A model generated the notes under the pieces. That model was given only the letters and a program-made list of their open reading frames with translations, was not told the origin of the DNA and did not search any database. A stretch of DNA of 64,000 bases from Escherichia phage JLBYU50, in the sequence record OK272470.1; one strand, written 5' to 3'. Of this stretch, positions 1 to 64,000 are shown in pieces. Positions within the stretch are counted from its first letter, which is position 1; every line of letters begins with the position of its first letter. Made by a program: the position numbers and the translations under genes.

Positions 1-106
1 CCACAACAAAATCCAGCGGTTTGTCTGTTACTGTGTTCAGTGCGGAAATAGACAGACCATCACCAGAAATCAGGGTTACGCAAGATTTGAAATTTTTAGC
101 AAACAT
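1..106 (-). CDS. hypothetical protein, N-terminal fragment (gene continues beyond left edge)
   Basis: ATG at 106..104 on minus strand preceded by GAGGAG (rc of 113..118, 6-nt spacer); frame open to position 1; absent from ORF track because truncated. Confidence 0.4.
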   Translation of the reverse strand, partial: MFAKNFKSCVTLISGDGLSISALNTVTDKPLDFVV

Positions 107-116
107 AGTTTTCTCC

Positions 117-395
117 TCAAATAATAACTACAAAATATTTTACACCATCATATTCGACAATATGATCAGGATATTTAAATCCTTTATAAGATTTACCAAA
201 CAGACTAACAGCCTCATTAGCTTTGTTTTGCGGATTACTCAGCCACTGTTCTTCTGTGTAAAACTTAAACTCTGTTCTCTTACCTTCTTTTTCTAAACCA
301 ACAATTTCCTGTGTGATATCTTCAATACCTGCATTCTTCAAGGATTTGATTACCTGACGCAAACCGTGTTTAAAGATATCTTCTGCTGTTAACAT
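117..395 (-). CDS. hypothetical protein (92 aa)
   Basis: ORF track; GGAGG RBS 8 nt upstream of ATG on minus strand. Confidence 0.55.
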   Translation of the reverse strand: MLTAEDIFKHGLRQVIKSLKNAGIEDITQEIVGLEKEGKRTEFKFYTEEQWLSNPQNKANEAVSLFGKSYKGFKYPDHIVEYDGVKYFVVII

Positions 396-407
396 AATAC
401 CTCCAAC

Positions 408-431
408 AAGCCCCCGAAGGGGCTTTATTTC
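408..431. terminator. GC-rich stem-loop AAGCCCC-CGAA-GGGGCTT followed by TATTTCTT
   Basis: perfect 7-bp stem with tetraloop; U-tract lies on the + strand although flanking genes are on minus. Confidence 0.4.
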
Positions 432-1154
432 TTAAGCAATGATTGCTGCGATATTAGGTTTAACAAAGGTAGATGGTTTCATAATTTTACCTTTGTCATC
501 AAAGAATACGTACACCTTTTGAACTTCGTTATATACAGCATGTACCCCAGTATAAGAACCTTCTGCACGATCTTTGCTTCGCATCTCGATAGCATCGCAC
601 TCTTTTTCAAGAGCTTCAATAATATCCTTAGTTTCCCAAATAGCCAGGAGTTGCTTCTTGGTAGGATACTTGGACTCATTGCTATTCAACACTTCACGCA
701 TAACCTTCTTCTCGTTATAAACAGAACGCACCAAAGTATCTCGTGCCATACGTGTAAGTGTAAGAGACATTAAGGCAAATTGCAAGTCATTTTCTACCAT
801 TTTATCAAATTCAATGATAACATCGTAAATGTTTTCTGCCAGAACATCGCCTGTCGGCATTTCCAGAGCTTTATCAACACCTTCTTTACCAAAGAACATA
901 AATGCCAGATAGGATGCTACCACAAAAATATCTGCTGCTGCATCAAGTAATTCAACGTGATCATTTTCCTGTGCTGCTGCTTGAAACTCTTTAAGTTCTT
1001 CTCGTACAAAAGAAAGTTGAGCTTCAAACATCTCTTGAGTAAATTCTGGGGTTACTCCACCGCGTGCCTTAGCATTCCAAGCAACAATTTGATCGGCAGC
1101 TTTGATAAAGAAGCTATTGTCCACTTTTACTTGTTTGAAAAAATTCTCGATCAT
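432..1154 (-). CDS. hypothetical protein; possible all-alpha NTP pyrophosphohydrolase (MazG/HisE-like)
   Basis: ORF track; AAGGAG RBS; acidic motif REELKEFQAAAQENDHVELLDAAADIF resembles the EExxE...E..D metal-binding signature; product weakly supported. Confidence 0.45.
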   Translation of the reverse strand: MIENFFKQVKVDNSFFIKAADQIVAWNAKARGGVTPEFTQEMFEAQLSFVREELKEFQAAAQENDHVELLDAAADIFVVASYLAFMFFGKEGVDKALEMPTGDVLAENIYDVIIEFDKMVENDLQFALMSLTLTRMARDTLVRSVYNEKKVMREVLNSNESKYPTKKQLLAIWETKDIIEALEKECDAIEMRSKDRAEGSYTGVHAVYNEVQKVYVFFDDKGKIMKPSTFVKPNIAAIIA

Positions 1155-1351
1155 TGTTTCTCCTTATTTAAAGTATTGTTCTAACAAAACACTAATGCGA
1201 ACTACCGATTCGCCCATATACGCCCCAGCACAGAGGAAAACAACAAATCTACAAAAATTGCAGTACCATTTGTCCACTGGAAACGAGGTTAACATTATAA
1301 TTGCAATAGCAATTAACATCATAAAAACTGTTACTAATACCATATTACCTC

Positions 1352-2467
1352 TTACTCTGCTGGTTCCCAAGTACCTGGAATCATCTTACGTACACGTACC
1401 CCAACAGGCTTGGTAGGAATACCTTCGTCTGAAAATTCTTCGTACTCTATTTCAACAAATTGACCAATAAGTATCAAAGCATTTTCTTCTTTACGATAGT
1501 TAATGGTTTCATCTGAATCCTTACGCATCAGGAATTCGACTACTTTACCATTTTCCATCTCACCTGTCAATACCCCGTCACCATTTTTATCACGTTTTGC
1601 ACTTACCACCTTAACTTCCAGCGTCTGCCGTGGTTTACGTTTAATAACATCATAAGAACGTTTATCAAACTCGTAAACACCTTGTGCATTACGATACACA
1701 ACACCTTCCGCTTTCTCACGCAGAGCTTTTGCATAGAATTCATCAAACTGCTCTTGGTTTTCAATGTACTCTGTATGTACTACACAAATAAGTTCATCTA
1801 AACCTTTATCTTCAACAACGTCTTTTAGAGCAGCCAAAACTTCAACCCTCTTCTCAAATGGTACAGATGGCACAGGAACATCATATACATAGTATTTAAG
1901 AAGCGGAGTGTTAGCATTATGCTTTTTCCACGCACTATTAATTTGTTGAAGGCTAAGGACACCCAAACCAGCAAAAACTTCACCGTCAAGAGGATGACCA
2001 ACTACTTCTTTAATGAAGGTTGGAATTTCTTTCCAGTGAGGTGGAAGTTTATATACTTCCCCAGCTTTAGATAAACATTCACCTTGCATGTTAATCATTG
2101 AACGTAGACCATTCAATTTATATTGTGCATAACCTGGGAACAAAACACGATCAGCATAATCTTTATAATCCTGACATTTCATGGGTGTGGAAGGAACATG
2201 GTTTTCAGCTTCCTCTTTTGTTTTATAATACCCATTCTTAAGTTGTTTTGTCCATTTGGCAAGAGCTTCTATTTCAGCTTGTTCTTCTGCTGTTGTTTCA
2301 TTTGAGCGACCAATATTTTTAGGTTCTGCTGTATAAGATTTGCTAGTAATCTTTCCACCTAATTGACCATGAGCAACAGTTACAACACTACCTTCGGTAT
2401 AGACTGACCACTGTTTAATTTTACCTGTAGAAGTTTTACCATACAATGTAGGATTAGTTTGTTTCAT
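1352..2467 (-). CDS. ATP-dependent polynucleotide ligase (DNA ligase-like; covalent nucleotidyltransferase superfamily)
   Basis: motif I variant KLNGLR, motif III LDGEVF, motif IV EGVVYR, motif V KRK plus C-terminal OB-like region; start moved to ATG at 2467 (MKQTNPTLYGK) with GGAGG RBS rather than the ORF-track ATG at 2515. Confidence 0.6.
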   Translation of the reverse strand: MKQTNPTLYGKTSTGKIKQWSVYTEGSVVTVAHGQLGGKITSKSYTAEPKNIGRSNETTAEEQAEIEALAKWTKQLKNGYYKTKEEAENHVPSTPMKCQDYKDYADRVLFPGYAQYKLNGLRSMINMQGECLSKAGEVYKLPPHWKEIPTFIKEVVGHPLDGEVFAGLGVLSLQQINSAWKKHNANTPLLKYYVYDVPVPSVPFEKRVEVLAALKDVVEDKGLDELICVVHTEYIENQEQFDEFYAKALREKAEGVVYRNAQGVYEFDKRSYDVIKRKPRQTLEVKVVSAKRDKNGDGVLTGEMENGKVVEFLMRKDSDETINYRKEENALILIGQFVEIEYEEFSDEGIPTKPVGVRVRKMIPGTWEPAE

Positions 2468-2657
2468 CTTTAACCTCCAGTTGCGAAAGAACCCATTTAG
2501 CCATTTCAATTTCACCGTGTAGTCTGCCTAGTTCATAGGCATCATCAATATTACCACCAGTGTAATCATCCACCATAAAGTAAGGATCTTCACTACTGTT
2601 AGGTGCGTTTGCAATTCTCGTTAGTTCTTCAATAAATGTCATAGTTAACCTTACCAA
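2454..2657 (-). CDS. hypothetical protein (67 aa)
   Basis: ORF track; part of tightly packed minus-strand operon. Confidence 0.4.
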   Translation of the reverse strand: MVRLTMTFIEELTRIANAPNSSEDPYFMVDDYTGGNIDDAYELGRLHGEIEMAKWVLSQLEVKDETN

Positions 2658-2875
2658 TTATACACAAGAGTTTGAATTTCTTCCATCAAGTCTTCAAGAT
2701 CTGTATCAACATATTCAGAAGATGTTGCCATAAAGTATGTAATCATTGTGAACCCTTCCGAAGAAAGGGCATCAAGGATATCATTAAACATATCTTCCAT
2801 TTCAGTATTTTCACCAAACGAGAATAACATTTGTTGATCTTCGCTTACACCTTTAACATAGATAGCTGTACTCAT
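2651..2875 (-). CDS. hypothetical protein (74 aa), acidic
   Basis: ORF track; overlaps neighbours by a few nt (operon-style coupling). Confidence 0.4.
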   Translation of the reverse strand: MSTAIYVKGVSEDQQMLFSFGENTEMEDMFNDILDALSSEGFTMITYFMATSSEYVDTDLEDLMEEIQTLVYNW

Positions 2876-2878
2876 ATA

Positions 2879-3199
2879 TTAATCCTTAAGACGTTCATTT
2901 AAATCTGCAATAACATCACCTAAATCTTCACATTCCAGTGTTAACTCTGAAACTTGTTCATTCAAACAAGAAACTTCTTCATTTAGATCTGAAATAATGT
3001 TTTCTAATGAATCTACTTGGTCATCATATGAACGTTTTGTTTCTTCAAGTTCTTCCGTAAGATCATTAATCAAACGGAGCAAAGATAAGATATAGCCGTC
3101 TCCTGTCTCGTTCCTCCACTCACTTCCGTAGCGATAAATAATAATTTCACCATTATCGACTACTGTAAAATACTTACCTTCACCAGAATAAATTTCCAT
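2879..3199 (-). CDS. hypothetical coiled-coil protein (106 aa)
   Basis: ORF track; heptad-rich C-terminal half (LNEEVSCLNEQVSELTLECEDL). Confidence 0.45.
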   Translation of the reverse strand: MEIYSGEGKYFTVVDNGEIIIYRYGSEWRNETGDGYILSLLRLINDLTEELEETKRSYDDQVDSLENIISDLNEEVSCLNEQVSELTLECEDLGDVIADLNERLKD

Positions 3200-3208
3200 A
3201 TACTCTCC

Positions 3209-3613
3209 TTATTGTAGTTTAAGTGAACTGCGAAGACGTTTCTCTTGCTGATCACGAATATGTTGTGGAACCTCATGAATTGAATCGTTACCGTGCCTAT
3301 TTTCAACTACTAAAGAGATAACTTGATAACCAAACTCTTCAGCAAGAGTTAAATAAGGTTTAAGTTCTTTCTCTGTGGTTGAAGTGTTAGAGACAATAAT
3401 CTTTTTAATATTAGATGCCATAGCATCACGAACAATACTCTGACACCATGCGTGTGCTTTACCTACATTCTCTGGCTTCCAATCGTAAACACCACTTTCT
3501 GTGTAATGATATTGATCTGCCTCACAGATAGGCCAATAACCTTCAGAAATAATTTCTGCTACTGTAGATTTACCTGCACCTGAAACACCACGTAAGATGA
3601 TAAGTTGTTTCAT
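3209..3613 (-). CDS. P-loop polynucleotide 5'-kinase-like protein
   Basis: Walker A GVSGAGKST near N-terminus; small single-domain kinase; abuts RNA ligase gene (stop/start adjacent at 3613/3614). Confidence 0.6.
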   Translation of the reverse strand: MKQLIILRGVSGAGKSTVAEIISEGYWPICEADQYHYTESGVYDWKPENVGKAHAWCQSIVRDAMASNIKKIIVSNTSTTEKELKPYLTLAEEFGYQVISLVVENRHGNDSIHEVPQHIRDQQEKRLRSSLKLQ

Positions 3614-4546
3614 TTAGCCTCCAAAGAAGTTTTCTATTTCTTTACGTCGCTCTTGTGGATCTAAAGCAGCCCATTGAGTCTTAGTAAAGTTGTTTCGAAG
3701 CCATTCTAGCAAAGTATAATATTCTTCGTCAACAATTTGTTTAGCATTGTTTGGGTTGTCCCAAATCATATCCCACTTCTTATTGCCACCACGCATAAGG
3801 AATTTTTTAGCAAGATAGTATGGTGACTTAATCTTTAACAGTAAGTTAAACGGGTAGTTTGTTTCACGAACAACAAACCCTTCGTGTTTACAATGTTTAG
3901 ACATTTCAACAACATCTGAAAATTTAATCATCGGATAAACTTCAGGACGTTTAAATTTTGTAATAGATGCAATCCCATCAAGAACACCTTCAGGTAGCAT
4001 GAAACTTGTCCCATCAGGATTTTGAATCCTTGCTCCGATTAAGTATGCGCCTGGTTCTTCTTCAACAATATGTGGATCAGAAGGATCACAGATTTCAAAA
4101 AGAAAAGTTGCTTTTGCACTTTCTGTCCACTTAATGAAATACTCTATGTCGTCACACTCGGAAACAATACGGTTCTTTGCCATAATTGCGAAATCTGATT
4201 CTAGGCTCCCTGTTGTTGATACAACAAGTTTCCCTTTGTACACACCTACAGATGCCATAAAACCGTTTACTTTACGGACAGCATCTACAATTTCGTCTGC
4301 TGGAAGATTTGTACCATTTTCAAAACGATTAAAGATTTTAGTAAAAGGCCAAATAACAACATTGTCTTCTGAGTCAACAACCAACCCACGACAATCTAAA
4401 AGTCGTTTGTCAACGTTCCACAAGTTATCCCAGAATACATTGTTTTTGTATTTAAGTACAGCAAGACCAGCATACTCTCCAGATTTAACTTCTTTTTTAT
4501 GCACTAAACCTTTTGCAATCAGGTCATCACAATTGAACTTAGCCAC
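3614..4546 (-). CDS. RNA ligase, T4 Rnl1-like
   Basis: LLDCRGLVV...KIFNRFENG matches T4 Rnl1 N-terminal block (ALECRGIMF...KFFNLNE); adenylation motif KVNGFM; FLFEICDP and LLKIKSPYY blocks. Confidence 0.75.
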   Translation of the reverse strand: MAKFNCDDLIAKGLVHKKEVKSGEYAGLAVLKYKNNVFWDNLWNVDKRLLDCRGLVVDSEDNVVIWPFTKIFNRFENGTNLPADEIVDAVRKVNGFMASVGVYKGKLVVSTTGSLESDFAIMAKNRIVSECDDIEYFIKWTESAKATFLFEICDPSDPHIVEEEPGAYLIGARIQNPDGTSFMLPEGVLDGIASITKFKRPEVYPMIKFSDVVEMSKHCKHEGFVVRETNYPFNLLLKIKSPYYLAKKFLMRGGNKKWDMIWDNPNNAKQIVDEEYYTLLEWLRNNFTKTQWAALDPQERRKEIENFFGG

Positions 4547-4547
4547 C

Positions 4548-5099
4548 TTAATCTCCTTTGATTATCTTATGATGATCTACAACAATAATATCACGCTTAT
4601 CCATAATAGAGATGATTTCGTCAAAATGCAAGATTTTCCCGTGTGCATCCCAACCAACATCCAACATTTTCCCATACAAATGATCAGGGAATGATCCGTG
4701 AGAGTGTCCGTGTAGCATGATTGATCCATGCCCTTGTTTATTCCAGGCAGCCATAGGGTAATGGCTTAAGACGAAAAACAGCTTCTGATATTTCACTTCG
4801 TCATAATAAACCACTTCTCCATACTCTGCAAGCACTTTTCTGTGTTTACTGTAATCATGGTTCCCAACACAGTAAGTAATATCCCCTTGGAGACGGGAAG
4901 CAATCTTACGGGTATCTTCTTCAGTCCCGAAACAGAAGTCCCCAAGATGGTACATCTTTACTCCTGGTGTTGTGGCACATTTATTCCATGCTTCGATCAG
5001 TGCTTCTGTCATATGCTCCATATCTTCCCACGGACGATATTCAGGAGCAAACTCTCGGATACGTTTGTGCATAAAATGCAAATCACTTGTAATAAACAT
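4548..5099 (-). CDS. calcineurin-like metallophosphoesterase
   Basis: complete metallophosphatase signature: SDLHF, HLGDF, VGNHDY, LHGHSHG. Confidence 0.75.
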   Translation of the reverse strand: MFITSDLHFMHKRIREFAPEYRPWEDMEHMTEALIEAWNKCATTPGVKMYHLGDFCFGTEEDTRKIASRLQGDITYCVGNHDYSKHRKVLAEYGEVVYYDEVKYQKLFFVLSHYPMAAWNKQGHGSIMLHGHSHGSFPDHLYGKMLDVGWDAHGKILHFDEIISIMDKRDIIVVDHHKIIKGD

Positions 5100-5458
5100 T
5101 AGTATAATCCCTCGCTGAATAGTTCACTGTTGTGACCATTTCTTTCGTAATTAATTTGTTTGGCGTTATCTGCAATGATATAAGCATCTTTGCGACTCCA
5201 CCAGTTATAATACTGGTCAATAAACCCTTGATTATCAGGTAAGCAAAACAGTTTATCAATCAATCCTGCATCTTTTAAAACATTAAGTTGTGCAGATAGT
5301 ACAGGATTTGCATGCCTAACACAAGGAATAATTAACTCTTTGCCATTGTTGAGAATATACTTATTCGCAGCGCAGACTATAACACGTTGAGCATAGTGAT
5401 CCTCACCAATCCAAGTAAGAGGTTGGTAACAAATATCATGTTGATTAGTAGCGCACAT
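5099..5458 (-). CDS. hypothetical protein (119 aa)
   Basis: ORF track frame; start placed at ATG 5458 (ORF track used TTG at 5461). Confidence 0.45.
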   Translation of the reverse strand: MCATNQHDICYQPLTWIGEDHYAQRVIVCAANKYILNNGKELIIPCVRHANPVLSAQLNVLKDAGLIDKLFCLPDNQGFIDQYYNWWSRKDAYIIADNAKQINYERNGHNSELFSEGLY

Positions 5459-5607
5459 CAATTTTCTCCATACTCTTTTAATTTATCAGCGAAAAAACTG
5501 TAATCAGGAAGTAAAAGATCATTACTCGTATCGCTACAGTTTTCTTCCTCTTTATAGATAAAATGCCCTTCATCCTCTTCTTGCTCTGACCAAACTGAGT
5601 AATGCAT
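5458..5607 (-). CDS. small acidic hypothetical protein (49 aa)
   Basis: below ORF-track size cut-off; ATG at 5607..5605, stop TGA overlaps ATG of downstream gene (ATGA-type coupling); weak RBS. Confidence 0.3.
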   Translation of the reverse strand: MHYSVWSEQEEDEGHFIYKEEENCSDTSNDLLLPDYSFFADKLKEYGEN

Positions 5608-5616
5608 AATACCTAC

Positions 5617-5991
5617 TTAATAGTTAACACGTTTAATTTCAACACCATAGGATGAAATAAAATTTTCCTTAGCTAACATATATTTACCAGCAGCAGAAGG
5701 ATTTGATGTATGAACATAGATAGTTTTAAGAGCATCCCATTCACCCGCGTACAACATACATTCTACGTCTAAGAACGCATGATATCCTTCTTGATCTTCT
5801 CCAAGATCATTATCGAAGTGTATCTCTGAGATATTATTGAAATTATCTTCATCTGAAACAAAAGATAACCAATCCTCAAAAGATTTTAACCAAATGGCAT
5901 CCTCATAACCATAATCTTTAGGATCTCTTAAATCGTCTAACCAAAGAATTTTAGCCACTATCAACCCCCTTCCTGTTTCTCTTCTTTCCAA
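5617..5991 (-). CDS. hypothetical protein (124 aa)
   Basis: ORF track. Confidence 0.45.
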   Translation of the reverse strand: MERRETGRGLIVAKILWLDDLRDPKDYGYEDAIWLKSFEDWLSFVSDEDNFNNISEIHFDNDLGEDQEGYHAFLDVECMLYAGEWDALKTIYVHTSNPSAAGKYMLAKENFISSYGVEIKRVNY

Positions 5992-6152
5992 GTTTTACCA
6001 TTATCTACCAACTTCTTAGAAACAGCAAATCTTTCTCCATTGATATAAAACAAATAAAGAATAAAGGATTTTCCTATAGTTACAGTATCTGCTACTTCTA
6101 CACGCTTTACACCTTGCATGTATTTGGCTTTACCTGAATAAATAAGAAACAT
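5961..6152 (-). CDS. hypothetical protein (63 aa)
   Basis: ORF track; overlaps neighbours. Confidence 0.3.
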   Translation of the reverse strand: MFLIYSGKAKYMQGVKRVEVADTVTIGKSFILYLFYINGERFAVSKKLVDNGKTWKEEKQEGG

Positions 6153-6430
6153 TACTTATTCCTTTTGTTGTTGATCACATCTAAAGCTGTGTAAGGTTTG
6201 TTTGTACCGCTGTATTCAAGAATAATTGGTGCATGTTCATAGACCAACTCAAAAGTACCATACACAGAATCTGCAACTGAAATAAGCATTTCAGTGCCTT
6301 CATCGTTCTTAATTAATGAAAACCTTGCCCCTGGTTTATTTAGCACTTCATATTTCTTACCTGCTGTCAGCAAACCTGAATACCATTCATTTTGCACAAC
6401 AGACAAACACTTCAGATAGGTTTTTCTCAT
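6152..6430 (-). CDS. hypothetical protein (92 aa)
   Basis: ORF track. Confidence 0.4.
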   Translation of the reverse strand: MRKTYLKCLSVVQNEWYSGLLTAGKKYEVLNKPGARFSLIKNDEGTEMLISVADSVYGTFELVYEHAPIILEYSGTNKPYTALDVINNKRNK

Positions 6431-6768
6431 TTCTTTTTGCTCCTTCTTTTAGGCTTCTCGTATAAACCTAACACAGCAGACTCTTTTGCACAGATAGGAA
6501 CTGACTTCATTCCTCGTTTTTTAGCTTCTGGTAGATTCAAAACCCACCAGCCAAACCAGTACAATTCATCTTCTGTGAAAGGATCTGCCATAGGATCTGC
6601 ATCACGTGCTTCAAATTTAGCAAGAGCTTCTTCTATCTTTTCTATTGGAGTATCAAAGACAAAAGCCTCTGTGTCAAATTTTTGTTTCTTAGGAGCGGCT
6701 TTTGCCGCCCCATCTTTAGATGCGCGCTTTGTTACGGATCGCTTCTTCGGTGTTTTCGCCATCAACAA
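6427..6768 (-). CDS. hypothetical protein with highly basic N-terminus (possible nucleic-acid binding)
   Basis: ORF track; KKRSVTKRASKDGAAKAAPKKQK lysine-rich tail and KRRSKKK C-terminus. Confidence 0.45.
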   Translation of the reverse strand: MLMAKTPKKRSVTKRASKDGAAKAAPKKQKFDTEAFVFDTPIEKIEEALAKFEARDADPMADPFTEDELYWFGWWVLNLPEAKKRGMKSVPICAKESAVLGLYEKPKRRSKKK

Positions 6769-6955
6769 CCTCCATGCGGTGTAAGAAATCTTGCTGGAAT
6801 CGCCAATACTGTTGACCAGTCCTTACATCTTCGTAGATCACAACAGGATCAAATACTTTAGATACACCCGCTGGTTTAGGAAAGCCAACTACACGATATA
6901 AACCGCCTTTGCTAATACAAGAATATGTTACATCAGTTAAAATTTCTTTTTTCAT
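6716..6955 (-). CDS. hypothetical protein (79 aa)
   Basis: ORF track. Confidence 0.4.
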   Translation of the reverse strand: MKKEILTDVTYSCISKGGLYRVVGFPKPAGVSKVFDPVVIYEDVRTGQQYWRFQQDFLHRMEVVDGENTEEAIRNKARI

Positions 6956-7149
6956 TTCTTAATAAACTCCAATACAGGTACGTGATCAGCAGTTAAAGTT
7001 ACACAATTGTAACTTACCTTTTCAACTTCAGAGAATGCTTCAACCCATAGCAAGAAATTCTCTTTAGCTTCTTCATAATTCAATGTTGACTTAACAACAT
7101 GGAACTCACCAAGGATGACTCTATAGATTGTTTGCATAGTTTGATTCAT
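6952..7149 (-). CDS. hypothetical protein (65 aa)
   Basis: ORF track. Confidence 0.4.
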   Translation of the reverse strand: MNQTMQTIYRVILGEFHVVKSTLNYEEAKENFLLWVEAFSEVEKVSYNCVTLTADHVPVLEFIKK

Positions 7150-7215
7150 TTATTTTTCCTTTGTTTAAAATGTGTTAAACAATCGCAAATGCTTGTGACG
7201 CACTTTGTGATCCCA

Positions 7216-7584
7216 CTAATTAATGTCAGCACTATGATTGTTGAGAGTATAGGATACTCCATCGCCCAAGTCAACATGAATCTCAACTCCTAACTGTCTT
7301 TCTAATGGTAAACGTTTTGAGAATTGATAATTACAAAGTTTACAGTCTAAGTCAAGCAACTCATGTTTGCTTAAACCTGGGATGATAACTTTGCTTCCCA
7401 CTGTCCACTCAATACCTTCAAAGTTATCTCTTCTTTTCAAAATGTCAAGTAAGAAGATGATTTGTTGCCATTCCGTAGACAAGTCTTCTTCATAGAACGC
7501 AGAACAAAAAGTTTTATCATCGTAGAAAGCATACATTATGCCTCCATCTATTGTTTCACTTCTAACGTAACGTGTGACCCTCAT
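7216..7584 (-). CDS. hypothetical protein (122 aa), first gene of minus-strand operon
   Basis: ORF track; AGGAGG RBS directly upstream on minus strand. Confidence 0.45.
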   Translation of the reverse strand: MRVTRYVRSETIDGGIMYAFYDDKTFCSAFYEEDLSTEWQQIIFLLDILKRRDNFEGIEWTVGSKVIIPGLSKHELLDLDCKLCNYQFSKRLPLERQLGVEIHVDLGDGVSYTLNNHSADIN

Positions 7585-7715
7585 TATTTCCTCCTGTACG
7601 GCTCTGTAACGAGCTAATAGCCTCTAAGATATGCAACCACCTTACCTCACAGTAAAACTCGTTACAATCGTTTTTAGGAGGTTTAGGTTGTACTTAAAAA
7701 TAATCTAAAAAGGTG

Positions 7716-7744
7716 TTGACAAACGCAAAAAAGTATGCTACCCT
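7716..7744 (+). promoter_or_regulatory. sigma70-like promoter (TTGACA-N17-TGcTACCCT)
   Basis: perfect -35 hexamer at 7716-7721, extended -10 at 7736-7744. Confidence 0.4.
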
Positions 7745-7925
7745 AACCCCCGAAAAACGCCGAGCGCAGCGAGGGGGTGTTATCTAATCTTGTGATACAT
7801 GATCTAACAGACAACTTAGTAGTCTACATATAGCACTATGTTATGTCTATAATACTAACATACATGCTCTATACTAACAATAGATTCTTTATTAATTTTA
7901 TTATTAATTAAATAATAAATATCTA

Positions 7926-7954
7926 TTGACTTTAGATCTATCTGTATGTAGAGT
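7926..7954 (+). promoter_or_regulatory. sigma70-like promoter upstream of Prs-like gene
   Basis: TTGACT at 7926-7931, 17-nt spacer, TAGAGT at 7949-7954; followed by AAGGAG RBS. Confidence 0.5.
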
Positions 7955-7993
7955 AGAGAACATAAAGTCCTAACTCAACTAAGGAGATAAACA

Positions 7994-8887
7994 ATGAAAG
8001 TTAGTATTCTGCATGGTGTTGACTGTTATGTTACTGATGTAGACGTTAAAGTCTTTACATTCTCTGGTGGAGAACAGCATGTTCAACTAGATACGAATCT
8101 ATCAGGTTTCAATCATGCTACAGACAGAATCTTACTCACTTTAGAAGTAAGATCTGCTAAAGACTTGATGACTTTGGTTATGACTAAGAATGCATTGGAC
8201 AATATGCTATATCATAAACCATATTGTGTTGATTTGCTCATGTTGTATGTGCCGTATGCACGACAAGACAGAGTGTGTGAGCCTGGGGAAGCATTCGGAG
8301 TTAAAGCCTTTGCTTCTATAATTAATTCATTAAATTTCTCACGTGTTATCGTTGCTGATCCACATAGTGATGTTACGCCAGCAGTGTTTGACAGACTCTG
8401 TGTAATACCTCAAGAAGAGATTGCTTACGAAACTTTAAAGTGGAAGTTACGTATGGAGAATTTTGCTCTTGTTAGTCCTGATGGTGGTGCTCTTAAGAAA
8501 ATATTTAAATTATCTAAGAAAATGTCTTTAGATGTGTTCTGTGCAGAGAAGGTTAGAGATACTGCAACAGGTGCTATTGTTCGTACAGACATTTCTGTAC
8601 AGGATTTCAATAAGCGTAACCTGATGATCGTAGATGATATCTGTGATGGTGGTAGAACTTTTATCGAATTGGCTAAAGTGCTACGTGCTCGTAACGCAGG
8701 TAAGATTGAGTTATATGTTACACACGGTATCTTTTCTAAAGGTCTTAAAGAGTTAAGTGAGCACTTTGACTGCATTCATTCTCTTAATGTGTGGGAAGAT
8801 AACATCCAAGAAGATTCCGGTGTTCTTGTTAAGAATCAGCCAGATTTGCAACAACAAATTGTATCTCCATACGTGTGGAATTTTTAA
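7994..8887 (+). CDS. ribose-phosphate pyrophosphokinase (Prs)-like protein; candidate PRPP or ADP-ribose pyrophosphokinase
   Basis: YVPYARQDR, VIVADPHS, VSPDGGAL and PRTase-type nucleotide loop LMIVDDICDGGRTF; strong RBS. Confidence 0.8.
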   Translation: MKVSILHGVDCYVTDVDVKVFTFSGGEQHVQLDTNLSGFNHATDRILLTLEVRSAKDLMTLVMTKNALDNMLYHKPYCVDLLMLYVPYARQDRVCEPGEAFGVKAFASIINSLNFSRVIVADPHSDVTPAVFDRLCVIPQEEIAYETLKWKLRMENFALVSPDGGALKKIFKLSKKMSLDVFCAEKVRDTATGAIVRTDISVQDFNKRNLMIVDDICDGGRTFIELAKVLRARNAGKIELYVTHGIFSKGLKELSEHFDCIHSLNVWEDNIQEDSGVLVKNQPDLQQQIVSPYVWNF

Positions 8888-8897
8888 ATAATAAGTG

Positions 8898-8926
8898 TTG
8901 ACAATAGGGAGTATGCTTAGTAAGAT
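8898..8926 (+). promoter_or_regulatory. sigma70-like promoter upstream of Nampt-family gene
   Basis: TTGACA 8898-8903, 17-nt spacer, TAAGAT 8921-8926. Confidence 0.5.
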
Positions 8927-8958
8927 ACTCCCACACTAACAAACAAGGAGACATAACT

Positions 8959-10692
8959 ATGAATATTTTTGCACCTTTTGCTACTGATTGGTATAAACCT
9001 GGTCACAAGCAGATGTACAACCAAAATACAAAACTCATTTTCTCTAATTTAACTCCTCGTAATGATAAAAACTTTGCACACTATGCAGATCGTGAAGCAC
9101 GTGGTGTGATTGTTTTAGGTATTCGTCGAGCAGTTACTGATGCTCTTGTAACTATGTGGGATGGCTTCTTTAAAATGTCTCGTAGTGCAGCAGTAAATAA
9201 ATTTTATCGTATGTCTAAGAATGCATTAGGTGCTTCTGCTCCTTCTGCTGAATGTTGGGGAGAATTGCACGATTTAGGTTATCTTCCGCTAGAAGTTCGA
9301 TCTCTGCCAGAAGGTGTTTTGTGTCCTATTGGTGTTCCTGTGTTTACTGTGCATAACACTTTAGAAAAATTCTTTTGGTTAACTAACTATGTGGAAACAC
9401 TCTTGTCAGATGAAACTTGGAAGACAATGACTAATGCCACAGCAGCTTTTCAGTATAAGCGTATCGCTATGGCGTATGCGATGGCAACGTGTGATAACAT
9501 TGATCACGTTAATTTCCAGTGTCATGATTTTAGTCTACGTGGCTTAAGCAATATCGAAGATGGTTATAAGAGTGGTATCGCTCATTTGGCATCTTTCACA
9601 GGAACAGATAATATTCTGGCTATTGAAACTGTGCATGATTACTATGGTATTGATTATGATCAATTTGTTGCAGGTTCTATTCCGGCAACAGAACATTCAG
9701 TAGCAACGACTAATATTGGAGCTATTGTTGAAGATCTGAAGAAACATTTCCCACATCTTAAAGATGATGTTGATGGGCTTCGTTATGTAGCAGAGAAAGA
9801 GTTTCTTCGCCGCTATATTGAAGAAATTGTTCCAGAAGGTTTTTGTTCATATGTAGCAGATTCTTATGATTACTGGGCTGTCTTGACTCGCATTCTGGTA
9901 GAATTGAAAGAGTCCATTATGTCACGAAATGGTCGTCTTGTTATTCGTCCAGATTCAGGAGATCCGGTTAAAGTTGTTGCAGGATACAATGTTGAATCTT
10001 TTGATAACTATGAAGACCTTTTAAATAATGGTATTGCGACAGCTACTGAAGTAGTTCATTTGGCTGATGTTAATAAGTATTACAATGTTCTTCAGGATTG
10101 TAGCGTTGCTGATTGTATTGATGAAACTTATGAGATTCCTTATTGTGAAGCAGTAGGTTCTATTCAAATCCTTTGGGAAGTGTTTGGCGGTACTATCAAT
10201 CGAAAAGGCTACAAGGTTCTTGATCAGCACATCGGTATGATTTATGGTGATTCTATTACTGTTGAACGAGAACACGAAATCTTACTCCGACTGAAGAAGA
10301 AAGGCTTTGCTGCTTCCAATATTGTATTTGGTGTTGGTAGTTATACTTATCAGTTCAATACACGAGATACTTTTGGTTTTGCTGTTAAAGCAACAGGTAG
10401 TATCATCGGTGAACACGAAATTTTGGTAAGTAAGGAGCCTAAAACTGATCCTGGTAAACGCTCTGCAAAAGGTTTTATTAAGGTTGTTAAGGATACAAAT
10501 GGTAAACTTTCTCTTGTGGATAATCTTTCTTTTAAAGATATTCAAGATGAAGACAATGAGTTAAAAGTTATCTTCAGGGATGGTACGGTTATTACACCAC
10601 AAGTAGAAGGACGTGATGAAACATTTACTGATATCCGCAACCGTGTTGATGTAGAGGTTCTTCGTACTATGGGAACCATCCAGGTTGACTAA
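8959..10692 (+). CDS. nicotinamide phosphoribosyltransferase (Nampt)-family protein
   Basis: block-by-block match to Nampt: ATDWYKPGHKQ, LPEGV..FTVHNT..FWLTNYVETLL, HDFSLRGLS, FTGTDN, PATEHSV, ADSYDYW, VIRPDSGDP, IVFGVGS..NTRD, DPGKRSAKG. Confidence 0.85.
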   Translation: MNIFAPFATDWYKPGHKQMYNQNTKLIFSNLTPRNDKNFAHYADREARGVIVLGIRRAVTDALVTMWDGFFKMSRSAAVNKFYRMSKNALGASAPSAECWGELHDLGYLPLEVRSLPEGVLCPIGVPVFTVHNTLEKFFWLTNYVETLLSDETWKTMTNATAAFQYKRIAMAYAMATCDNIDHVNFQCHDFSLRGLSNIEDGYKSGIAHLASFTGTDNILAIETVHDYYGIDYDQFVAGSIPATEHSVATTNIGAIVEDLKKHFPHLKDDVDGLRYVAEKEFLRRYIEEIVPEGFCSYVADSYDYWAVLTRILVELKESIMSRNGRLVIRPDSGDPVKVVAGYNVESFDNYEDLLNNGIATATEVVHLADVNKYYNVLQDCSVADCIDETYEIPYCEAVGSIQILWEVFGGTINRKGYKVLDQHIGMIYGDSITVEREHEILLRLKKKGFAASNIVFGVGSYTYQFNTRDTFGFAVKATGSIIGEHEILVSKEPKTDPGKRSAKGFIKVVKDTNGKLSLVDNLSFKDIQDEDNELKVIFRDGTVITPQVEGRDETFTDIRNRVDVEVLRTMGTIQVD

Positions 10693-10763
10693 ATAAAAAC
10701 TTCGTGATAAGATTAAGGTAAGGAGAGCCTGCAACTGCCCTGGATGGGCTTCACGAAGGATTT

Positions 10764-10985
10764 ATGAAACAACATAATTTTTATTTTCGTTGCCGAGCCT
10801 GTAACAGACACTTGACTAATCACTCCCGTAGAGACAGGAATGGTAATATTCAAGAGTCGGATCTATGCTCGATTTGTACAAGTTTGGCATTCGACGACAG
10901 TCCCGAAAGGGTTTATCAACATCAAAGTGTAACTGATCTTCTTCTAAATTACACAGCACCAGAGGAGGAATTAGATTTCACATAA
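10764..10985 (+). CDS. small Cys-rich (zinc-ribbon-like) protein
   Basis: ORF track; CRACNRH...CSIC four-Cys arrangement; GAAGGA RBS. Confidence 0.45.
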   Translation: MKQHNFYFRCRACNRHLTNHSRRDRNGNIQESDLCSICTSLAFDDSPERVYQHQSVTDLLLNYTAPEEELDFT

Positions 10986-10998
10986 TTAAGGAAACAGT

Positions 10999-11109
10999 AT
11001 GTCTACAGAAATTATTTTTGGCTTATCTGTTTTTATTGCTATTGTATCTTTTGTATGCGGTTATACACTAGGTTACAGATCAAGAAAAAATATTGTAAAA
11101 ACTAGTTGA
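10999..11109 (+). CDS. possible 36-aa single-pass membrane peptide
   Basis: below ORF-track cut-off; AAGGAAACAGT-ATG; hydrophobic core IIFGLSVFIAIVSFVCGYTLGY then basic tail. Confidence 0.25.
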   Translation: MSTEIIFGLSVFIAIVSFVCGYTLGYRSRKNIVKTS

Positions 11110-11135
11110 CAACATAGCTAGTTATTTGCTAAGAT
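11106..11135 (+). promoter_or_regulatory. sigma70-like promoter
   Basis: TTGACA 11106-11111, 18-nt spacer, TAAGAT 11130-11135; upstream of 11165 CDS. Confidence 0.45.
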
Positions 11136-11164
11136 AAGCACAAGTTAAACAAAAGGAGAAAACT

Positions 11165-11431
11165 ATGACAGAAAATACTTATGGTAAAGAATTGATTGAG
11201 AAGCACGTATTGATTGATAATAAAGGTGGAGCAATCTTTCTTTTTGATCCTGAATCAGTTCTTACTGAAAACGAAAATGGTAGCGTTAGCCTTAAAACAG
11301 AAAGTTTGGTAATTGACTTCCTTGCTCTTCTGGATGAAATGGGGCTTCCTCACGAAGAAGAAGCAGCTATTGCTTTGATTACAGTTCTTCTGGAGAAACG
11401 CGAAGCTGGTGAAATGACCCAGTATGCTTAA
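11165..11431 (+). CDS. hypothetical protein (88 aa)
   Basis: ORF track; AAAAGGAG RBS. Confidence 0.5.
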   Translation: MTENTYGKELIEKHVLIDNKGGAIFLFDPESVLTENENGSVSLKTESLVIDFLALLDEMGLPHEEEAAIALITVLLEKREAGEMTQYA

Positions 11432-11438
11432 TATTCAA

Positions 11439-11514
11439 GGTTCCATAGCTCACTGACGAGAGCGCACACCTCATAAGTGTCGAGGGCAGGGATTGTAACC
11501 CTGGGGAACCACCA
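11439..11514 (+). tRNA. tRNA with CAT anticodon (Met/Ile-type), non-canonical D- and T-loops
   Basis: complete cloverleaf: acceptor GGTTCCA/GGGAACC, D-stem GCTC/GAGC, anticodon loop CTCATAA, T-stem CAGGG/CCCTG, encoded ACCA; T-loop is ATTGTAA rather than TTCRANY. Confidence 0.45.
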
Positions 11515-11545
11515 TTTAAAAGGAGGTGCTATGCATCTCCTATAT

Positions 11546-11631
11546 GCAAGTGTGGTGGAATTGGTGATACACATTGTGCTTAAAACGCAACGCTTAAATG
11601 CTTGAGGGTTCGAATCCCTCCACTTGCACCA
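11546..11631 (+). tRNA. tRNA-Leu (anticodon TAA)
   Basis: acceptor GCAAGTG/CACTTGC, anticodon loop CTTAAAA, long variable arm, T-loop GGTTCGAATCC, ACCA encoded. Confidence 0.8.
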
Positions 11632-11647
11632 ACACCTAAAAAAATAT

Positions 11648-11677
11648 CTTGACATTTACTTAGTTTTTTGTTATAGT
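11648..11677 (+). promoter_or_regulatory. sigma70-like promoter inside tRNA array
   Basis: TTGACA 11648-11653, 18-nt spacer, TATAGT 11672-11677. Confidence 0.45.
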
Positions 11678-11687
11678 TACTATGAAA

Positions 11688-11769
11688 ACGGGGTGTATCT
11701 CACCTGACTTCTAATCAGGCGTTAACCGAGTAATTGGAGTATGCAGGTTCGAATCCTGTCACCCCGGCC
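11688..11769 (+). tRNA. atypical tRNA-like gene, anticodon hairpin reads TCT (Arg-type)
   Basis: perfect acceptor CGGGGTG/CACCCCG, canonical T-arm GCAGG-TTCGAAT-CCTGT, GCCA 3' end, perfect hairpin CCTGA-CTTCTAA-TCAGG; no conventional D-arm fits between acceptor and this hairpin. Confidence 0.4.
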
Positions 11770-11787
11770 AAAAAGTTTTAAAAACTA

Positions 11788-11817
11788 CTTGACAAGCAAG
11801 ATAGTTTTATGTTAGAT
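11788..11817 (+). promoter_or_regulatory. sigma70-like promoter inside tRNA array
   Basis: TTGACA 11788-11793, 18-nt spacer, TAGATT 11812-11817. Confidence 0.4.
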
Positions 11818-11833
11818 TTAAAGTATAATAACT

Positions 11834-11923
11834 GGAAGGTAGGGCGCAGCGGTGCGCAACCAGGTTTGAACCCTGGCCCATTGTAGCGATACGGTGATGG
11901 TTCGACTCCATTATCTTCCTCCA
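11834..11923 (+). tRNA. tRNA-Ser (anticodon TGA)
   Basis: acceptor GGAAGGT/ATCTTCC, anticodon stem CCAGG/CCTGG with loop TTTGAAC, long variable arm, T-loop TTCGACT, TCCA 3' end. Confidence 0.7.
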
Positions 11924-11929
11924 AATTCA

Positions 11930-12094
11930 ATGAGTGATTTTATGAATTATAAAACTATTGGACAGGTTGTTACCGGAGTTAAGATTGTAAATAATAAAGT
12001 TGTTTATGAGTATTCTAATCTTCAACAATCTGAAGATGGTAAGAATATTCGTATGGTAAAAGAAGAACAAAAAGATTCCGGTTGTTTTGAATAA
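11930..12094 (+). CDS. possible small protein (54 aa) between tRNA genes
   Basis: ORF-track ORF 11894..12094 starts inside the tRNA-Ser; first ATG after the tRNA is at 11930; no clear RBS. Confidence 0.25.
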   Translation: MSDFMNYKTIGQVVTGVKIVNNKVVYEYSNLQQSEDGKNIRMVKEEQKDSGCFE

Positions 12095-12102
12095 TTAAAA
12101 AC

Positions 12103-12188
12103 GGTAGATTGGTGAAATGGTAGCCACAACAGTTTGCTAAACTGTCGTCGGAAACGGCGTGTAGGTTCAAGTCCTACATCTACCGCCA
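12103..12188 (+). tRNA. tRNA-Ser (anticodon GCT)
   Basis: acceptor GGTAGAT/ATCTACC, anticodon stem ACAGT/ACTGT loop TTGCTAA, long variable arm, T-arm TAGG-TTCAAGT-CCTA, GCCA. Confidence 0.8.
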
Positions 12189-12315
12189 AGTTATCTTTAA
12201 TGTAGCTTGTCATCTTACTTTAATAGAGTAAACTTTCGGCAGATGGCCCCCCACCATCTTACCGATATCCCATAGTCAAGTGCCGCAAACACTGGCTATT
12301 TTAAAGATAATTTAT

Positions 12316-12391
12316 ACATCGTTAGCTTAGTTGGTAGAGCAAGGGGCTTTTAACTCCAAGGTCGAAGGTTCGAATCCTTCACGATGTACCA
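12316..12391 (+). tRNA. tRNA-Lys (anticodon TTT)
   Basis: acceptor ACATCGT/ACGATGT, D-arm TAGCTTAGTTGGTAGAGC, anticodon loop CTTTTAA, T-loop GGTTCGAATCC, ACCA. Confidence 0.75.
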
Positions 12392-12396
12392 AACAC

Positions 12397-12483
12397 GTAG
12401 GTATCGCATAGCGGCAATTGCTGGAGACTGTAAATCTCTTGCCCTTCGGGGCTTCGTTGGTTCGAGTCCAACTACCTGCACCA
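12397..12483 (+). tRNA. tRNA-Tyr (anticodon GTA)
   Basis: acceptor GTAGGTA/TACCTGC, anticodon loop CTGTAAA, long variable arm, T-arm GTTGG-TTCGAGT-CCAAC, ACCA. Confidence 0.75.
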
Positions 12484-12490
12484 AATTAAA

Positions 12491-12575
12491 GATGGATTGG
12501 CCTAGTGGTTGGGCGACGGACTGTTAATCCGTGAACGAAAGTTCTAGCAAGGTTCAAATCCTTGATCCATCGCCA
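12491..12575 (+). tRNA. tRNA with GTT anticodon (Asn-type) carrying a long variable arm
   Basis: acceptor GATGGAT/ATCCATC, anticodon stem ACGGA/TCCGT loop CTGTTAA, 15-nt variable hairpin GAAC-GAAA-GTTC, T-loop GGTTCAAATCC, GCCA. Confidence 0.55.
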
Positions 12576-12580
12576 AATAG

Positions 12581-12646
12581 TGCTTGTAGAGTTAATAGAA
12601 ACCTCTAGAATTTTCTAGAATTGTAGGTATCAAATCCTACCAAGCA
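12581..12646 (+). other. degenerate tRNA-like remnant
   Basis: acceptor-like TGCTTG/CAAGCA and T-arm-like GTAGG-TATCAAAT-CCTAC, but no foldable anticodon arm and no CCA. Confidence 0.25.
12604..12620. repeat. tandem direct repeat TCTAGAA-TTT-TCTAGAA
   Basis: two copies of TCTAGAA (each containing palindromic TCTAGA) separated by TTT, read directly at 12604-12620. Confidence 0.7.
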
Positions 12647-12654
12647 AATATTTT

Positions 12655-12729
12655 GCTCCTATCGTATAACGGCTATTACGGTTGCCTTGTAAGCAACTTA
12701 TCAGGGTTCGAGTCCTTGTGGGAGCACCA
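12655..12729 (+). tRNA. tRNA-Thr (anticodon TGT)
   Basis: acceptor GCTCCTA/TGGGAGC, anticodon stem GTTGC/GCAAC loop CTTGTAA, T-loop GGGTTCGAGTCC, ACCA. Confidence 0.8.
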
Positions 12730-12751
12730 ATTTAACTCTAAAGGAGTGTAT

Positions 12752-13075
12752 GTGACAGAAAAAGAGTTAGAGGAATATTTTAATATCAATGTTTTCGATG
12801 GTTTTGATGATATTGAAGATGTTGAAAGATATTATGAAGTAGAGTTAGATAAGGATAACATTGTAATTCTTTCTGCAACTTATGATTGTGCATATTATGA
12901 AGGCGAATCTCACGTTTATTTTTATGATATGAAAACATCTTTGTTTTATGAAGTACACGCATATCATTGTTCTTGTTATGGCTTAGAAGGTCAGTGGGAA
13001 CCTGAAGAAATAGGTGATTTGGACTTTACTATTGCATATCTAAACAGACGTGGTGCATCTACTATTTTAAAATAA
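12752..13075 (+). CDS. hypothetical protein (107 aa)
   Basis: ORF-track ORF 12653..13075 starts inside tRNA-Thr; start re-set to in-frame GTG at 12752, 5 nt after AAGGAG. Confidence 0.4.
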   Translation: MTEKELEEYFNINVFDGFDDIEDVERYYEVELDKDNIVILSATYDCAYYEGESHVYFYDMKTSLFYEVHAYHCSCYGLEGQWEPEEIGDLDFTIAYLNRRGASTILK

Positions 13076-13089
13076 ATATCAAAAGCCTC

Positions 13090-13119
13090 TTGACAAAGGG
13101 GCTAATAATATGTTAGAGT
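13090..13119 (+). promoter_or_regulatory. sigma70-like promoter inside tRNA array
   Basis: TTGACA 13090-13095, 18-nt spacer, TAGAGT 13114-13119. Confidence 0.4.
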
Positions 13120-13130
13120 AATATTGTTAA

Positions 13131-13205
13131 GCGGGTATAGTGTTAATGGTAGCATATGAGGTTTCCACCCTCCAGGTGCAGGTTCAAGTCCTGTTACTCG
13201 CTCCA
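13131..13205 (+). tRNA. tRNA-Gly (anticodon TCC)
   Basis: acceptor GCGGGTA/TACTCGC, anticodon loop TTTCCAC, T-arm GCAGG-TTCAAGT-CCTGT, TCCA. Confidence 0.75.
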
Positions 13206-13304
13206 AGATTATTTAAATGGAATCGCTAGAGAAAATTTCTCTTTTCGCTCATGGTTTTCTCCTTCAAACTCTAGCGGTTCTTTTTAAGTGATTTTTAGTT
13301 TTAT

Positions 13305-13379
13305 TGGAGATTAGCCTAGTGGGAAGGCAACGGCCTTTGAAGTCGTGATGACTAGGTTCGATTCCTAGATCTCCAGCCA
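13305..13379 (+). tRNA. tRNA-Gln (anticodon TTG)
   Basis: acceptor TGGAGAT/ATCTCCA, D-arm GCCTAGTGGGAAGGC, anticodon loop CTTTGAA, T-arm CTAGG-TTCGATT-CCTAG, GCCA. Confidence 0.8.
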
Positions 13380-13386
13380 ATATTTA

Positions 13387-13462
13387 CAGTGCGTAGCGCA
13401 GTTGGTAGCGTGGGAGCCTTGGACGCTTCAGGTCGCAGGTTCGAGTCCTGCCGCACTGACCA
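13387..13462 (+). tRNA. tRNA-Pro (anticodon TGG)
   Basis: acceptor CAGTGCG/CGCACTG, D-arm GCGCAGTTGGTAGCGT, anticodon loop CTTGGAC, T-arm GCAGG-TTCGAGT-CCTGC, ACCA. Confidence 0.8.
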
Positions 13463-13467
13463 AATTT

Positions 13468-13542
13468 GCAGAGATAGCTGAGACGGATTAGTGCTACCCT
13501 GAAAAGGTAGAAAGGATGGATCGTTACCATCTCTCTGCACCA
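13468..13542 (+). tRNA. tRNA-Phe (anticodon GAA)
   Basis: acceptor GCAGAGA/TCTCTGC, anticodon stem CTACC/GGTAG loop CTGAAAA, T-stem GATGG/CCATC (loop ATCGTTA), ACCA. Confidence 0.7.
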
Positions 13543-13617
13543 AATATCACCATCCAAGGAGTAGACTTGGTTAACTGTCAATAGCACATTGAGGCTTCTT
13601 ACAGTGGTGTATTTTAT

Positions 13618-13702
13618 GGCTAAGTGGTGGAATGGTATACACGATACGCTTAGAACGTATTGCCCCAAGGGATTGTGAGTTCGAGTCTCACCTTAGCTAC
13701 CA
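13618..13702 (+). tRNA. tRNA-Leu (anticodon TAG)
   Basis: acceptor GGCTAAG/CTTAGCT, anticodon stem ATACG/CGTAT loop CTTAGAA, long variable arm, T-arm GTGAG-TTCGAGT-CTCAC, ACCA. Confidence 0.8.
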
Positions 13703-13780
13703 TATCTAAGAGATATCATAGGGTTTGCAACGGATATCTACCGTCCTGTTAAGGATACCACGCCAAGACGGGTTATAAAG

Positions 13781-13856
13781 GGTTAGCCATTGATAGTGTG
13801 AAGCTGGCGTTTCGAGTGCTTTCATAAGGCATTGCGAGAAGAGTTCGATCCTCTTA
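13781..13856 (+). tRNA. tRNA with CAT anticodon (Met or Ile-lysidine type)
   Basis: perfect acceptor TGATAGT/ACTATCA, anticodon loop TTCATAA, T-arm AAGAG-TTCGATC-CTCTT, ACCA. Confidence 0.65.
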
Positions 13857-13871
13857 CTATCAACCAAATTA

Positions 13872-13950
13872 TTACAGATTGTGCGGGATAGAGGAGTCTG
13901 GTCGTCCTCGCCAGTTTCATATGCTGGAGATCATCGGTTCGAATCCGATT
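13872..13950 (+). tRNA. tRNA with CAT anticodon (Met or Ile-lysidine type), 1:72 mismatch
   Basis: acceptor TGCGGGA/TCCCGCC with unpaired first position, anticodon loop TTCATAT, T-arm ATCGG-TTCGAAT-CCGAT, TCCA. Confidence 0.6.
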
Positions 13951-13994
13951 CCCGCCTCCAATAAATACCTCCCTTCTGGTGTAATGATTAAGTT

Positions 13995-14091
13995 ACATTG
14001 ACACTTCAAGGAACTCATAGCCGGGTAGATTTAAAAGAGTATGGTACTCAATATGGCTCCAAACCATAGATCAGGGGGTTCGATTCCTCAC
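13995..14091 (+). tRNA. tRNA-like element with Trp-type anticodon arm (CCA); 5' half non-canonical
   Basis: perfect anticodon arm TATGG-CTCCAAA-CCATA, T-loop GGTTCGATTCC, GCCA 3' end; no 7-bp acceptor partner at the expected distance, only a 5-bp CAAGG/CCTTG pairing about 40 nt upstream. Confidence 0.35.
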
Positions 14092-14106
14092 CTTGCTGCC
14101 AATTAT

Positions 14107-14182
14107 TGTGGTATCGTACAGATGGTTAGTACACTCGACCGATAATCGAGAAACAACGGTTCGACTCCGTTTACCACGACCA
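14107..14182 (+). tRNA. tRNA-Ile (anticodon GAT)
   Basis: acceptor TGTGGTA/TACCACG, D-arm GTAC-AGATGGTTA-GTAC, anticodon stem CTCGA/TCGAG loop CCGATAA, T-arm AACGG-TTCGACT-CCGTT, ACCA. Confidence 0.75.
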
Positions 14183-14293
14183 AACTCCGTGCCAGCGGTG
14201 TCTTCGAAGAACAAGCCTAGTTCCTTCTGAGATGGAGGGGTGCGACTCCTTAACGCACAATATACTACTACTAAATACTTATCAGGAGATATC

Positions 14294-14563
14294 ATGTATA
14301 CTTTAAAAGTAATTCGCAAGTTTCCTCAAGAAGAGGAAGTAAGAATTTATAACACTGTACCATTCGTAGTAAATGAAGAAGAATTCTTTTATTGCTTAGA
14401 AGATGAAGTAATTATTCAATATCATTGGGAAGGTTACGACAGACAAGATGGTGTTGTAGCTTCTGTGCTTGCTGGTGATAGAGTGTTATTCATTCACAAG
14501 ACTGAATCAGCATATCTAATGAATGATAAAGGACAAACTGTTAAAGTAATTAACAGACCATAA
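14294..14563 (+). CDS. hypothetical protein (89 aa)
   Basis: ORF-track frame; start re-set to ATG 14294 preceded by AGGAGA RBS. Confidence 0.5.
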   Translation: MYTLKVIRKFPQEEEVRIYNTVPFVVNEEEFFYCLEDEVIIQYHWEGYDRQDGVVASVLAGDRVLFIHKTESAYLMNDKGQTVKVINRP

Positions 14564-14574
14564 AGAATTTTATA

Positions 14575-14607
14575 AAAGCCTCCTTTTTGGAGGTTTTTTA
14601 TTATCTA
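14575..14607 (+). terminator. rho-independent terminator
   Basis: GCCTCC-TTTTT-GGAGG stem-loop followed by TTTTTTATTAT. Confidence 0.6.
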
Positions 14608-14669
14608 TAAAATAAAGATCTTTACAAAACGTATAAAATATGTTATCCTTAAGTAAGGAGGTGCATATT

Positions 14670-14960
14670 ATGCCTAAATTGAAAAGAGGTCGAGGTAGAC
14701 CTACAGCCGAAATGCAACAGATTTATGCTATGGATGCTGCACAGGCGCAAGTAAAAGAAATTTTTGCTGGTCGTTATTTAGATGCTATGCGTTACATTGC
14801 AGATCTTGTTGTAGATGAAAAGGCTTCTGCTAATATTAAGTTGACTGCTTCTAAGATCATCAAAGAACAAGTAGAAGAATGGCTGGAAGAACATTATGAA
14901 TCTATGGAAGAAGAAGATATTCTTCCAGAAAATTCTCCCCCTCAAAAAATCGTTATCTAA
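14670..14960 (+). CDS. small protein with AT-hook-like KRGRGRP motif (possible DNA-binding protein)
   Basis: ORF-track frame; start re-set to ATG 14670 after AAGGAGG RBS; PKLKRGRGRPTAE near N-terminus, acidic C-terminus. Confidence 0.5.
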   Translation: MPKLKRGRGRPTAEMQQIYAMDAAQAQVKEIFAGRYLDAMRYIADLVVDEKASANIKLTASKIIKEQVEEWLEEHYESMEEEDILPENSPPQKIVI

Positions 14961-14972
14961 TTCTCCTCTCTT

Positions 14973-15040
14973 GGGAACTTTGTTCCCCCTCTCCTTGTTA
15001 ATTAACACCCCTTTCCGAAAGGTTAGGGGGTTTTTTATTT
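14973..15040 (+). terminator. tandem stem-loops ending in a U-tract
   Basis: GGGAAC-TTT-GTTCCC (14973-14987) then CACCCC...GGGGG hairpin followed by TTTTTTATTTT (15008-15040). Confidence 0.55.
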
Positions 15041-15098
15041 TATACCTATTGCTTTTATATATGTTTTTATGATATGATTAATACAGGAGGACTATAAA

Positions 15099-15272
15099 AT
15101 GAGAAACTATGTAGCTAAACACGATTTTAATAGGGCTTCTTATCACAGAGATAAGAAGAACAGTTATTCGCGTAAATGGGATCTGGAGGAAGAGTTAGAC
15201 TATGATTACAGAAGAACAATGGAAGGAGATTTTGGAGAATGCACAACCGATGGTAGTGAAGAAGATAGTTAA
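15099..15272 (+). CDS. small hydrophilic protein (57 aa)
   Basis: below ORF-track cut-off; ACAGGAGG RBS 8 nt upstream of ATG. Confidence 0.35.
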   Translation: MRNYVAKHDFNRASYHRDKKNSYSRKWDLEEELDYDYRRTMEGDFGECTTDGSEEDS

Positions 15273-15307
15273 TAATTCACCAAATCTGCCTAAAGTAAAA
15301 TTTAAAG

Positions 15308-15739
15308 ATGATGATACTGACTATGTTAATAAACCTACTGAAGAATAAATGGGTTAGGTATTTTGTTCTTATTATAGCACTATTTGGTGGTTTGTATGTT
15401 GGTTTAAACAAATTACACGATGACGTGTATGCACAAGGCTACAACGCAGGTGTTGCTAAACAAGAACAAATATTACAACAAAACCAAATTAAAGCAAAAC
15501 AGCAATTCGATATCTTACAAGCAAAAGCAGATTCAGAAAGATCTAAATTGAATGAAAAAATTCATTCATTAACGAAAGAAAGAAATGATCTTCTTACACA
15601 ACTGGATAAGAAGAGTAATAACATAACACAAGAGAGAATAGATTATGCGAAAACATCTTCTGGCGCTATGTCTTGTTTTAGCCCTAATGATGACGGGTTG
15701 CGCATCATCAACAACAGCTTCCCAGCCTCTACTGATTGA
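15308..15739 (+). CDS. i-spanin (Rz-like): N-terminal TM helix plus periplasmic coiled coil
   Basis: TM segment YFVLIIALFGGLYVGL followed by Q/K-rich heptad region; 3' end overlaps the lipoprotein ORF in another frame; exact start uncertain. Confidence 0.5.
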   Translation: MMILTMLINLLKNKWVRYFVLIIALFGGLYVGLNKLHDDVYAQGYNAGVAKQEQILQQNQIKAKQQFDILQAKADSERSKLNEKIHSLTKERNDLLTQLDKKSNNITQERIDYAKTSSGAMSCFSPNDDGLRIINNSFPASTD

Positions 15740-15974
15740 GCAGTGTAAAGCTGTAGCAACACAACAAATAAAAGCCCCTGATTCTGTCAGTATGGAAAAA
15801 CCATCTACCCCTGTTTTATATACCCCTAATCAAATAAAGAAAGGAGTTACAAGATCAGAGGTAGTTGAGAATCAAACTTTAAACAACGCTTTGTGGGAAA
15901 AAGATAGGATAAAACTTATCAGTTTACAAAACTATATTAAAACATTACAAAGTGAAGGAATAATTTCTAATTAG
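15645..15974 (+). CDS. o-spanin (Rz1-like) outer-membrane lipoprotein
   Basis: signal peptide MRKHLLALCLVLALMMTGC with lipobox Cys; gene starts inside the preceding ORF (15645-15739 overlap). Confidence 0.55.
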   Translation: MRKHLLALCLVLALMMTGCASSTTASQPLLIEQCKAVATQQIKAPDSVSMEKPSTPVLYTPNQIKKGVTRSEVVENQTLNNALWEKDRIKLISLQNYIKTLQSEGIISN

Positions 15975-15982
15975 GAGGAGAT

Positions 15983-18067
15983 GTGGCAAGGAAACCTGTC
16001 AAACAATCTTTTGAAAATGTAGATATTGAAGTTAAAGCCCAACCTGGCAAACAAACACTAGCTATGGATCTTATGCCTGAAGTAATGATTTATGGTGGTG
16101 CGGCAGGTTGTGTTTCAGCAGAAACAGAATACCTAACAAGAGACGGTTGGAAACAAATAAGTGAATATGATGGTGAGGATATTTATCAATACAATCCAAG
16201 AAATAAACGTCTTGAATTAGTTACACCATCTTTTGTAGAATATGATGCTAAAGATAATCTGTATTGTATCACAAACGGAGTAGGTGTCTTCCAAGAATTA
16301 AGTATGGAACATCGCTTTGTTTTCTACAAGAAGAAAAAATCCAAAAAACATTTTGAAATTCTTGTTGGGGATCTTATTGCACTACAGCAAGCAGGACACC
16401 CATTACGAGGATATATTGAAAATCCTTTTGGTAAGCGTGTTCCGTTTAACATTCAAGGTAAACCTAGCACATACCTAAAAATTCATGAGGTAATGACAAG
16501 TGATGATAAGAAATATTGCTTTGAAACTCCAAGCAGTTATGTCGTGTTTAGACGTGGCGATCACATCTTCGTTACTGGGAATAGCGGCAAAAGCCGTCTG
16601 CTACTTCTAAAGGCACTTAAATACGCATATAAAGATCCACTGTTTGGTGGTATTCTTTTCCGTAAAAATACAACAGCTTTACGTAAATCTGGTGGTTTGT
16701 TTACTGAAGCTAAAAAACTTTATCTACCATTAAAGCCTCACGTAAGAGAACAGGCTATGGAGATGGAGTTCAGAGCCACAAAAGGTGGTACACTTAAATT
16801 TGACCATCTTGAAAATGATAACGTAACTGCTGAAACTAACCATCAAGGTACACAGTATTCGATGGTGGGGTTTGACGAACTTACACATTTTACACAATAT
16901 GAAATGCTATATCTGTTAGGGCGTATGCGTTCTGAATCAGAAACGTCTTTTATGCTGTGTACTTGTAACCCTGATGCGGATAGTTGGGTGTTAAAGTGGG
17001 TACTTCCTTATTTGGATGAAGCTGGTTATCCACGAGAAGATATGTGTGGCAAACAGCTATACTTTCTTATTGTACAAGATGAACCAGTATTTGCTGAAAC
17101 AGCAGAAGAGTTGAAAGAAAAGTATCCTGAAAACTGTTTTATGCAAAACCCGAACACAGGTGAAACAGTGGTTATTGAACCACAAACATTTGTGTTCATT
17201 GGTGGTACTATCTTTGATAACCCTGAACTAATAAGACTTAACCCTAAATACTTAGCTTCTTTGAAGGCTCAAACCGCCGTTAAGAGAGCACAGCTTTTAG
17301 ATGGTTGTTGGTTTGCTCGTGCACAAGAAGAGAGTTTCTTTAACAGAGAATGGTTACACGTTATCAAGTTTAAAGATTTACCAAACAATCTTAAATATAT
17401 GCGAGCGTGGGATAAAGCAGTATCTGTTCCAACAGAATCTTATCGTTATCCTGACTACACAACATCTGTTAAAATGGCTAAAGACTCGGATGGAAATTAT
17501 TACATTTTTGGTGATTATGATTATGATGCTCACGATGAAGGTAGTAAGATTTTTGGTAGATTCAGAAGACTACCAGGTGACAGAGATAATTTAATTCTAA
17601 ACCAATGTAAGATTGATGGAGATGAAGTTACAGTTGTATTGCCAAAAGATCCTTCTGGTGCTGGTTTGATTGAATATACAGAATCAGCTAAAAAACTAAT
17701 TGCTGAAGGGTTTGTTGTTAAACCAGATGCTATGCCTGGTAACAAGAAAAAATTACAACGCTTTATGCCATTTAGTAGTGCTTGTCAAAATGGTTTTGTT
17801 TATATTGTAGAAGAATCTTTCCCTAACAAAGAAACTCTTGATCATTTCTATAAAGAGATGGAGTCATTTAATGGAGAAAGATCTACGGCAACATTAAAAG
17901 ATGATATTCCAGATGCTGCTGCATCTTGCTTTAATACTTTGTCAAAAGAACAGATGTTTAAAGCAGTAGCAATACCTTCTGCAACAAATGCATTAACAGG
18001 GTACGGTAAGATGGGTGGAAGATCAAGAAACTCTTTATCTTCTCCATACAGTATCAGAGGAAGATAA
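15983..18067 (+). CDS. terL: terminase large subunit (intein-containing precursor)
   Basis: 694-aa ORF first in the packaging/head block, GTG start after AGGAGG; Walker A GGAAG/SGKS is split by an intein-like insert. Confidence 0.75.
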   Translation: MARKPVKQSFENVDIEVKAQPGKQTLAMDLMPEVMIYGGAAGCVSAETEYLTRDGWKQISEYDGEDIYQYNPRNKRLELVTPSFVEYDAKDNLYCITNGVGVFQELSMEHRFVFYKKKKSKKHFEILVGDLIALQQAGHPLRGYIENPFGKRVPFNIQGKPSTYLKIHEVMTSDDKKYCFETPSSYVVFRRGDHIFVTGNSGKSRLLLLKALKYAYKDPLFGGILFRKNTTALRKSGGLFTEAKKLYLPLKPHVREQAMEMEFRATKGGTLKFDHLENDNVTAETNHQGTQYSMVGFDELTHFTQYEMLYLLGRMRSESETSFMLCTCNPDADSWVLKWVLPYLDEAGYPREDMCGKQLYFLIVQDEPVFAETAEELKEKYPENCFMQNPNTGETVVIEPQTFVFIGGTIFDNPELIRLNPKYLASLKAQTAVKRAQLLDGCWFARAQEESFFNREWLHVIKFKDLPNNLKYMRAWDKAVSVPTESYRYPDYTTSVKMAKDSDGNYYIFGDYDYDAHDEGSKIFGRFRRLPGDRDNLILNQCKIDGDEVTVVLPKDPSGAGLIEYTESAKKLIAEGFVVKPDAMPGNKKKLQRFMPFSSACQNGFVYIVEESFPNKETLDHFYKEMESFNGERSTATLKDDIPDAAASCFNTLSKEQMFKAVAIPSATNALTGYGKMGGRSRNSLSSPYSIRGR
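16109..16582 (+). other. mini-intein (158 aa, no endonuclease domain) in TerL P-loop
   Basis: begins CVSAETEYLT (Cys1), block-B-like SMEHRF, ends HIFVTGN with +1 Ser; excision would give GGAAGSGKSRLL. Confidence 0.7.
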
Positions 18068-18070
18068 ATC

Positions 18071-18100
18071 TTGACAAAACTATTTAAAATATGTTAAAGT
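18071..18100 (+). promoter_or_regulatory. sigma70-like promoter upstream of portal gene
   Basis: TTGACA 18071-18076, 18-nt spacer, TAAAGT 18095-18100. Confidence 0.4.
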
Positions 18101-18164
18101 AGCATTATATGTCTACCCCTTCAATTGGGTAGAGTCATTTGTCCAGCATTAGCGGAGGTTCTGA

Positions 18165-19733
18165 GTGTCTACAGGTAAGCGTAAGTACACTAAAAGATCG
18201 GATTACTGGAACAAAGGCTCAACTGAAAAAGCTGCACTGTCTCCAACACAAAGTGCAACTAAAGAGAAGAACTTGGTACTTTCACCAGAAATAGGTACTA
18301 TTGGTCTTAATTCGATTAAAGCCTTTACGAACTTCATGCAACCGTATGAAACTCGCTTCCCAGAAAACATCCGAACATACAAAGAAATGGGTGAAGACCC
18401 TGACGTAGCTACTGCTCTTGATGCTACGTACATCTTTGTAGATAGAGCATTCTTTGATTTTAAAATAAAATACAATGTTAGTTCAGCTAAGTCAAGACGT
18501 GCTGCAAAGTTTGTAGACTACACACTTCGCAACATGAATGCACCACTAAGACAGTATGTACGCTCCTTGCTAACATATAAGCAATTTGGGTTTGCATTTG
18601 CAGAGAAGGTGTATGAACTTGATGAAGATCCAAAAAGCCCGTATTTTGGTTATTACCGTCTTGTTAAATTGGCGTTTAGACCCCAGGATACAATTGATTT
18701 GGCACAACCTTTCACTTATTCTGATGACGGTCGCACTATTCTTACGGTAAACCAAAACATTACTAATGGAATGGTAAGCCCTGGTACTAACGCTACTCTA
18801 ATAGGAAGAAAAGAAATTCCTATGGAGAAAGTTATTTACGTAGGGAGCAACATTACAGAGAATAATCCATTAGGTGTAAGTCCACTTCTTGCAGTATATA
18901 GAAGTTGGCGTGAAAAATCTCTGATTCAAGAATACGAAGTTGTTGGTGTTTCGAAAGACTTAGGCGGTATGCCAGTGTTGATGGTTCCAAGTGATATTCT
19001 CAACAGGGCATCACTAAACCCAAGCGGAGATGAAGCACAATCTTTACGTGTTCTACAAGCAAATATCGCTAACTTACACGCAGGTGAACAATCTTATATG
19101 GTGTTACCTTCTGATGTTTACGAAGGTACTGTTATGCGCCAATATGATCTTGTATTCCAAGGTGTTGAGGGTAGTGGTAAGCAATTCGATACACAGGCTC
19201 TAATAAAACAACGTAAATTAGATATCTACAACAGATTTGGTGCAGGTGTTCTGATTATGGGTGATGGAGAAGGTGGTAGTTATTCTTTGTCAGATAACAA
19301 ACAAACTCTTCTTTCACATTTTATTGAGCGTGATGTAGATATTATTACAGAAGCACTAAATACTCAAGTAATTCCCCAACTTCTACGTTTGAATGGTATT
19401 TTCTTATCTCAAGAAGATATGCCTAAATTTGTTAGTGATGATATCGGTGATCCTGATATTGAAGTTAATGCTAAGGCAATCCAACAAATCGTAGCTGCTG
19501 GTGCAATACCATTAACGCCAGAAGTGATTAATGAATTCTTCGAACGTTTAGGTTTCAATTATAGAATACCTGATGATATTGTTGCTGATCCAGATAAGTT
19601 CCAAGAATACCTTGAGACTTTTATGCCAGACAAGACTTCAAGATCTGGTGATGGTTTAGCGGCTGGTGCTGGTAATGGAACGTCAACATCTCCTGCTGCA
19701 TTAGATACATCGGCAGCAAATTTGGCAAATTAA
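18165..19733 (+). CDS. portal protein (by position and size)
   Basis: 522-aa ORF immediately after TerL; GTG start after GCGGAGG RBS. Confidence 0.55.
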   Translation: MSTGKRKYTKRSDYWNKGSTEKAALSPTQSATKEKNLVLSPEIGTIGLNSIKAFTNFMQPYETRFPENIRTYKEMGEDPDVATALDATYIFVDRAFFDFKIKYNVSSAKSRRAAKFVDYTLRNMNAPLRQYVRSLLTYKQFGFAFAEKVYELDEDPKSPYFGYYRLVKLAFRPQDTIDLAQPFTYSDDGRTILTVNQNITNGMVSPGTNATLIGRKEIPMEKVIYVGSNITENNPLGVSPLLAVYRSWREKSLIQEYEVVGVSKDLGGMPVLMVPSDILNRASLNPSGDEAQSLRVLQANIANLHAGEQSYMVLPSDVYEGTVMRQYDLVFQGVEGSGKQFDTQALIKQRKLDIYNRFGAGVLIMGDGEGGSYSLSDNKQTLLSHFIERDVDIITEALNTQVIPQLLRLNGIFLSQEDMPKFVSDDIGDPDIEVNAKAIQQIVAAGAIPLTPEVINEFFERLGFNYRIPDDIVADPDKFQEYLETFMPDKTSRSGDGLAAGAGNGTSTSPAALDTSAANLAN

Positions 19734-19764
19734 AAATATTTTTAAAAATTTTTTAATTTAGGTA

Positions 19765-19793
19765 TTGACAAATAAGCAAATATCCTGTAGACT
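19765..19793 (+). promoter_or_regulatory. sigma70-like promoter
   Basis: TTGACA 19765-19770, 17-nt spacer, TAGACT 19788-19793. Confidence 0.4.
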
Positions 19794-19829
19794 AAGATTT
19801 ATGGGATATTTGTTTTTATGAGGAACCGT

Positions 19830-20309
19830 ATGGAACTTAATAAAGACACGCTTTGGGAACTCTATAAAACGTTCAGTGGAACGAAAGAGAAAAAGCAAAC
19901 CCAACAAAATTCCACTCCAGAAGAAACACCTGCTACTATCGTCAAACAAAATAAATTTGACGAAGAAAAAATGCAAGTGATTGAAGTGATGTATTGTCCA
20001 CCAGAACACGATGACCTCCACGGTGAACGTATGTCTGAAATTGAAATCAGAAAGATGGTTGACAACTTCAACGCAAATATTACTAACGTAAGTGGTAATC
20101 TTGGTCATATCAAAAACACCGATAAATTTAAACCAGTTAAGGCTTGGGTTAATGAAGTCGATTGTTATATTGGTGACGAGTTTGTTGTTGAAGGAACACC
20201 ACTCGTTAAAATTCAATTCTATGATCCTGAACTGTATGAAGCAAGAAAGAACGGCGTTCTTAAAGGTTTAAGTATTGGTGCAGTAGGATGTAAAGTGAAG
20301 AAGGATTAA
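19830..20309 (+). CDS. head morphogenesis protein (possible prohead protease)
   Basis: ORF-track frame; start re-set to ATG 19830 with GAGGA RBS; sits between portal and scaffold-like gene. Confidence 0.35.
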   Translation: MELNKDTLWELYKTFSGTKEKKQTQQNSTPEETPATIVKQNKFDEEKMQVIEVMYCPPEHDDLHGERMSEIEIRKMVDNFNANITNVSGNLGHIKNTDKFKPVKAWVNEVDCYIGDEFVVEGTPLVKIQFYDPELYEARKNGVLKGLSIGAVGCKVKKD

Positions 20310-20311
20310 TT

Positions 20312-21427
20312 GTGGCACATACATATCTAGCTGACGTAGACTTTTCGGGTAAAGCTACGGAAGATTCTTGCGGAGCACACATTGCTTACACCTTCGATTT
20401 TCAAGGTGGTGCTGCTTCTGGCTTTAATACCCCTCTACTTTTTAAATCTGGCGACAACCCAGACATTAGCTTCACTAAATTAGAAGCTCTAGAAAAAATG
20501 GGTGAAGACGTTACTGAATTACGTAAATCATATATGAACCAACTTATGGGATCATTATCTGATGCCGTTCGTGAAAAATACGAGTCTGGTTGGGATTGGG
20601 TTTATGTAGTCGATGCCGATTTTGATAATGGCATTGTTATTTTCTGTTCTGACTATGGAATGTTCTCTACCGATTTTACCATTAACGGACTTCTTGTTGA
20701 AGTTGGTGATGTTGCAAAACCAGTGGTACAAACAACGGACTATGAAGTAGTAGACGGTGATGTTTTAGTTTCCCTGGATTTCTTTGATAACTTGATTGAT
20801 GATGCTCTAGGTGATTTAGTTAAGAGCGCAATTAAGTTTGATCACGTAAAAGATTATTTAGTAAAAGCTCACGAAGCTCGTACTAATAAAGACTCTGTGA
20901 TTGCAGAGGATAATCCAGCAGATCTTGAATCTGCAAACACAACCGATATAAATAAAGGAGATACCCCTTTGGAAAATATTAACAAAGAAGAATTCCTGAA
21001 ATCTGCTGAGGTGCAAGACCTTATTAAAGCACAGATTGCAGAAGCGGTAGAAAAAGCTGCTGCTGAAGCTCGTGCAGAGGCAGAAGCTAAAGCACAGGAA
21101 GAAATCAACAAAGCTAAGGCAGAAGCCGAAGAACTTCGTAAAGCAGAAATTGCTCGTATCGAAGAAGACTATACCAATGTAATTAAGTCTTATGGCTATG
21201 TTGAAGAAGACAAAGTTGAAGCACTTGTTAAATACCTAGTAGATAACAAAGAAATTGCTGAAACTGTTGTTACCGCATTTGAAAAAGCTCGCGAAGAAGT
21301 TGAAACAGTTAAGAAAGAATTTGGCAAAGAAGTAGGTGTTGATGTTGAAAACAAAGAACCTGTTGCTAAATCTGCTTCTGAACTGATTCGTCAAAAAGCT
21401 GCTGAACTTAAAAAAGCCCAGAAATAA
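20312..21427 (+). CDS. scaffolding-like protein
   Basis: acidic protein with long Ala/Glu/Lys coiled coil (AEAVEKAAAEARAEAEAKAQEEINKAKAEAEELRKAEIARIEE); GTG start. Confidence 0.55.
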   Translation: MAHTYLADVDFSGKATEDSCGAHIAYTFDFQGGAASGFNTPLLFKSGDNPDISFTKLEALEKMGEDVTELRKSYMNQLMGSLSDAVREKYESGWDWVYVVDADFDNGIVIFCSDYGMFSTDFTINGLLVEVGDVAKPVVQTTDYEVVDGDVLVSLDFFDNLIDDALGDLVKSAIKFDHVKDYLVKAHEARTNKDSVIAEDNPADLESANTTDINKGDTPLENINKEEFLKSAEVQDLIKAQIAEAVEKAAAEARAEAEAKAQEEINKAKAEAEELRKAEIARIEEDYTNVIKSYGYVEEDKVEALVKYLVDNKEIAETVVTAFEKAREEVETVKKEFGKEVGVDVENKEPVAKSASELIRQKAAELKKAQK

Positions 21428-21445
21428 TCTAAGGAGATTTAATTA

Positions 21446-21838
21446 ATGGCAACTGGAATTTCTTTATCAAACTACCGCCAGGAATTTGGACACCTTGTTC
21501 TGGGTGGAGTATTTAGTTCTGACCTAGGTCACTGTGTTCGTGAAGTGAACCTGGTTAAAACTGCAACCATGAAAATTGGTTCTGTACTGAAAGCTGACAA
21601 CACAGAAGCTACTGCTGCTGGTGAAGCTGTTAAAGTTCTGCTGTGGACTGACGCACTGTTCGGGATCGATGATGTTGCAGTAGGTGACACTTTCACCGCA
21701 GTTGTTGGTGTACGTGACCTGACTCTCAACCGCTATGCAGTTTACTACAAGAGTGGTGATCTGATTGATGACGCTGGCGTTGCAGCACTGGAAACTCACG
21801 ATCTGAAACTGACTGAAAAAGTTGTTTTCACTTCTTAA
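21446..21838 (+). CDS. small head protein (possible decoration protein)
   Basis: 130-aa ORF directly upstream of major capsid gene; AAGGAG RBS. Confidence 0.35.
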   Translation: MATGISLSNYRQEFGHLVLGGVFSSDLGHCVREVNLVKTATMKIGSVLKADNTEATAAGEAVKVLLWTDALFGIDDVAVGDTFTAVVGVRDLTLNRYAVYYKSGDLIDDAGVAALETHDLKLTEKVVFTS

Positions 21839-21859
21839 TTTTTAATAGGAGATTTATAC

Positions 21860-22861
21860 ATGCCAGCTATTATCTTAGATCAGGTTGTTGACTTTAGCCC
21901 AATGATTGAGCTACAAGAAACTCCTGATACACTTATCGCAAGTCTGAACCTGTTCGATGTTCAGTACCATGCTACCACTGCTATCGAAATTGGCAGACAG
22001 AAAAATGCAGATGGTCTGATCCCAGCACGTGAACGTGGTGGTGAGCGTAACTTCCTGACTATGGACGCTCCTAGCGTTAAAGTCTTCCGTATTCCGTTCT
22101 TCCCTCTGGATAAGAACATTAAGGCACAGGATATTCAATCCTTCCGTAGCTTCGCTATGGGTGGCATCAATGATAACCTGCGTACCGAAGCGGAAGTTGT
22201 TAACCGCTATATGACTCAAATCCTGCGTGATGTTGCAAAAACTAAAGAAAAAATCTTTGCAGAAGCAGTAATGGGTCGTGCATACAATGGTGTTGGTGGT
22301 GCAGCTAACTCTGCATACAACTGGTACACAGAATGGGGTGCTACCCAGAAATCAGTATCTGTAGATTTCGCTTCTACTACTGTTTCTCCGGCTGCTACCA
22401 TTGAGAAAGAAGCTCGTGCATACATCATCGATCAGAAACAAGACGGTTCTACCGCTACTCGTATCGTTGCTCTGTGCTCTCGTGAGTTCTTTGCTTCTCT
22501 GGTTAACTCTCCGTTTGTTCGCCAGGCTTATCAATACTTCCAAGGTACTCCGAACCTTCTGCGTGACCGCCTAAGCGGTAATATGGACGTTCAGGTATTC
22601 GAATGGAATGGTGTAACCTACATCGAAGATATCCACGGTAACATCCCTGCTGGTGAAGCGTTTGTTCTGCCAATGGGTATTCCAGATATGTTCCAGGCGC
22701 ACTATGCTCCAGCGGATACTCCAGAACTGGCTAACACTGTTGCTCGTGATCTGTATACCTTTATGGTATCTGAACACCGCACTGTACAGCTACAGTCTGA
22801 ATTCTCCCTGCTGGCGGTTAATACCCGTCCAGAACTGGTAGTTAAACTGACTACTGCTTAA
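21860..22861 (+). CDS. major capsid protein (by position, size, codon usage)
   Basis: 333-aa ORF after scaffold/decoration genes, strong RBS AGGAGA, followed by strong terminator. Confidence 0.6.
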   Translation: MPAIILDQVVDFSPMIELQETPDTLIASLNLFDVQYHATTAIEIGRQKNADGLIPARERGGERNFLTMDAPSVKVFRIPFFPLDKNIKAQDIQSFRSFAMGGINDNLRTEAEVVNRYMTQILRDVAKTKEKIFAEAVMGRAYNGVGGAANSAYNWYTEWGATQKSVSVDFASTTVSPAATIEKEARAYIIDQKQDGSTATRIVALCSREFFASLVNSPFVRQAYQYFQGTPNLLRDRLSGNMDVQVFEWNGVTYIEDIHGNIPAGEAFVLPMGIPDMFQAHYAPADTPELANTVARDLYTFMVSEHRTVQLQSEFSLLAVNTRPELVVKLTTA

Positions 22862-22880
22862 TCCTTAACGGGATTCTAAA

Positions 22881-22912
22881 AAGCCTGCCCCTTGCGGGTG
22901 GGCTTTTTTATT
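22881..22912 (+). terminator. rho-independent terminator after capsid gene
   Basis: GC-rich hairpin GCCTGCCCC...GGGTGGGC followed by TTTTTTATT. Confidence 0.6.
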
Positions 22913-22946
22913 ATGTGTCCCACTAACAATGAGAGGAAACACGATT

Positions 22947-23297
22947 ATGGGTAACGCTGTACTGAAAACATATTTTAGCTACCATGAAATGATTATGGAT
23001 TTTGCTTCACTATCTCCTGCCTTAGATGCAGGTAAGACACTTAGTGTTGCTCCACCTATGTCATTCTATACTACAGATGGTAGAGTAGCTCTTGGCGGTA
23101 ACTTTATTCACTTCTTAGTTCGTCTACGTGAAGAGACAGGGATTCAGGTTCATCCTTTCGGAAGTGAAGAACATCCTGGCTACTATCTCGTTAGCTATGA
23201 AGATTATGCCCCTGTAGAATTAAAAACGCAAGATAAAATTGAAGTTAAAGCAGTAGACACACCAGCAAAGAAACGTGCACAGCGCACTAAAAAGTAA
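22947..23297 (+). CDS. hypothetical structural protein (116 aa)
   Basis: ORF-track frame; second ATG chosen (GAGGA 11 nt upstream). Confidence 0.4.
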   Translation: MGNAVLKTYFSYHEMIMDFASLSPALDAGKTLSVAPPMSFYTTDGRVALGGNFIHFLVRLREETGIQVHPFGSEEHPGYYLVSYEDYAPVELKTQDKIEVKAVDTPAKKRAQRTKK

Positions 23298-23309
23298 CAG
23301 GAGGTTTAC

Positions 23310-23858
23310 ATGCTTGTAGCTAGTGACCTTGTACCTATGATCCGCATATTGGTGTTTAATCCTTCACAAGAAACGCTTCCTGATGCAATGATTGAACAGA
23401 TCATTCAAACGTGGATAGATGTGCTAGGAAATGATGATGCCAATAAATGTGCCGTATTGTGGAACAGTCTGATCTCTGTACTTGAATATTTGTGGAATAC
23501 AGACGTACTAAATCATAATACACAGACAGGTGGTGCTCTTTCTAGAAAAGAGAAAGTTGGCGAAGTACAGGTTGAAGTAACCTTTGGTACTGGACAGACA
23601 GAATACATCTCACCTTGGGAAAATATCTATAAAGGATATCTTGATGGTGATATGATGATACCTGGTTGTACTTCTGGTAGAGGTGTAACGAGTAAAGTAT
23701 TAGTTGGTGGTGTTGATGCTCGTGAAATTGATCGTGTCAACAGTGATCCTAATTCAGTAAATGGTTTAGGTGGTGTTGGCAGTGTAGATCGACACACGAG
23801 AAATATCAAGTATGCCAGAAACTATGGCCCCATTGGTTACTACAGAAGGGATAAATAA
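23310..23858 (+). CDS. hypothetical head/neck protein (182 aa)
   Basis: ORF track; AGGAGG RBS. Confidence 0.4.
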   Translation: MLVASDLVPMIRILVFNPSQETLPDAMIEQIIQTWIDVLGNDDANKCAVLWNSLISVLEYLWNTDVLNHNTQTGGALSRKEKVGEVQVEVTFGTGQTEYISPWENIYKGYLDGDMMIPGCTSGRGVTSKVLVGGVDAREIDRVNSDPNSVNGLGGVGSVDRHTRNIKYARNYGPIGYYRRDK

Positions 23859-24346
23859 TGAAATGTGAGATCAAACGTGGCGATGATATGTCGTTAGATG
23901 AATATTTTAGTAAAATGCTGGCTCTGGATAATATAGAAATAGATGCTGGTTTTCTTACTGCTGTTCGCCATCCAGAATCAGATCTCACTATCCCTGCAAT
24001 TGCTGCCATACAACAGTTTGGTAATGAAACAAACAATACTCCTGCACGTCCGTTTTTAACGGACGGTGCAGTCCACGCCAGTAAAGAAATACCTAAGCAT
24101 TTTGATGAAGTGTTTAGAAATTATTTACTTCGTGGAAGGGGTTTAGCTGCCTTTGAACCTATTGCAAAAGTTTCACGAGAATCTATTGCTAAAGCGATTG
24201 CTCTGCAACGTTATAGACCGCTATCTCCTGTGACTATTAAAATCCGTAGAGATAAAGGTAACTACTCTTCTCATATTCTTATTGATACTGGACACTTAAT
24301 TAACAGTATTGAATCAGAAATCAAGAAGGGTCGTTCTAAAAAATAA
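23858..24346 (+). CDS. hypothetical head/neck protein (162 aa)
   Basis: ORF track; start overlaps upstream stop. Confidence 0.4.
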   Translation: MKCEIKRGDDMSLDEYFSKMLALDNIEIDAGFLTAVRHPESDLTIPAIAAIQQFGNETNNTPARPFLTDGAVHASKEIPKHFDEVFRNYLLRGRGLAAFEPIAKVSRESIAKAIALQRYRPLSPVTIKIRRDKGNYSSHILIDTGHLINSIESEIKKGRSKK

Positions 24347-24390
24347 CTTGCAATAAGTCTGTTTTTGATGTATACTAAAAAGGAGATACA

Positions 24391-24807
24391 ATGCTATTAG
24401 ACCAATTTACTCTCCTTGATCTAACAACGTATCAGGGTCGTAAAAGAACCTATGTTCAAGATCCTGATTCGCCAATTTCCAATATGGGTAATACAGTAGC
24501 ATACGAAGACTTTACAATAGAGGCTGCAAGTTTGCAACCAATATCAGGTAGAACACTTCAAGCACTGCCAGAAGGATACAGATCTAAGGCACAATATAGC
24601 TTCTGGACAAAAACAGAAATCAGAGGCATCCAGCAAGGATCAGATCAATTATCTGACCAAATACTAATAGATGGACAATGGTTTTCCATTTATTCTTTGA
24701 AAGACTGGACAAGAACATCTTTCTTAAGACACACACATTGTGTTGCTATTCTAGATGACCAGAATAACACCTACTCATATTCTGAGGAGGGTGGTAATTT
24801 TGGCTAA
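24391..24807 (+). CDS. hypothetical neck/tail protein (138 aa)
   Basis: ORF track; AAAAGGAG RBS. Confidence 0.4.
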   Translation: MLLDQFTLLDLTTYQGRKRTYVQDPDSPISNMGNTVAYEDFTIEAASLQPISGRTLQALPEGYRSKAQYSFWTKTEIRGIQQGSDQLSDQILIDGQWFSIYSLKDWTRTSFLRHTHCVAILDDQNNTYSYSEEGGNFG

Positions 24808-25456
24808 TATCTATGAACAAATTGAATTGTATGAAAATACGATATTATTAAATATCGCTAAGTTCTTACAAAGACTAGTGGGGCTTCCGGTTTATGTTAT
24901 GGATAAACCATTTGTTAAACCAACAACCCCATATCTGACATTACGTATTGTATCATCTGATGATTCAGGTGGTTGGTCACAAAAATATTCTTTTAGTGAA
25001 GATGCGTTTTCCTATCTAATGGACAATAAGTATGAAATAGAACTTATGGCTTTTAGAGGAAGACCCATGACACTTTTAAGTTATGTTCTTGCGGCACTTC
25101 GTGGTGCAGATGAATTAAAATACCAGTATCTTTATTCCAAAGGTATTAGCTTCTTATCTGCAACAAATGTTGCACAGGCTAACACTGTTCTGGATGGAGA
25201 TAAAACTGAACAAAGAGCGAGAATATTTCTTACATTCAATACTACGATGGTTATTGAGGATTTAGTAACTACCGAAATTGAAGCAATTAATATGAACATT
25301 CATTCGTTCAGAGATGATTACGATGATCCTACTCCAATAGATCTTCCTTTGGATAAGATTTACATTGTTGCTCACAGAAGTAAAACTTATTACTTTACGA
25401 CGACTGATGATGGATCATTAATTAAGTATATCCCAACGGATAATTCATTGGAATAA
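24800..25456 (+). CDS. hypothetical neck/tail protein
   Basis: ORF-track frame; probable TTG start at 24800, 9 nt after GAGGAGGG, overlapping upstream stop. Confidence 0.4.
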   Translation: MANIYEQIELYENTILLNIAKFLQRLVGLPVYVMDKPFVKPTTPYLTLRIVSSDDSGGWSQKYSFSEDAFSYLMDNKYEIELMAFRGRPMTLLSYVLAALRGADELKYQYLYSKGISFLSATNVAQANTVLDGDKTEQRARIFLTFNTTMVIEDLVTTEIEAINMNIHSFRDDYDDPTPIDLPLDKIYIVAHRSKTYYFTTTDDGSLIKYIPTDNSLE

Positions 25457-25476
25457 AGTTTCTAACAGGAGCATAA

Positions 25477-26883
25477 ATGGCAACTTTTCGTGATAAGGTA
25501 GTTTCCGTAACCCTTACCTACGGTGCTACTTCAATTAGTGAAACACAGTTTGATATCCCTCTAATTCTTACAGGGCATAACGTTACTGGCAATCTTGTAG
25601 ATTATTTCACTTCTTCAGACGCACTTCTGCAAGCAGGTTTTGGCACTGCCGATCCAGCTTATAAAATGGCAAAACTACTATTTGACGGTCTGTTCGCACC
25701 AGAACAAGTTATCGTCGGTAAGCGTGATGTTTCTAAAACAACTCTAACTCCAGTAGTTGAAGATAGTGCAACTTACGTTATCACTATTAAAGCAAATTCA
25801 AAAAGCAAGGACTTCAAGTTTGTTGCCGATGATACTGCAACTGCTCAAGAGATTGTTGTTGGTTTAACAGAAATGATCAACGCAGACGTAGTGTATAAAG
25901 AATTTTTCACTGTGTCAAACGATGGTAGTGTTATCACTGTAACCCCAGTTGCAGGTAAATACGCTACTATGGATAGTTCAGGATTCACAACTAATGTAGA
26001 ATATGCAAATGATATCTTAGAAGATATTGCTAAAATTGCAGACTATGAAAACAGTTGGTTCTGGTTACTATCTGATTCTCACGCAGAACAAGATATTATC
26101 GATCTAGCAGGTTATGTAGAAGAGCACGATAAAGTGTATTTCTTCTCTACCTCGCAACCAGGTGTTCTAACTAAAGAAGAAGATAACATTCTAGAACGCT
26201 TAGGTGATATGGGCTACAATAACACTTGTATGGCATTGTGGATGACTAACGCTGACACAGTGTTCCCAGAGGCTGCTGTAGTTGGTTCTATCTGCTCTGC
26301 AACACCAGGTACTACTACCCTGCATGGTAAAACCCTTGTTGGTATCGAGATTGAAAAACTTGGTCAGACAGCAGAAAACTTTATTGTTCAACAGAATGGT
26401 AATATTTACCGTAAAGAACACGGTGTTCTGTTCTACCGTGATGGCTTCATGGTTAGTGGTTTCTATGTTGACTATGTGGTACACGCTCTGTGGTTCAAAG
26501 CTCGCGTAGAAGAATCTCTGTTCGCTCTATTCAAACAGCAATCTATGCTTGGTAGTGGTGTTAGAGCAACTTCTGCTGGTCTTGCTTTGATTCGTCAGGC
26601 TGTTACTGCAAACCCAATCCAAGTAGGTATTAACAATGGTTCTATTGCCAATGAGGTAGTAACTTCAGAGGAAACAGGACTTCTGGTAAGCCTTAAACCT
26701 ACTATCTATATCCCATCTCGTGCAGATATGACTGATGCTCAAATCAATGCACGTTTGGTTGATGGTATGGTTATTGAATACGTATATGCTGGATTCTTCC
26801 ACTATGTTAAAGTGCAGGTAAACGTTCTGACGAACCGCACTGCAAATAGCCAGAATTCCAATAGCTCTACTGTATCTTCATAA
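25477..26883 (+). CDS. tail sheath protein (by size and position)
   Basis: 468-aa ORF immediately upstream of a 159-aa tube-sized ORF, then chaperone and tape measure: canonical contractile-tail order. Confidence 0.55.
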   Translation: MATFRDKVVSVTLTYGATSISETQFDIPLILTGHNVTGNLVDYFTSSDALLQAGFGTADPAYKMAKLLFDGLFAPEQVIVGKRDVSKTTLTPVVEDSATYVITIKANSKSKDFKFVADDTATAQEIVVGLTEMINADVVYKEFFTVSNDGSVITVTPVAGKYATMDSSGFTTNVEYANDILEDIAKIADYENSWFWLLSDSHAEQDIIDLAGYVEEHDKVYFFSTSQPGVLTKEEDNILERLGDMGYNNTCMALWMTNADTVFPEAAVVGSICSATPGTTTLHGKTLVGIEIEKLGQTAENFIVQQNGNIYRKEHGVLFYRDGFMVSGFYVDYVVHALWFKARVEESLFALFKQQSMLGSGVRATSAGLALIRQAVTANPIQVGINNGSIANEVVTSEETGLLVSLKPTIYIPSRADMTDAQINARLVDGMVIEYVYAGFFHYVKVQVNVLTNRTANSQNSNSSTVSS

Positions 26884-26891
26884 TTAAAAGC

Positions 26892-26912
26892 AGCGGGGGC
26901 AACCCCGCTTAT
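26892..26912 (+). terminator. stem-loop AGCGGGG-GCAA-CCCCGCT (weak U-tract)
   Basis: perfect 7-bp GC stem after sheath gene; downstream tract is TATATG, so more likely attenuator or stability element. Confidence 0.3.
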
Positions 26913-26941
26913 ATGAAAAGTAGTATAAAAGGAGATCCACT

Positions 26942-27421
26942 TTGGATAAAATGCTTACTGGCGTAATGGCCTATGATCCTTCTCAAGTAATCCTGTCTTT
27001 GGGTGGTTGGGAACCTTGGGGTTTCGCCGCAGATACCAAAATTGTTATTAACAAAACTAACGATATTATCAACCCATATTCAGGTACTGATGGTGACGTT
27101 TCCTTGGCGCTTAGTCGTAACCGTTTAGGTACGCTAACAATGTCACTGCAACGTACTTCCCCAGCAAACGAAGTTCTTGCTGCTTATGCACAAACGATGT
27201 ATTCTACTCGTCAAGTAGCATTTAGCGTATATCTAGAAGACCCTCGCGGATATTATATCAGCACAATTGGTTGGATTCAAAGCCAACCGGACGACACTAT
27301 TGGTGAAACTATTCAAGAAAACCAATGGGTAATTGGTCTTAAAGATGCAAGCCTACTTCGTTCTACTGTAGGTGTTGGTGTTAACGCACTTAACTCTATT
27401 AGTGCTCTAACTATTCAGTAA
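26942..27421 (+). CDS. tail tube protein (by size and position)
   Basis: 159-aa ORF after sheath gene; AAAGGAG RBS; followed by terminator. Confidence 0.5.
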   Translation: MDKMLTGVMAYDPSQVILSLGGWEPWGFAADTKIVINKTNDIINPYSGTDGDVSLALSRNRLGTLTMSLQRTSPANEVLAAYAQTMYSTRQVAFSVYLEDPRGYYISTIGWIQSQPDDTIGETIQENQWVIGLKDASLLRSTVGVGVNALNSISALTIQ

Positions 27422-27424
27422 CAA

Positions 27425-27450
27425 AAAGGGCAGAAATGCCCTTTATTTTT
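27425..27450 (+). terminator. rho-independent terminator after tube gene
   Basis: AAAGGGCA-GAAA-TGCCCTTT followed by ATTTTTA. Confidence 0.6.
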
Positions 27451-27464
27451 AAAGAGAGGAAATA

Positions 27465-27947
27465 ATGGAACAACAAAAAGATAATACTATTGCAAAATTT
27501 GCTCGTCCAGAAGTAATGGTTGAAATTGATCTGGATGAAGGACGCAGTGTAAAATTTAGAGTTCTCAAGTGGAGTCCAACTAAAGTTTTTGAAAGGATTC
27601 CAGAACTAGGTAGTGTACTAGCTGTTCCTATGACAATGTATAATACTGCTCTTATGTCAGCAGATGAAGATCTAGAAGCTCGTATTGCTATGGCGCTGAT
27701 CCAGTTATTCAGTGGTCTGGAAGAAAAAAACTTAGCCGCATTCTTACGTAAAATTTTAGATGAAGTTTACACAGAAGCAGGTCACAGTGTTTCCGATAAT
27801 TTTGATGAATTGTTTTTTGCTCACCCAGAATTAGTTGTTGACTTAGCTGCAAAAGTTCTTGAGGTGAACTATGCCCCTTTTTTCAAACGAGGTTTCGGAA
27901 AACTGTTGACCCAATTTCAAGGAATAGAGACTCTAGCGAAGAGTTAA
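27465..27947 (+). CDS. tail assembly chaperone (short, in-frame product)
   Basis: 160-aa acidic ORF between tube and tape-measure genes. Confidence 0.5.
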   Translation: MEQQKDNTIAKFARPEVMVEIDLDEGRSVKFRVLKWSPTKVFERIPELGSVLAVPMTMYNTALMSADEDLEARIAMALIQLFSGLEEKNLAAFLRKILDEVYTEAGHSVSDNFDELFFAHPELVVDLAAKVLEVNYAPFFKRGFGKLLTQFQGIETLAKS

Positions 27948-28222
27948 GTCCGGCAATTAAATCAGCAATTGAAATTGCCTCACAAACCCTTAGCTTGACA
28001 TGGTATGAAGTAATTCTTTGTAAGGTAATTAAGAATACCTCCGAAACCTTGTCCTCGTTAGATAATTACGGTGTAGATTATCTACTTAAAATTTATGAAT
28101 ATTTAACATTTGAAGACTATGTACAAGATCTTCACGTTAAAGATGCGGATATTAAACGTGGTCAACAGAGAACAATAAGAGAACTGGATACGGCTATGAA
28201 AAAATTAATTCCAGATTCATAA
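27465..28222 (+). CDS. tail assembly chaperone, predicted -1 frameshift fusion product
   Basis: joins 27465..27884 to -1 frame 27884..28222 (no stops in the shifted frame across 27878-27995). Confidence 0.4.
27878..27884 (+). other. slippery heptamer T_TTT_TTC (candidate -1 programmed frameshift site)
   Basis: X_XXY_YYZ heptamer in the zero frame of the chaperone gene; the -1 frame is open from here to 28222. Confidence 0.45.
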
Positions 28223-28241
28223 GTAATACGGAGGATTACCC

Positions 28242-30221
28242 TTGTTAGAAATTAACACTTCCAAGATTAAGAATACAGTAACGTTTACTGTAGATAAAGA
28301 CAGTTTAAAAAATACTAAAGACGCAATTAAAAACCTTAAAACTTTTACAGAATCTATTGAACCATCTTTAAATATGACTAAAATGCGTCGTCAGTTTAAA
28401 AGTATGGAAGAGTATGCTAAAAGAATAAGGCAGCAAATGTCAGGTCTTGGCGGCGGTAATCCTCCACCAATCCCACCAACCGGAGGTTCAAGTGGTGGTG
28501 GAAAAGGAGGAAGTGGCAGAGGTGGTTCTGGATCTTCTGGAGGACGTAAGACACCGGAGGAAAGAGCCGCAGAAGCCGCCGCTAAACGTGCAGCACTTGC
28601 TAATATGAAGCAAGACGATTTTAGTTTTAAAGCTATGCCTTTTACAAAAGCAGACAGCAGAATTCTAGAAAAATCTAAAAAGATTGTAGAAGAAACTCTT
28701 GAACTTTATCGTAAAGGCGTGATTACTAGCCAACAAATGAACAATACTTTGGCTAGACAGTTAGAAGAACTACGCAGATCTCATAGAGAGAAGAATGCAC
28801 AACTTCTTGATGAAGAGAGAGCTAGACGTAGAATTGCCCGTCTGCAAGAAGCAGAAGATAAAAGAAGACAGCGTGTTCGAGAAAGAGAAAGAAAGGAGTT
28901 CGAACGTCAGCAAAGGAGAGAAAAAGAAGCAAGACAGCGAGATAGACAACGTAAGCTATCTGGTGTAGGTAATGCTGCTATTGCTCTTAACCCTGCTATG
29001 TTTGGTGCTGCTCTTTTAGGTGCTGGTTTATATCAAGGCATAAGCAAAATAGCTGAAAGTATCACAACTGCGGCAGAACGTATTAATATGGTTAGTAAAG
29101 GTGGTCAGAACGTACAGGTAAACCCTAATGCAATTTTAACAATGCGTACTTGGGGTGAGATGAACGGTGTAGACTCTGCCAGCATTATTAAAGCCATTGA
29201 CAATATTAAAGACGTTCGTGAACGTTTAGGTAATACTGTACTCCACTCTGAATTTGATGAAAAATCAGGTAAATGGAAAGGTGGAGATAGTGGTATTAAT
29301 GAAATCATGAACCAATTTGGTTGGTCGAAAGAAGATGTTGCTAAATTCCAGAACAGACCTTTAGACTTTGTTCAAGCACTTGTTAATGAAGGTCAAAAAA
29401 GAGGAATGAACTCCGCGCAAATTGGTCGTTTGATGGAAAACCTTGGTGATGACTTAATGCACTACCAACGTATGTTTTTGGATAACGGTAAAGAGTACAT
29501 GAAAGTCTTGGATATGTTAAAAAATTCAGGAGCCACTCTTAACGATGAAAACATCAAAGCAGCACAAGATTTTGTTAAGCTAAGAGCACAAATTAGTGCA
29601 GCAGGAGAAGGTTTTACCAATAACTTACTTATAGGATTTATGGATGGTTTAAAATCTGCACCAGATTTTGCAGAGAATATGAAAACTTTCCAAGAAGCTG
29701 CTCGTGGTCTTGGTGAAATGTCTGGTAGTATTGTAAGTAGCCTTGCAAAAATTGCGAAATATTTCCTTGATTTTTCAAATAAGGTTGGGCCAAAAAACAA
29801 TACTAAAGAAGCTGTAAGAGATTATTATAATGGTACGCAGTATGGGTACGATGCACAGGTTGGTGGTAATCCTTGGGCTTATTGGCCTATTGGAAGAGAT
29901 CAACATCTACCTGAAAATCAACCTTTAGGTAACTTTGATAGTAGTTTCTTAACTAGTGCCTTAAACCCAAGTGCTTCTAGTATCGGTTACAATAGACCTG
30001 ATTTAACAGCATCTATGCTAACACCACGCCAAGGTGTTCCAGTACCGTTAAGTGTAGAGAATACGGTTGTTATCCCAGACAACGCATTCCAGATTAATGT
30101 TATTCCAGATGGCTATGGTTTTAGTAATTATCTAGATGCGACAATGAATACCAGTTTTAGTAACTTCTCACAAGGCTTAACTCTTCAGTTAAGCAGTGGA
30201 CAATCTTCTACTGGTGGTTAA
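28242..30221 (+). CDS. tail tape measure protein
   Basis: 659-aa ORF after chaperone pair; Gly-rich tract GGGNPPPIPPTGGSSGGGKGGSGRGGSGSSGG, Arg/Glu-rich coiled coil; TTG start after ACGGAGGA. Confidence 0.65.
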   Translation: MLEINTSKIKNTVTFTVDKDSLKNTKDAIKNLKTFTESIEPSLNMTKMRRQFKSMEEYAKRIRQQMSGLGGGNPPPIPPTGGSSGGGKGGSGRGGSGSSGGRKTPEERAAEAAAKRAALANMKQDDFSFKAMPFTKADSRILEKSKKIVEETLELYRKGVITSQQMNNTLARQLEELRRSHREKNAQLLDEERARRRIARLQEAEDKRRQRVRERERKEFERQQRREKEARQRDRQRKLSGVGNAAIALNPAMFGAALLGAGLYQGISKIAESITTAAERINMVSKGGQNVQVNPNAILTMRTWGEMNGVDSASIIKAIDNIKDVRERLGNTVLHSEFDEKSGKWKGGDSGINEIMNQFGWSKEDVAKFQNRPLDFVQALVNEGQKRGMNSAQIGRLMENLGDDLMHYQRMFLDNGKEYMKVLDMLKNSGATLNDENIKAAQDFVKLRAQISAAGEGFTNNLLIGFMDGLKSAPDFAENMKTFQEAARGLGEMSGSIVSSLAKIAKYFLDFSNKVGPKNNTKEAVRDYYNGTQYGYDAQVGGNPWAYWPIGRDQHLPENQPLGNFDSSFLTSALNPSASSIGYNRPDLTASMLTPRQGVPVPLSVENTVVIPDNAFQINVIPDGYGFSNYLDATMNTSFSNFSQGLTLQLSSGQSSTGG

Positions 30222-30226
30222 TGCAT

Positions 30227-30256
30227 AAAGCCTCGCTTCGGCGGGGCTTTTTATTT
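30227..30256 (+). terminator. rho-independent terminator after tape measure gene
   Basis: AAAGCCTCGC-TTCG-GCGGGGCTTT followed by TTATTT. Confidence 0.65.
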
Positions 30257-30259
30257 GTC

Positions 30260-30289
30260 TTGACAAAGAGTTGTTTTTCGTGATAAAAT
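30260..30289 (+). promoter_or_regulatory. sigma70-like promoter with extended -10
   Basis: TTGACA 30260-30265, 18-nt spacer, TGaTAAAAT 30281-30289. Confidence 0.5.
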
Positions 30290-30336
30290 GAGTGATAAGG
30301 GAGAATGTTTCTTATCACATTAAGAGGTAAAATTAT

Positions 30337-31047
30337 ATGGCAGCAAACACTCCAGAACAACACGTTCAAGCGGTTTATAAAGCGGAACAAGATATAAATT
30401 CTACAAAAAACACAAATAACTCTGCCTCTACTGTGAAAGGGGAGAATGGTTTTTGTATTTTAGCAAGTGTTTACAATAGTGCAAGTGATCAATATATTCA
30501 AAACTACCAAGCTATAGTTTTTGATGCTGTTCCAAATATCGGTGTAAAACGTCAAGCAGATGTAACTAGTTATCCTGTAGAAAATGGAGCTAACGTATCG
30601 GATCACGTTCAAGTTAAAAATAATACTTTCTCTTTATCAGGAATGATTACAGAGACACCTGTAAGATTAATGCGAGATATGCTATATAGTGCTGGTGTTA
30701 ACGGTACTCGTATCAGTCAAGCAATTACTTACTTAGATAAAATATTTGATGAAAGACAGCCTATCATTTTAATAACAGAACATAAGGTGTATGAGAATGT
30801 TATTTTGAAAGGCATATCATATGAATATCAAACAGAATATGCAATGCAATTTGACTTGGAATTTGAACAAGTAAGATTAGTTTCTTACGGGGAAACAAAT
30901 GCTATTGCACTTAAGACAAAACCAAATAAGAATACAGGTGTTAAAAACAAGAAAGGTACTAGTCCAGATGCTGATTTGGATGCAAGAACAGGGAAAGCAA
31001 CTGGCACAGAACATCTTAGTGATCACAGTGCAGATGGTAAAAAATAA
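30337..31047 (+). CDS. baseplate/tail structural protein (236 aa)
   Basis: ORF track; RBS AGAGG; position in baseplate block. Confidence 0.4.
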   Translation: MAANTPEQHVQAVYKAEQDINSTKNTNNSASTVKGENGFCILASVYNSASDQYIQNYQAIVFDAVPNIGVKRQADVTSYPVENGANVSDHVQVKNNTFSLSGMITETPVRLMRDMLYSAGVNGTRISQAITYLDKIFDERQPIILITEHKVYENVILKGISYEYQTEYAMQFDLEFEQVRLVSYGETNAIALKTKPNKNTGVKNKKGTSPDADLDARTGKATGTEHLSDHSADGKK

Positions 31048-31058
31048 GGAGAAAATTT

Positions 31059-31478
31059 TTGGCTATTTCATCTTATTCAAAGATCAGTAGAAGCACATCT
31101 AATAGTGGCTACAATGCAGTATTTATTGATCGAAATTTAGGTTATTATTCTTGGTACTTACCTACAGAACAGTACCCAGACCAAACATATACAGTAACTC
31201 TCGATGGAGTAGATTATGATATACGTTTGAGATGGAATACAAGAGATCAAGCGTGGCAAATGCAATTAGGGTTATCAGGAGACAACCCTAGTGTAACTTT
31301 TAAAGTAACCAATGGTTTAGATCTTCTAGAACCATATAAGTATATAGAATCTGTGCCGGATGGTCAACTTTATTTGGTAGATACTGTTAAAATAAATGGT
31401 AGACCTAATTACTATGACACAGGTGTAGATAAAAGATTTGCTTTGGTTTATATCGACGCTCTTCCATATCAAGCATGA
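31059..31478 (+). CDS. baseplate/tail structural protein (139 aa)
   Basis: ORF track; TTG start after AAGGAGA. Confidence 0.4.
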   Translation: MAISSYSKISRSTSNSGYNAVFIDRNLGYYSWYLPTEQYPDQTYTVTLDGVDYDIRLRWNTRDQAWQMQLGLSGDNPSVTFKVTNGLDLLEPYKYIESVPDGQLYLVDTVKINGRPNYYDTGVDKRFALVYIDALPYQA

Positions 31479-31494
31479 TAAAAGGAGTTTTTAA

Positions 31495-32505
31495 ATGGCA
31501 GAAGAAAGAAATTACACAAAAGCTCCTGCACCCAATCTAAACAGAGCATACAAACTGTTAATAGGTACAGCTACTAATACTAAAGAAAAAAGGACAAAAA
31601 ATTCCTCTTTCAAATCTACAGTAGACTTAGATACTAAACTAGGGGATGCTAAAAAATCAACCCCTAATTTGTATGTTATTACGGAGCACCAAATATCTTT
31701 CACAATAAGAAAAGATAATAATAAAGATCCTAATCAAGCCGAGATAACTATTTATAACCTAAGCGATGATACTGTTAATTATATTAACAAAGGTATTCGT
31801 AACAACTTGGCGGTTGCTTTAGCGGTAGGTTATGAAGGTCAAGAGTTAATTATGATCTTTAAGGGAACGGTGCAATGGGTGAGTGATACTTTTAACAATA
31901 CAGACAGACGTACAGTGTTACATTGTCTGGATGGTGGTATTAACATCTCCGAAGCAAGGACAAGCAGAAGCTATCCGAAAGGTACAAAAGTAAGTAAGGT
32001 TGTTAAAGACTTAGTTAAAGATTTAGGTACTACAGAAGGTAATATTCACGTAGACACAGAGAAAACTTTATCATCTGCAACAGCTATGTGTGGTAACACA
32101 TCACATTACTTAGAAAGTATCTGTAAAGGTATTGATCATAATGTGTCAATACAAGATGGATCTGTTTACGTAACACCAAGATCACAAATGTCTAGTGCAA
32201 GATGCGCATATATTAGTGCAGAAACAGGTTTAATTGGTAGTCCAGAACCTTTCCACAACGATATTAAACCGACACAAAAAGTAACTAAATCTTCCAAGAA
32301 AGCTAAAAAGCCTACAGATGGTGTTAAGTTCAGATGTGAAATGAACGGTGCTATCTTACCAGAAAAAACTGTTTGGCTCAAGAGTCATAACTATGATGGT
32401 GGTTTTAAGGTGGTGTCTGTTGTTCATACAGGAGATAGGGAAGGTAAAGACTGGACAACTGAAGTAGAGTCTGTATCTGTATCTGCAATTATTAAGAAGG
32501 GATAG
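31495..32505 (+). CDS. baseplate/tail structural protein (336 aa)
   Basis: ORF track; AAAAGGAG RBS. Confidence 0.4.
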   Translation: MAEERNYTKAPAPNLNRAYKLLIGTATNTKEKRTKNSSFKSTVDLDTKLGDAKKSTPNLYVITEHQISFTIRKDNNKDPNQAEITIYNLSDDTVNYINKGIRNNLAVALAVGYEGQELIMIFKGTVQWVSDTFNNTDRRTVLHCLDGGINISEARTSRSYPKGTKVSKVVKDLVKDLGTTEGNIHVDTEKTLSSATAMCGNTSHYLESICKGIDHNVSIQDGSVYVTPRSQMSSARCAYISAETGLIGSPEPFHNDIKPTQKVTKSSKKAKKPTDGVKFRCEMNGAILPEKTVWLKSHNYDGGFKVVSVVHTGDREGKDWTTEVESVSVSAIIKKG

Positions 32506-32507
32506 AA

Positions 32508-33245
32508 ATGGATGCTTTAAATTTTGTAACAGCAATCCGTGGATTAATCAACGAGCAAGTTGCGGAAGTACATACATCTTTACCTGTAAGGGTAATTGGT
32601 GTAGATTATGGATCTAAGACAGTAACTTTAGAATCTATCGTAAAAAATACCAGATCTACTGAAGATGAAATAGATTACCCAACATTCCACGATGTTCCTT
32701 TTATGGTAAATGGTGGTGGTACAGGTAGAATTTCATTTCCAATTAAAGCAGGAGATATTGGTGTTGTTGTCTTTTCAGAAAGAGATCCGTCGAATGCTTT
32801 CCAGACAGATGGAGATACAGCCAGCAGCGGAACATTAATTCAACCTTGCGGTTTGTATCCAGCCTGTTTTATTCCTAAGATAGCAACAGCTACAGATTCT
32901 TCAGAAGAAGTAGATTCTGAAAAAGTTGTTATCTCAAATAATAAGCAAACTTACGCTTCGTTTGATCCTAACGGTAATATATCTGTGTACAACACACAAG
33001 GTATGAAAATAGATATGACACCAAACAGTATCGTTCTTACTGATGCAGGAGGAGGAAAACTTACACTGCAAGGCGGGACTATGACATATAAAGGTGGCAC
33101 TGTAAATTTAAACGGTTTAACAATCACACCTGACGGTCGTATGAAAGATAGTGGTGGCATTGGTTTACACACACATACACACCCTGTACGCGGTGTTGAA
33201 ACTGGTGGTAGCACTGTTACTTCCGACAAACCAAATGGAGGTTAA
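32508..33245 (+). CDS. baseplate central spike-like protein with His-rich tip motif
   Basis: 245-aa ORF; C-terminal LHTHTHP (33163-33185), plausible metal-binding spike apex. Confidence 0.45.
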   Translation: MDALNFVTAIRGLINEQVAEVHTSLPVRVIGVDYGSKTVTLESIVKNTRSTEDEIDYPTFHDVPFMVNGGGTGRISFPIKAGDIGVVVFSERDPSNAFQTDGDTASSGTLIQPCGLYPACFIPKIATATDSSEEVDSEKVVISNNKQTYASFDPNGNISVYNTQGMKIDMTPNSIVLTDAGGGKLTLQGGTMTYKGGTVNLNGLTITPDGRMKDSGGIGLHTHTHPVRGVETGGSTVTSDKPNGG

Positions 33246-33248
33246 CAG

Positions 33249-33884
33249 ATGGGAATACCATTTGATTTAAAACTTGATGGTTCTAACGATTTAGTAATGG
33301 TAGATGGTGATTTAACACTAACCACAACTAAAAGTGAAATTGCAGCACAGACGCTTGGAATAACACTTAGAACTTTCCGTGGAGAATGGTTCCTCAATTC
33401 TAATTTTGGGGTTCCATATCTGCAAGAGATTATTGGTGTTGCCAAGAAGAAAGAGATTGTTGATCGCATTTTCTTATCAACTATCGCAAGTAATGTTTAT
33501 ATAGATAATATTAATTCCTACACATCCTCTTATGATAGAGATGATAGGTATTACTCAATGAACGTTACTGTTACAGTTGGTGAACAAGTTGTTAGTGCTC
33601 TATTCAGTACACAGCCGTCTGAAGAATATATCTATCCAGAAGCTGGTGACGATAATGCAGCAATCACTTGTGAAGCATTTGAAATTGTTGAATCTGCAAA
33701 TAGACTCTATCGCTTTATTAACATTGTTGGTCTTCCTAAAGATACTTATTCTACTTGGTGGAATGAGTGGTCTAACGAGGCATTGCTTGAAAAATACCTT
33801 GTTAACGAAGCCAATAAAGGTCTTGCAACCAATTACAACTATGCTATAACAGCAACAATGGGAGCTACAAATAATAATGGCTGA
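33249..33884 (+). CDS. baseplate protein (211 aa)
   Basis: ORF track; AATGGAGG RBS. Confidence 0.4.
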   Translation: MGIPFDLKLDGSNDLVMVDGDLTLTTTKSEIAAQTLGITLRTFRGEWFLNSNFGVPYLQEIIGVAKKKEIVDRIFLSTIASNVYIDNINSYTSSYDRDDRYYSMNVTVTVGEQVVSALFSTQPSEEYIYPEAGDDNAAITCEAFEIVESANRLYRFINIVGLPKDTYSTWWNEWSNEALLEKYLVNEANKGLATNYNYAITATMGATNNNG

Positions 33885-34350
33885 TTTAACTACAATCAAG
33901 GTGTCTGATCTACCTGTAACAACATCTGTTTCAGACACAGATTATTTTGTAACAGATCAATCAGGCATCACTAAGAAAACATCATTACGTGTTCTTCTTG
34001 CGGGTGCTGGTGTTACACGAAATCGTCTTTCTGCAAGGGGTACTGTTACAAATACCCTAGCTTTAGATATTAGCACGGCAGAGTATTTCTCTGCCACTTT
34101 ATCTAGTCCAACTTGCAGTATTTCATTTAGTAATGTTCCAGTTACAACTAACATTGTTCAAAACTTTACACTATCCCTACGTCAAGGCAGTGGAGCAAAT
34201 AAAGTAACGTGGCCTCAATCTGTTAAATGGAGTTTTGGTCGCGCTCCTGTTTTGAGTTATAAACAGGGAGCTACAGATATTTTTGAATTTGTTAGTTATG
34301 ATAATGGAGCTACCTGGATAGGTAGTTTAGTGATGGCAGGAGTGATTTAA
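33877..34350 (+). CDS. baseplate/tail protein (157 aa)
   Basis: ORF track; start overlaps upstream gene end. Confidence 0.4.
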   Translation: MADLTTIKVSDLPVTTSVSDTDYFVTDQSGITKKTSLRVLLAGAGVTRNRLSARGTVTNTLALDISTAEYFSATLSSPTCSISFSNVPVTTNIVQNFTLSLRQGSGANKVTWPQSVKWSFGRAPVLSYKQGATDIFEFVSYDNGATWIGSLVMAGVI

Positions 34351-37226
34351 TGTCAAGAATTAAGCACAGAATTGACAATGTTTTTCAACTGATCGATGGA
34401 CATATTCAGTTCTTAGATCGTAATACAGGTTTAACTGTAGATCCTACAGTGCAACACTATGTATTAAACCCACAAAACGTTCTAGCTAATAACAGACACT
34501 TTATAAACTGGACTGCTCAAGAAGGGCAACCAAACGGGGATGCTACAACAGAAGGTCAATCCGTGCTTATTCTTGGTTGCGCTTATGCATACCTGGCTTC
34601 CGGCGATACAAAGTATTTAGACTCTGCTAAAAAATATTGGCAAGCCTATATAGATTACTTCTTTGGTGGTCAACCTATCCCAGATCCGCCAGCAAAGTAT
34701 CGCCCTAACTGGATTATTAACGGTAAAGAACCACGTCTTGCACATTATCCTCTTACAGATGATGGCTACCCTACACACGGAGGTTTTAAGGGTAGCTTAA
34801 TGACGTGGACTAACGGTAGAACAGTTATTCCTCATGGTGCTCCACATTGGGGAGAATACCTTGACAAAGCATGGTTTGCTTTTAATGGTAATCTAGGATG
34901 GAACTCTGTAAACGCTACAGTATATGCTGTTAATGCAGATGGTACAACAGATTGGTCTAAGAAGGGAGATCAATGGGATGTTGATTGGATCATTGATCGT
35001 CTAGGACGTAAAGTTGATTGGGATGGAAATATCTTAGAAGAAGGTTTTCCAACATCTCAATACGGAACAGTTCAACTAAAAAATACTTCTGTAAATGGTA
35101 CATATAAATTTAACTACGCGACTTGTAACCCTGTTGAACACGGTGGTTATTTAATGGAGCGTAACACTATGTGGCATAACAGACCAGTTAACGTTCCGGT
35201 AGAAATGGGCTTTCAGGATAATGCGTCAGATGCCGAAACTTGGTGGTGTGATGCTAATTACCTGATGTACCAAATTACAGGGGAAAGAAAATATTGGCTA
35301 TGCTGGCAGTCTTCACTGTTAGTGTGTCAAGATTATTCAAACATTGATATGTTTGATAAATTCTTCCGTAAGTCTACATATGCAACTATTCCGTTTACAG
35401 ATGGCATCTCTTACGATTATTCGTATCCATCTACAGCAATACCTAAATATTCAAGAGATACTTTAGGTTATATTGTTATTAGACAAGATGTTGCTGCTCA
35501 AACAACATTAGAACAGCAAGCCATTTGGTTTAAAGTTGATCAGAACTCTAAGTTACGAGTCCAGTTTCAAGGTGTAGATGACGCAGGACAGGGTATTCTT
35601 TTCCGTCCAGAGTTGGAATTAAGTAAGACCAAAGATGAAAATAACACAGTAACTTACCGCTGTGGCTTACCACTAGGTACAGCTAATATGACAAGCATGG
35701 ATATTCCACTATCCAGCTTTATGAGAAGTACCCCTCCTAGTGGTGGAACATATATTATCGCAGATCCGCGAATTATTGTTGACTGGGGTGACAATACTGT
35801 GGTACAATATAAGTATGTAACAGGTATTGCTGGAACTAATAATGACCAGATTGTTACTGCATCAATGGATACGGATGGTGGTATCACTGTTGGTTTTTGG
35901 TTAACTCCTACATCAAAAGCTAATGTTAAGTCTATTACATATAGAACATATGAAGATGACTTTAACATGACTATCACGGATGCTCAAGGTTGGAGATGGT
36001 GGGTTATGCTTCCTAAAACACAAGGAGCATGGAGTACGAAGACTTTATCAGCTTCTGATTTTAAGTTAAGTGCTTACCAGCCTAATCATCCAGATACAGA
36101 TCCTAAACCTTCAGCAATAAATCTTACTGCGGTAGATCAGGTAAATTTAGTTCTTGATACGGCTCCTGTAAATGGTTTAACAGGAACAATAGATTTCTAT
36201 TGTATTAACGATGTACCTGAAAGATATTCGTCATCTTCTGGTGATGATTATACCATGTACTTCCGTATTACTGTACAGGCTTCAAGTCCTCATACTGCTA
36301 AATTAGGTGATTGTACTATTATTGACTATAAATTAAATAGTCTTAATTACACACCAGGAATAATTCCATTCTCTAATATCAGTGACCCAAACACTGCATT
36401 ATACGATGGATGGCGTGGTATTCCATACCCAGGATACCAGTATCCTTCCTTATACTGTTTCGCAGGTAGGGATATTGATTGGACACGTTTAAACAACAGT
36501 ATTGATTTCTTGTATGATGCTCAAATGTGGTTTTATAACACGTTTGATCCTGTGATGCCTGGGCCTATGGCACAAGCATATGTGTGGGATCGTTGGGATG
36601 CAAGAAAATACGGTGAACCTAATACGTTTACAATGAAACACTGGAATGAAAAAGCGTGGGATGGTTATGAAGCTCGTGCATTCTACTGTGCTTGTCATGC
36701 TGTATACGAACTTGTACAAAGAGGAGAAACACCTCCTGAAAAACTAGTAACTGTTTGTAAAAATTGGATCAACTACCTTAAATGGTTCCAAGACAATAAT
36801 GATGGAAGAACACCAACTATCTTTAACCCAGATGGTACAGTTCTTGCTCCTATAGATGACTTTACTAGTCATATGTCTGCACTGTTTATGGCGGGTTGTT
36901 CAATCATGGGCTTGGCAGGTTATGATTCACAAATTCCAAACATTGGTATTGTAGCAGACAGATGTTTTGATCTGATTCAGCAAAACTATATTGTGCTTTC
37001 CCCTAACCATCCGATGAATGGTTCCTGGAGTGTTGCACCACGCCCAGATTCAGATAACGGAATGTTCTTTGGTTTCCATGCTGGAGAACTATTACGTGGT
37101 TTTGGTTTATATGCCTTGTATCGTAAACTAAACCCTCAAAACGCTTTACCAATTTTGGATAATAGTAACATACCAACACTAACTGTTCTAACTATGAATG
37201 ATATTAGTGTTGATGTAACCAAATAA
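34350..37226 (+). CDS. large tail/baseplate protein (958 aa), Trp/Tyr-rich
   Basis: ORF track; AGGAG RBS; start overlaps upstream stop. Confidence 0.45.
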   Translation: MSRIKHRIDNVFQLIDGHIQFLDRNTGLTVDPTVQHYVLNPQNVLANNRHFINWTAQEGQPNGDATTEGQSVLILGCAYAYLASGDTKYLDSAKKYWQAYIDYFFGGQPIPDPPAKYRPNWIINGKEPRLAHYPLTDDGYPTHGGFKGSLMTWTNGRTVIPHGAPHWGEYLDKAWFAFNGNLGWNSVNATVYAVNADGTTDWSKKGDQWDVDWIIDRLGRKVDWDGNILEEGFPTSQYGTVQLKNTSVNGTYKFNYATCNPVEHGGYLMERNTMWHNRPVNVPVEMGFQDNASDAETWWCDANYLMYQITGERKYWLCWQSSLLVCQDYSNIDMFDKFFRKSTYATIPFTDGISYDYSYPSTAIPKYSRDTLGYIVIRQDVAAQTTLEQQAIWFKVDQNSKLRVQFQGVDDAGQGILFRPELELSKTKDENNTVTYRCGLPLGTANMTSMDIPLSSFMRSTPPSGGTYIIADPRIIVDWGDNTVVQYKYVTGIAGTNNDQIVTASMDTDGGITVGFWLTPTSKANVKSITYRTYEDDFNMTITDAQGWRWWVMLPKTQGAWSTKTLSASDFKLSAYQPNHPDTDPKPSAINLTAVDQVNLVLDTAPVNGLTGTIDFYCINDVPERYSSSSGDDYTMYFRITVQASSPHTAKLGDCTIIDYKLNSLNYTPGIIPFSNISDPNTALYDGWRGIPYPGYQYPSLYCFAGRDIDWTRLNNSIDFLYDAQMWFYNTFDPVMPGPMAQAYVWDRWDARKYGEPNTFTMKHWNEKAWDGYEARAFYCACHAVYELVQRGETPPEKLVTVCKNWINYLKWFQDNNDGRTPTIFNPDGTVLAPIDDFTSHMSALFMAGCSIMGLAGYDSQIPNIGIVADRCFDLIQQNYIVLSPNHPMNGSWSVAPRPDSDNGMFFGFHAGELLRGFGLYALYRKLNPQNALPILDNSNIPTLTVLTMNDISVDVTK

Positions 37227-37234
37227 GGAAAATA

Positions 37235-39394
37235 ATGAAACAGGCTATTTTTACTGTAACTCGAAATACGAGAGTAAATGCCAGTTCATTCAGCTATAAG
37301 ACCGTCGATGGAACGGCGGTCGCTGGTAGAGATTATGTAGCTAAACAGGGAACAGTAACGTTCCCTTCTGATGCAGATTCTGCTACTGTAGTGGTTGATG
37401 TATATGAACGTCCGGCAAACTCTTTAGATCTTTATTTTACTCTTGAGATTACTAGCATAAGTCAAAATAACATGATGATCAACGAAGAAATTCGTTGTGT
37501 TATTACGACTGATCAATCGAATACAACCCCACTAACTTGGCCTGTTGTGAAGTCTAGAATGTTTGATCCTAAGTTTTGGACAATAGATTCTCAAGCAACA
37601 GAGAGCTGTTCTATTATCTCTAATGGTGATTCTTTCACAGCAAGAATGGTTAATAGGACAGTGGCTGGTCTTGCTGGGATTATTTGGTCAACTTACGATA
37701 AATATGATCACAAAGGATTAGGCTACCAAGAACATTCTGACTTAAGTAAAGAGAAACTTTGGTTTAAAATGGAACTTAGTCAAGGTGTTCCTGGATTAAA
37801 AGAAGAAAAATTATTGCCATCCTTAACAGTGACACTGAAGGATGAAACAGTTCATTATGTATCTCTAAACTTTTATGCAGAAGAAGTTTCAGAGGACGGT
37901 AAAACAGCAACAATAAAATTAGATTTCTCAAATTTAAAATCTGGGCCAGAAAATGATATTGTTGTTGACACTACACAGATAGATAATATGTTCTTCTCCT
38001 TGATCTCCACAAGGTATCAAGAAATTGAAGATGTTATACCTGTAGACAATATGGATCTTTCCTTTAAGTTTACCATACTAGAGCCTGATACTGGTTACAG
38101 TATGATGAATATGGGTAATTTAAATGTTCCGGCGCACACCATAAGAATGTGTACATCTTATGATGATATGTATAACCTAACCCCAGAGCGAGTTATTTCT
38201 AACACCTATAGATTAGGTTATAGAGATATGATTAACCATTATAATGGTATGTCACACTATTATCAATTTAGTTGGGATGCTGGATCTAATAAATGGGCTT
38301 TGAACAGAACAGAATATTTAAACCCAGCAACAGAAGCCTGGTTTGACAATTTCCACGCTAATGCAAAAGCTATGGGCTACACAGTAATGAACTCCTTAAG
38401 TTTTGAACTTATGAGTACAGTGTGTCCTGTAGAATGGGTACAACATGCTTGGAATGATGATCTTGCTGCTACAGGTTATGAGCCACCAAGTTATGTTTTA
38501 TCTCCTTCAATTGATGAAGGGATGAATTATTTACAAGGTGTAATAAATAAGATAGCTTCTATATCCGCTGCCAATGATCTTCCTGTTATTATTCAGGTTG
38601 GTGAACCGTGGTGGTGGTATAACACAGCTACCAATCTACCGTGTATTTATGATTATACAACCAAAGTTGCATTTAATAATGAAACTGGATTATATGCACA
38701 AGATGTTGGTACAGTTAAGAATTATAAAACTGGTACACCATATGATGAATATTATGCATTCCTATCTAAAACATTAGGACTACGTGTTGCTAAGTTTGCA
38801 ACGGATACTAGATTAGCATATCCTGGAGCGAAAGTTACATTGTTACCATTTGTGCCATCCATTTTGGGTAATGGTATGATGGAGTTTGTTAACTTCCCTA
38901 AAGATTATTATATCCCAGAAAACTTTGACTTTTATTGTTCAGAATGTTATGACTGGTTGTTGGAAGGCAAGATGGAAAGATCTTTCGACGCTATCACAAT
39001 ACCTAATGAGCAACTAGGTTTTAGTTACGATAAGATACATTATCTTGCAGGGTTTGTTCCAGATGCAACTCTAGCACCATTATATGGCTTTGATCCTGAA
39101 TCAAACTATAGAACATATTTGTGGAAAATGATTATAGGCAATATTGTATTGAATGACCAGAAGTTTGTTGGTTTATATCAATACATATGGGCTTACCCAC
39201 AAATAATGCATGATTCAATAACTGTTCTTAATTCAAAATCCCAAGTGTTTTATATGGGTAATGTGCCTTTGAATTGCTACTTGCAAGATATCACTCTTAA
39301 ACAGGTAAATGTTGAGATTGCCACTATAAGTGGAATTACATTAGCCACTAAATCTGGAGAAGATTTAGTAACAACACAAAAATTTTATATATAG
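37235..39394 (+). CDS. tail/baseplate protein (719 aa)
   Basis: ORF track; AAGGAA RBS. Confidence 0.45.
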   Translation: MKQAIFTVTRNTRVNASSFSYKTVDGTAVAGRDYVAKQGTVTFPSDADSATVVVDVYERPANSLDLYFTLEITSISQNNMMINEEIRCVITTDQSNTTPLTWPVVKSRMFDPKFWTIDSQATESCSIISNGDSFTARMVNRTVAGLAGIIWSTYDKYDHKGLGYQEHSDLSKEKLWFKMELSQGVPGLKEEKLLPSLTVTLKDETVHYVSLNFYAEEVSEDGKTATIKLDFSNLKSGPENDIVVDTTQIDNMFFSLISTRYQEIEDVIPVDNMDLSFKFTILEPDTGYSMMNMGNLNVPAHTIRMCTSYDDMYNLTPERVISNTYRLGYRDMINHYNGMSHYYQFSWDAGSNKWALNRTEYLNPATEAWFDNFHANAKAMGYTVMNSLSFELMSTVCPVEWVQHAWNDDLAATGYEPPSYVLSPSIDEGMNYLQGVINKIASISAANDLPVIIQVGEPWWWYNTATNLPCIYDYTTKVAFNNETGLYAQDVGTVKNYKTGTPYDEYYAFLSKTLGLRVAKFATDTRLAYPGAKVTLLPFVPSILGNGMMEFVNFPKDYYIPENFDFYCSECYDWLLEGKMERSFDAITIPNEQLGFSYDKIHYLAGFVPDATLAPLYGFDPESNYRTYLWKMIIGNIVLNDQKFVGLYQYIWAYPQIMHDSITVLNSKSQVFYMGNVPLNCYLQDITLKQVNVEIATISGITLATKSGEDLVTTQKFYI

Positions 39395-39402
39395 GAGTAA
39401 AA

Positions 39403-41976
39403 ATGTCAACTACAATTACTAATTTACCCGAAACATCAAAAGTTAATGGTTCTGATTACCTGGTTTTAGACCAACCTGATAAGACTGTTAAAAGCACAGT
39501 TTCCAACTTTCTTGCTGACACTGGGGTGGTTTTAGCCACCCAGTTGAAAGATACAGATGGAGCAGATTTAATACAATCCTCAAATGGTAATACTGTTCAG
39601 GAAGAGTTGAATAACAATCTTCTTAATGATCGTGAACAGTGGCATCGTAGTCTTGCTGAGGCAGGGTTAACCCTTGTCAACGGTAGCTTTGAAGAAGGGG
39701 CTACAGTAAACAATAAGACGGATGCTGTTTGGCATATTGCTGGTGGGCAGTGCTATACGTGGGGTGGTGAATTTCCTAAAACAGTAGCTGCTGGTTCAAC
39801 TCCAGAAACATCTGGTGGCATTGGTCTTGGTGCATGGGTTAGTGTTGTGGATATGTCATTAAGGGATAATCTTTCAAACTCCAGTAATGATAATTACGGT
39901 GATGCGCTGGTAGCAGTTAAGCAGCCGTATACTACCGCAATAAGTAGAACGCAGCATGATAAAAATGCTGATGTACTTGATATTTCGGATTTTGGTGTAG
40001 ACATAACTGGTGCTTCTGATGAGGGTAGTAAGTTACAACAGATATTTAATGAGTTGGCCGCAGCAGGCAAGACTATTCGTATGCGCGGTTCTGTAAAGAC
40101 TACTATTAACCTAGATATAAGGTGTAACGTGCTGTTTGAGCAGGGTTTCAAACTAACTGGCGTGAAACTAGAAACTGGACCTCAGACTTACATTAATATT
40201 TTTAATCGTAATGTAGATGTAAGCCATATTATCCTAGATGGTATTGTTATGTGTTTCTACCCCGTAAGTTCCACTACTACTGTTAGAAACAAAAGATGTA
40301 TTACGTTTACATCCAACACGTTAGAAGATTCATGTGTTCAGGTGGGCGGTAATAACCTATCTGTACGTAACGTGTTAATTTCTAACAATACTTTTAAGAA
40401 CTCTGGGTCACGTATTCCAACAGCAATTCGCCTAACTAATGTCTCAAATATTGAGGTGAGTTTTAACCTTATCCATGAGTATGGTAGACCTATTTACCAA
40501 ACAGCAACCCGCTCTTTCTCCAACTACAATGTCAATATACACCACAATAATATGGTTTGTGAGTATGGTATAACTCTTGCGGGTACTACTGCTTTTAGGG
40601 TTAGTAAGTTCACAATTGCTGACAATGACATTGTTTGCGAGGTAAGAAATACAGCAACAGGTGGTCGGGATGGTATTGATGTAGTTTATGGTACTAGTGG
40701 TTTGATTACTAACAATAACATAAGGACAAACGGAAGAAGCCTTAGACTGTCTAATACTAAGGTAGATGTACTGTTTAACGATATGATATCCAGCGCAACC
40801 AGTGCATTCTCAGTATTAATGGCGAGTTGTTATGAGTCATCATTTGTTGGTAACACTGTTTTCAATAACTCAACTGCTGAAATTATTGTTGTACATGTGC
40901 AGGATGAAGCTGGTGGGCTTTACCGGAGTAATAACATTCGTGTGGAATCTAATACAATCAAGGGATTTGGTAGGCTGATTCGGGTATTAGATACAAAGGA
41001 TTATGTTGTCATCAATAACAGATTAATCAGAACATCAAACAATGGTAATGCAGTTATTATTGCGGATGGGACTAGTGACAGAGGCCAGGTGCATAGCAAT
41101 GTGGTAGTTGGTCCTGCTGGAGTGGTAGTATCTGATATAGGCGGAACCAACAATGCAACAACCCCTGCTGATACACTGCTGAGTGTTGCAGCTAACAGCA
41201 AGACCATAACAGCCGTGGCGAATGGATTAGTTGATCCAGACTTGAATAATTCGAAGGCATTCATCTTCAATGTTCAGGTGTCTGATGTTCAACTATTACG
41301 TGCGGTATCTTCTACAGGCTCAGGAAATGCTAAAACCGTATCTCAGTTCATGTCGGGTATAACTGGGGCAACTCTGGCATGGAATGGTACTGCCTTCCTA
41401 TCAGAGATGTCTGGACCACCAGATATATTTGTGAATGGTGTACTTCAAGATTCCTATGGTGCAGAAGACTATGTGTTCTACAGATCAGGGATGCTTATTG
41501 ATTCCCAGAATAAACTCAGTGTTAGAGACTTCCAGTGTATTGGGGATGGGGATACCATAAACGATGGGACTGGTAATATGACCCTTCGTAATATGGCAGC
41601 AGCACAATCGGCTGAGGGCGCTATTCACAGTGCTTTCTTCCGTGCTCCTCTTGTTATGAATGGCTCAGTGTATGACCCTACAGTAACAGGTATTGCATCT
41701 TCAGATTTGTTTAGCACAGCTCTAGATCCAAGAATGGCTATAGGACAAAAAGCTGATGGAACCTACGTTATTATTTGTGTTAATGGCAGAAACGCAGATG
41801 GGGTAAGTCCAGGCTGCACTATGCAGCAGCTAGCTTCTAAGTTTGTAGCCCTTGGTTGTATCAACGCAATGAATTTGGATGGCGGCGGTTCAGCTACTCT
41901 TTGGTATAACGGTGCTATCATTAATGACCCGGCGGATGGAAGTGAACGCCCTGTTTACCATTGTATGTATGTGTAA
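39403..41976 (+). CDS. tailspike-like protein: beta-helix body plus C-terminal NLDGGGS domain
   Basis: N/V/I-rich repetitive beta-helix-like middle region; C-terminal ...CINAMNLDGGGSATLWYNGAIINDPADGSERPVYHCM resembles the phosphodiester-glycosidase (NAGPA/DUF2233-type) signature. Confidence 0.55.
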   Translation: MSTTITNLPETSKVNGSDYLVLDQPDKTVKSTVSNFLADTGVVLATQLKDTDGADLIQSSNGNTVQEELNNNLLNDREQWHRSLAEAGLTLVNGSFEEGATVNNKTDAVWHIAGGQCYTWGGEFPKTVAAGSTPETSGGIGLGAWVSVVDMSLRDNLSNSSNDNYGDALVAVKQPYTTAISRTQHDKNADVLDISDFGVDITGASDEGSKLQQIFNELAAAGKTIRMRGSVKTTINLDIRCNVLFEQGFKLTGVKLETGPQTYINIFNRNVDVSHIILDGIVMCFYPVSSTTTVRNKRCITFTSNTLEDSCVQVGGNNLSVRNVLISNNTFKNSGSRIPTAIRLTNVSNIEVSFNLIHEYGRPIYQTATRSFSNYNVNIHHNNMVCEYGITLAGTTAFRVSKFTIADNDIVCEVRNTATGGRDGIDVVYGTSGLITNNNIRTNGRSLRLSNTKVDVLFNDMISSATSAFSVLMASCYESSFVGNTVFNNSTAEIIVVHVQDEAGGLYRSNNIRVESNTIKGFGRLIRVLDTKDYVVINNRLIRTSNNGNAVIIADGTSDRGQVHSNVVVGPAGVVVSDIGGTNNATTPADTLLSVAANSKTITAVANGLVDPDLNNSKAFIFNVQVSDVQLLRAVSSTGSGNAKTVSQFMSGITGATLAWNGTAFLSEMSGPPDIFVNGVLQDSYGAEDYVFYRSGMLIDSQNKLSVRDFQCIGDGDTINDGTGNMTLRNMAAAQSAEGAIHSAFFRAPLVMNGSVYDPTVTGIASSDLFSTALDPRMAIGQKADGTYVIICVNGRNADGVSPGCTMQQLASKFVALGCINAMNLDGGGSATLWYNGAIINDPADGSERPVYHCMYV

Positions 41977-42016
41977 TTATCTGGTGGGACTATGCTAATG
42001 GCGTAGATTTCATAGC

Positions 42017-42045
42017 AAAAAAAAACCCCGCTTCGGCGGGGTAAT
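42017..42045. terminator. GC stem-loop CCCCGC-TTCG-GCGGGG flanked by A-run upstream
   Basis: perfect 6-bp stem; A8 run on the 5' side means the U-tract is on the minus strand although flanking genes are on +. Confidence 0.4.
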
Positions 42046-42071
42046 CATTGAGAATAACAATAGGAGTACAT

Positions 42072-42170
42072 ATGGAATCTCAACTCAGTCAACCTAAGCA
42101 GGTTATCAACGTCAAAGTGAACAAGCAGAGTATCGCTCATGATTTAAAAAGTAATGAGAACGCACTATGA
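42072..42170 (+). CDS. small protein (32 aa)
   Basis: below ORF-track cut-off; AGGAG RBS 6 nt upstream; stop TGA overlaps ATG of next gene (ATGA). Confidence 0.3.
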   Translation: MESQLSQPKQVINVKVNKQSIAHDLKSNENAL

Positions 42171-42412
42171 GAAAATTTTTAATAGGTATGTTCTGTACAT
42201 ATCCTGATAATAAAGTCAGTTCTACTAAAGTTTGGAATGCTATTGGTATGATTGTTATGTCCAGTATGTTTATTTATTTGGGAATTGATAAAGAAATTCC
42301 TGAATGGATGGGCTGGGCTTTTGTTTTTATGATCACACCATCCAGACTAATGAAGAATTTAATAGATTTACGTTGGGGCAGATCACCTGCTCCTGATAAG
42401 GAGGATAACTAA
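42167..42412 (+). CDS. small membrane protein with two predicted TM helices (holin-like topology)
   Basis: 81 aa; hydrophobic segments IGMIVMSSMFIYLGI and WMGWAFVFMITP, charged C-terminus. Confidence 0.45.
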   Translation: MRKFLIGMFCTYPDNKVSSTKVWNAIGMIVMSSMFIYLGIDKEIPEWMGWAFVFMITPSRLMKNLIDLRWGRSPAPDKEDN

Positions 42413-43899
42413 TGGCAGATTATGGTTTAACAGATGCTGGTTTTGTAATTCCAACGTTTGATGATATTTTAAATAATTATATGACAGCATTGAAAAACAC
42501 TTTCGGTGCAGATACAGCTACATCTGAAGATACTGTCTTTGGTCAACTGTTTCGTATTATTGCATATACAGATTACACCCTTTGGGAAGGTATGCAAGGT
42601 GTTTACAATACCCAAACCTTAGATGGTGCAGAAGGTATTTACCTTGATGAAATCTTCTCTAAAAGAGGTTTTTATCGTAAAGCTGCTTCTGCTGGTAGTG
42701 GTTATGCTTATGTTAAATCTAACAATAAGGCAGCTTGGACTTATGAACTAAGCACAGATGTTTATTTTAATGCTGATAACGATTTAACATATTATGTCAG
42801 TGCACCGACAATGTTGAATGCTAAGATTGGAGCATATACCATTTCTAAAGCAAACGCAACAGCTTCTGGTGAAACTTCCATTACTTTCTACATTCAAAGT
42901 GCCATTGATGGTGGGCTTAACAGTAAAACACTAAGTCCTAGCAATACAAACTTTATTGTAGACCTCACGAATTTCATTAAAGCTAACGTATCAACAACAG
43001 ATCGTGCTTTAGTATGGAATGATGCTAGTAATGTTTACATGGGTTATAATCCAGAAGATAATGTTAACCCAGTAGGTCTAGTAACACCAGTGAAATTTTA
43101 CGCATCTATTGCAATAGGTACAAAATGGAGTGAAATTCCAGTTACGTGTTCAGACGTTGGTTATAATCCAGTAGGTACAGAAAGTATTACAGGTATTTCT
43201 TCAACGTTTACAGGCTTTTTAGATACAGGTAACTTCTATCCGTTCTCTCCAGGTACAGATGTTGAAACAGATGCAGAATTCCGTTCTCGTTTCAATGATA
43301 ATATGGATGAAGCTAATGCTGCTACTCGTGCTGCTATTGTTAAAGCTCTATTACTGACAGATGGTGTGACAAAGGTTAAGATTTATGATAACCCTACACT
43401 ACACGATCAGGAACATGCTCCAGCTATGACATTCCAGACTATTGTGTATGGTGGTACAGCAGAAGAAGTTGCACAGGTTATTTATAATACTAAGCCTATT
43501 AACACCTTAACTTATGGTACGACAGCAATTACTATCATAACAGAAGATGGTGGTCAAGAAGTAATTCGTTTTTCTCCTGGGGATAATGCGGAATACTCGC
43601 TTAAACTGGTGTATCAAACTGGCAATGGTAGTGTGTTAAGTACAACAGAAAGGGAAAATATTGTTTCTGCTCTTGCAAACTTACAGGCTTATTTTGAATT
43701 AGGGTCAACAGTAACTAACGACCAGATAAAAGGTGTAATTTATTCTGCACTTGCGTTCGGACGCTTGACTTCTCTCCGTGTTTATGTTAAACTTAATACT
43801 GAGGATGACAGTAAATATAATGAGGGAGATATCACTCCAGCGTACAATGTTGTACCATCCTTTGACCTTGATAATATTTCCTACGAGTACGGAGTCTAA
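42412..43899 (+). CDS. baseplate/tail structural protein (495 aa)
   Basis: ORF track; AAGGAGG RBS; start overlaps upstream stop. Confidence 0.45.
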   Translation: MADYGLTDAGFVIPTFDDILNNYMTALKNTFGADTATSEDTVFGQLFRIIAYTDYTLWEGMQGVYNTQTLDGAEGIYLDEIFSKRGFYRKAASAGSGYAYVKSNNKAAWTYELSTDVYFNADNDLTYYVSAPTMLNAKIGAYTISKANATASGETSITFYIQSAIDGGLNSKTLSPSNTNFIVDLTNFIKANVSTTDRALVWNDASNVYMGYNPEDNVNPVGLVTPVKFYASIAIGTKWSEIPVTCSDVGYNPVGTESITGISSTFTGFLDTGNFYPFSPGTDVETDAEFRSRFNDNMDEANAATRAAIVKALLLTDGVTKVKIYDNPTLHDQEHAPAMTFQTIVYGGTAEEVAQVIYNTKPINTLTYGTTAITIITEDGGQEVIRFSPGDNAEYSLKLVYQTGNGSVLSTTERENIVSALANLQAYFELGSTVTNDQIKGVIYSALAFGRLTSLRVYVKLNTEDDSKYNEGDITPAYNVVPSFDLDNISYEYGV

Positions 43900-43901
43900 A
43901 A

Positions 43902-44531
43902 ATGGCAGTGAGTGTTGACCATGTGACAACGTGGGATAGTATCAATGAAGATGTTAAAGACCTACTGATTGAAGATTTTAAATCTTCTCCGAACATTGTC
44001 AAACTACTCTATATCATTTCTAGCGAAAAACAAAAGATAGATCAGGCAATGATCTATCTTGCCAAACACCGCTTAATCTCTACTGCAACTGGTAAGTATT
44101 TAGATCTTATTGGTGAAGAAATGGGGATGGAAAGAAATGGTGCTACAGATGAAGAGTATCGTACAATATTAAAAATCAGGGCTTATCGTGTTGCGTCTTC
44201 TGGTACGCGAGATGATATCATTGATATGTTCGCTCGTTTTACAGGAACAGAAAAAGAAACGATTAATACATACGTTGGATTAAATAAAACATTCGACGTA
44301 TTCTTTTATAATTTGTGTCTACAATCCGATCAGGCAGTAGCACAGTTACTTAACGTTTTCCCGATCCTAAGTAGTTATCGCTTAGGTGCGAAAGCGGGTT
44401 CAGCCTTTGGTTTCACTTCCTATTATGCCACAAAGCCACCTCATGGTATAGGTGGTTTAGGTTCTCTTTACACAGAGGCTGAAGGAGATGATACAGGGCG
44501 AATGACTATGCTGATAGCTCAAATAGAATAA
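43902..44531 (+). CDS. tail protein (209 aa)
   Basis: ORF track. Confidence 0.4.
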   Translation: MAVSVDHVTTWDSINEDVKDLLIEDFKSSPNIVKLLYIISSEKQKIDQAMIYLAKHRLISTATGKYLDLIGEEMGMERNGATDEEYRTILKIRAYRVASSGTRDDIIDMFARFTGTEKETINTYVGLNKTFDVFFYNLCLQSDQAVAQLLNVFPILSSYRLGAKAGSAFGFTSYYATKPPHGIGGLGSLYTEAEGDDTGRMTMLIAQIE

Positions 44532-44544
44532 GGAGTTACCCTTA

Positions 44545-45528
44545 ATGGCAAAGCCACAATACTACCCTGACTGGGCGACACAAACAGTAACCCTCCCAGG
44601 AACGGGAAACACAAACAAGATTAGACCAAAAGAAACCATCCGTAATGTTGGTATGGACTTTGGTCAGATTATGACTTGTGAAGAAATGAACTGGATCTTA
44701 AACAATATTGGGTCTTGGATTCGCTATATGCAAGATGAATTCTTCCCAACATTGCCTACGACATATCTTCCTATAGTCGGTACTAAAATTACAATGGCAG
44801 GTGATGCTACAGGTGAAGTTACATGGAATGGTAATGCTGCTGTAACATTGTCTATTCAAGTAGTAGATAACAGCCATAATCACTTATCAGCTAACATTAC
44901 AGACGCAACATCAAACCAAGTTGTAGGGAATGTCCTTGTTAAGCGTGATAATGGTGGTGCTATCTATGCAGGTGATATTTACACTTGTGGTACAGGTGCT
45001 ACAGATCCTGCAACATTATTTTTTAGAAACTACAACGGACAAACAGTAGGTAATATGTCCTCTGAACCAGGTGCAGGTGGTCAACTCTATATTTATAGAA
45101 TAAATCCATCTACTGGAGGAACATCTTGTGGAGTCCGTTTGTATGATGCAGGTTATGTTTTAATAGACAATCCTCGTTCTAATTCTGGTCAAGATACTGG
45201 TAATGGTAATGCTCTTGTAAGATTAGATTATCTTAACTCAAGACTAAACTCATTGCAAAGCACACTGCAAAATAATATTAACAACGTTAATAGCAACTTG
45301 CAAGGCCAAATTAATAACATTAACAATAGAGTTTCTTCTGTTGTGTCTGGTATTCGTCTAGGAGCACGTATCCAAGCTGGTGTGTCTGAGTCTCGTTTCT
45401 ATGCTGGTCACGTGATCACAGGTTGGGGCTTTGGTGATAAGAAAGAACTTCGTGGTGCTTGGTATTGGTCAGCCCCGCTACAATATTATATTAATGGTAG
45501 CTGGATAACAGTAACCAACGTTTCATAA
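44545..45528 (+). CDS. tail fibre protein (327 aa)
   Basis: ORF track; AAGGAG RBS; Gly/Asn/Ser-rich repetitive region and N/Q-rich coiled segment. Confidence 0.5.
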   Translation: MAKPQYYPDWATQTVTLPGTGNTNKIRPKETIRNVGMDFGQIMTCEEMNWILNNIGSWIRYMQDEFFPTLPTTYLPIVGTKITMAGDATGEVTWNGNAAVTLSIQVVDNSHNHLSANITDATSNQVVGNVLVKRDNGGAIYAGDIYTCGTGATDPATLFFRNYNGQTVGNMSSEPGAGGQLYIYRINPSTGGTSCGVRLYDAGYVLIDNPRSNSGQDTGNGNALVRLDYLNSRLNSLQSTLQNNINNVNSNLQGQINNINNRVSSVVSGIRLGARIQAGVSESRFYAGHVITGWGFGDKKELRGAWYWSAPLQYYINGSWITVTNVS

Positions 45529-45537
45529 GGAGAGTCT

Positions 45538-46089
45538 ATGAAAAAAGATGTTATTTTTACAGGTTTTGAATTGTACGAACCGGAATTAACAGAGGAAAAC
45601 ATTCTTTATCTTTCTGTTGGCGGTGGTTTTTTGCAAGACAAGGATGGTAATGATTGGTATCAACTTCAAAAAACCTTGATGGCTGAATATCCCGACGCTT
45701 ATTTTATTACCTTAGATGATAATAATATTGTACGTGGTGCTACTAAAGATGTTACTACCTATTTCCCTGCCGGACAATCTATTTTAGTTACATATAATGC
45801 ACCAGATAAAATAGAAGATGAAAGTAATATTGGCTCTTGGCAATATGTTAAAGGTAAATTTGTTCCTCACAATAGTCTTGCTATTGAAGATGCTACTCTT
45901 AAGTTAGAAAAGGAGTTAACTTGGGCTACGAATCAAGTGTCTGCGATTCAAGATTTAGAGGAATTACAAGGTTTATCTGAAGAACAAAAAGATTGGTTAG
46001 GAAAAGTTAAACTCTATCGTGCAACATTAATTCAAATTAACGTTGAAGATGCACCTAATATAACTTGGCCTACAAGACCTAAGAAATAG
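45538..46089 (+). CDS. tail fibre assembly/accessory protein (183 aa)
   Basis: ORF track; immediately downstream of fibre gene; AAGGAGAG RBS. Confidence 0.4.
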   Translation: MKKDVIFTGFELYEPELTEENILYLSVGGGFLQDKDGNDWYQLQKTLMAEYPDAYFITLDDNNIVRGATKDVTTYFPAGQSILVTYNAPDKIEDESNIGSWQYVKGKFVPHNSLAIEDATLKLEKELTWATNQVSAIQDLEELQGLSEEQKDWLGKVKLYRATLIQINVEDAPNITWPTRPKK

Positions 46090-46098
46090 GGGCAATGT

Positions 46099-46440
46099 AT
46101 GGAGCTAACAGAAGTATGGGATATCGCTAAAGAGGCGATTATCCCTCTTATTGGCGTAATCTGGGTGGTCTTCAAACAGAAGATAGATGATATGGCAAGT
46201 GATTTGGATAAAATGGAAGACAAATACCGCGAACTAGAAAAGAAGTTGGTGTTTGTTGAATCCACTTATGCTACCAAAGCGGAACTTGCTCAAATGCTTA
46301 ACCAGATCAACTCTACATTAATGGCAAATAACACTGCCTTAGAACAGAAGATTGAAAAAATAATGGATTTAAAAAATGCTCCTGTTCAATTAATGTTAGA
46401 GGAGATTACGAAGCGCACACAAAGTAAGGACAAAAATTAA
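46099..46440 (+). CDS. small protein with N-terminal hydrophobic helix and coiled coil (113 aa)
   Basis: ORF track; IIPLIGVIWVVF segment then heptad-rich region. Confidence 0.4.
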   Translation: MELTEVWDIAKEAIIPLIGVIWVVFKQKIDDMASDLDKMEDKYRELEKKLVFVESTYATKAELAQMLNQINSTLMANNTALEQKIEKIMDLKNAPVQLMLEEITKRTQSKDKN

Positions 46441-48854
46441 TGGCGAATTTTCCAACATATCCTGCTACGACACTAGAACAAGGTGTTGATCTGGTTATAT
46501 TCTCGTCTAACCAGATGCATGATGTTATTAATGGGGATGCTACAGCAACTGTAGAAACCGAAACAGGTTTAATACCTACACTGCGTAAAGCACTTGTTGA
46601 TAACTTCTTCTTTAAGAGTCCTGTTGCTTGGTCAGCAGGATCAACTGAAACTGTATTTAACCAGTTACGTTATTTTGAAAACGGTATCTTGAGTGGGTAC
46701 TATTATGCCCCATCTGCCACTACTGCGAACCCTGTACCTATGCAGGGAACACCTGTAGGAGACAGTAACTGGACTCTGTACGCTCTTAAAACTGAACAGT
46801 TAGCTTCAGATGTGTATCCTTGGTATTTTAAAGGTGCTACAGGATATGAAACAGAAATCAGTCCTCCTTATATCTTTGATAATGCTATTGTCACCATTAA
46901 CGGTGTAATTCAGATTCAAGGTGAAGCATTTACTATCAAAGATAGTAAAATTATTCTGGCAGAACCATTAGGTTTAGATCCGTCTACTGGTCTACCTAAC
47001 AAATTGTTTGCTTTTATTGGTAAAACAACAGCCTCTACTTCTTACGTAGAGAAAAACCTTTTGTCATCCACCACTGGTGCAGCAATGGTTGGTCTTCCAT
47101 CTGGAGGCAACCTGTTACAAGCTCAATACTTTGTAACGCCTGAGCAGTTTGGTGCAATTGGTGATGGAGTTACCGATGATACTCAAGCAATTTTAAAAAC
47201 CATTACTTTCGCTAACACGAATAACATTCAAGTACGTGCAGATAAGAATTATAGATTCACAAGCTCAATTGCTATGTCTGGTATTCGTTGGTATGGTGGT
47301 ACATTCACTGGTAACGGTGGAACAATGATTTCTACTGTGTCCTGTTGGATGGAAAACGTTCGCTTTGAAAAATGTTATGTTAAGATGTTAGGTGGTGATT
47401 GCCGATTCTATCGTAATATCTTCTCCAATGCAACATCTACAGCAGCATTCTTAATGCAAGCAATGACAAGTGAAGGTACGTTGGACTTCAGTTACAACGA
47501 AATGTATGGTTGTAAATATGCGATCCTGCAACAAGGTACTGGAGAAGTAATGACCTACGGGCGTTACTCTAACAACTATATTCACGATATTAAAGGTGAT
47601 GCTATTGAACTTAACGTAGTTCAAAAACACTACACTGAAGGTTTGATTATCGAGAATAACCACATTGCTAACGTAGATGCTTCTGGACAAGGGGCAAACT
47701 GGGGTATTGGTATTGGTGTAGCAGGTAGTGGCCCATATGGTGTTGATGTTCCTGATTCACAATATGTACGTAATTTCAGTATCGTTGGGAATAGGGTTTA
47801 CAATTGCCGTCAATGTTTACACGTTGAAATGGGTAAAAACTTCACAATACGTGATAATGAAGTTTATCCTAACACAGCAGTTTCAACAGGTACAGGTTTA
47901 ACTACTTGTGGTGTTGCATTATACGGATGCCAAGATTTTGAAGTTGATGGTTTAACTGGTTATCTGCTTAATGATCCATCTGTTTCAACACGCATGGTCT
48001 TTATTGACTGGGGTGTTAACAGTGGAAGATATGCGGGGCCACCAATTAACTTTACAATTAAGAATTTGGATATTCCAGAATCTTCAATTGAGATTGCAAC
48101 ATCTGGATCAGATGACTGGGAAAACTCTACAATTGTTAGTAATATCAATTGTAATGTTTTTAAATGGCGTGGGCTACCATCTAGCTCTACCTTTAATAAT
48201 ATTCGTTGCCGTAGTATTGACTTTATTGGTCAACACGGAAGCGGAGAAGGAAGTGGTGGCGGTTTCTATACTCGCAGCCAATTCACGTATATGAAGTGGG
48301 TAGGATGTACAGCACTTAGCGGAGATGAAACAACAGTTTCTTTTGCTAAAATCTACACTGATCGTTGCGATCAGGTTGGAAATAACTTTGGTGTTCCAAC
48401 TGCTGTTGATGGTACAGGTCATCGTGGGCCAGTTTTAACTACTATTTCTGAACAATATTTTACAGCTTATGATGAATTCCCAGGTGGGCGTGAATTCCCT
48501 ACTGGAACAGTTATTCATTGTGCAAGCGGTAAAAAACATGTTGTTACAGTAGGTGGTGCTTTCTTTAGTGCCAACGAGAAAATAAAAGCAACTGTTACAG
48601 GTCAAACCTATCTACAGTCTAATGCTTTAAACTGGGCTAGTAATGGCTACGCTAAAGCAGCAGGTACTAAGATTGTTATTCCAGGTGCAGGTGCAAATGG
48701 CGGCGATCTTGTGACAACTATAGCACGTGCTACATATGTGACAAATAGTTTGTACACAATAGATATTGCAGATCCAATTGTAACACCTACAGCAGAGAAT
48801 ACACAAATTAAAGCTCTGAACCCTGTTACTTTTGTTACTGTCAATAATGCTTAA
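46440..48854 (+). CDS. tailspike with pectate-lyase-type beta-helix (depolymerase-like)
   Basis: FGAIGDGVTDDTQAI near 47147-47190, hallmark N-terminal cap of pectate-lyase-fold tailspikes; 804 aa. Confidence 0.65.
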   Translation: MANFPTYPATTLEQGVDLVIFSSNQMHDVINGDATATVETETGLIPTLRKALVDNFFFKSPVAWSAGSTETVFNQLRYFENGILSGYYYAPSATTANPVPMQGTPVGDSNWTLYALKTEQLASDVYPWYFKGATGYETEISPPYIFDNAIVTINGVIQIQGEAFTIKDSKIILAEPLGLDPSTGLPNKLFAFIGKTTASTSYVEKNLLSSTTGAAMVGLPSGGNLLQAQYFVTPEQFGAIGDGVTDDTQAILKTITFANTNNIQVRADKNYRFTSSIAMSGIRWYGGTFTGNGGTMISTVSCWMENVRFEKCYVKMLGGDCRFYRNIFSNATSTAAFLMQAMTSEGTLDFSYNEMYGCKYAILQQGTGEVMTYGRYSNNYIHDIKGDAIELNVVQKHYTEGLIIENNHIANVDASGQGANWGIGIGVAGSGPYGVDVPDSQYVRNFSIVGNRVYNCRQCLHVEMGKNFTIRDNEVYPNTAVSTGTGLTTCGVALYGCQDFEVDGLTGYLLNDPSVSTRMVFIDWGVNSGRYAGPPINFTIKNLDIPESSIEIATSGSDDWENSTIVSNINCNVFKWRGLPSSSTFNNIRCRSIDFIGQHGSGEGSGGGFYTRSQFTYMKWVGCTALSGDETTVSFAKIYTDRCDQVGNNFGVPTAVDGTGHRGPVLTTISEQYFTAYDEFPGGREFPTGTVIHCASGKKHVVTVGGAFFSANEKIKATVTGQTYLQSNALNWASNGYAKAAGTKIVIPGAGANGGDLVTTIARATYVTNSLYTIDIADPIVTPTAENTQIKALNPVTFVTVNNA

Positions 48855-48857
48855 TTA

Positions 48858-48882
48858 AAAAGGGGCGAAAGCCCCTTTATAA
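48858..48882 (+). terminator. rho-independent terminator-like hairpin
   Basis: AAAGGGGC-GAAA-GCCCCTTT followed by ATAAAAGG. Confidence 0.5.
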
Positions 48883-48895
48883 AAGGAGTAGTAAA

Positions 48896-50857
48896 GTGAT
48901 TTTAACACGTCCAAATAGTGCCATTGCAGACATGGTAGAGTCTCGCTATAGAAAGCGTAGAAGTTTTGCAAGTGGTTTTACCTTAAGAGATGCTCGTGAA
49001 GCATTGCTCTTTGAAGCTGACGGTAACTACTATCAGTGGAAAGGTTCTCTACCTAAAGTTGTACCTGCTAACTCTACTCCTACATCTACTGGAGGGATTT
49101 CAGATACAGCTTGGAAAAATGTGGGTAATGCAGATGACATTGCTCAAATAGAATCAGAATTAGATGCTATTGAAGCTGAAATTGAAGATCTTAGAGAATC
49201 CATTCCAGAAGCTGGTAAATCAGCTTACCAGATTGCCGTAGACAATGGTTTCCAAGGTACTGAGACAGACTGGTTGGCTTCTTTAAAAGGTGATCCAGGT
49301 GCTCCATTAAAGCTGCTAGGGACGCTATCTAATACCAACCAATTACCTACAACTGGAAACAATGCAGGAGATGCATGGATTGTAGGCGAGAATATGTATG
49401 CTTGGGATGGTACTGCTTGGAGAAAAGTAAACTCACAGGGGCCAGAAGGTAAATCAGCTTATCAAGTTTGGCTTGCAGCAGGAAACCAAGGTACAGAACT
49501 AGATTATCTTGCTTCAATTAAAGGTGATAAAGGGGAACCTGGCCCAGAGGGGCCACAAGGTGTGCCAGGTAACAATGCTAATGGTTTTGATTACCAAGGT
49601 GCAGCTAATTCCGTTTCAGATCTTCCTTCTGCATCTCCTGGAAACACATCTCAAGCATGGAGTATTGGTACATATCTATACGTGTCAAACGGTGTAGAAT
49701 GGATCAATATGGGCGCTATAGTGGGGCCAAAAGGAGATAAAGGCGACAAAGGAGATAAGGGTAACACTGGTGATTCTGCTTATCAAGTCTGGTTAAATGC
49801 TGGTAACGTTGGTACTATTGACGAATATATTGCCTCTCTGAAAGGAGAAAAAGGTGATAAGGGAGACAAGGGTGATCAAGGTGAGCAGGGTATACAAGGC
49901 TTGACGGGGCCAACTGGTGCAGGGTTGACAATTATTGATATTCTGACTGACACTTCTGAACTACCACAAACTGGAGAAGATGGTGATGGTTATCTGATCA
50001 ATAATGAACTTTGGGTTTGGTTGCAAGGAGCCACACAGTGGACAAATGTTGGTCGTTTAGCTGGTACTCCAATCACTGCAAAAGGACACGTTGCGTCTGC
50101 AAGTGCACTTCCTCCTACAGCCAATTACGGTGATGCTTATCTGACGGAAGATACAGGTCATCTTTACATTTACACCTATGATGAACAAACTCAAACTGCT
50201 GAATATGTAGATATGGGTAGTTTGAAAGGTGATAAGGGTGAAAAAGGTGACGCTGGTACTAACGGTACAGACGGTGCAACTTGGATTGTTAAAACAACAG
50301 ATCCAATCTCTAGTGATGGTAAACAAGGTGATTATGCCTTTAATATCTCCACTGGCGAGGTGTTCTTAAAAACATCTGCAACTGCCTGGACTTCTCAAGG
50401 TACACTGCCTAGCATCACAGATGCACCTAGTGACGGTAAAATTTATGCTCGTAAAGATGGAGCATGGGAAGAACTCACTAGTTCTGTAGATGGTCAAGAT
50501 ATAGTTCCAACAAAAGTAACAGCTAATTTTATAGAGGTTACAGCATACACCAACAACTCTGTTACAGGTGACTGGACACCTCCAGGAACACATAACATGA
50601 ATGTGTTGAATCTTACTGGTAACGCTACTATAAAAGCATGGCCTGGTGTCGAAGATAGCACAAAACCTAAACCATTCTCTGCAATAGTTTATCTTATCCA
50701 AGATGCCACTGGGGGTCATACTGTTACTTTAGATCCATCTTACAAAGTAATTGGTTCTAGTGATATTAATACAGATCCTAACGGAGTAACAATACTACAA
50801 CTAACATATTGTGGTATTGGCGATTACGTGGATGCTATTGTTGCTAAACGCACATAA
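48896..50857 (+). CDS. tail fibre with collagen-like G-X-Y tracts and internal triplication
   Basis: GTG start after AAAGGAG; GDKGEPGPEGPQGVPG, GPKGDKGDKGDKGNTGDS, KGEKGDKGDKGDQGEQGIQGLTGPTGAG, GDKGEKGDAGTNGTDGA; three copies of SAYQ.W..AGN.GT..DY.AS.KG. Confidence 0.6.
   Translation: MILTRPNSAIADMVESRYRKRRSFASGFTLRDAREALLFEADGNYYQWKGSLPKVVPANSTPTSTGGISDTAWKNVGNADDIAQIESELDAIEAEIEDLRESIPEAGKSAYQIAVDNGFQGTETDWLASLKGDPGAPLKLLGTLSNTNQLPTTGNNAGDAWIVGENMYAWDGTAWRKVNSQGPEGKSAYQVWLAAGNQGTELDYLASIKGDKGEPGPEGPQGVPGNNANGFDYQGAANSVSDLPSASPGNTSQAWSIGTYLYVSNGVEWINMGAIVGPKGDKGDKGDKGNTGDSAYQVWLNAGNVGTIDEYIASLKGEKGDKGDKGDQGEQGIQGLTGPTGAGLTIIDILTDTSELPQTGEDGDGYLINNELWVWLQGATQWTNVGRLAGTPITAKGHVASASALPPTANYGDAYLTEDTGHLYIYTYDEQTQTAEYVDMGSLKGDKGEKGDAGTNGTDGATWIVKTTDPISSDGKQGDYAFNISTGEVFLKTSATAWTSQGTLPSITDAPSDGKIYARKDGAWEELTSSVDGQDIVPTKVTANFIEVTAYTNNSVTGDWTPPGTHNMNVLNLTGNATIKAWPGVEDSTKPKPFSAIVYLIQDATGGHTVTLDPSYKVIGSSDINTDPNGVTILQLTYCGIGDYVDAIVAKRT
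49520..50280 (+). repeat. collagen-like triplet-repeat coding tracts (GGT/GAT/AAR-rich)
   Basis: repetitive ggtgataarggngan units at about 49522-49570, 49724-49775, 49840-49925 and 50228-50280. Confidence 0.6.
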
Positions 50858-50860
50858 TCA

Positions 50861-50886
50861 AAGCCCCTTCGGGGGCTTATTGTTTA
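50861..50886 (+). terminator. rho-independent terminator
   Basis: AAGCCCC-TTCG-GGGGCTT followed by ATTGTTT. Confidence 0.55.
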
Positions 50887-50896
50887 AGGAGATTAA

Positions 50897-53716
50897 ATGT
50901 ATCCTATTCCTTTATTTATGTCAACAACATCAGCTTCAGTAGTAACAGCTACATCTATAACCACTTCCTCTATTGGTATTGCAATAGTTGGTAGTAAAAA
51001 GCAACTGACATACACAGTTTCACCGGAAGATGGTGCGTTATTTGATATAGCTTTTTCATCTTCAGATAATACCAAAATGGTTATAGATAATAGTGGTATG
51101 ATGGAGTTTGTTGCCGAAGGTGGTTTTGATGCAATAATGACAGCTAAAAATAATTTAGGTGCTGTCTTAACTGATCAATCTGGTGGTTATGCTTCAGAAT
51201 TAAGCGTGTACACTGAAAGTCTATCAGCTATGGATGTAGGCACTACTCAACAGTTGGTTGCTACAATCAGTCCAGAAGGTGCTAAAGATCTTCCAGACAT
51301 GGTAATTACGTACACCACAACAGATCCAGAAGTAGCTACTGTAAGCCCTACAGGATTAATAACTGCTCTTAAAGATGGTAATTGCCGTATAGGTTGTACT
51401 GCAACTTATCAAGGAACAGTGGTGGCCTCTGATAGTTCTTATTTAGGTGTTAATGCTATTCCTGTTATTTCTAATGTAACAGCCGTGGCAAACAGCTATG
51501 GAGACGTTCGTGTTGCTTGGGATGTAGCTGATCCGCTAGATGGTGATACTTATACTGTAGAAGTATTAGATTTAAGTAATAATAGTGTTCAGTGGACTAC
51601 AACAACCACGAATACTTACGCTTACTTTGATATCTCTGACTCTATTCCTCTTTATGGGTTTGCTCCAACATACCTTAAAATTAGCGTTAAGAGCACCAAA
51701 GCAGCAGCCGTTATCTTTAATAACTCAATAGCTACAGATGATTCGTTCATTAAAGAAGTTATTGTTTTTGCTGGACAAGATAACGTAAATGCACACTTTA
51801 CAGAACTATCTGGTGCAAATAAAGCAGCAATGAGTAGCACAACAGCCCGTAATGCATATGCTACGCAACGTGGTTTAGCAAATGCTGAAGTTCTTCCGTT
51901 AAATACAGCTTCTGGATCATCAGCAGCAGATAAATATGCTGACGATAAAGCTGGAACAGGTACACCAGACAACTACTGGTATGATCTGGATAACACAGCA
52001 GATGGGCCATGCTTAACTAACTTTATCACTAAAGTCACACCTTATGCAAGTAAGGTTAAAGCCATTATTTGGGGACAAGGTGAAAATGATGCTGTATCAT
52101 CATCTTCAACTGTTGCAGGTAGATACAGTAACACTACACGTTACCATGATGCTACGATAGCTATCTTTGATAAGATGCGTACAATAGTTCCTGCTTCTCA
52201 AGCAAAAATTGTTTGGCAGATCCTGGGACGTTCTTATTTATATGGTGTAGAAGTTAATGGTGTGGATTGGCAGAAGTACAGAAATGTACAAAGAACCATC
52301 TCTACAGCACGTGATGATGTTATCATTGGTTCTTGGGTAGATGGTGCTGAACGTTACAGTGGTTATGTTTATGAAGAAGGTATTGATGGTCGTATCCATT
52401 ATATTTCTTCTGTATACCAAACAGCAGCTACAAAACTTGCTAAATCAGCAGCAGACGGTACAGACCTAACATCAACGTCACCTGTTTGGGTTGATATGGC
52501 TGTTCCAACTGGAGCAACAGCTACTTCCCAATCTAATCAAGATACAATTTTAGTATGGGATGCTCAAGGCTATAGTAAACACTACTTCCGTAATATTAAC
52601 GTCTTAACAGCATCTGTATTAACTGAACAAACGCTTAATACGAACAGCTATACGTTTACCTATGCAGATCAAGTAGAACAATATGGTTTTGCAGCAGGAA
52701 CTACTATATTTGATGTTGCATATTATGATGAAGCAAATGATGTGTTATCTCCTTTAGTACGTTTTAATGTTAACGTTACAGCAGGAACCGTAGAAGATAA
52801 ACCTGTAGTGATGGATTATGATTTAACACAAGAAACTCTTCCATCAGATGTTAAGGTTAATGGTGGGAACTCTTTTGCTCGTGCTTCTGGAGATACACTT
52901 GTAGCCACTAACACCTTGGTTGCTCCGTTGGAGTATGTTGGCACTACCCCTGTAGGTAGACGTGTAACAGCTAACACAGCTACACAAATTTTTGTCAACA
53001 ACGCCTTAACAAGCGCAAGCCCGTGGGTAAAGACCAACTTAACTGTTTCAACTTCATCTGATAAATCTCCGGCTGGAACTACTGCCAATGTATTCAAATT
53101 AACTCCGACTACAACATCTGGTAGTCATATCTTAACTGCAACATATACTAACGCGTACAACATATATGCCGGACGTAACTGGTCTGCCTCTGTTTTCTTG
53201 AAAGCGAACGGGATTACTAAGGCCAAACTAAGATTAAAAGCAGGAACTGAAGTTAATGAGGGTACTTTTGATTTAGCAGCAGGTACATTTACAGGAAGTG
53301 AAGCTAATATTATATCTATGGGTAACGGTTGGTATCGTGCTATTCTGCATAAAACAGGGATAGCCAAACAGTCCTCCATAAGTTTTGAAATAATTGCCTT
53401 GGATGCAACTGGTGCGGAGATTTTCGCTGGGGATGGTACTAGTAACCTTGCAGTTTGGTTGCCACAGCTTGAAGGTGCTCCTACAGGAGAAACATCAAAA
53501 GCTGGAGCGCCTTATGTCTGCACATATCCTGGAAGTTTAGGAGGAGTATCCTTCACTATACCAAGGAACGGACATACTGGTGTGGATGTTTACTATTCCA
53601 ACGGGGACGTTGTTCGTGACGTATTCTCTGGTACGGCATCTACTTGGACAATAAACTACTCCAGCTTGTACGATTGGGGATCAGTCTTTATTACAGGTTT
53701 GAAATATTACGACTAA
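50897..53716 (+). CDS. tail fibre/adhesin with Ig-like (Big_2-type) segment and SGNH/SASA-like esterase-fold domain
   Basis: 939 aa; VGTTQQLVATISPEG...ATVSPTGLITALKDGNCRIGCTATYQG resembles Big_2; VIVFAGQDN (about 51771) and IWGQGENDA (about 52071) resemble sialate-O-acetylesterase blocks I and III. Confidence 0.55.
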   Translation: MYPIPLFMSTTSASVVTATSITTSSIGIAIVGSKKQLTYTVSPEDGALFDIAFSSSDNTKMVIDNSGMMEFVAEGGFDAIMTAKNNLGAVLTDQSGGYASELSVYTESLSAMDVGTTQQLVATISPEGAKDLPDMVITYTTTDPEVATVSPTGLITALKDGNCRIGCTATYQGTVVASDSSYLGVNAIPVISNVTAVANSYGDVRVAWDVADPLDGDTYTVEVLDLSNNSVQWTTTTTNTYAYFDISDSIPLYGFAPTYLKISVKSTKAAAVIFNNSIATDDSFIKEVIVFAGQDNVNAHFTELSGANKAAMSSTTARNAYATQRGLANAEVLPLNTASGSSAADKYADDKAGTGTPDNYWYDLDNTADGPCLTNFITKVTPYASKVKAIIWGQGENDAVSSSSTVAGRYSNTTRYHDATIAIFDKMRTIVPASQAKIVWQILGRSYLYGVEVNGVDWQKYRNVQRTISTARDDVIIGSWVDGAERYSGYVYEEGIDGRIHYISSVYQTAATKLAKSAADGTDLTSTSPVWVDMAVPTGATATSQSNQDTILVWDAQGYSKHYFRNINVLTASVLTEQTLNTNSYTFTYADQVEQYGFAAGTTIFDVAYYDEANDVLSPLVRFNVNVTAGTVEDKPVVMDYDLTQETLPSDVKVNGGNSFARASGDTLVATNTLVAPLEYVGTTPVGRRVTANTATQIFVNNALTSASPWVKTNLTVSTSSDKSPAGTTANVFKLTPTTTSGSHILTATYTNAYNIYAGRNWSASVFLKANGITKAKLRLKAGTEVNEGTFDLAAGTFTGSEANIISMGNGWYRAILHKTGIAKQSSISFEIIALDATGAEIFAGDGTSNLAVWLPQLEGAPTGETSKAGAPYVCTYPGSLGGVSFTIPRNGHTGVDVYYSNGDVVRDVFSGTASTWTINYSSLYDWGSVFITGLKYYD

Positions 53717-53720
53717 TAAA

Positions 53721-53750
53721 AAAGGAGCCTAATGGCTCCTTTTCTTTTAT
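53721..53750. terminator. bidirectional terminator at convergent junction
   Basis: AAGGAGCC-TAAT-GGCTCCTT flanked by AATAAAAAA upstream and TTTCTTTTAT downstream; separates last + strand gene from first convergent minus-strand gene. Confidence 0.65.
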
Positions 53751-53751
53751 C

Positions 53752-54183
53752 TTAATCAGTGAAAATTACGCTTACATCTTCTTTAGAAAAGAGTTTATGA
53801 TCTTCACCTTTTGTCTCAAGAGTTTCATACAGGTTAAGAAGTTCTGAAACATCTTTCTCTACCAGTTTCTTCAATGTTGCAATTTTCTGTTTGCGATTCT
53901 TAATACGTTCAGCTACAACCTTACGTTGGTATCCAGCAGTACGATAACCTGAGAAAGTTACACCAGTGAGACTTGCAGTTACAGGATCGTAATGACGTTC
54001 AATCTGAAATTTATTAAAAGGTACAGCGTCATCACGAATAATCTTCCCGCCATTACTTACTTGACGAAGACCAGTAACTTGTTCTAGTCGTGCCATAGAA
54101 ATCTTTGGAGACAGACCAGAGTCTAGGTTCATACCATTGTTAATCAGTGCTTTCAGGGTGATTTTGCTGTTCAGTGTACTCAT
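53752..54183 (-). CDS. hypothetical protein (143 aa)
   Basis: ORF track; 5' end overlaps the methyltransferase gene by 44 nt, so the true start may be the internal Met (MNLDSGL). Confidence 0.4.
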   Translation of the reverse strand: MSTLNSKITLKALINNGMNLDSGLSPKISMARLEQVTGLRQVSNGGKIIRDDAVPFNKFQIERHYDPVTASLTGVTFSGYRTAGYQRKVVAERIKNRKQKIATLKKLVEKDVSELLNLYETLETKGEDHKLFSKEDVSVIFTD

Positions 54184-54871
54184 TTAGTCGTTCCTCCGCT
54201 TGCTTAAAAATATTTACATCGGCTTCACAGCCTAAGTATTCTCTACCTGTTAAAAGTGCCGCAACTTGTGTTGTTGCACTTCCAGAGAAGAAGTCTAAGA
54301 CTACATCTCCTTCGTTGGTGTGTATATTAATAAGGTCACAAAACAAAGTCAAGTGTTTTTGTGTTGGATGAAAACGATCTGCTCCTTGATAGATAGGATA
54401 CTCAAACACACCCTTATGGTAGGAAGCATTGAAGGTTGGCTTAGAACCTTTAACACAAACAATAGCCATTTCTTTAGCGTTACTAAGGTAGTTAACACCA
54501 CTGTTGATGGGTACAGGGTTTGTTTTAATCCATTCAATAGTACGGAACATACGAAAACCAAGCGGTTCAAGGATTTCACGTAGCTCCTGGATCTTCCAGA
54601 TATCATACCAAACTATGCAAGTACCACCTTTTCTAAGCACCCTGTAGGCTTCTTTGAATACTTCTTTAAAGTAAGGAATATCTACAACATCCCAATCACC
54701 AAAGTTGTAAGATACACGGAATCTATCCGTATCTTTTCCAGTAGGCTCTCCAGATTGAAAATTTGTGTCACGAGAAATAGCATATGGTGGGTCAGTAAGA
54801 ATCAAATCTACACTATTGCTTTCGAGGGTTTGCAGGTAGTTTAATGCGGTGTTGTTTACAAATTCGCTCAT
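54140..54871 (-). CDS. DNA N6-adenine (amino) methyltransferase, beta-class
   Basis: catalytic DPPY (LILTDPPYAI) near N-terminus, HPTQKHL block, SAM-binding FFSGSATT near C-terminus; motif order IV before I. Confidence 0.75.
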   Translation of the reverse strand: MSEFVNNTALNYLQTLESNSVDLILTDPPYAISRDTNFQSGEPTGKDTDRFRVSYNFGDWDVVDIPYFKEVFKEAYRVLRKGGTCIVWYDIWKIQELREILEPLGFRMFRTIEWIKTNPVPINSGVNYLSNAKEMAIVCVKGSKPTFNASYHKGVFEYPIYQGADRFHPTQKHLTLFCDLINIHTNEGDVVLDFFSGSATTQVAALLTGREYLGCEADVNIFKQAEERLNEYTEQQNHPESTD

Positions 54872-54879
54872 TATATCTC

Positions 54880-54910
54880 CTTCAAAGAAAAGGAGCCGTT
54901 AGGCTCCTTA
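54880..54910 (-). terminator. rho-independent terminator (minus strand)
   Basis: AAGGAGCC-GTTA-GGCTCCTT; on minus strand followed by TTTTCTTTGAA. Confidence 0.55.
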
Positions 54911-54931
54911 TATTCACACAATATTTAACTA

Positions 54932-55879
54932 TTAGAAACAGTGCAGGAAGTTTCGACCATACTGCAAACCAATAGGAGCAAATGGGATATCATCATCGAA
55001 ATCTTGAACAACAGGTTCTGGTTCTTTCGGTGCTGGCTCTTTCTTCTCTACTTTTTTAGTTTCTTTCTTAACTTCTTGTACTGGGGTAGACATTCCACGG
55101 ATAGCAGCAGCTACTTTATCAGACAAAGCAAGAACTTCACGAGCAGCTTCAATAATCTCTTCTGCCGTTACAGTTTTACCTGTATGATCACGACAAGCGT
55201 TAAGAATTGCGTGTCCAACTGAAGCACCAAGATCATAATCAGTCACATCAACGCCACGATCTTTAGCAATTTCTGCTTTCAGAGTAACAGTTGCAGATTG
55301 TACCACACCAGCCAAGTCGAAAGCATCACCTTTCACACCAGCACGTAGAAGCTCCAGAGCGCCGTTTACAGCGTGTCCTGTTTCAATCCCTACGGTATCA
55401 CGTTTTTTGTAGTTAGGCTTGCTACCTTCGTTATTAGATGGCTTATTTCCACCTTTTGAAGAAGATTGTGCTTGCTGAACACCTTCTGTTGAAAGAATAG
55501 TGATTTTACCTTTAGAGGAATTGTAGTATGTTTTGCCATTCCATTCAGAAGGTTTAACATCCATAGTTAGTTCTACACCTTTTTCGATAGTAACCCACTT
55601 GTCACCATCTTTAACTTGCAGGTTTTCATGTTCTGGATGCAGTTTAACTTCACCTAGGCTAACCCAAACACCTTTATCATCAGCACTAGCACCTTTCTCT
55701 TTAATAAGCAGAGATGCTTTGTGAGTTGATTCAATTTTCTTATCTGGCTGACCTGCAACCTTAATATAAGAGACTTTCATTTCATCAAACTTATCCAGTT
55801 TGACATATTCAACGATACCTTCAGCCCAGAATGCTTCTTTTTTAGTACGACGGTCGATTTCAGAATTAATTACTGGCAT
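54932..55879 (-). CDS. ssb: single-stranded DNA-binding protein with internal acidic DFDDDIPF motif
   Basis: OB-fold-like N-terminal half, Gly/Ser/Asn-rich linker, acidic DFDDDIPF identical to bacterial SSB C-terminal tip, followed by 15 extra residues. Confidence 0.65.
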   Translation of the reverse strand: MPVINSEIDRRTKKEAFWAEGIVEYVKLDKFDEMKVSYIKVAGQPDKKIESTHKASLLIKEKGASADDKGVWVSLGEVKLHPEHENLQVKDGDKWVTIEKGVELTMDVKPSEWNGKTYYNSSKGKITILSTEGVQQAQSSSKGGNKPSNNEGSKPNYKKRDTVGIETGHAVNGALELLRAGVKGDAFDLAGVVQSATVTLKAEIAKDRGVDVTDYDLGASVGHAILNACRDHTGKTVTAEEIIEAAREVLALSDKVAAAIRGMSTPVQEVKKETKKVEKKEPAPKEPEPVVQDFDDDIPFAPIGLQYGRNFLHCF

Positions 55880-55895
55880 AAATTCTCCTCTATAA

Positions 55896-56294
55896 TTACA
55901 TTACTTTAACACAAAACTCTCGTAAAAGAGTAGCGTCAGTTTCTTCCAACAGGTATTTACCAAGACCAATACCAAATCCTATTTCACCACTTTCAAAATG
56001 GAGGATTTGTATCTTTTCTCCACCAAGATTAATTACTTTTGCTTTTCCAGGATTATCCAAAACATCTCGTATTGTATCCTGTAGTAGCATAAGCTCACGT
56101 TTTGTGATAGTGGTTTCAGATATCTCTTTGTTTTCTACTCTCACTGTTAAACGATTGTATCCACCAAAGAGACATAGTATTTGAATAAAAAAGGTATTAT
56201 CTTGAGGTTCAACATCTTTTTTGGTTAGCTCAAGACGATTAGTTTCTCTACTGTAGAACGTCTCGACTAAGATTTTAGAACGATTATCTGTCAT
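55896..56294 (-). CDS. hypothetical protein (132 aa)
   Basis: ORF track. Confidence 0.45.
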   Translation of the reverse strand: MTDNRSKILVETFYSRETNRLELTKKDVEPQDNTFFIQILCLFGGYNRLTVRVENKEISETTITKRELMLLQDTIRDVLDNPGKAKVINLGGEKIQILHFESGEIGFGIGLGKYLLEETDATLLREFCVKVM

Positions 56295-56304
56295 TCAAGT
56301 CCTC

Positions 56305-56334
56305 ATAATAACACATAATTATAATGTTTGTCAA
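56305..56334 (-). promoter_or_regulatory. sigma70-like promoter (minus strand)
   Basis: rc reads TTGACA (56334..56329), 18-nt spacer, TATTAT; upstream of 55896..56294 gene. Confidence 0.4.
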
Positions 56335-56337
56335 CAC

Positions 56338-56931
56338 TTAAATCTTAAATTCTTCGTTGTTAAATGAATCTAGTGTACGTACTTCTGGCTCTTTGGGAAT
56401 GAAAACGTCTTTTACAAAGCGGAACATAGGGAAACGTTCTGCCATTTTACGGACGTGTGCTTCTTTACCTGTGTATCGGTGATTAATAGTACAAATATTA
56501 GTTTTCAGTGCAAATTCAAAATCTGGATGATATACATAATTTTGACCATCCCAGTAACACAAGCAAATAGCTACATCAAAGTTCCATACGATTTCACTGC
56601 GTACACCTTCTTCCATGATCATAAAGTTAAACTTAAGATCTTTATAGTATGCTTCAAATACCCATTTCAAATGTGGTAGTTCGGCATAAGTGTGTTCTGT
56701 TTGCTTAGTAAGTTGTTTAACATTACGTGCACCAACACCCAACATCAAAAATTTCTCTACTAGTACGATTGTATTGTGGTTAGGCATACGCAAGTAAATA
56801 TCAATATCTTGCGCAGGTTTCTCTAATCGCCAATCACGTACAGCGCCGCCAGCTACAATTGCAAACGGATCTACCAGTTGGCACATACGTAACACTTCTA
56901 AAGCTCGTACTTTTTGATCTTCAATATTCAT
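56338..56931 (-). CDS. Pol-beta-superfamily nucleotidyltransferase (CCA-adding/poly(A) polymerase head-domain-like)
   Basis: IVAGGAVRDWRL followed by DIDIY: GGxVRD glycine loop plus DxD carboxylates typical of class II tRNA nucleotidyltransferase/PcnB heads; only 197 aa. Confidence 0.55.
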   Translation of the reverse strand: MNIEDQKVRALEVLRMCQLVDPFAIVAGGAVRDWRLEKPAQDIDIYLRMPNHNTIVLVEKFLMLGVGARNVKQLTKQTEHTYAELPHLKWVFEAYYKDLKFNFMIMEEGVRSEIVWNFDVAICLCYWDGQNYVYHPDFEFALKTNICTINHRYTGKEAHVRKMAERFPMFRFVKDVFIPKEPEVRTLDSFNNEEFKI

Positions 56932-56959
56932 ATTTTCTCCTATCTCTTATGGTCTTTGC

Positions 56960-57045
56960 GTTATTCTAGATGTTCAAACATCTAATTATGAAATGGTTTA
57001 AAAGTGTGGAACAACCTTGGCAATAATAGGTTGTCCCACATAAAA
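56960..57045. other. pair of stem-loops downstream of DNA polymerase gene
   Basis: TAGATGTT-CA-AACATCTA (about 56968-56985) and GGAACAACCT...AGGTTGTCC (about 57013-57040). Confidence 0.35.
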
Positions 57046-57068
57046 ACTCCTTTAAAATCAAAGAGATG

Positions 57069-59648
57069 TCAGTGACAACTAGCCCATGAGTTACCAACAT
57101 CGTAACCAGCAGTGAGAGGTACATTAAGATTGTAATACTCACCAGCTTTATTAACAGCAATAGATGCTAATTCTCCAGCACGACTGTAGGCTGTAAACCA
57201 ACCACCTTTCGGAGATTCATGTACGTTAGCCCAAATCTTGCCAGTACGTTTCTCTTCCTCTTCTTTCCAGGTATTAACTTTATCCAAACATTCTTTATCA
57301 ATTTTCTTTTGTTCTTCTGGATCATCAACTTGAGTCCAACCTAAAGATTCTTTAGAGAACCATTTAAAATGCACCAGATCACGAGTTACTTCAAGCTGTG
57401 CTTCATCGTGGTATGCAATCATTTGTTGAACGAATGACTTATTTTTCCAGTCATCAACAAAAAAGTCAACAGCTAATCCTTCTTCTTCGATAAGATCATC
57501 GTAGATAACCATTGCTCTTTTTGCACAAATAACACCACCACTCTGGAACAGAGAGTTAAGTATTGCGTGTGCAGATCGTGTAGGTACTTTCCTTCCATCA
57601 ATACCAAGAATGTATTTCTTACCTGTTTTAACCCAAAAATCATGCAGACGTTCTTTAAGAAGAGCAAGAGGTTTTGCAGCTTCCCAGAAAGCATCGTATA
57701 CAAGCTGTCCTGTATACATATCACTACCAATGGTTTTTGCTACTTTTGCAGCTTGAGCACCATAAGTAATACCATACTTAACAGATTTAGCAGGGCTTCG
57801 TTCAAACTTACGACCAATAGTATCAGAAATACGTCGAGCCATCATTGTATGAACATCATTAGGTTTTTCCAACAATAGAGCATTACAATATTCGTGTGGT
57901 TCCTGCTCGTACCGCCAACAGTAGTGTGATTCTATTTTTGCCTCAAGAGAATCAAAGTCATAACCAATTTGGAAGTATTTTGGAACTTCTACACCAAATA
58001 AGTTACGCATTTCATATCCGTACAGAGATGTTACACGTGGGATATTTGCTACTAACCTATGTTTCATACGAGATGTAGCTGCATCACACGTTGCAGCAGG
58101 AGTTGGTATACGACCATCAGCCCTTACTGCTGCCAGATAACCTTTATCGTAATCCTCTTCATCTTCTTCCCAATCAGCACCACCCCCTAAAATAGAGTTC
58201 CTACGGTGTTTATACGTAAGATACTGCACAATCTGCGTAGCATAAGGAAACTTTTCACCTAGTGCTTCCAAGTTAGGACAAATATCTTTCTCTTGCCCTT
58301 TTGTAAAGGAAGGGTTAGTAAGCACTTTAACACCACGACCTTTAGCTTTAGCAATACGATCTCTTAGTTTCCATTCCAAAGTTTCTGGTGTGCACTCCAG
58401 ATGATCACATCTGTCCTGGCAGAAGTTAGATGCTAATGTTTGATCAACGTAGTCACGAATAGCTTTCTCCATTTGTGCTTCATCTTTCTTAATCTTAGTG
58501 CCAGATTTAAGAGTGATATCTTTATCTTTATATTCAGATGGACTCCAACCTAAACCAACTAACCAGTTTTTAATATGTGTAGTGTCATCTAAAGTAGCAG
58601 GTACTGTAGGATCACAAATAGGTTCTTCTGCTGGAATAGGGAGTTTAAACTCTTTACCTAATGCAAATAACCACCAACCATCTTCTTTTTGTACAAGTTC
58701 ACCAGAATGTTTCTCTGCAAACTTTATCATGTTACTTGAAGGTTCACCATTCTTTTTAAACTGTAGTTTAGGTGGAATGAATGATTTCAAATAACCTTTA
58801 GTAGCAGGTTTGGGAGGTAGTACAGGTTCTGCCTCTAAACGACATGCTTCCATTCGAGCATCCAGATCACGAATATTATCTTCTGCTTGTTTCATATTGA
58901 AAGCAAAGCCACGGTGCTCTTGACGTGTAATAATATCAGCTACACGTTGTTCTAAGTTAAATGGTTCAGACCACTTATTATAATCACCCCACTCTTCCAT
59001 CAAATAACGGAACACTGCGGTGTTAGCTTTGTTATCGTAAATACAGTAATACAGCATATCTGCTGCAAATGTTTTAAATCTTTCAGTTTCAGGAATGTTT
59101 TTTCTAAAATCAATTTTAACATCCCCTCCAGCTTTCTTAGATAACTCTGCCAGACTATGACCACCGAAGCGATCAGGGTTTAGTGTCTTACTTAAGATCA
59201 TAGTATCACAAATTTCAATGTTACTATTACCCCAAGTATTGTACTTAATACTATAGTTGAGTTTAAAAAATAATTTAATTGCCAGTAAGTCGAAGTTAAT
59301 GATGTTGTGTCCAACTACTTTGGTAATTTTATAGTTTGAATTACCTTTAAATTTACCTGTTCCATTTACAAAATCAGGAAAATCTTTAAGAGGGAAATGG
59401 GTATATTCTAAATGCTCATATTCCTCCAGTCGGTATTCATACTTTCCGTCAGTCTCAATATACGGACGACCATCGAAAAGATATTTATCACCATCATGGA
59501 AAGCAATAATCTCTCCAGTATCATGACTTTCGCACACAATACAGTGCATTGCAAAACTATCTTTTAAACGATATGGACTTGCCAAGTAATCTACACTTTC
59601 GTCATTAAGCAAGTTGTTACTTTCAATGTCGAAAGTAAAAGCTCCCAT
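57069..59648 (-). CDS. DNA polymerase, family A, with 3'-5' exonuclease
   Basis: Exo I FDIES near N-terminus; motif A DFDSLEAKI, motif B KSVKYGITYG, motif C YHDEAQ in canonical order. Confidence 0.8.
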   Translation of the reverse strand: MGAFTFDIESNNLLNDESVDYLASPYRLKDSFAMHCIVCESHDTGEIIAFHDGDKYLFDGRPYIETDGKYEYRLEEYEHLEYTHFPLKDFPDFVNGTGKFKGNSNYKITKVVGHNIINFDLLAIKLFFKLNYSIKYNTWGNSNIEICDTMILSKTLNPDRFGGHSLAELSKKAGGDVKIDFRKNIPETERFKTFAADMLYYCIYDNKANTAVFRYLMEEWGDYNKWSEPFNLEQRVADIITRQEHRGFAFNMKQAEDNIRDLDARMEACRLEAEPVLPPKPATKGYLKSFIPPKLQFKKNGEPSSNMIKFAEKHSGELVQKEDGWWLFALGKEFKLPIPAEEPICDPTVPATLDDTTHIKNWLVGLGWSPSEYKDKDITLKSGTKIKKDEAQMEKAIRDYVDQTLASNFCQDRCDHLECTPETLEWKLRDRIAKAKGRGVKVLTNPSFTKGQEKDICPNLEALGEKFPYATQIVQYLTYKHRRNSILGGGADWEEDEEDYDKGYLAAVRADGRIPTPAATCDAATSRMKHRLVANIPRVTSLYGYEMRNLFGVEVPKYFQIGYDFDSLEAKIESHYCWRYEQEPHEYCNALLLEKPNDVHTMMARRISDTIGRKFERSPAKSVKYGITYGAQAAKVAKTIGSDMYTGQLVYDAFWEAAKPLALLKERLHDFWVKTGKKYILGIDGRKVPTRSAHAILNSLFQSGGVICAKRAMVIYDDLIEEEGLAVDFFVDDWKNKSFVQQMIAYHDEAQLEVTRDLVHFKWFSKESLGWTQVDDPEEQKKIDKECLDKVNTWKEEEEKRTGKIWANVHESPKGGWFTAYSRAGELASIAVNKAGEYYNLNVPLTAGYDVGNSWASCH

Positions 59649-59716
59649 TCTCCCTCCTTAAAATATTTCTAAAGTCTTAATTTGTTAATACTGTACCATA
59701 AATTAATTGTTTTGTA

Positions 59717-59745
59717 AAGGGGCTTTCGCCCCTTCTTGTTATTTA
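59717..59745. terminator. GC stem-loop AAGGGGC-TTTC-GCCCCTT with T-rich tract on + strand
   Basis: perfect 7-bp stem between two minus-strand genes; U-tract orientation is + strand. Confidence 0.35.
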
Positions 59746-60134
59746 TTGTCAGCACTTAATTGTACTTTAATAAGGCAATTAGGGACACCATTGGTATTTC
59801 TCAAGCCTACACGTTCAATTTTAACTGTCCCTGTTAAGCCACTAAAAGTGGAAACAATGTTATTAATGTTTTCATCCTTACTAGCGATATCAAGAACAAC
59901 TTTATCACTAACATTTTTCAACATACGATCTACAAGCTCTCCCACAAAACCACTGGTAGTTTGAATGAGAAGGTATAGACAACCATCCTCAAACCACAAA
60001 TGTTCACCATAAGCATAACCGTATGGTTCTAACTCCGATCCATCTTGAAATTTAAACTTAGCAATAGTTTTCGTATAATCATACCCTAACGCAGAAGGGG
60101 ATACCCCATAGAGGATATTTTCGTTGTCTTTCAT
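59739..60134 (-). CDS. hypothetical protein (131 aa)
   Basis: ORF-track frame; start re-set to ATG 60134 (MKDNENILYG) with AAGGAGAG RBS, just downstream of primase-helicase stop at 60145. Confidence 0.45.
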   Translation of the reverse strand: MKDNENILYGVSPSALGYDYTKTIAKFKFQDGSELEPYGYAYGEHLWFEDGCLYLLIQTTSGFVGELVDRMLKNVSDKVVLDIASKDENINNIVSTFSGLTGTVKIERVGLRNTNGVPNCLIKVQLSADNK

Positions 60135-60144
60135 ATTTCTCTCC

Positions 60145-61917
60145 TTAATAAGAACCATCAGGAATATTCTCTGGGTTACTTGTGTATTGATCGTAATCGT
60201 GAAGTGTAGCTGTTTTAATCTCATAGAAGAAACTACCTGCTGCACCAGTCTCTGAGAACTCACGGTTCTTTAGAATGTAGCAATATGTGCGGTTACGTTC
60301 CATAGGATCTTCAGCTTGTTTATCACGCTCCAGCGCAATTGTGATACCAGCACCTTTAGCAAGGAAGCTACTACCCATTGCATCATCTTCTACAATATGT
60401 TCATTACTATTGTTAGAAGACTTTTTAACGTGTGAAATTACAACAATGGTAATTGCGTACTCTTTCATAATGCGTTTGAGCCACGTCGCAAGTTCCTCTT
60501 GTTGTGACACGTCCATACCAGAAAGCAAGTCAGAATAAGGGTCGATAACAAGAATGGTTACTCCGAAATAAATAATCATTTCCAGAACCTTCTCTTTAAT
60601 CACATCTACGTTAGCTCCACGATCATCACAAACATAGAAACGTGGTGTTCCATCTTCTCGTTCGTAAAAATCACGAATCTTTTCTTCATTATCTTTTAAA
60701 ATCTTTTCCTTCTCTTCTTTCGTTTTACGGTGAAGAGGGATATGCAAGAATGAAGACAGTAAGTTACGAGAATACTTCTTATACGTTGCCTCCAAAGATA
60801 AAATACCAAGAGTATGTTCTGGGTGTGCAAGAATAATGTGCTTCGTAATCTCGTTAACCAACAGTGTTTTACCGATACTTGTTTTTGCAAGTATAACAGT
60901 AATTTCTTCTTCTACCAAGCCTCCACCTAACATATTAGAAGCAACACGCATGAATGGAGGAAGGGTGATCATTTTAGCTTCCAGGCATTCCAAGGCTGCT
61001 TCATACAGTACGTTAGAAGCGTAAACACCAGCAGGTGTGTACAGTTTAGCTTTGAAAAAGCGATCAATAAAATGATCAATTTTTCCTTCTACTAGTGCCT
61101 GGTTAGGATCTTTAACATCAGTTAGTTCCATCACGTAAACTTTATTACGTGGTAAGATTTTAACACATTTCTCAACTGCTGCACGTCCAGCGTCATCATT
61201 GTCCATACATAGAACAATCTTTTTAAATTGGTCTAAGAATTTATAACGATGTTGAAGCTGCTTATGCAGAGATGTTTCGCCACAAGTACCAGATACTACA
61301 GCAGGAACAGGATATTTACCACCCTTGTTATAATCTTTTAGCATCTGTGTTGCAGCCAGCATATCGTGTTCACCACCAACGATTAGAATAGTACCGCTGT
61401 GGTTACGATATTTAAACTCCCCAAAAAGATCACAATCCTTTCCTGTTTCACCGATAGGATGTGAGAAATCTTTTGGATCGATACGTTGTTTATACCCCGC
61501 AATATTGTAATCTTTAGTTGTAGGGTATAGTGTTGAAATTACTTCGCCAGTAGCTTCATCGTACATATAACGTACACCGAAAGGCTTAGAGATATCTTCA
61601 CGAATACCGCGATAACCTTTTGGATTAGTTCCAGTGCTGGCTTTTAGTTTATCATGTACTTCTGGATTAAACTCACTACCCAAGATATCCTCCTCTTCAA
61701 TTTCTTCGCCGTGTGCATTTAACCATTTTTGATCAGGGATAGTAAAGCCACAAGAAAAACAATGTGCGCCTCGATGGTCTTCATCGGCATCTAAGCCATA
61801 TACCATCAAATTGTTTTGTGATCGATCACGCCCTCCTTTCATACAACGAGGACACCCAGTATGTCCTTCTTGACTTAGATCAATGTTATACCCATATTTA
61901 TTTACAACATAAGACAC
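60145..61917 (-). CDS. primase-helicase (zinc-ribbon primase fused to DnaB-like helicase)
   Basis: N-terminal Cys4 CPRC...CFSC, central region, C-terminal Walker A AKTSIGKTLL; 590 aa. Confidence 0.75.
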   Translation of the reverse strand: MSYVVNKYGYNIDLSQEGHTGCPRCMKGGRDRSQNNLMVYGLDADEDHRGAHCFSCGFTIPDQKWLNAHGEEIEEEDILGSEFNPEVHDKLKASTGTNPKGYRGIREDISKPFGVRYMYDEATGEVISTLYPTTKDYNIAGYKQRIDPKDFSHPIGETGKDCDLFGEFKYRNHSGTILIVGGEHDMLAATQMLKDYNKGGKYPVPAVVSGTCGETSLHKQLQHRYKFLDQFKKIVLCMDNDDAGRAAVEKCVKILPRNKVYVMELTDVKDPNQALVEGKIDHFIDRFFKAKLYTPAGVYASNVLYEAALECLEAKMITLPPFMRVASNMLGGGLVEEEITVILAKTSIGKTLLVNEITKHIILAHPEHTLGILSLEATYKKYSRNLLSSFLHIPLHRKTKEEKEKILKDNEEKIRDFYEREDGTPRFYVCDDRGANVDVIKEKVLEMIIYFGVTILVIDPYSDLLSGMDVSQQEELATWLKRIMKEYAITIVVISHVKKSSNNSNEHIVEDDAMGSSFLAKGAGITIALERDKQAEDPMERNRTYCYILKNREFSETGAAGSFFYEIKTATLHDYDQYTSNPENIPDGSY

Positions 61918-61929
61918 ATGATTCTCCTA

Positions 61930-62199
61930 CTAAAATGATTCGTTTGTCTCCATAATATATTGCATTTCCAAATCTTCCATATGTTTCTTAAATTGGTAAA
62001 CAATTTCCGATGGGGAAATATCTATATCAAAAAGTTCTTTTGTACCAGAATAAAATCTAATACCATCAACAATAAGACCACCATAATAATCCCAATCACT
62101 TTCTCGTGAGAAAGGGTTAGGTTCTTCATAATAGTAATCTACTTCAACAATAATAGGTTCTTTATTATCTTGTTTATACTCAAAATCAAAAGTGTTCAT
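61930..62199 (-). CDS. hypothetical protein (89 aa), acidic
   Basis: ORF track. Confidence 0.4.
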   Translation of the reverse strand: MNTFDFEYKQDNKEPIIVEVDYYYEEPNPFSRESDWDYYGGLIVDGIRFYSGTKELFDIDISPSEIVYQFKKHMEDLEMQYIMETNESF

Positions 62200-63143
62200 T
62201 ATAAATCCTCGATAAGCAGTCTGCGGGTTTCATTTAAATCATCAATATTGTAGTTATCTCTTACATACTTAGCAAGAGCCAATCCTTTCTCAATACAAAC
62301 ATCAGGGGATTCGATTAAGTATTCTACAATATCTTTCCACTCTTTAACTGAATCAGCAAAGAAGATTAGATCTTTAAATTCTTCAGTATAGTAGTTCTCT
62401 CGTGGTGAACAAACGAGTGGCAAACCTTTAGCACCAGCTTCAAGAATTTTTAAATTACTTTTGGCATTATTAAAATGATTATTTACTAACGGAGCTATGG
62501 AGATTTGATGACCATCGTATGCTTCCATATAGCACTCATAAGGACGAATACCTTCATAAACACAATTTGGTTGAATATCTTCTTTAATTTGCAACCATTG
62601 AGCACTACTTAACTCTTCGTGATCTCTACGAAATCCACATAAAGTTAAATCTTTACCAAAACTAGGAAGAATAGCTAAATCATGTTTATGTGTTTCACTT
62701 CCCGCCCAAACCAGTGGACTTTTAGAATAACGATCTTTAGTAAGAACAAACTGTCCTTCATCAAAAGGTAGTCCGTTAGGCACAATATGTACATTATCAT
62801 TGTATTGGCTTAATTCAACCTTTAATGCTGGAGTTGTTGTAGTTACAAGATCGCTTCTTTCAAGGAACCATTTTAGGTCATCTCGGATTTGATTTTCAAA
62901 TAATCCTTCCAGCATATGCCCTTCAGGAATAATTAAAGAATCATCCAGATCCATTACCAATTTAAACCCAAGTTGTTTAAGAGCCAGGAAACCTGGCTTT
63001 CCACGGGTTGGTACTCCATTGAACACAAAAATATTATGCTTAGGATTAATGGTCAGTTTGCGTTTATATGGCAAAATGATTCTGTGAAAATCACATACAC
63101 TATACTTTTCATTTCCGCGTGTGTCAAGAATAATATTAGGCAT
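62199..63143 (-). CDS. GT-B fold glycosyltransferase-like protein (paralog 1)
   Basis: C-terminal SNLKILEAGAKGLPLVCSP resembles GT-B E-x7-E/Gly-loop donor-binding block; paralogous to adjacent gene. Confidence 0.55.
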   Translation of the reverse strand: MPNIILDTRGNEKYSVCDFHRIILPYKRKLTINPKHNIFVFNGVPTRGKPGFLALKQLGFKLVMDLDDSLIIPEGHMLEGLFENQIRDDLKWFLERSDLVTTTTPALKVELSQYNDNVHIVPNGLPFDEGQFVLTKDRYSKSPLVWAGSETHKHDLAILPSFGKDLTLCGFRRDHEELSSAQWLQIKEDIQPNCVYEGIRPYECYMEAYDGHQISIAPLVNNHFNNAKSNLKILEAGAKGLPLVCSPRENYYTEEFKDLIFFADSVKEWKDIVEYLIESPDVCIEKGLALAKYVRDNYNIDDLNETRRLLIEDL

Positions 63144-63154
63144 ATCGCTCCTTA

Positions 63155-64000
63155 TTAAAGACTTTCAATAACTTGACGACGCAGTTCATTGGCATCTGCA
63201 AGATTATAATTAAGACGAACGTGTTCTGCAAGCATCATACCACGATCTTCTGTGTATCTAGGGTTCCTCATTAGCTTGACAACTTCATAATGCCAAGATG
63301 CTTTAGAGTCTGCATAGATAACAGCCTTTGCATCTACCGGATTGAAGTACGGCAGCACAGGAGAACAGATAATAGGAAGACCCTTTGCACCTGCTTCCAA
63401 AATCTTCAAATTGCTTTTACAGTTGTTGAAGTCATTATCTACCAGAGGAGCAATTGCAATACTGTGACCGTCATACACAGACATATACTCACCTAAATTT
63501 TTAATAGCTGGTTTATACTGTGCATTTGGAATTTTACGTTTTACTTTAACCCACTCCGCAGTAGTTAGATACTGACTATTATTTCCAACAGGTGCAGAAG
63601 GATACACTTCATACCCTGCAATTGTCAATAGTGTATCATCAAATGTATTAGCTACAAGAGATAAATCAGGCTCATGGCTTGCTCCTCCAGCCCAAACAAT
63701 AGGCGTGTCAGAATAACGGTCTTTTGTTAAAGTAAATTGACCTTCGTCGTAAGGCAGTGCGTTTCTAATAACGACAACATTACGATTTAAATGACGAATT
63801 TTGTAAGCTAGGTATTCTGTTGTTACTGTAACAACATCTGCTAACTTAACCATCTCTACAATAGTCTTTGAGTGATTAGTAAATACGCCAGCCATATAAT
63901 GTTCAGGATTAAGCGAATAAAAATCATCTAAATCAACAATAATCTTAACACCTTGTGCCTTCAGGCGTTTAACTTCGTCTGATCCACGAGAATACACTCT
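63155..64000 (-). CDS. GT-B fold glycosyltransferase-like protein (paralog 2; N-terminus beyond window edge)
   Basis: shares LPYDEGQFTLTKDRYS..WAG, YDGH.I.IAPLV.N.FNN.KSNLKILEAGAKGLP with paralog 1; alignment implies about 35 residues lie beyond position 64000. Confidence 0.5.
   Translation of the reverse strand, partial: RVYSRGSDEVKRLKAQGVKIIVDLDDFYSLNPEHYMAGVFTNHSKTIVEMVKLADVVTVTTEYLAYKIRHLNRNVVVIRNALPYDEGQFTLTKDRYSDTPIVWAGGASHEPDLSLVANTFDDTLLTIAGYEVYPSAPVGNNSQYLTTAEWVKVKRKIPNAQYKPAIKNLGEYMSVYDGHSIAIAPLVDNDFNNCKSNLKILEAGAKGLPIICSPVLPYFNPVDAKAVIYADSKASWHYEVVKLMRNPRYTEDRGMMLAEHVRLNYNLADANELRRQVIESL

What the first reader, a model, noticed from the sequence alone, without database searches (positions are those of the whole stretch)
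54932..55003. SSB-like protein with the DFDDDIPF interaction motif placed internally, followed by a 15-aa extension
Seen: the protein has an OB-like N-terminal half and a flexible Gly/Ser/Asn linker, then DFDDDIPF followed by APIGLQYGRNFLHCF before the stop. Established: in bacterial SSB the DDDIPF tip is the extreme C-terminus, and its free carboxylate helps recruit host replication and repair proteins. Inference: either the extension masks or regulates the tip, so the phage SSB could sequester or avoid host partners, or a point change has destroyed an ancestral stop codon.
Basis: partly seen in the sequence, partly recalled or inferred. Interest (0 to 1): 0.45.

Follow-up and report, generated by a model that had tools for sequence, protein, structure and literature searches.

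The report
Mobile cap on phage SSB tail
The 15 extra residues after the DDDIPF tip are a conserved peptide module found on single-strand-binding and primase/helicase proteins of phages and plasmids, not a sequencing error, and in related phages the module arrives together with a selfish HNH endonuclease gene that sits at DDIPF-encoding gene ends.

Summary
ORF 54932-55879 (-) encodes a 315-aa protein that ends DFDDDIPF + APIGLQYGRNFLHCF. The window is a phi92-like coliphage, and all 55 close relatives keep the extension.

It is not a lost stop codon. The same 14-17-aa tail (consensus F-AP[IV]GLQY-x-x-[HN]-x-[IL]-[HY]-[AC]-[ILMF]) ends 21 of 100 orthologues. It also ends canonical SSBs of lambdoid, Vibrio and other phages, prophages and IncN plasmids, and the primase/helicase of some Vequintavirinae.

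It is always C-terminal and constant in length. It is constrained in the SSB reading frame: pN/pS is about 0.5 there, against 0.9 or more in the other two frames.

In two sister-phage pairs (Mt1B1_P17/ukendt, KE23/KE22) the tail and an overlapping HNH endonuclease gene (phrog_2340) are present or absent together. In 80 of 80 metagenomic loci of that HNH subfamily, the gene lies 7-89 nt after the PF codons of sequence-unrelated SSB-like genes.

The window carries a tail without the HNH gene. The best reading is a selected, horizontally mobile C-terminal cap that makes the IPF tip internal. Its molecular partner is unknown.

The parts
54932..55879 (-). SSB-like gene (phi92 gp156 orthologue, phrog_4477), 315 aa
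   Evidence: ORF list. PHROG hit E 2.5e-101, no Pfam hit. 98-100% identical proteins in phi92-like phages.
55490..55879 (-). OB-fold domain, residues 1-130
55394..55489 (-). Disordered Ser/Gly/Asn/Lys linker, residues 131-162
   Evidence: pLDDT 46-71. Sequence.
55100..55393 (-).
   Evidence: AF2 helices 163-179, 186-208, 215-230 and 239-260 with pLDDT above 90. Invariant G168, G218, G222 and near-invariant H169, A170 in 57 homologues. The only fold matches are designed helical repeats.
55004..55099 (-). Disordered Lys/Glu/Pro-rich spacer, residues 261-292
   Evidence: pLDDT about 50-64. Sequence.
54980..55003 (-). DFDDDIPF, identical to the last 8 residues of E. coli SSB (SSB-Ct), here internal
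   Evidence: The identical stretch is found at the C-terminus of E. coli SSB chains 1eqq/4mz9.
54935..54979 (-). 15-aa extension APIGLQYGRNFLHCF (the 'cap'), then stop TAA at 54932-54934
   Evidence: The same module is in 231 phage records, 48 IMG/VR loci, 9 bacterial genomes and 99 plasmids. pN/pS favours the SSB frame.
54925..54960 (-). Short +2-frame ORF MVETSCTVSNS* whose ATG lies at the position used as HNH start codon in rV5 and probably Mt1B1_P17. No HNH gene follows here.
   Evidence: Compare Mt1B1_P17 MVETSCIASKVCFKCG... and the annotated rV5 start in CAATATGGC. No HNH Zn-finger motif anywhere in the window.
54880..54909 (-). Intrinsic-terminator-like hairpin AAGGAGCC-TAAC-GGCTCCTT + T-run, 22 nt after the stop. 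It is the conserved right-hand boundary of the locus in related genera.
   Evidence: The same hairpin follows the SSB stop in ukendt and L152, and follows the HNH gene in Mt1B1_P17, AV125, L150 and L153.
54140..54871 (-). Downstream DNA methyltransferase gene (context only, not part of the module)
   Evidence: Pfam N6_N4_Mtase, E 1.9e-30.

Best explanation
The extension is a real, translated, selectively maintained C-terminal peptide module. It caps the SSB-Ct tip (DDDIPF) of mobile-element ssDNA-binding and primase/helicase proteins.

It spreads horizontally. In several lineages it forms the 5' edge of a free-standing HNH endonuclease cassette (phrog_2340). That cassette sits immediately after the Pro-Phe codons of genes ending in the acidic ...[IVL]PF motif and replaces their stop codon. 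The HNH start codon lies inside the last codons of the tail.

The phi92-like lineage, and therefore this window, carries the tail without the HNH gene. Most likely the HNH gene was lost after a cassette invasion. Less likely, the lineage acquired only the tail by recombination.

Inferred, not shown: the cap turns the Phe-300 alpha-carboxylate into an internal peptide bond. It adds a second hydrophobic L-[QP]-[YF] element and a new hydrophobic C-terminus. This would change which partners the tail can dock to. It would weaken canonical host SSB-Ct pockets, which use the free carboxylate, and possibly favour another partner.
For: (1) Not an artefact. 55 of 55 phi92-like genomes have it.

(2) Portable module. 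Near-identical tails end phrog_4477 proteins at 36-100% identity (21 of 100). They also end canonical SSBs of HK75 and Vibrio phage phiV039C, the Seunavirus/Mydovirus primase/helicase, IncN plasmid and phage-plasmid SSBs, and prophage SSB fragments of E. coli, Salmonella, Proteus and Providencia.

(3) Peptide-level selection. The window and Mt1B1_P17 tails differ at 6 of 45 nt, all synonymous in the SSB frame. Over 53 unique tails, the part not fixed by the search pattern gives pN/pS 0.44-0.56 in the SSB frame, against 0.9-1.0 and 1.5-2.3 in the other frames, with pS about 0.8. Tail length is always 14-16 aa in the 57 pattern-found loci. The tail is always at the extreme C-terminus.

(4) Mobility together with the HNH gene. 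Mt1B1_P17 has tail + HNH where its sister ukendt has IPF-stop and the same terminator. KE23 has tail + HNH where KE22 (99.4% identical) ends ...DNDTPF-stop. There a replacement of about 500 nt starts in the Phe codon, with two flanking substitutions. L150, L153, L156 and rV5 also have tail + overlapping HNH.

(5) Target specificity of the HNH subfamily. In 80 of 80 IMG/VR loci the Zn-finger Cys codon lies 7-89 nt after the PF codons of an acidic-[IVL]PF gene end. The background is 3 of 135 window ORFs. The upstream genes belong to at least 5 unrelated PHROGs: gp2.5-like 112, SSB 44, SSB 9002, 862 and 2544.

(6) Decay intermediates. A truncated HNH follows the tail in L015, and tandem degenerate HNH genes follow it in L156.

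(7) The free Phe carboxylate is part of the canonical SSB-Ct contact (established knowledge). One search shows that solved structures contain only the uncapped tip.
Against: No HNH remnant can be recognised in the 22 nt between the tail stop and the terminator in the window. Loss of the HNH gene in the phi92 lineage is therefore an inference.

Most tails lack an adjacent HNH gene: about 42 of 48 viral loci, HK75, phiV039C and IncN plasmids. The tail may thus be older than, and independent of, the endonuclease.

The HNH gene also occurs next to untailed genes. AV125 is one case. Among the 77 regex-scored loci, 29 have no extension and 34 have one extra residue. The tail is therefore not needed for insertion.

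Within phrog_4477 the association is modest: the HNH gene is next to 5 of 10 tailed and 1 of 6 untailed genes sampled.

The 80 HNH loci are the ones most similar to a tail-associated query. Other members of the family sit next to other genes, such as 5'-3' exonuclease and DNA polymerase I.

AF2 gives the tail low confidence and no docking site. No binding, cleavage or homing experiment exists.
Confidence: 0.6

Rival explanations
1. Sequencing or assembly artefact, or a recent point mutation that destroyed the stop codon right after IPF in this genome.
For: 78 of 100 orthologues do stop directly after ...IPF.
Against: The identical extension is in 55 independently sequenced phi92-like genomes. 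The same motif occurs in unrelated proteins and elements. Length is constant, and synonymous-only differences separate the window from Mt1B1_P17. In untailed relatives the DNA after the stop (TGATCTTATTGATTT...) bears no resemblance to the tail codons, so read-through would not produce this peptide.
Confidence: 0.01
2. Neutral scar. The tail is only the translated 5' edge of an HNH cassette, tolerated but without function. Its conservation reflects recent spread or DNA-level needs of the endonuclease (start codon, ribosome binding, dual coding).
For: Tail and HNH gene are gained together in sister phages. The HNH start codon lies inside the tail. Other cassette types add 0 or 1 residue, so an extension is not needed for insertion.
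Against: Synonymous sites are saturated (pS about 0.8), while the SSB frame keeps pN/pS about 0.5 and the HNH frame does not. The strongly conserved APIGLQY half lies upstream of the HNH start in most cassettes. Tails without an HNH gene (most of them) keep full length and the motif in phages, prophages and plasmids. No truncated tails were seen among 57 loci found with a pattern that fixed only the first 7 residues.
Confidence: 0.12
3. The tail is an old functional feature of one class of mobile-element SSBs and owes nothing to the endonuclease. The HNH family simply homes to conserved 3' coding sequence, whether DDIPF-stop or the tail. The sister-phage indels are co-conversion of flanking sequence.
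For: Most tails have no HNH neighbour. Tails occur on conjugative IncN plasmids. Both Zn-finger types of the HNH occur with a tail (L150 and L153), and one also occurs without it (AV125).
Against: This differs from the best explanation only in which came first. In KE23 and Mt1B1_P17 the tail demonstrably arrived with the HNH gene. The same tail on three unrelated protein families needs some transfer vehicle.
Confidence: 0.22
4. The tail is a C-terminal degradation or processing signal. Its hydrophobic ...[HY]-[AC]-[ILMF] end resembles ssrA-like or MuA-like protease tags. It would be removed or would target the protein for turnover, regenerating or regulating the IPF tip.
For: Only sequence resemblance: endings such as ...SLYALA...IYAL and ...HAI recall ssrA ...YALAA and MuA ...KAI (own knowledge). 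The tail is always at the extreme C-terminus.
Against: No test was possible. The best-conserved part (APIGLQY) is not at the terminus. The endings vary (CM, CI, CF, AI, AL, VL).
Confidence: 0.05

Closest known systems
Bacterial SSB C-terminal tip (SSB-Ct, DDDIPF) as a protein-interaction hub
   Same: Identical octapeptide DFDDDIPF after a disordered spacer on an OB-fold ssDNA-binding protein.
   Different: The tip is internal, followed by 15 conserved residues. The protein has an extra four-helix domain and no Pfam SSB match. The capped form was found on phage, prophage and plasmid genes. In one genome per species it appeared in only 9 genomes, all SSB-sized genes in contexts that were not inspected.
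T7 gp2.5 and gp4 acidic C-terminal tails ending in Phe, which share a docking role on the T7 DNA polymerase (own knowledge; gp2.5 tail summarised in bioRxiv 10.64898/2026.02.22.705581)
   Same: One and the same C-terminal peptide is found on both the SSB-like protein and the primase/helicase of a phage group with a T7-like DNA polymerase (Vequintavirinae).
   Different: In T7 the terminal Phe is free and essential, whereas here it is capped. In the phi92-like window only the SSB-like protein carries the motif. The tail also occurs in lambdoid phages and plasmids, which encode no polymerase of their own.
Free-standing HNH homing endonuclease genes of large phages (T4 seg/mob genes; the many free-standing HNH genes of rV5-like and Certrevirus phages, PMC7344957)
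   Same: Sporadic presence among near-identical phages, insertion between conserved replication genes, flanking substitutions next to the insertion, and decayed copies.
   Different: The insertion point is the last sense codon of genes that share only a 5-residue motif. One cassette type extends the target protein in frame with a conserved, selected peptide. I found no description of this target or of the tail in the searchable literature. No HNH gene is present in the window itself.

Membership tests
Bacterial-type SSB (OB fold + disordered linker + acidic C-terminal tip) | OB-fold ssDNA-binding domain | tested here: met
Bacterial-type SSB (OB fold + disordered linker + acidic C-terminal tip) | Sequence membership in the SSB family (Pfam PF00436) | tested here: not met
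   No Pfam family at E<=1. The only strong hit is phrog_4477, of unknown function.
Bacterial-type SSB (OB fold + disordered linker + acidic C-terminal tip) | Acidic ...DDDIPF motif with the Phe as the last residue (free alpha-carboxylate) | tested here: not met
   The motif is present but followed by 15 residues. 78 of 100 orthologues do meet this feature.
Bacterial-type SSB (OB fold + disordered linker + acidic C-terminal tip) | Binding of host genome-maintenance proteins through the tip | not testable with these tools
   Needs peptide-binding or pull-down experiments.
phrog_4477 / phi92 gp156 family | Full-length profile match and conserved synteny (DNA polymerase, nucleotidyltransferase, 132-aa gene, then this gene) | tested here: met
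   E 2.5e-101. The same gene order is seen in phi92, Mt1B1_P17, ukendt, L150, L152 and L153.
Capped SSB-Ct tail module (defined here) | [IVT]PF followed by [AS]P[IV]GL[QPM][YF] and 7-9 further residues ending hydrophobic, at the extreme C-terminus | tested here: met
   The window tail APIGLQYGRNFLHCF fits the consensus of 53 unique tails. Profile matches that include the tail end at the protein C-terminus.
Free-standing HNH homing-endonuclease cassette (phrog_2340 subfamily) | HNH endonuclease gene present next to the target gene | tested here: not met
   No Zn-finger/HNH motif of this family anywhere in the window. Only 22 nt lie between the tail stop and the terminator. The window holds at most the 5' edge of such a cassette.
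Free-standing HNH homing-endonuclease cassette (phrog_2340 subfamily) | Presence/absence polymorphism between near-identical genomes at a fixed site | tested here: met
   Tested in related phages, not in the window: Mt1B1_P17 vs ukendt vs AV125, and KE23 vs KE22.
Free-standing HNH homing-endonuclease cassette (phrog_2340 subfamily) | Conserved nuclease motifs | tested here: met
   Invariant C..C, HH and further His/Cys columns in alignment A1. PHROG hits to endonuclease / endonuclease VII / HNH families.
Free-standing HNH homing-endonuclease cassette (phrog_2340 subfamily) | Site-specific cleavage of the gene-less allele and super-Mendelian inheritance | not testable with these tools
   Needs enzyme assays and mixed infections. 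Only the fixed insertion point (80 of 80 loci) and co-conversion-like flanking changes speak for it.
Group I intron carrying an HNH gene | Intron RNA structure around the endonuclease gene | tested here: not met
   No Rfam match at E<=0.1 in the window region or in four HNH-bearing loci.

The most novel reading that the evidence does not exclude
The capped tip is an adaptive, transferable protein-interaction switch of mobile elements. Burying the IPF carboxylate and adding the APIGLQY...hydrophobic peptide lets phage and plasmid SSBs (and some primase/helicases) coat their ssDNA without recruiting host SSB-Ct clients or sensors, or lets them recruit a different gamma-proteobacterial factor. 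A dedicated HNH homing endonuclease family that recognises DDIPF-encoding gene ends moves this switch between unrelated replication proteins.
Probability: 0.3. Interest if true: 0.8.

Novelty: new variant of a known kind. Interest (0 to 1): 0.62.

Why it matters
The SSB C-terminal tip is a central docking site in bacterial DNA replication and repair, and it is generally taken to need its free terminal Phe. A widespread, selected, mobile-element-specific cap on that tip would mean phages and plasmids routinely rewire or silence this hub. That bears on host takeover, recombineering with phage SSBs, defence systems that sense phage SSBs, and SSB-Ct-directed inhibitors.

Separately, an HNH endonuclease family sits immediately after the codons of a 5-residue motif shared by unrelated genes. 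That is an unusually clear case of a selfish element associated with a functional motif, and of such an element carrying an in-frame peptide into its host gene. Both claims can be tested directly with peptides, one phage mutant and one purified enzyme.

Tried and rejected
(1) Artefact or lost stop: rejected.

(2) The idea that the window keeps a recognisable HNH stub. Only the tail itself aligns with HNH-bearing alleles, and the 22-nt spacer shows no credible remnant. A 9-nt AGTTAAATA match to the L150 HNH 3' end is too short to count.

(3) Conservation caused by dual coding with the HNH N-terminus or by a DNA element: rejected by the frame-specific pN/pS.

(4) Group I intron: no Rfam hit.

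(5) Beta-clamp-binding motif (QL[SD]LF / QLxLxL) and PIP-box readings of GLQY...: the spacing of hydrophobic residues does not fit either, and it differs between the 14- and 15-aa tail types. These were dropped by inspection only.

(6) T4SS translocation signal, considered because IncN plasmid SSBs carry the tail: it cannot explain the phage cases.

(7) Intramolecular docking of the tail on the OB or helical domain: AF2 leaves residues 261-315 at pLDDT about 50-57.

(8) Literature searches for the peptide strings and for HNH/ssb associations found nothing relevant. The Sak4/HK620 paper concerns a different, uncapped tail, NDYPPF.

The 42-aa profile mainly returned short SSB fragments.

(10) PDB sequence search: only uncapped SSB-Ct.

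Full report
**What is in the window**

The minus-strand ORF 54932..55879 encodes 315 residues ending ...EPEPVVQ-DFDDDIPF-APIGLQYGRNFLHCF-stop. The finding's coordinates cover exactly the octapeptide (54980-55003), the 15-residue extension (54935-54979) and the stop (54932-54934).

The window is a phi92-like coliphage (Justusliebigvirus). A 1.9-kb stretch around the gene matches 55 phage records at 95-99% identity, and the gene is phi92 gp156.

Pfam finds nothing. PHROGs places the protein in phrog_4477, of unknown function.

An AlphaFold2 model built from 57 homologues gives the following layout:
- a confident beta domain, residues 1-130;
- a disordered Ser/Gly/Asn/Lys linker, 131-162;
- a confident four-helix domain, 163-260;
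- a disordered C-terminal 55 residues that include the motif and the extension.

**Not an artefact and not a lost stop**

All phi92-like genomes keep the identical extension. Of 100 homologues from a 5.8-billion-protein search:
- 78 end exactly at ...[IV]PF;
- 1 has one extra residue;
- 21 carry a 14-17-residue extension with the same pattern, F-[AS]-P-[IVL]-G-L-[QPM]-Y-x-x-[HN]-x-[IL]-[HY]-[AC]-[ILFV], down to 36% overall identity.

In untailed relatives, the DNA after the stop is unrelated to the tail codons. Simple read-through therefore cannot create this peptide.

**The tail is a portable module**

A tblastn search with the 23 C-terminal residues finds 231 phage records. Reading some of them shows the same tail on several kinds of protein:
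- canonical OB-fold SSBs: HK75 ends ...DDDIPFAPVTLPFPRHAIHAI, and Vibrio phage phiV039C ends ...DDDIPFAPVGLQYGRNLLHVI;
- the primase/helicase of Seunavirus and Mydovirus phages...DDDTPFAPIGLQYANHAIYVL.

A degenerate DNA pattern for PFAP[IV]GLQY finds 48 IMG/VR loci, mostly 150-245-aa SSBs. In one genome per species of 185,579 species it finds only 12 hits. Nine are genuine SSB tails; eight come from gamma-proteobacteria and one from a MAG labelled Parasphingorhabdus.

Ninety-nine plasmids carry the tail, including IncN conjugative plasmids and a non-mobilizable Salmonella plasmid with phage-type genes. Many prophage SSB fragments of E. coli, Salmonella, Proteus and Providencia have it too.

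A profile search of 1.84 billion cluster representatives places every tail match at the very C-terminus. No solved structure contains the capped form, and literature searches for the peptide found nothing.

**The peptide itself is under selection**

The window and Mt1B1_P17 tails differ at 6 of 45 nucleotides, all synonymous in the SSB frame.

I pooled all pairs of 53 unique tail sequences and looked at the part not fixed by the search pattern. It gives pN/pS 0.44-0.56 in the SSB frame, with saturated synonymous sites (pS about 0.8). The two other frames give 0.9-1.0 and 1.5-2.3.

This pooling ignores phylogeny and is descriptive only. It still rules out conservation at the DNA level, or through the overlapping endonuclease frame, as the main cause.

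Tail length is 14-16 residues in all 57 pattern-found loci, although the pattern constrained only the first seven residues.

**Link to an HNH endonuclease**

In the genus Phapecoctavirus there are three alleles:
- Mt1B1_P17 has the phi92-type tail followed by an overlapping 164-aa HNH gene;
- its sister ukendt has IPF-TGA and then the same terminator hairpin;
- AV125 has an untailed gene followed by an HNH gene with a different N-terminal zinc finger but a nearly identical nuclease half.

In Seunavirus, KE22 and KE23 are 99.4% identical over the primase/helicase C-terminus. KE22 ends ...DNDTPF-TGA. KE23 has ...DDDTPF, a 45-nt tail and an HNH gene: a replacement of about 500 nt that starts in the Phe codon, with two substitutions just upstream.

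Metagenomic orthologues L150, L153 and L156, and phage rV5, also have a tail plus an overlapping HNH gene. L015 and L156 show truncated or frameshifted copies. The protein is phrog_2340 ('endonuclease') with invariant Cys/His motifs. No intron RNA is detected.

**The HNH subfamily sits at DDIPF-encoding gene ends**

Searching IMG/VR with the HNH alignment gave at least 573 relatives. In the best 80 loci, the ORF ending next to the HNH start ends in an acidic ...[IVLTAC]PF motif in all 80: 77 by regular expression and 3 by eye. Three of 135 window ORFs do so by chance.

The first zinc-finger Cys codon lies 7-89 nt after the PF codons, and sequences diverge right after the Phe codon. Among the 77 loci scored by regular expression, the junctions fall into these classes:
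- no extension: 29;
- one extra residue (IPFN/S/R/D, often with a TATAAT-like spacer): 34;
- short extensions of 2-9 residues: 3;
- long tails of 10 or more residues: 11.

Ten upstream genes sampled fall into at least five unrelated PHROGs, including gp2.5-like and canonical SSBs. The only shared feature is the motif.

One caveat applies. These 80 loci are the closest relatives of a tail-associated query. Other family members in cultured phages sit next to other genes.

**What this means for the window**

The window has the tail but no HNH gene. Homology with HNH-bearing alleles runs through the tail to its stop (63 of 71 nt with Mt1B1_P17) and resumes at the terminator hairpin. The 22 nt in between are uninformative.

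The Mt1B1_P17 tail is far more similar to the phi92 tail than the rest of the two proteins are to each other (61% identity). A cassette with a phi92-type tail has therefore moved between the two genera.

Within phrog_4477, an HNH gene neighbours 5 of 10 tailed and 1 of 6 untailed genes examined.

I consider it more likely than not (about 0.55) that the phi92 lineage once carried the HNH gene and lost it. The alternative is that tails are older and the endonuclease merely targets them and drags them along by co-conversion. That remains open. Most tails (about 42 of 48 viral loci, HK75, IncN plasmids) have no HNH neighbour.

**Mechanism: shown and inferred**

Shown:
- the tail is translated sequence under peptide-level constraint;
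- it is always C-terminal;
- it occurs on phage, prophage and plasmid genes of gamma-proteobacterial hosts;
- it is transferable between unrelated proteins;
- in several cases it was gained together with an HNH gene.

Inferred from established SSB biology: the tip's Phe carboxylate is part of the contact with ExoI, chi, RecQ, PriA and others. The cap should therefore weaken those contacts. The tail adds a second Leu-x-Tyr/Phe element seven residues later and a new hydrophobic terminus, which could serve another partner.

In Vequintavirinae the same tail sits on both the SSB-like protein and the primase/helicase. This recalls the shared acidic tails of T7 gp2.5 and gp4. Lambdoid phages and plasmids with the tail encode no polymerase, which argues for a host-side partner or for simple silencing. 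None of this could be tested with the tools available.

**Verdict**

- Observation: confirmed.

What is there is a new variant of known things: an SSB-Ct tip carrying a conserved, mobile cap, associated with a free-standing HNH endonuclease family that sits at the motif's codons. I found no prior description in the searchable literature. That is absence of evidence only.

Confidence by claim:
- the feature is real and conserved: above 0.95;
- peptide-level selection: about 0.85;
- HNH subfamily specific for DDIPF-type gene ends: about 0.85;
- the tail is mobilised with it: about 0.8;
- the window's tail is a relic of such a cassette: about 0.55;
- the cap alters partner binding: about 0.4.

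Noticed in passing
window 55100-55393 (-), residues 163-260 of the SSB-like protein: A confidently predicted, conserved four-helix domain lies between the OB fold and the acidic tail (invariant G168, G218, G222; near-invariant H169, A170). The only fold matches are designed helical repeats. Its role (oligomerisation?) is unknown.
   Followed up: partly
L005 518-2572, L155 1-1665, L006 981-2069 (Seunavirus / Mydovirus primase/helicase): The primase/helicase of PVP-SE1-like phages natively ends in an SSB-Ct-like ...D[DN]DTPF. The replicative helicase therefore carries the same tip as the SSB, as in T7 gp4/gp2.5.
   Followed up: partly
L163 439-972 (IncN plasmid pKPC-SMH ssb); 99 plasmid records: SSBs of IncN conjugative plasmids end ...DFEDDIPFAPVTLPFPNHAIHAL. 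The capped tail is thus not phage-specific: 69 of the 99 plasmids matched are typed conjugative, though only two plasmid SSBs were read, and no HNH gene follows in the two plasmids read.
   Followed up: partly
L148 707-1138 (AV125) vs L002 3905-4399 (Mt1B1_P17): The two Phapecoctavirus HNH genes are chimeric relative to each other. The nuclease halves are nearly identical, while the N-terminal zinc fingers differ (CSCCGAEKPLNMF... vs KVCFKCGVLKPLTEF...). This suggests domain swapping of the presumed DNA-recognition part.
   Followed up: no
L078, L085, L086, L091, L102, L105, L110, L117, L119, L126, L133 junctions: Many environmental cassettes share the junction CCTTTTAATTAGAAC-GG-TCTATAATGG. 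The single extra Asn codon and the stop lie inside a conserved promoter-like element (TATAAT) upstream of the HNH gene.
   Followed up: no
L156 1914-2560: Behind a tailed SSB-like gene lie a truncated HNH gene and then a second, frameshifted HNH-like remnant. These look like tandem decayed copies.
   Followed up: partly
phage records MG065639, MG065656 and others: Records named 'Campylobacter phage' are 98-99% identical to E. coli phi92-like or rV5-like phages over this locus. They are probably mislabelled or come from contaminated preparations.
   Followed up: no
L006 981-2069 (OY978796.1, Klebsiella phage K45PH128C2): The gene labelled 'ribonucleoside diphosphate reductase small subunit' has the C-terminus of the primase/helicase. 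The record's product names appear shifted.
   Followed up: no
window 54140-54871 (-); L017, L019, L027, L034, L043, L044 downstream genes: A DNA methyltransferase gene directly follows the tailed SSB gene both in the window (N6_N4_Mtase) and in several Vibrio-like viral contigs (proteins starting MFEQFNGQKFNLIYADPAW...). Whether these are related, or whether this is an accessory-gene hotspot, was not examined.
   Followed up: no
window 56338-56931 (-): The nucleotidyltransferase-like gene two genes upstream gets only a weak Pfam PolyA_pol hit (below cut-off). Its metagenomic orthologues carry precomputed PF26128 (Gad2) hits.
   Followed up: no
window 54880-54909 (-) and the equivalent sites in L002, L003, L148, L150, L152, L153: The terminator hairpin AAGGAGCC-NNNN-GGCTCCTT is conserved across Justusliebigvirus, Phapecoctavirus and metagenomic relatives. 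It marks the right-hand edge of every tail/HNH variant.
   Followed up: partly

What the first reader, a model, noticed from the sequence alone, without database searches (positions are those of the whole stretch)
62199..64000. Tandem paralogous GT-B glycosyltransferase-like genes inside the replication module
Seen: two adjacent minus-strand genes share long conserved blocks (L/V-DLDD, LP-DEGQF-LTKDRYS, WAG, YDGH-I-IAPLV-N-FNN-KSNLKILEAGAKGLP). The C-terminal block resembles the GT-B donor-binding motif. They lie directly downstream of primase-helicase and polymerase. Established: T-even phages encode two GT-B glucosyltransferases that glycosylate hydroxymethylated DNA to evade restriction. 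Inference: candidate DNA (or other) glycosylation system. No hydroxymethylase is visible in this window, so the substrate is open.
Basis: partly seen in the sequence, partly recalled or inferred. Interest (0 to 1): 0.6.

Follow-up and report, generated by a model that had tools for sequence, protein, structure and literature searches.

The report
Paralogous phage glycosyltransferases, probably not DNA-modifying
Two neighbouring, related sugar-transferase genes in a phi92-like E. coli phage are real and already annotated in close relatives; they are half of a four-enzyme sugar-building operon whose target is unknown, and the evidence argues against T4-style sugar-coating of the DNA.

Summary
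Window 62199..63143(-) encodes a complete 314-aa protein (GT-a). Window 63155..64000(-) encodes the last 281 of 337 residues of a paralogue (GT-b). They are 42% identical (E 8e-74). An AlphaFold model of GT-a (pLDDT 94) is a GT-B fold closest to GT4-type enzymes.

The window is a phi92-like phage (Justusliebigvirus), 99% identical to sequenced phages in which both genes are already annotated as glycosyltransferases. Just beyond the window lie two more glycosyltransferase genes, and relatives also carry a dTDP-rhamnose operon.

DNA glycosylation is not supported:
- There is no profile or fold affinity to T-even glucosyltransferases.
- A close relative has only a ThyX-type thymidylate synthase and no ThyA-type hydroxymethylase or TET/JBP enzyme.
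- Published tests show phi92-like phages are unusually sensitive to restriction and to BREX, and are not hit by a modification-dependent nuclease.
- The same GT-A+GT-B pair occurs in lambdoid Pseudomonas prophages next to the terminase genes.
- Family members also occur as modules of giant multi-glycosyltransferase proteins.

Most likely the module builds a short, probably rhamnose-containing glycan on a non-DNA acceptor. I favour a virion protein, at low confidence; host envelope glycans are the main rival. Ordinary as an annotation, with an open functional question.

The parts
62199..63143 (-). GT-a: complete 314-aa soluble GT-B glycosyltransferase; the divergent, lineage-specific copy of the pair
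   Evidence: ORF. PHROG 7162 'glycosyltransferase', E 4e-145. Pfam Glyco_trans_1_2 at 28.4 bits against a cut-off of 25. AlphaFold pLDDT 94 with a GT-B fold. At most 41% identical to all homologues other than its own orthologues. No hydrophobic segment; pI 5.3.
63155..64000 (-). GT-b: C-terminal 281 of 337 codons of the paralogue. The start codon lies about 170 bp beyond the window. This is the mainline copy of the family.
   Evidence: 42% identical to GT-a. 280/281 residues match the PaulScherrer bas60_0049 tail. 66% identical to the single-copy gene of Klebsiella Stephanstirmvirinae phages and 52% to that of an unrelated smaller phage. PHROG 7162, E 2e-131.
61930..62199 (-). 89-aa very acidic protein (pI 4.1), translationally coupled to GT-a (TAATG overlap). 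Membership of the module is uncertain.
   Evidence: ORF. PHROG 4240, unknown function. A weakly similar 83-92-aa ORF sits between the GT-B gene and the primase-helicase gene in Klebsiella phages and in metagenomic phages. It is absent from the prophage and terminase-linked versions of the pair.

Best explanation
GT-a and GT-b are soluble GT-B glycosyltransferases. They form the 3' half of a four-glycosyltransferase operon: a 187-aa glycosyltransferase, a 228-aa GT-A enzyme with a DDD motif, then GT-b and GT-a. This operon is conserved in phi92-like and phAPEC8-like phages, which also encode their own dTDP-L-rhamnose pathway.

I propose that the operon assembles a short, probably rhamnose-containing oligosaccharide on a non-DNA acceptor. 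One of the small GT-A-type enzymes would attach the first sugar. The GT-B enzymes would add sugars onto sugars, and the diverged duplicate GT-a would supply an extra residue or linkage in the E. coli phage clade. The acceptor I favour is a phage structural (virion) protein, so that progeny particles carry a glycan coat.

Shown: the fold, the paralogy, the operon, co-occurrence with rml genes, and the lack of a hydroxymethyl-base pathway. Inferred: the donor sugars, the division of labour and the acceptor.

My confidence that the products are glycosyltransferases is about 0.95. My confidence that this is not a T-even-like DNA hypermodification is about 0.85-0.9. My confidence that the acceptor is a virion protein is only about 0.3-0.35, and that is the figure entered below.
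For: - Fold and family.
- Four adjacent glycosyltransferase genes in relatives. The third is a GT-A fold with an invariant FDDD motif.
- The dTDP-rhamnose operon rmlBADC is present in relatives. RmlD is found in the same phage set as the GT-B gene: 106 Escherichia records each, plus Klebsiella Stephanstirmvirinae.
- The GT-A+GT-B pair recurs, adjacent and in the same order, in unrelated phages. In a lambdoid Pseudomonas prophage and a ~36-kb metagenomic phage it is the last thing before, or the first gene of, the terminase-portal-capsid block. A Streptomyces phage homologue also sits directly before the small terminase gene, with a UDP-glucose dehydrogenase and a methyltransferase. A role shared by virulent and temperate phages and expressed with structural genes fits virion glycosylation.
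- The family is large: 3,578 50%-identity clusters at E<=1e-30. It includes giant proteins with 2-4 such modules fused to GT2, methyltransferase and TPR domains, the architecture of glycan-chain builders. This suggests a sugar acceptor for the GT-B step.
- The best structural match of the GT-A neighbour is A197 of the archaeal virus STIV.
- From memory, not tested here: virus-encoded sugar-nucleotide pathways plus several glycosyltransferases are the known recipe for capsid or fibril glycans in chloroviruses, mimiviruses and some mycobacteriophages (Freeman et al. 2023).
Against: - No virion glycan has been reported for phi92-like phages, and I could not test for one.
- In this phage the genes lie in the early/middle gene block beside the replication genes, not with the structural genes.
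- Position next to the terminase in lambdoid prophages is also where lysogenic-conversion 'morons' sit, which favours the host-envelope rival.
- Bacterial chromosomal homologues have heterogeneous neighbours: an invasin-like adhesin in Burkholderia dolosa and a fimbrial operon in another contig.
- The invariant Glu235 would normally contact a ribose 2'-OH (inference from known GT-B enzymes). This hints at a UDP/GDP-sugar rather than a dTDP-sugar donor for the GT-B enzymes, so the rhamnose link is by co-occurrence only.
Confidence: 0.33

Rival explanations
1. Host envelope remodelling. The cytoplasmic glycosyltransferases add rhamnose and other sugars to lipid-linked intermediates of LPS core, O-antigen or enterobacterial common antigen. 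Infected (or lysogenic) cells and their debris then stop binding phage, giving receptor masking, superinfection exclusion or serotype conversion.
For: - phi92-like phages depend on ECA and the LPS core as receptors (PMC8594841, read).
- dTDP-rhamnose is a classic O-antigen/LPS precursor (established knowledge).
- In the lambdoid Pseudomonas prophage the pair occupies the position between the NinG region and the terminase genes, where conversion genes often sit.
- GT4-like GT-B enzymes include the LPS core enzyme WaaG/RfaG, and one GenBank record names the gene 'RfaG'.
- Family modules occur in multi-domain polysaccharide-synthase-like proteins.
Against: - Known phage serotype conversion mostly uses membrane-bound Gtr-type or polymerase/acetylase proteins (knowledge). 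All four proteins here lack hydrophobic segments.
- In a virulent phage with a short latent period, newly made glycan would not replace receptors already on the surface (inference).
- These phages have very broad host ranges, so a variable O-antigen is an unlikely common acceptor.
- Homologues occur in Streptomyces and Arthrobacter phages, whose hosts have no LPS.
Confidence: 0.25
2. DNA glycosylation. The enzymes put sugars on modified bases of phage DNA to evade restriction, possibly only at rare sequence-specific sites.
For: - The genes lie beside the primase-helicase and polymerase genes.
- The neighbouring 228-aa GT-A gives weak, sub-threshold hits to the TET-associated glycosyltransferase family (23.3 bits against a cut-off of 27.5) and to the PHROG of T-even beta-glucosyl-HMC-alpha-glucosyltransferase (E 5e-5 over about 40 residues).
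- The genome encodes a genuine C5-cytosine methyltransferase that could in principle feed an oxidation-glycosylation route.
- The idea was floated in PMC7552041.
Against: - There is no hydroxymethyl-base source. The thymidylate synthase is ThyX-type, and no ThyA-like hydroxymethylase or TET/JBP/2OG oxygenase was found among 36 unannotated proteins of at least 137 aa from a close relative, scanned with Pfam (35, one more).
- hhalign probabilities to real T6 DNA glucosyltransferases are 1% and 3.8%.
- T4 enzymes are absent from the top fold matches.
- phi92-like phages are unusually sensitive to type I-III restriction-modification systems (PMC8594841). PATM, which is 98.7% identical here, is restricted 10^7-fold by BREX and is not a BrxU (GmrSD) target (PMC8565348).
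- The same gene pair occurs in a lambdoid prophage that carries host-dependent lambda O/P-like (DnaT-domain, protein P) replication genes and no base-modifying genes nearby.
- GT-a, the GT-A and the 187-aa glycosyltransferase are acidic (pI about 5-5.6).
Confidence: 0.07
3. Glycosylation of a host protein or a small molecule for takeover or counter-defence. Examples would be inactivating a host factor, or decorating a metabolite made by the adjacent Ter/PRTase/HAD/macrodomain gene set.
For: - GT4-like relatives include small-molecule glycosyltransferases (MshA, BshA, TreT) and protein O-glycosyltransferases (SdgB, GtfC) among the top fold matches.
- A Ter-type module with a ComF-like PRTase, a HAD phosphatase and a macrodomain lies 5-12 kb upstream in all Stephanstirmvirinae contexts seen.
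- The genes are in the early/middle block.
Against: - The GT-A+GT-B pair occurs without any Ter genes in the other phage lineages.
- Four glycosyltransferases plus a dedicated sugar-nucleotide pathway suggest an oligosaccharide rather than a single modification.
- No specific target can be named.
Confidence: 0.15

Closest known systems
GT4-type GT-B glycosyltransferases (MshA, BshA, TreT, PglA, TarM, SdgB); Pfam Glyco_trans_1_2 / Glyco_trans_1_4
   Same: Two-Rossmann-domain GT-B fold. The C-terminal nucleotide-sugar-binding block has an invariant Glu in L-E-A-G-x-x-G-x-P. These are the best fold matches (Foldseek E about 1e-9, probability 1.0) and there are weak Pfam hits.
   Different: Only 12-17% identity. 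The first Glu of the canonical E-x7-E motif is Ala or Cys here (sequence). The N-terminal domain has its own invariant set (H20, R21, D65-x-D67-D68, H76, N123, H152, D155). Donor, acceptor and stereochemistry are unknown.
T-even phage DNA alpha- and beta-glucosyltransferases (and T2/T6 beta-glucosyl-HMC-alpha-glucosyltransferase)
   Same: Phage-encoded, soluble, GT-B fold (alpha- and beta-glucosyltransferase), with genes placed among replication genes.
   Different: No detectable family relationship. The genome has no dCMP hydroxymethylase or other source of a hydroxymethyl base. The phage DNA behaves as unmodified towards restriction-modification systems, BREX and a GmrSD-type nuclease (PMC8594841, PMC8565348).
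Virus-encoded virion glycosylation machineries (mycobacteriophages Che8/Corndog/Myrna; chlorovirus and mimivirus capsid or fibril glycans; STIV A197). Recalled from the literature, not tested here.
   Same: Several virus-encoded glycosyltransferases plus a virus-encoded sugar-nucleotide pathway (here dTDP-rhamnose). In small relatives the genes abut the structural module. The GT-A neighbour's best structural match is STIV A197.
   Different: No glycan has been shown on any Stephanstirmvirinae particle. Only distant sequence links exist to actinophage glycosyltransferases (27-30% identity over part of the protein).
Multi-module polysaccharide synthases (WbdA-like O-polysaccharide builders with methyltransferase terminators)
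   Same: Full-length homologues of this GT-B module occur 2-4 times in proteins of 800-3,200 aa, together with GT2, methyltransferase and TPR domains.
   Different: The phage proteins are single-module and stand-alone. The comparison to WbdA-type enzymes is by architecture and from memory, not a tested homology.

Membership tests
GT-B fold glycosyltransferase superfamily | Two Rossmann-like domains with the nucleotide-sugar site in the C-terminal domain | tested here: met
   AlphaFold model pLDDT 94.4, pTM 0.92. 267 PDB chains match at E<=1e-3, and the listed top matches are almost all GT-B glycosyltransferases.
Pfam Glyco_trans_1_2 (PF13524) / GT4-like clan | Score above the curated gathering threshold | tested here: met
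   GT-a scores 28.4 bits against a cut-off of 25. The GT-b fragment (14.9 bits) and full-length GT-b (14.3 bits) fall below it and qualify only through 42% identity to GT-a.
GT4 family (CAZy sense) | Canonical E-x7-E motif in the C-terminal domain | tested here: not met
   The second Glu (E235) is invariant, but position 227 is Ala in GT-a and Cys in GT-b. The motif definition is from memory. CAZy assignment itself is not testable with these tools.
T-even DNA glucosyltransferases | Sequence, profile or closest-fold relationship to T4/T6 alpha- or beta-glucosyltransferase | tested here: not met
   No such Pfam family at E<=1. hhalign against T6 alpha-glucosyltransferase gives probability 3.8%. 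Not in the top 50 of PDB or BFVD fold matches.
Glycosylated-hydroxymethyl-base DNA hypermodification system | An enzyme that makes the hydroxymethyl base (ThyA-family dCMP/dUMP hydroxymethylase, or TET/JBP oxygenase acting on 5mC) | tested here: not met
   In the 98.7%-identical relative PaulScherrer the only thymidylate synthase is ThyX-type. 36 unannotated proteins of at least 137 aa gave no TET_JBP, 2OG-oxygenase or ThyA hit (35, one more). Limits: Pfam sensitivity, proteins shorter than 137 aa not scanned, and the check was made on a relative because the window covers only 64 kb.
Glycosylated-hydroxymethyl-base DNA hypermodification system | Virion DNA resists restriction and is a target of modification-dependent nucleases | not testable with these tools
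   Literature only. phi92-like phages are 'exceptionally susceptible' to restriction-modification systems (PMC8594841). PATM and Pau are BREX-sensitive and not in the BrxU-sensitive class (PMC8565348). I found no nucleoside LC-MS of a phi92-like phage; PMC13390438 analysed only T-even-like phages.
TET-associated glycosyltransferase / beta-glucosyl-HMC-alpha-glucosyltransferase family (for the neighbouring 228-aa GT-A, outside the window) | Score above the Pfam threshold, or profile similarity to T6 ggt | tested here: not met
   23.3 bits against a cut-off of 27.5, covering 60 residues only. PHROG 842 at E 5e-5 over 41 residues. hhalign against T6 ggt gives probability 1%. Fold matches are generic GT-A enzymes.
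Phage virion-glycosylation operon | Glycan demonstrably attached to capsid or tail proteins and dependent on the phage glycosyltransferases | not testable with these tools
   Only contextual support: terminase-adjacent position in small relatives and the rml co-occurrence.

The most novel reading that the evidence does not exclude
phi92-like and phAPEC8-like coliphages use a four-glycosyltransferase operon plus their own dTDP-rhamnose pathway to coat virion proteins with a rhamnose-containing oligosaccharide. This would be the first virion glycosylation system in phages of Gram-negative bacteria, with consequences for stability, immune recognition and host range of phages widely used in therapy cocktails. 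The core GT-A+GT-B pair would be a mobile 'virion glycan' cassette shared with temperate Pseudomonas phages. A less likely novel alternative is sparse, sequence-specific DNA glycosylation that the restriction systems tested so far do not reveal.
Probability: 0.3. Interest if true: 0.6.

Novelty: already known. Interest (0 to 1): 0.3.

Why it matters
As an annotation it adds nothing. The genes are 98-99.7% identical to genes already labelled glycosyltransferase (or 'putative disaccharide synthase') in dozens of GenBank phage genomes. The DNA-glycosylation idea has already been raised and doubted in print.

What remains open, and easy to test, is what a strictly conserved set of four glycosyltransferases plus a complete dTDP-rhamnose pathway does in a family of broad-host-range phages that is popular for therapy. 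If the product is a virion glycan it would affect serum neutralisation, stability and receptor interactions. If it remodels the host envelope it would be a new exclusion mechanism.

Tried and rejected
- T-even-type DNA glucosyltransferase: rejected.
- Hydroxymethylase hiding as the 323-aa 'thymidylate synthase' of relatives: rejected, because it is ThyX-type.
- TET/JBP route from the phage's C5-methyltransferase: no oxygenase found.
- TAGT membership of the neighbouring GT-A: sub-threshold and not confirmed by profile comparison or fold.
- Sequence search of solved structures: only marginal GT4 hits and a spurious designed TIM-barrel repeat.
- NCBIfam: no hits for any of the four glycosyltransferases.
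- Promoter and terminator scan: counts no different from shuffled sequence, so no operon boundaries could be called.
- Bacterial chromosomal contexts were inspected for a common acceptor (Burkholderia invasin-like neighbour, a fimbrial operon). The neighbours are unrelated to the phage GT-A or 187-aa glycosyltransferase and give no consistent clue.
- Literature searches for functional work on these genes in phi92, Justusliebigvirus and Stephanstirmvirinae found none.
- Kelly et al. 2023 (Durham collection) could not be read, so the identity of 'Pau' with phage Paula (LR865361) rests on the name only. PATM is unambiguous.
Full report
**What is there**

The last 1.8 kb of the window carries two co-directional minus-strand ORFs.
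- GT-a lies at 62199..63143 (314 aa).
- A second ORF starts beyond the window end and stops at 63155.
- The window holds only the C-terminal 281 codons of the second gene. In relatives it is 337 aa, and 280 of 281 window residues match the PaulScherrer orthologue.
- The genes are tightly packed: an 11-nt spacer, then a TAATG stop/start overlap with an 89-aa acidic ORF, then the primase-helicase gene.
- A consensus promoter/terminator scan is indistinguishable from shuffled sequence and shows no terminator between these genes.

**Whose genome it is**

- The region is 99.2% identical to Escherichia phage vB_Eco_J-01 and 98.6-98.9% identical to about 50 other phi92-like phages (Justusliebigvirus, Stephanstirmvirinae). 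These include PaulScherrer (BASEL Bas60), PATM and Paula.
- In many of those records both genes are already annotated 'glycosyltransferase', 'putative disaccharide synthase' or 'RfaG glycosyltransferase'.
- Both proteins match PHROG 7162 'glycosyltransferase' at E 1e-131 to 1e-145.

**Fold and family**

- Pfam gives only weak hits, all to the C-terminal half: Glyco_trans_1_2 at 28.4 bits for GT-a, just above threshold, and Glyco_trans_1_4.
- An AlphaFold model built on 51 homologues is confident (pLDDT 94.4, pTM 0.92) and shows two Rossmann-like domains.
- Foldseek against the PDB returns GT4-type GT-B enzymes: a mycobacterial mannosyltransferase, TreT, MshA, BshA, GlgM, SdgB and PglA. E-values are about 1e-9 at 12-17% identity.
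- Against predicted viral structures it returns unnamed phage and giant-virus 'group 1' glycosyltransferases.
- T4 alpha- and beta-glucosyltransferases are in neither top-50 list.
- A profile of the family aligned to the real T6 alpha-glucosyltransferase gives 3.8% probability.
- The family-invariant residues are H20/R21, D65-x-D67-D68, H76, N123, H152 and D155 in the acceptor-side domain, and K228, S229, K232 and E235 in the donor-side domain.
- The first Glu of the textbook GT4 E-x7-E motif is not present (sequence; motif from memory).
- The proteins have no hydrophobic segments. GT-a is acidic (pI 5.3) and GT-b basic (pI 8.9).

**The window cuts a larger unit**

- In relatives the two GT-B genes are preceded, in the same operon, by two further genes. 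One encodes a 228-aa protein and the other a 187-aa protein, both called glycosyltransferase.
- The 228-aa protein models as a GT-A fold (pLDDT 88.6) with an invariant F-D-D-D motif. Its best structural match is A197 of the archaeal virus STIV, followed by assorted polysaccharide glycosyltransferases.
- The 187-aa protein matches only phage 'glycosyltransferase' PHROGs.
- Elsewhere in the genome relatives carry a complete rmlBADC operon for dTDP-L-rhamnose. RmlD occurs in the same set of phages as the GT-B gene: 106 Escherichia records each, plus Klebsiella members.
- Klebsiella Stephanstirmvirinae have only the 187-aa glycosyltransferase plus one GT-B at the same position.
- GT-b is the mainline copy. 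It is 66% identical to the Klebsiella single copy, 52% to a copy in a smaller unrelated phage, and 42-45% to Pseudomonas and other bacterial copies.
- GT-a is a diverged duplicate, at most 41% identical to everything except its own orthologues.

**Where else the module occurs**

- The 228-aa-type GT-A and the GT-B occur as an adjacent pair, in the same order, in three other settings:
  - a metagenomic phage, again just before a small ORF and the primase-helicase gene (47% and 39-52% identity);
  - a lambdoid Pseudomonas prophage, between the NinG region and the small terminase, after a small Big_2-domain protein (42% and 37-42% identity);
  - a ~36-kb metagenomic phage, as the first two genes of the terminase-portal-capsid operon.
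- A Streptomyces phage homologue also sits directly before the small terminase gene, with a UDP-glucose dehydrogenase and a methyltransferase.
- Another metagenomic phage combines two such GT-B genes with a GT2 and sugar-nucleotide-modifying enzymes.
- An exhaustive profile search finds 3,578 50%-identity clusters at E<=1e-30 with full-length matches. They include proteins of 800-3,200 aa with two to four copies of the module fused to GT2, methyltransferase and TPR domains. That is the architecture of glycan-chain builders, and it suggests that this GT-B type adds sugar to sugar.

**Is it a DNA glycosylation system?**

The evidence says no, in five independent ways.

1. There is no family link to T-even enzymes (above). 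The weak, sub-threshold similarity of the neighbouring GT-A to the TET-associated / beta-glucosyl-HMC-alpha-glucosyltransferase family is not confirmed. hhalign against T6 ggt gives 1%, and the fold matches are generic GT-A enzymes.

2. No enzyme makes an acceptor base. The 'thymidylate synthase' of relatives is ThyX-type. A Pfam scan of 36 unannotated proteins of at least 137 aa from PaulScherrer found no ThyA-like hydroxymethylase and no TET/JBP or 2OG oxygenase. A genuine C5-cytosine methyltransferase is present.

3. The published phenotype points the same way. [quoted passage not shown]

4. Picton et al. found PATM and Pau among only five BREX-sensitive phages, at seven orders of magnitude, and not in the class cut by the modification-dependent GmrSD-type nuclease BrxU (PMC8565348). 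PATM carries these same genes at 98.7% identity.

5. The cassette lives in a lambdoid prophage that carries host-dependent lambda O/P-like (DnaT-domain, protein P) replication genes and has no base-modifying genes nearby.

The caveat is that nobody seems to have run nucleoside LC-MS on a phi92-like phage. The 2026 Durham-collection paper analysed only T-even-like phages. A sparse, site-specific modification would escape the restriction tests.

**What it most likely does**

I conclude that the operon assembles a short glycan on a non-DNA acceptor, with the GT-B enzymes as extenders and rhamnose as a likely constituent. Three points support this: four soluble glycosyltransferases in one operon, a dedicated sugar-nucleotide pathway that travels with them, and homologous modules in glycan-polymerising proteins.

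The acceptor is not determined by anything I could compute.
- I favour a virion protein (about one chance in three). The cassette is shared by virulent and temperate phages of different hosts. In the small phages it is embedded at the head of the structural gene block. From the literature, virus-encoded sugar pathways plus glycosyltransferases are how chloroviruses, mimiviruses and some mycobacteriophages glycosylate their particles.
- The main rival (about one in four) is remodelling of host envelope glycans (LPS core, ECA, O-antigen) for receptor masking or conversion. This fits the prophage 'moron' position and the ECA/LPS dependence of these phages. It fits less well with a fast lytic cycle, with the absence of membrane segments, and with actinophage homologues.
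- Glycosylation of a host protein or metabolite, possibly linked to the nearby Ter/PRTase/HAD/macrodomain genes, and DNA glycosylation are less likely.

**Novelty and score**

- The genes, their glycosyltransferase annotation and the DNA-glycosylation speculation are already in the public record. As a finding this is 'already known'.
- The useful additions here are:
  - the explicit negative tests against the T-even analogy;
  - the recognition that the window truncates a four-gene operon;
  - the identification of GT-b as the ancestral copy and GT-a as the diverged copy;
  - the observation that a GT-A+GT-B core cassette is shared with temperate Pseudomonas phages and terminase-linked in small phages.
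- The functional question is open and experimentally cheap. Interest 0.3.

Noticed in passing
beyond window end; L001:16156-18376 (PaulScherrer bas60_0049-0051), L002:16155-18375: The window truncates a four-gene glycosyltransferase operon. Upstream of GT-b lie a 228-aa GT-A enzyme (FDDD motif) and a 187-aa glycosyltransferase with no Pfam match.
   Followed up: yes
L004:20206-23467 (PaulScherrer bas60_0210-0213), not in the window: A complete dTDP-L-rhamnose operon (rmlB, A, C, D) sits among nucleotide-metabolism genes. RmlD has the same phage distribution as the GT-B gene.
   Followed up: partly
L003:6473-13104 (bas60_0063-0072); also L022 and L024: A tellurite-resistance-like (Ter) gene set (TelA, vWA-TerF-like, TerD, TerC) lies 5-12 kb upstream of the glycosyltransferase operon, together with a ComF-like PRTase, a HAD hydrolase and a macrodomain protein. 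The TelA/vWA-TerF-like/TerD part is conserved in the Stephanstirmvirinae contexts seen; the rest was seen in PaulScherrer. A CapR-homology-domain protein was also detected in the PaulScherrer scan, position not determined. Function in a phage is unexplained.
   Followed up: no
L003:2506-3015 (bas60_0055) and three small ORFs at L003:1815-2495: A second, SleB-like cell-wall hydrolase (Pfam Hydrolase_2 in orthologues; endolysin PHROGs), followed by three 64-92-aa ORFs, lies immediately upstream of the glycosyltransferase operon. It is distinct from the annotated endolysin elsewhere in the genome.
   Followed up: no
window 61930-62199 (-): An 89-aa very acidic protein (pI 4.1, 21 Asp+Glu) is translationally coupled to GT-a. 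A weakly similar small ORF sits between the GT-B and primase-helicase genes in several phage lineages. It could be a DNA mimic or a replication accessory; unknown.
   Followed up: partly
window 7994-10692 (+): A PRPP-synthetase-like gene is followed by a nicotinamide-phosphoribosyltransferase-like gene (annotation of relatives). From memory this pairing resembles the phage NAD+ reconstitution pathway NARP1 that counters NAD-depleting defences; not tested.
   Followed up: no
window 11439-14182 (+): An array of 16 tRNA genes, including three tRNA-Met(CAT)-type genes.
   Followed up: no
window 57069-59648 (-): The DNA polymerase I gene is uninterrupted here (859 aa). The PaulScherrer orthologue carries an intein (1,104-aa precursor), as does its UvrD-like helicase.
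   Followed up: no
GenBank MG065689, MG065650, MG065656 ('Campylobacter phage A110a, B15, C3'): Records labelled Campylobacter jejuni phages are 76-99% identical in these proteins to E. coli phi92-like and phAPEC8-like phages. They have the same genome size and are unannotated, so the host labels are probably wrong.
   Followed up: no
L008:3025-8440 (Burkholderia dolosa) and L026:1-7963: Chromosomal homologues of the GT-B sit next to an invasin/intimin-like adhesin in one case. In the other they sit next to a chaperone-usher fimbrial operon with two small recombinases. This is a possible hint of adhesin glycosylation, but the neighbours are not homologous to the phage partners.
   Followed up: partly
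L012:6835-7266: In the Pseudomonas prophage the gene immediately before the GT-A+GT-B pair encodes a small Big_2 (Ig-like) protein with a Thr/Ala-rich tail. It is a conceivable glycan acceptor; speculative.
   Followed up: no
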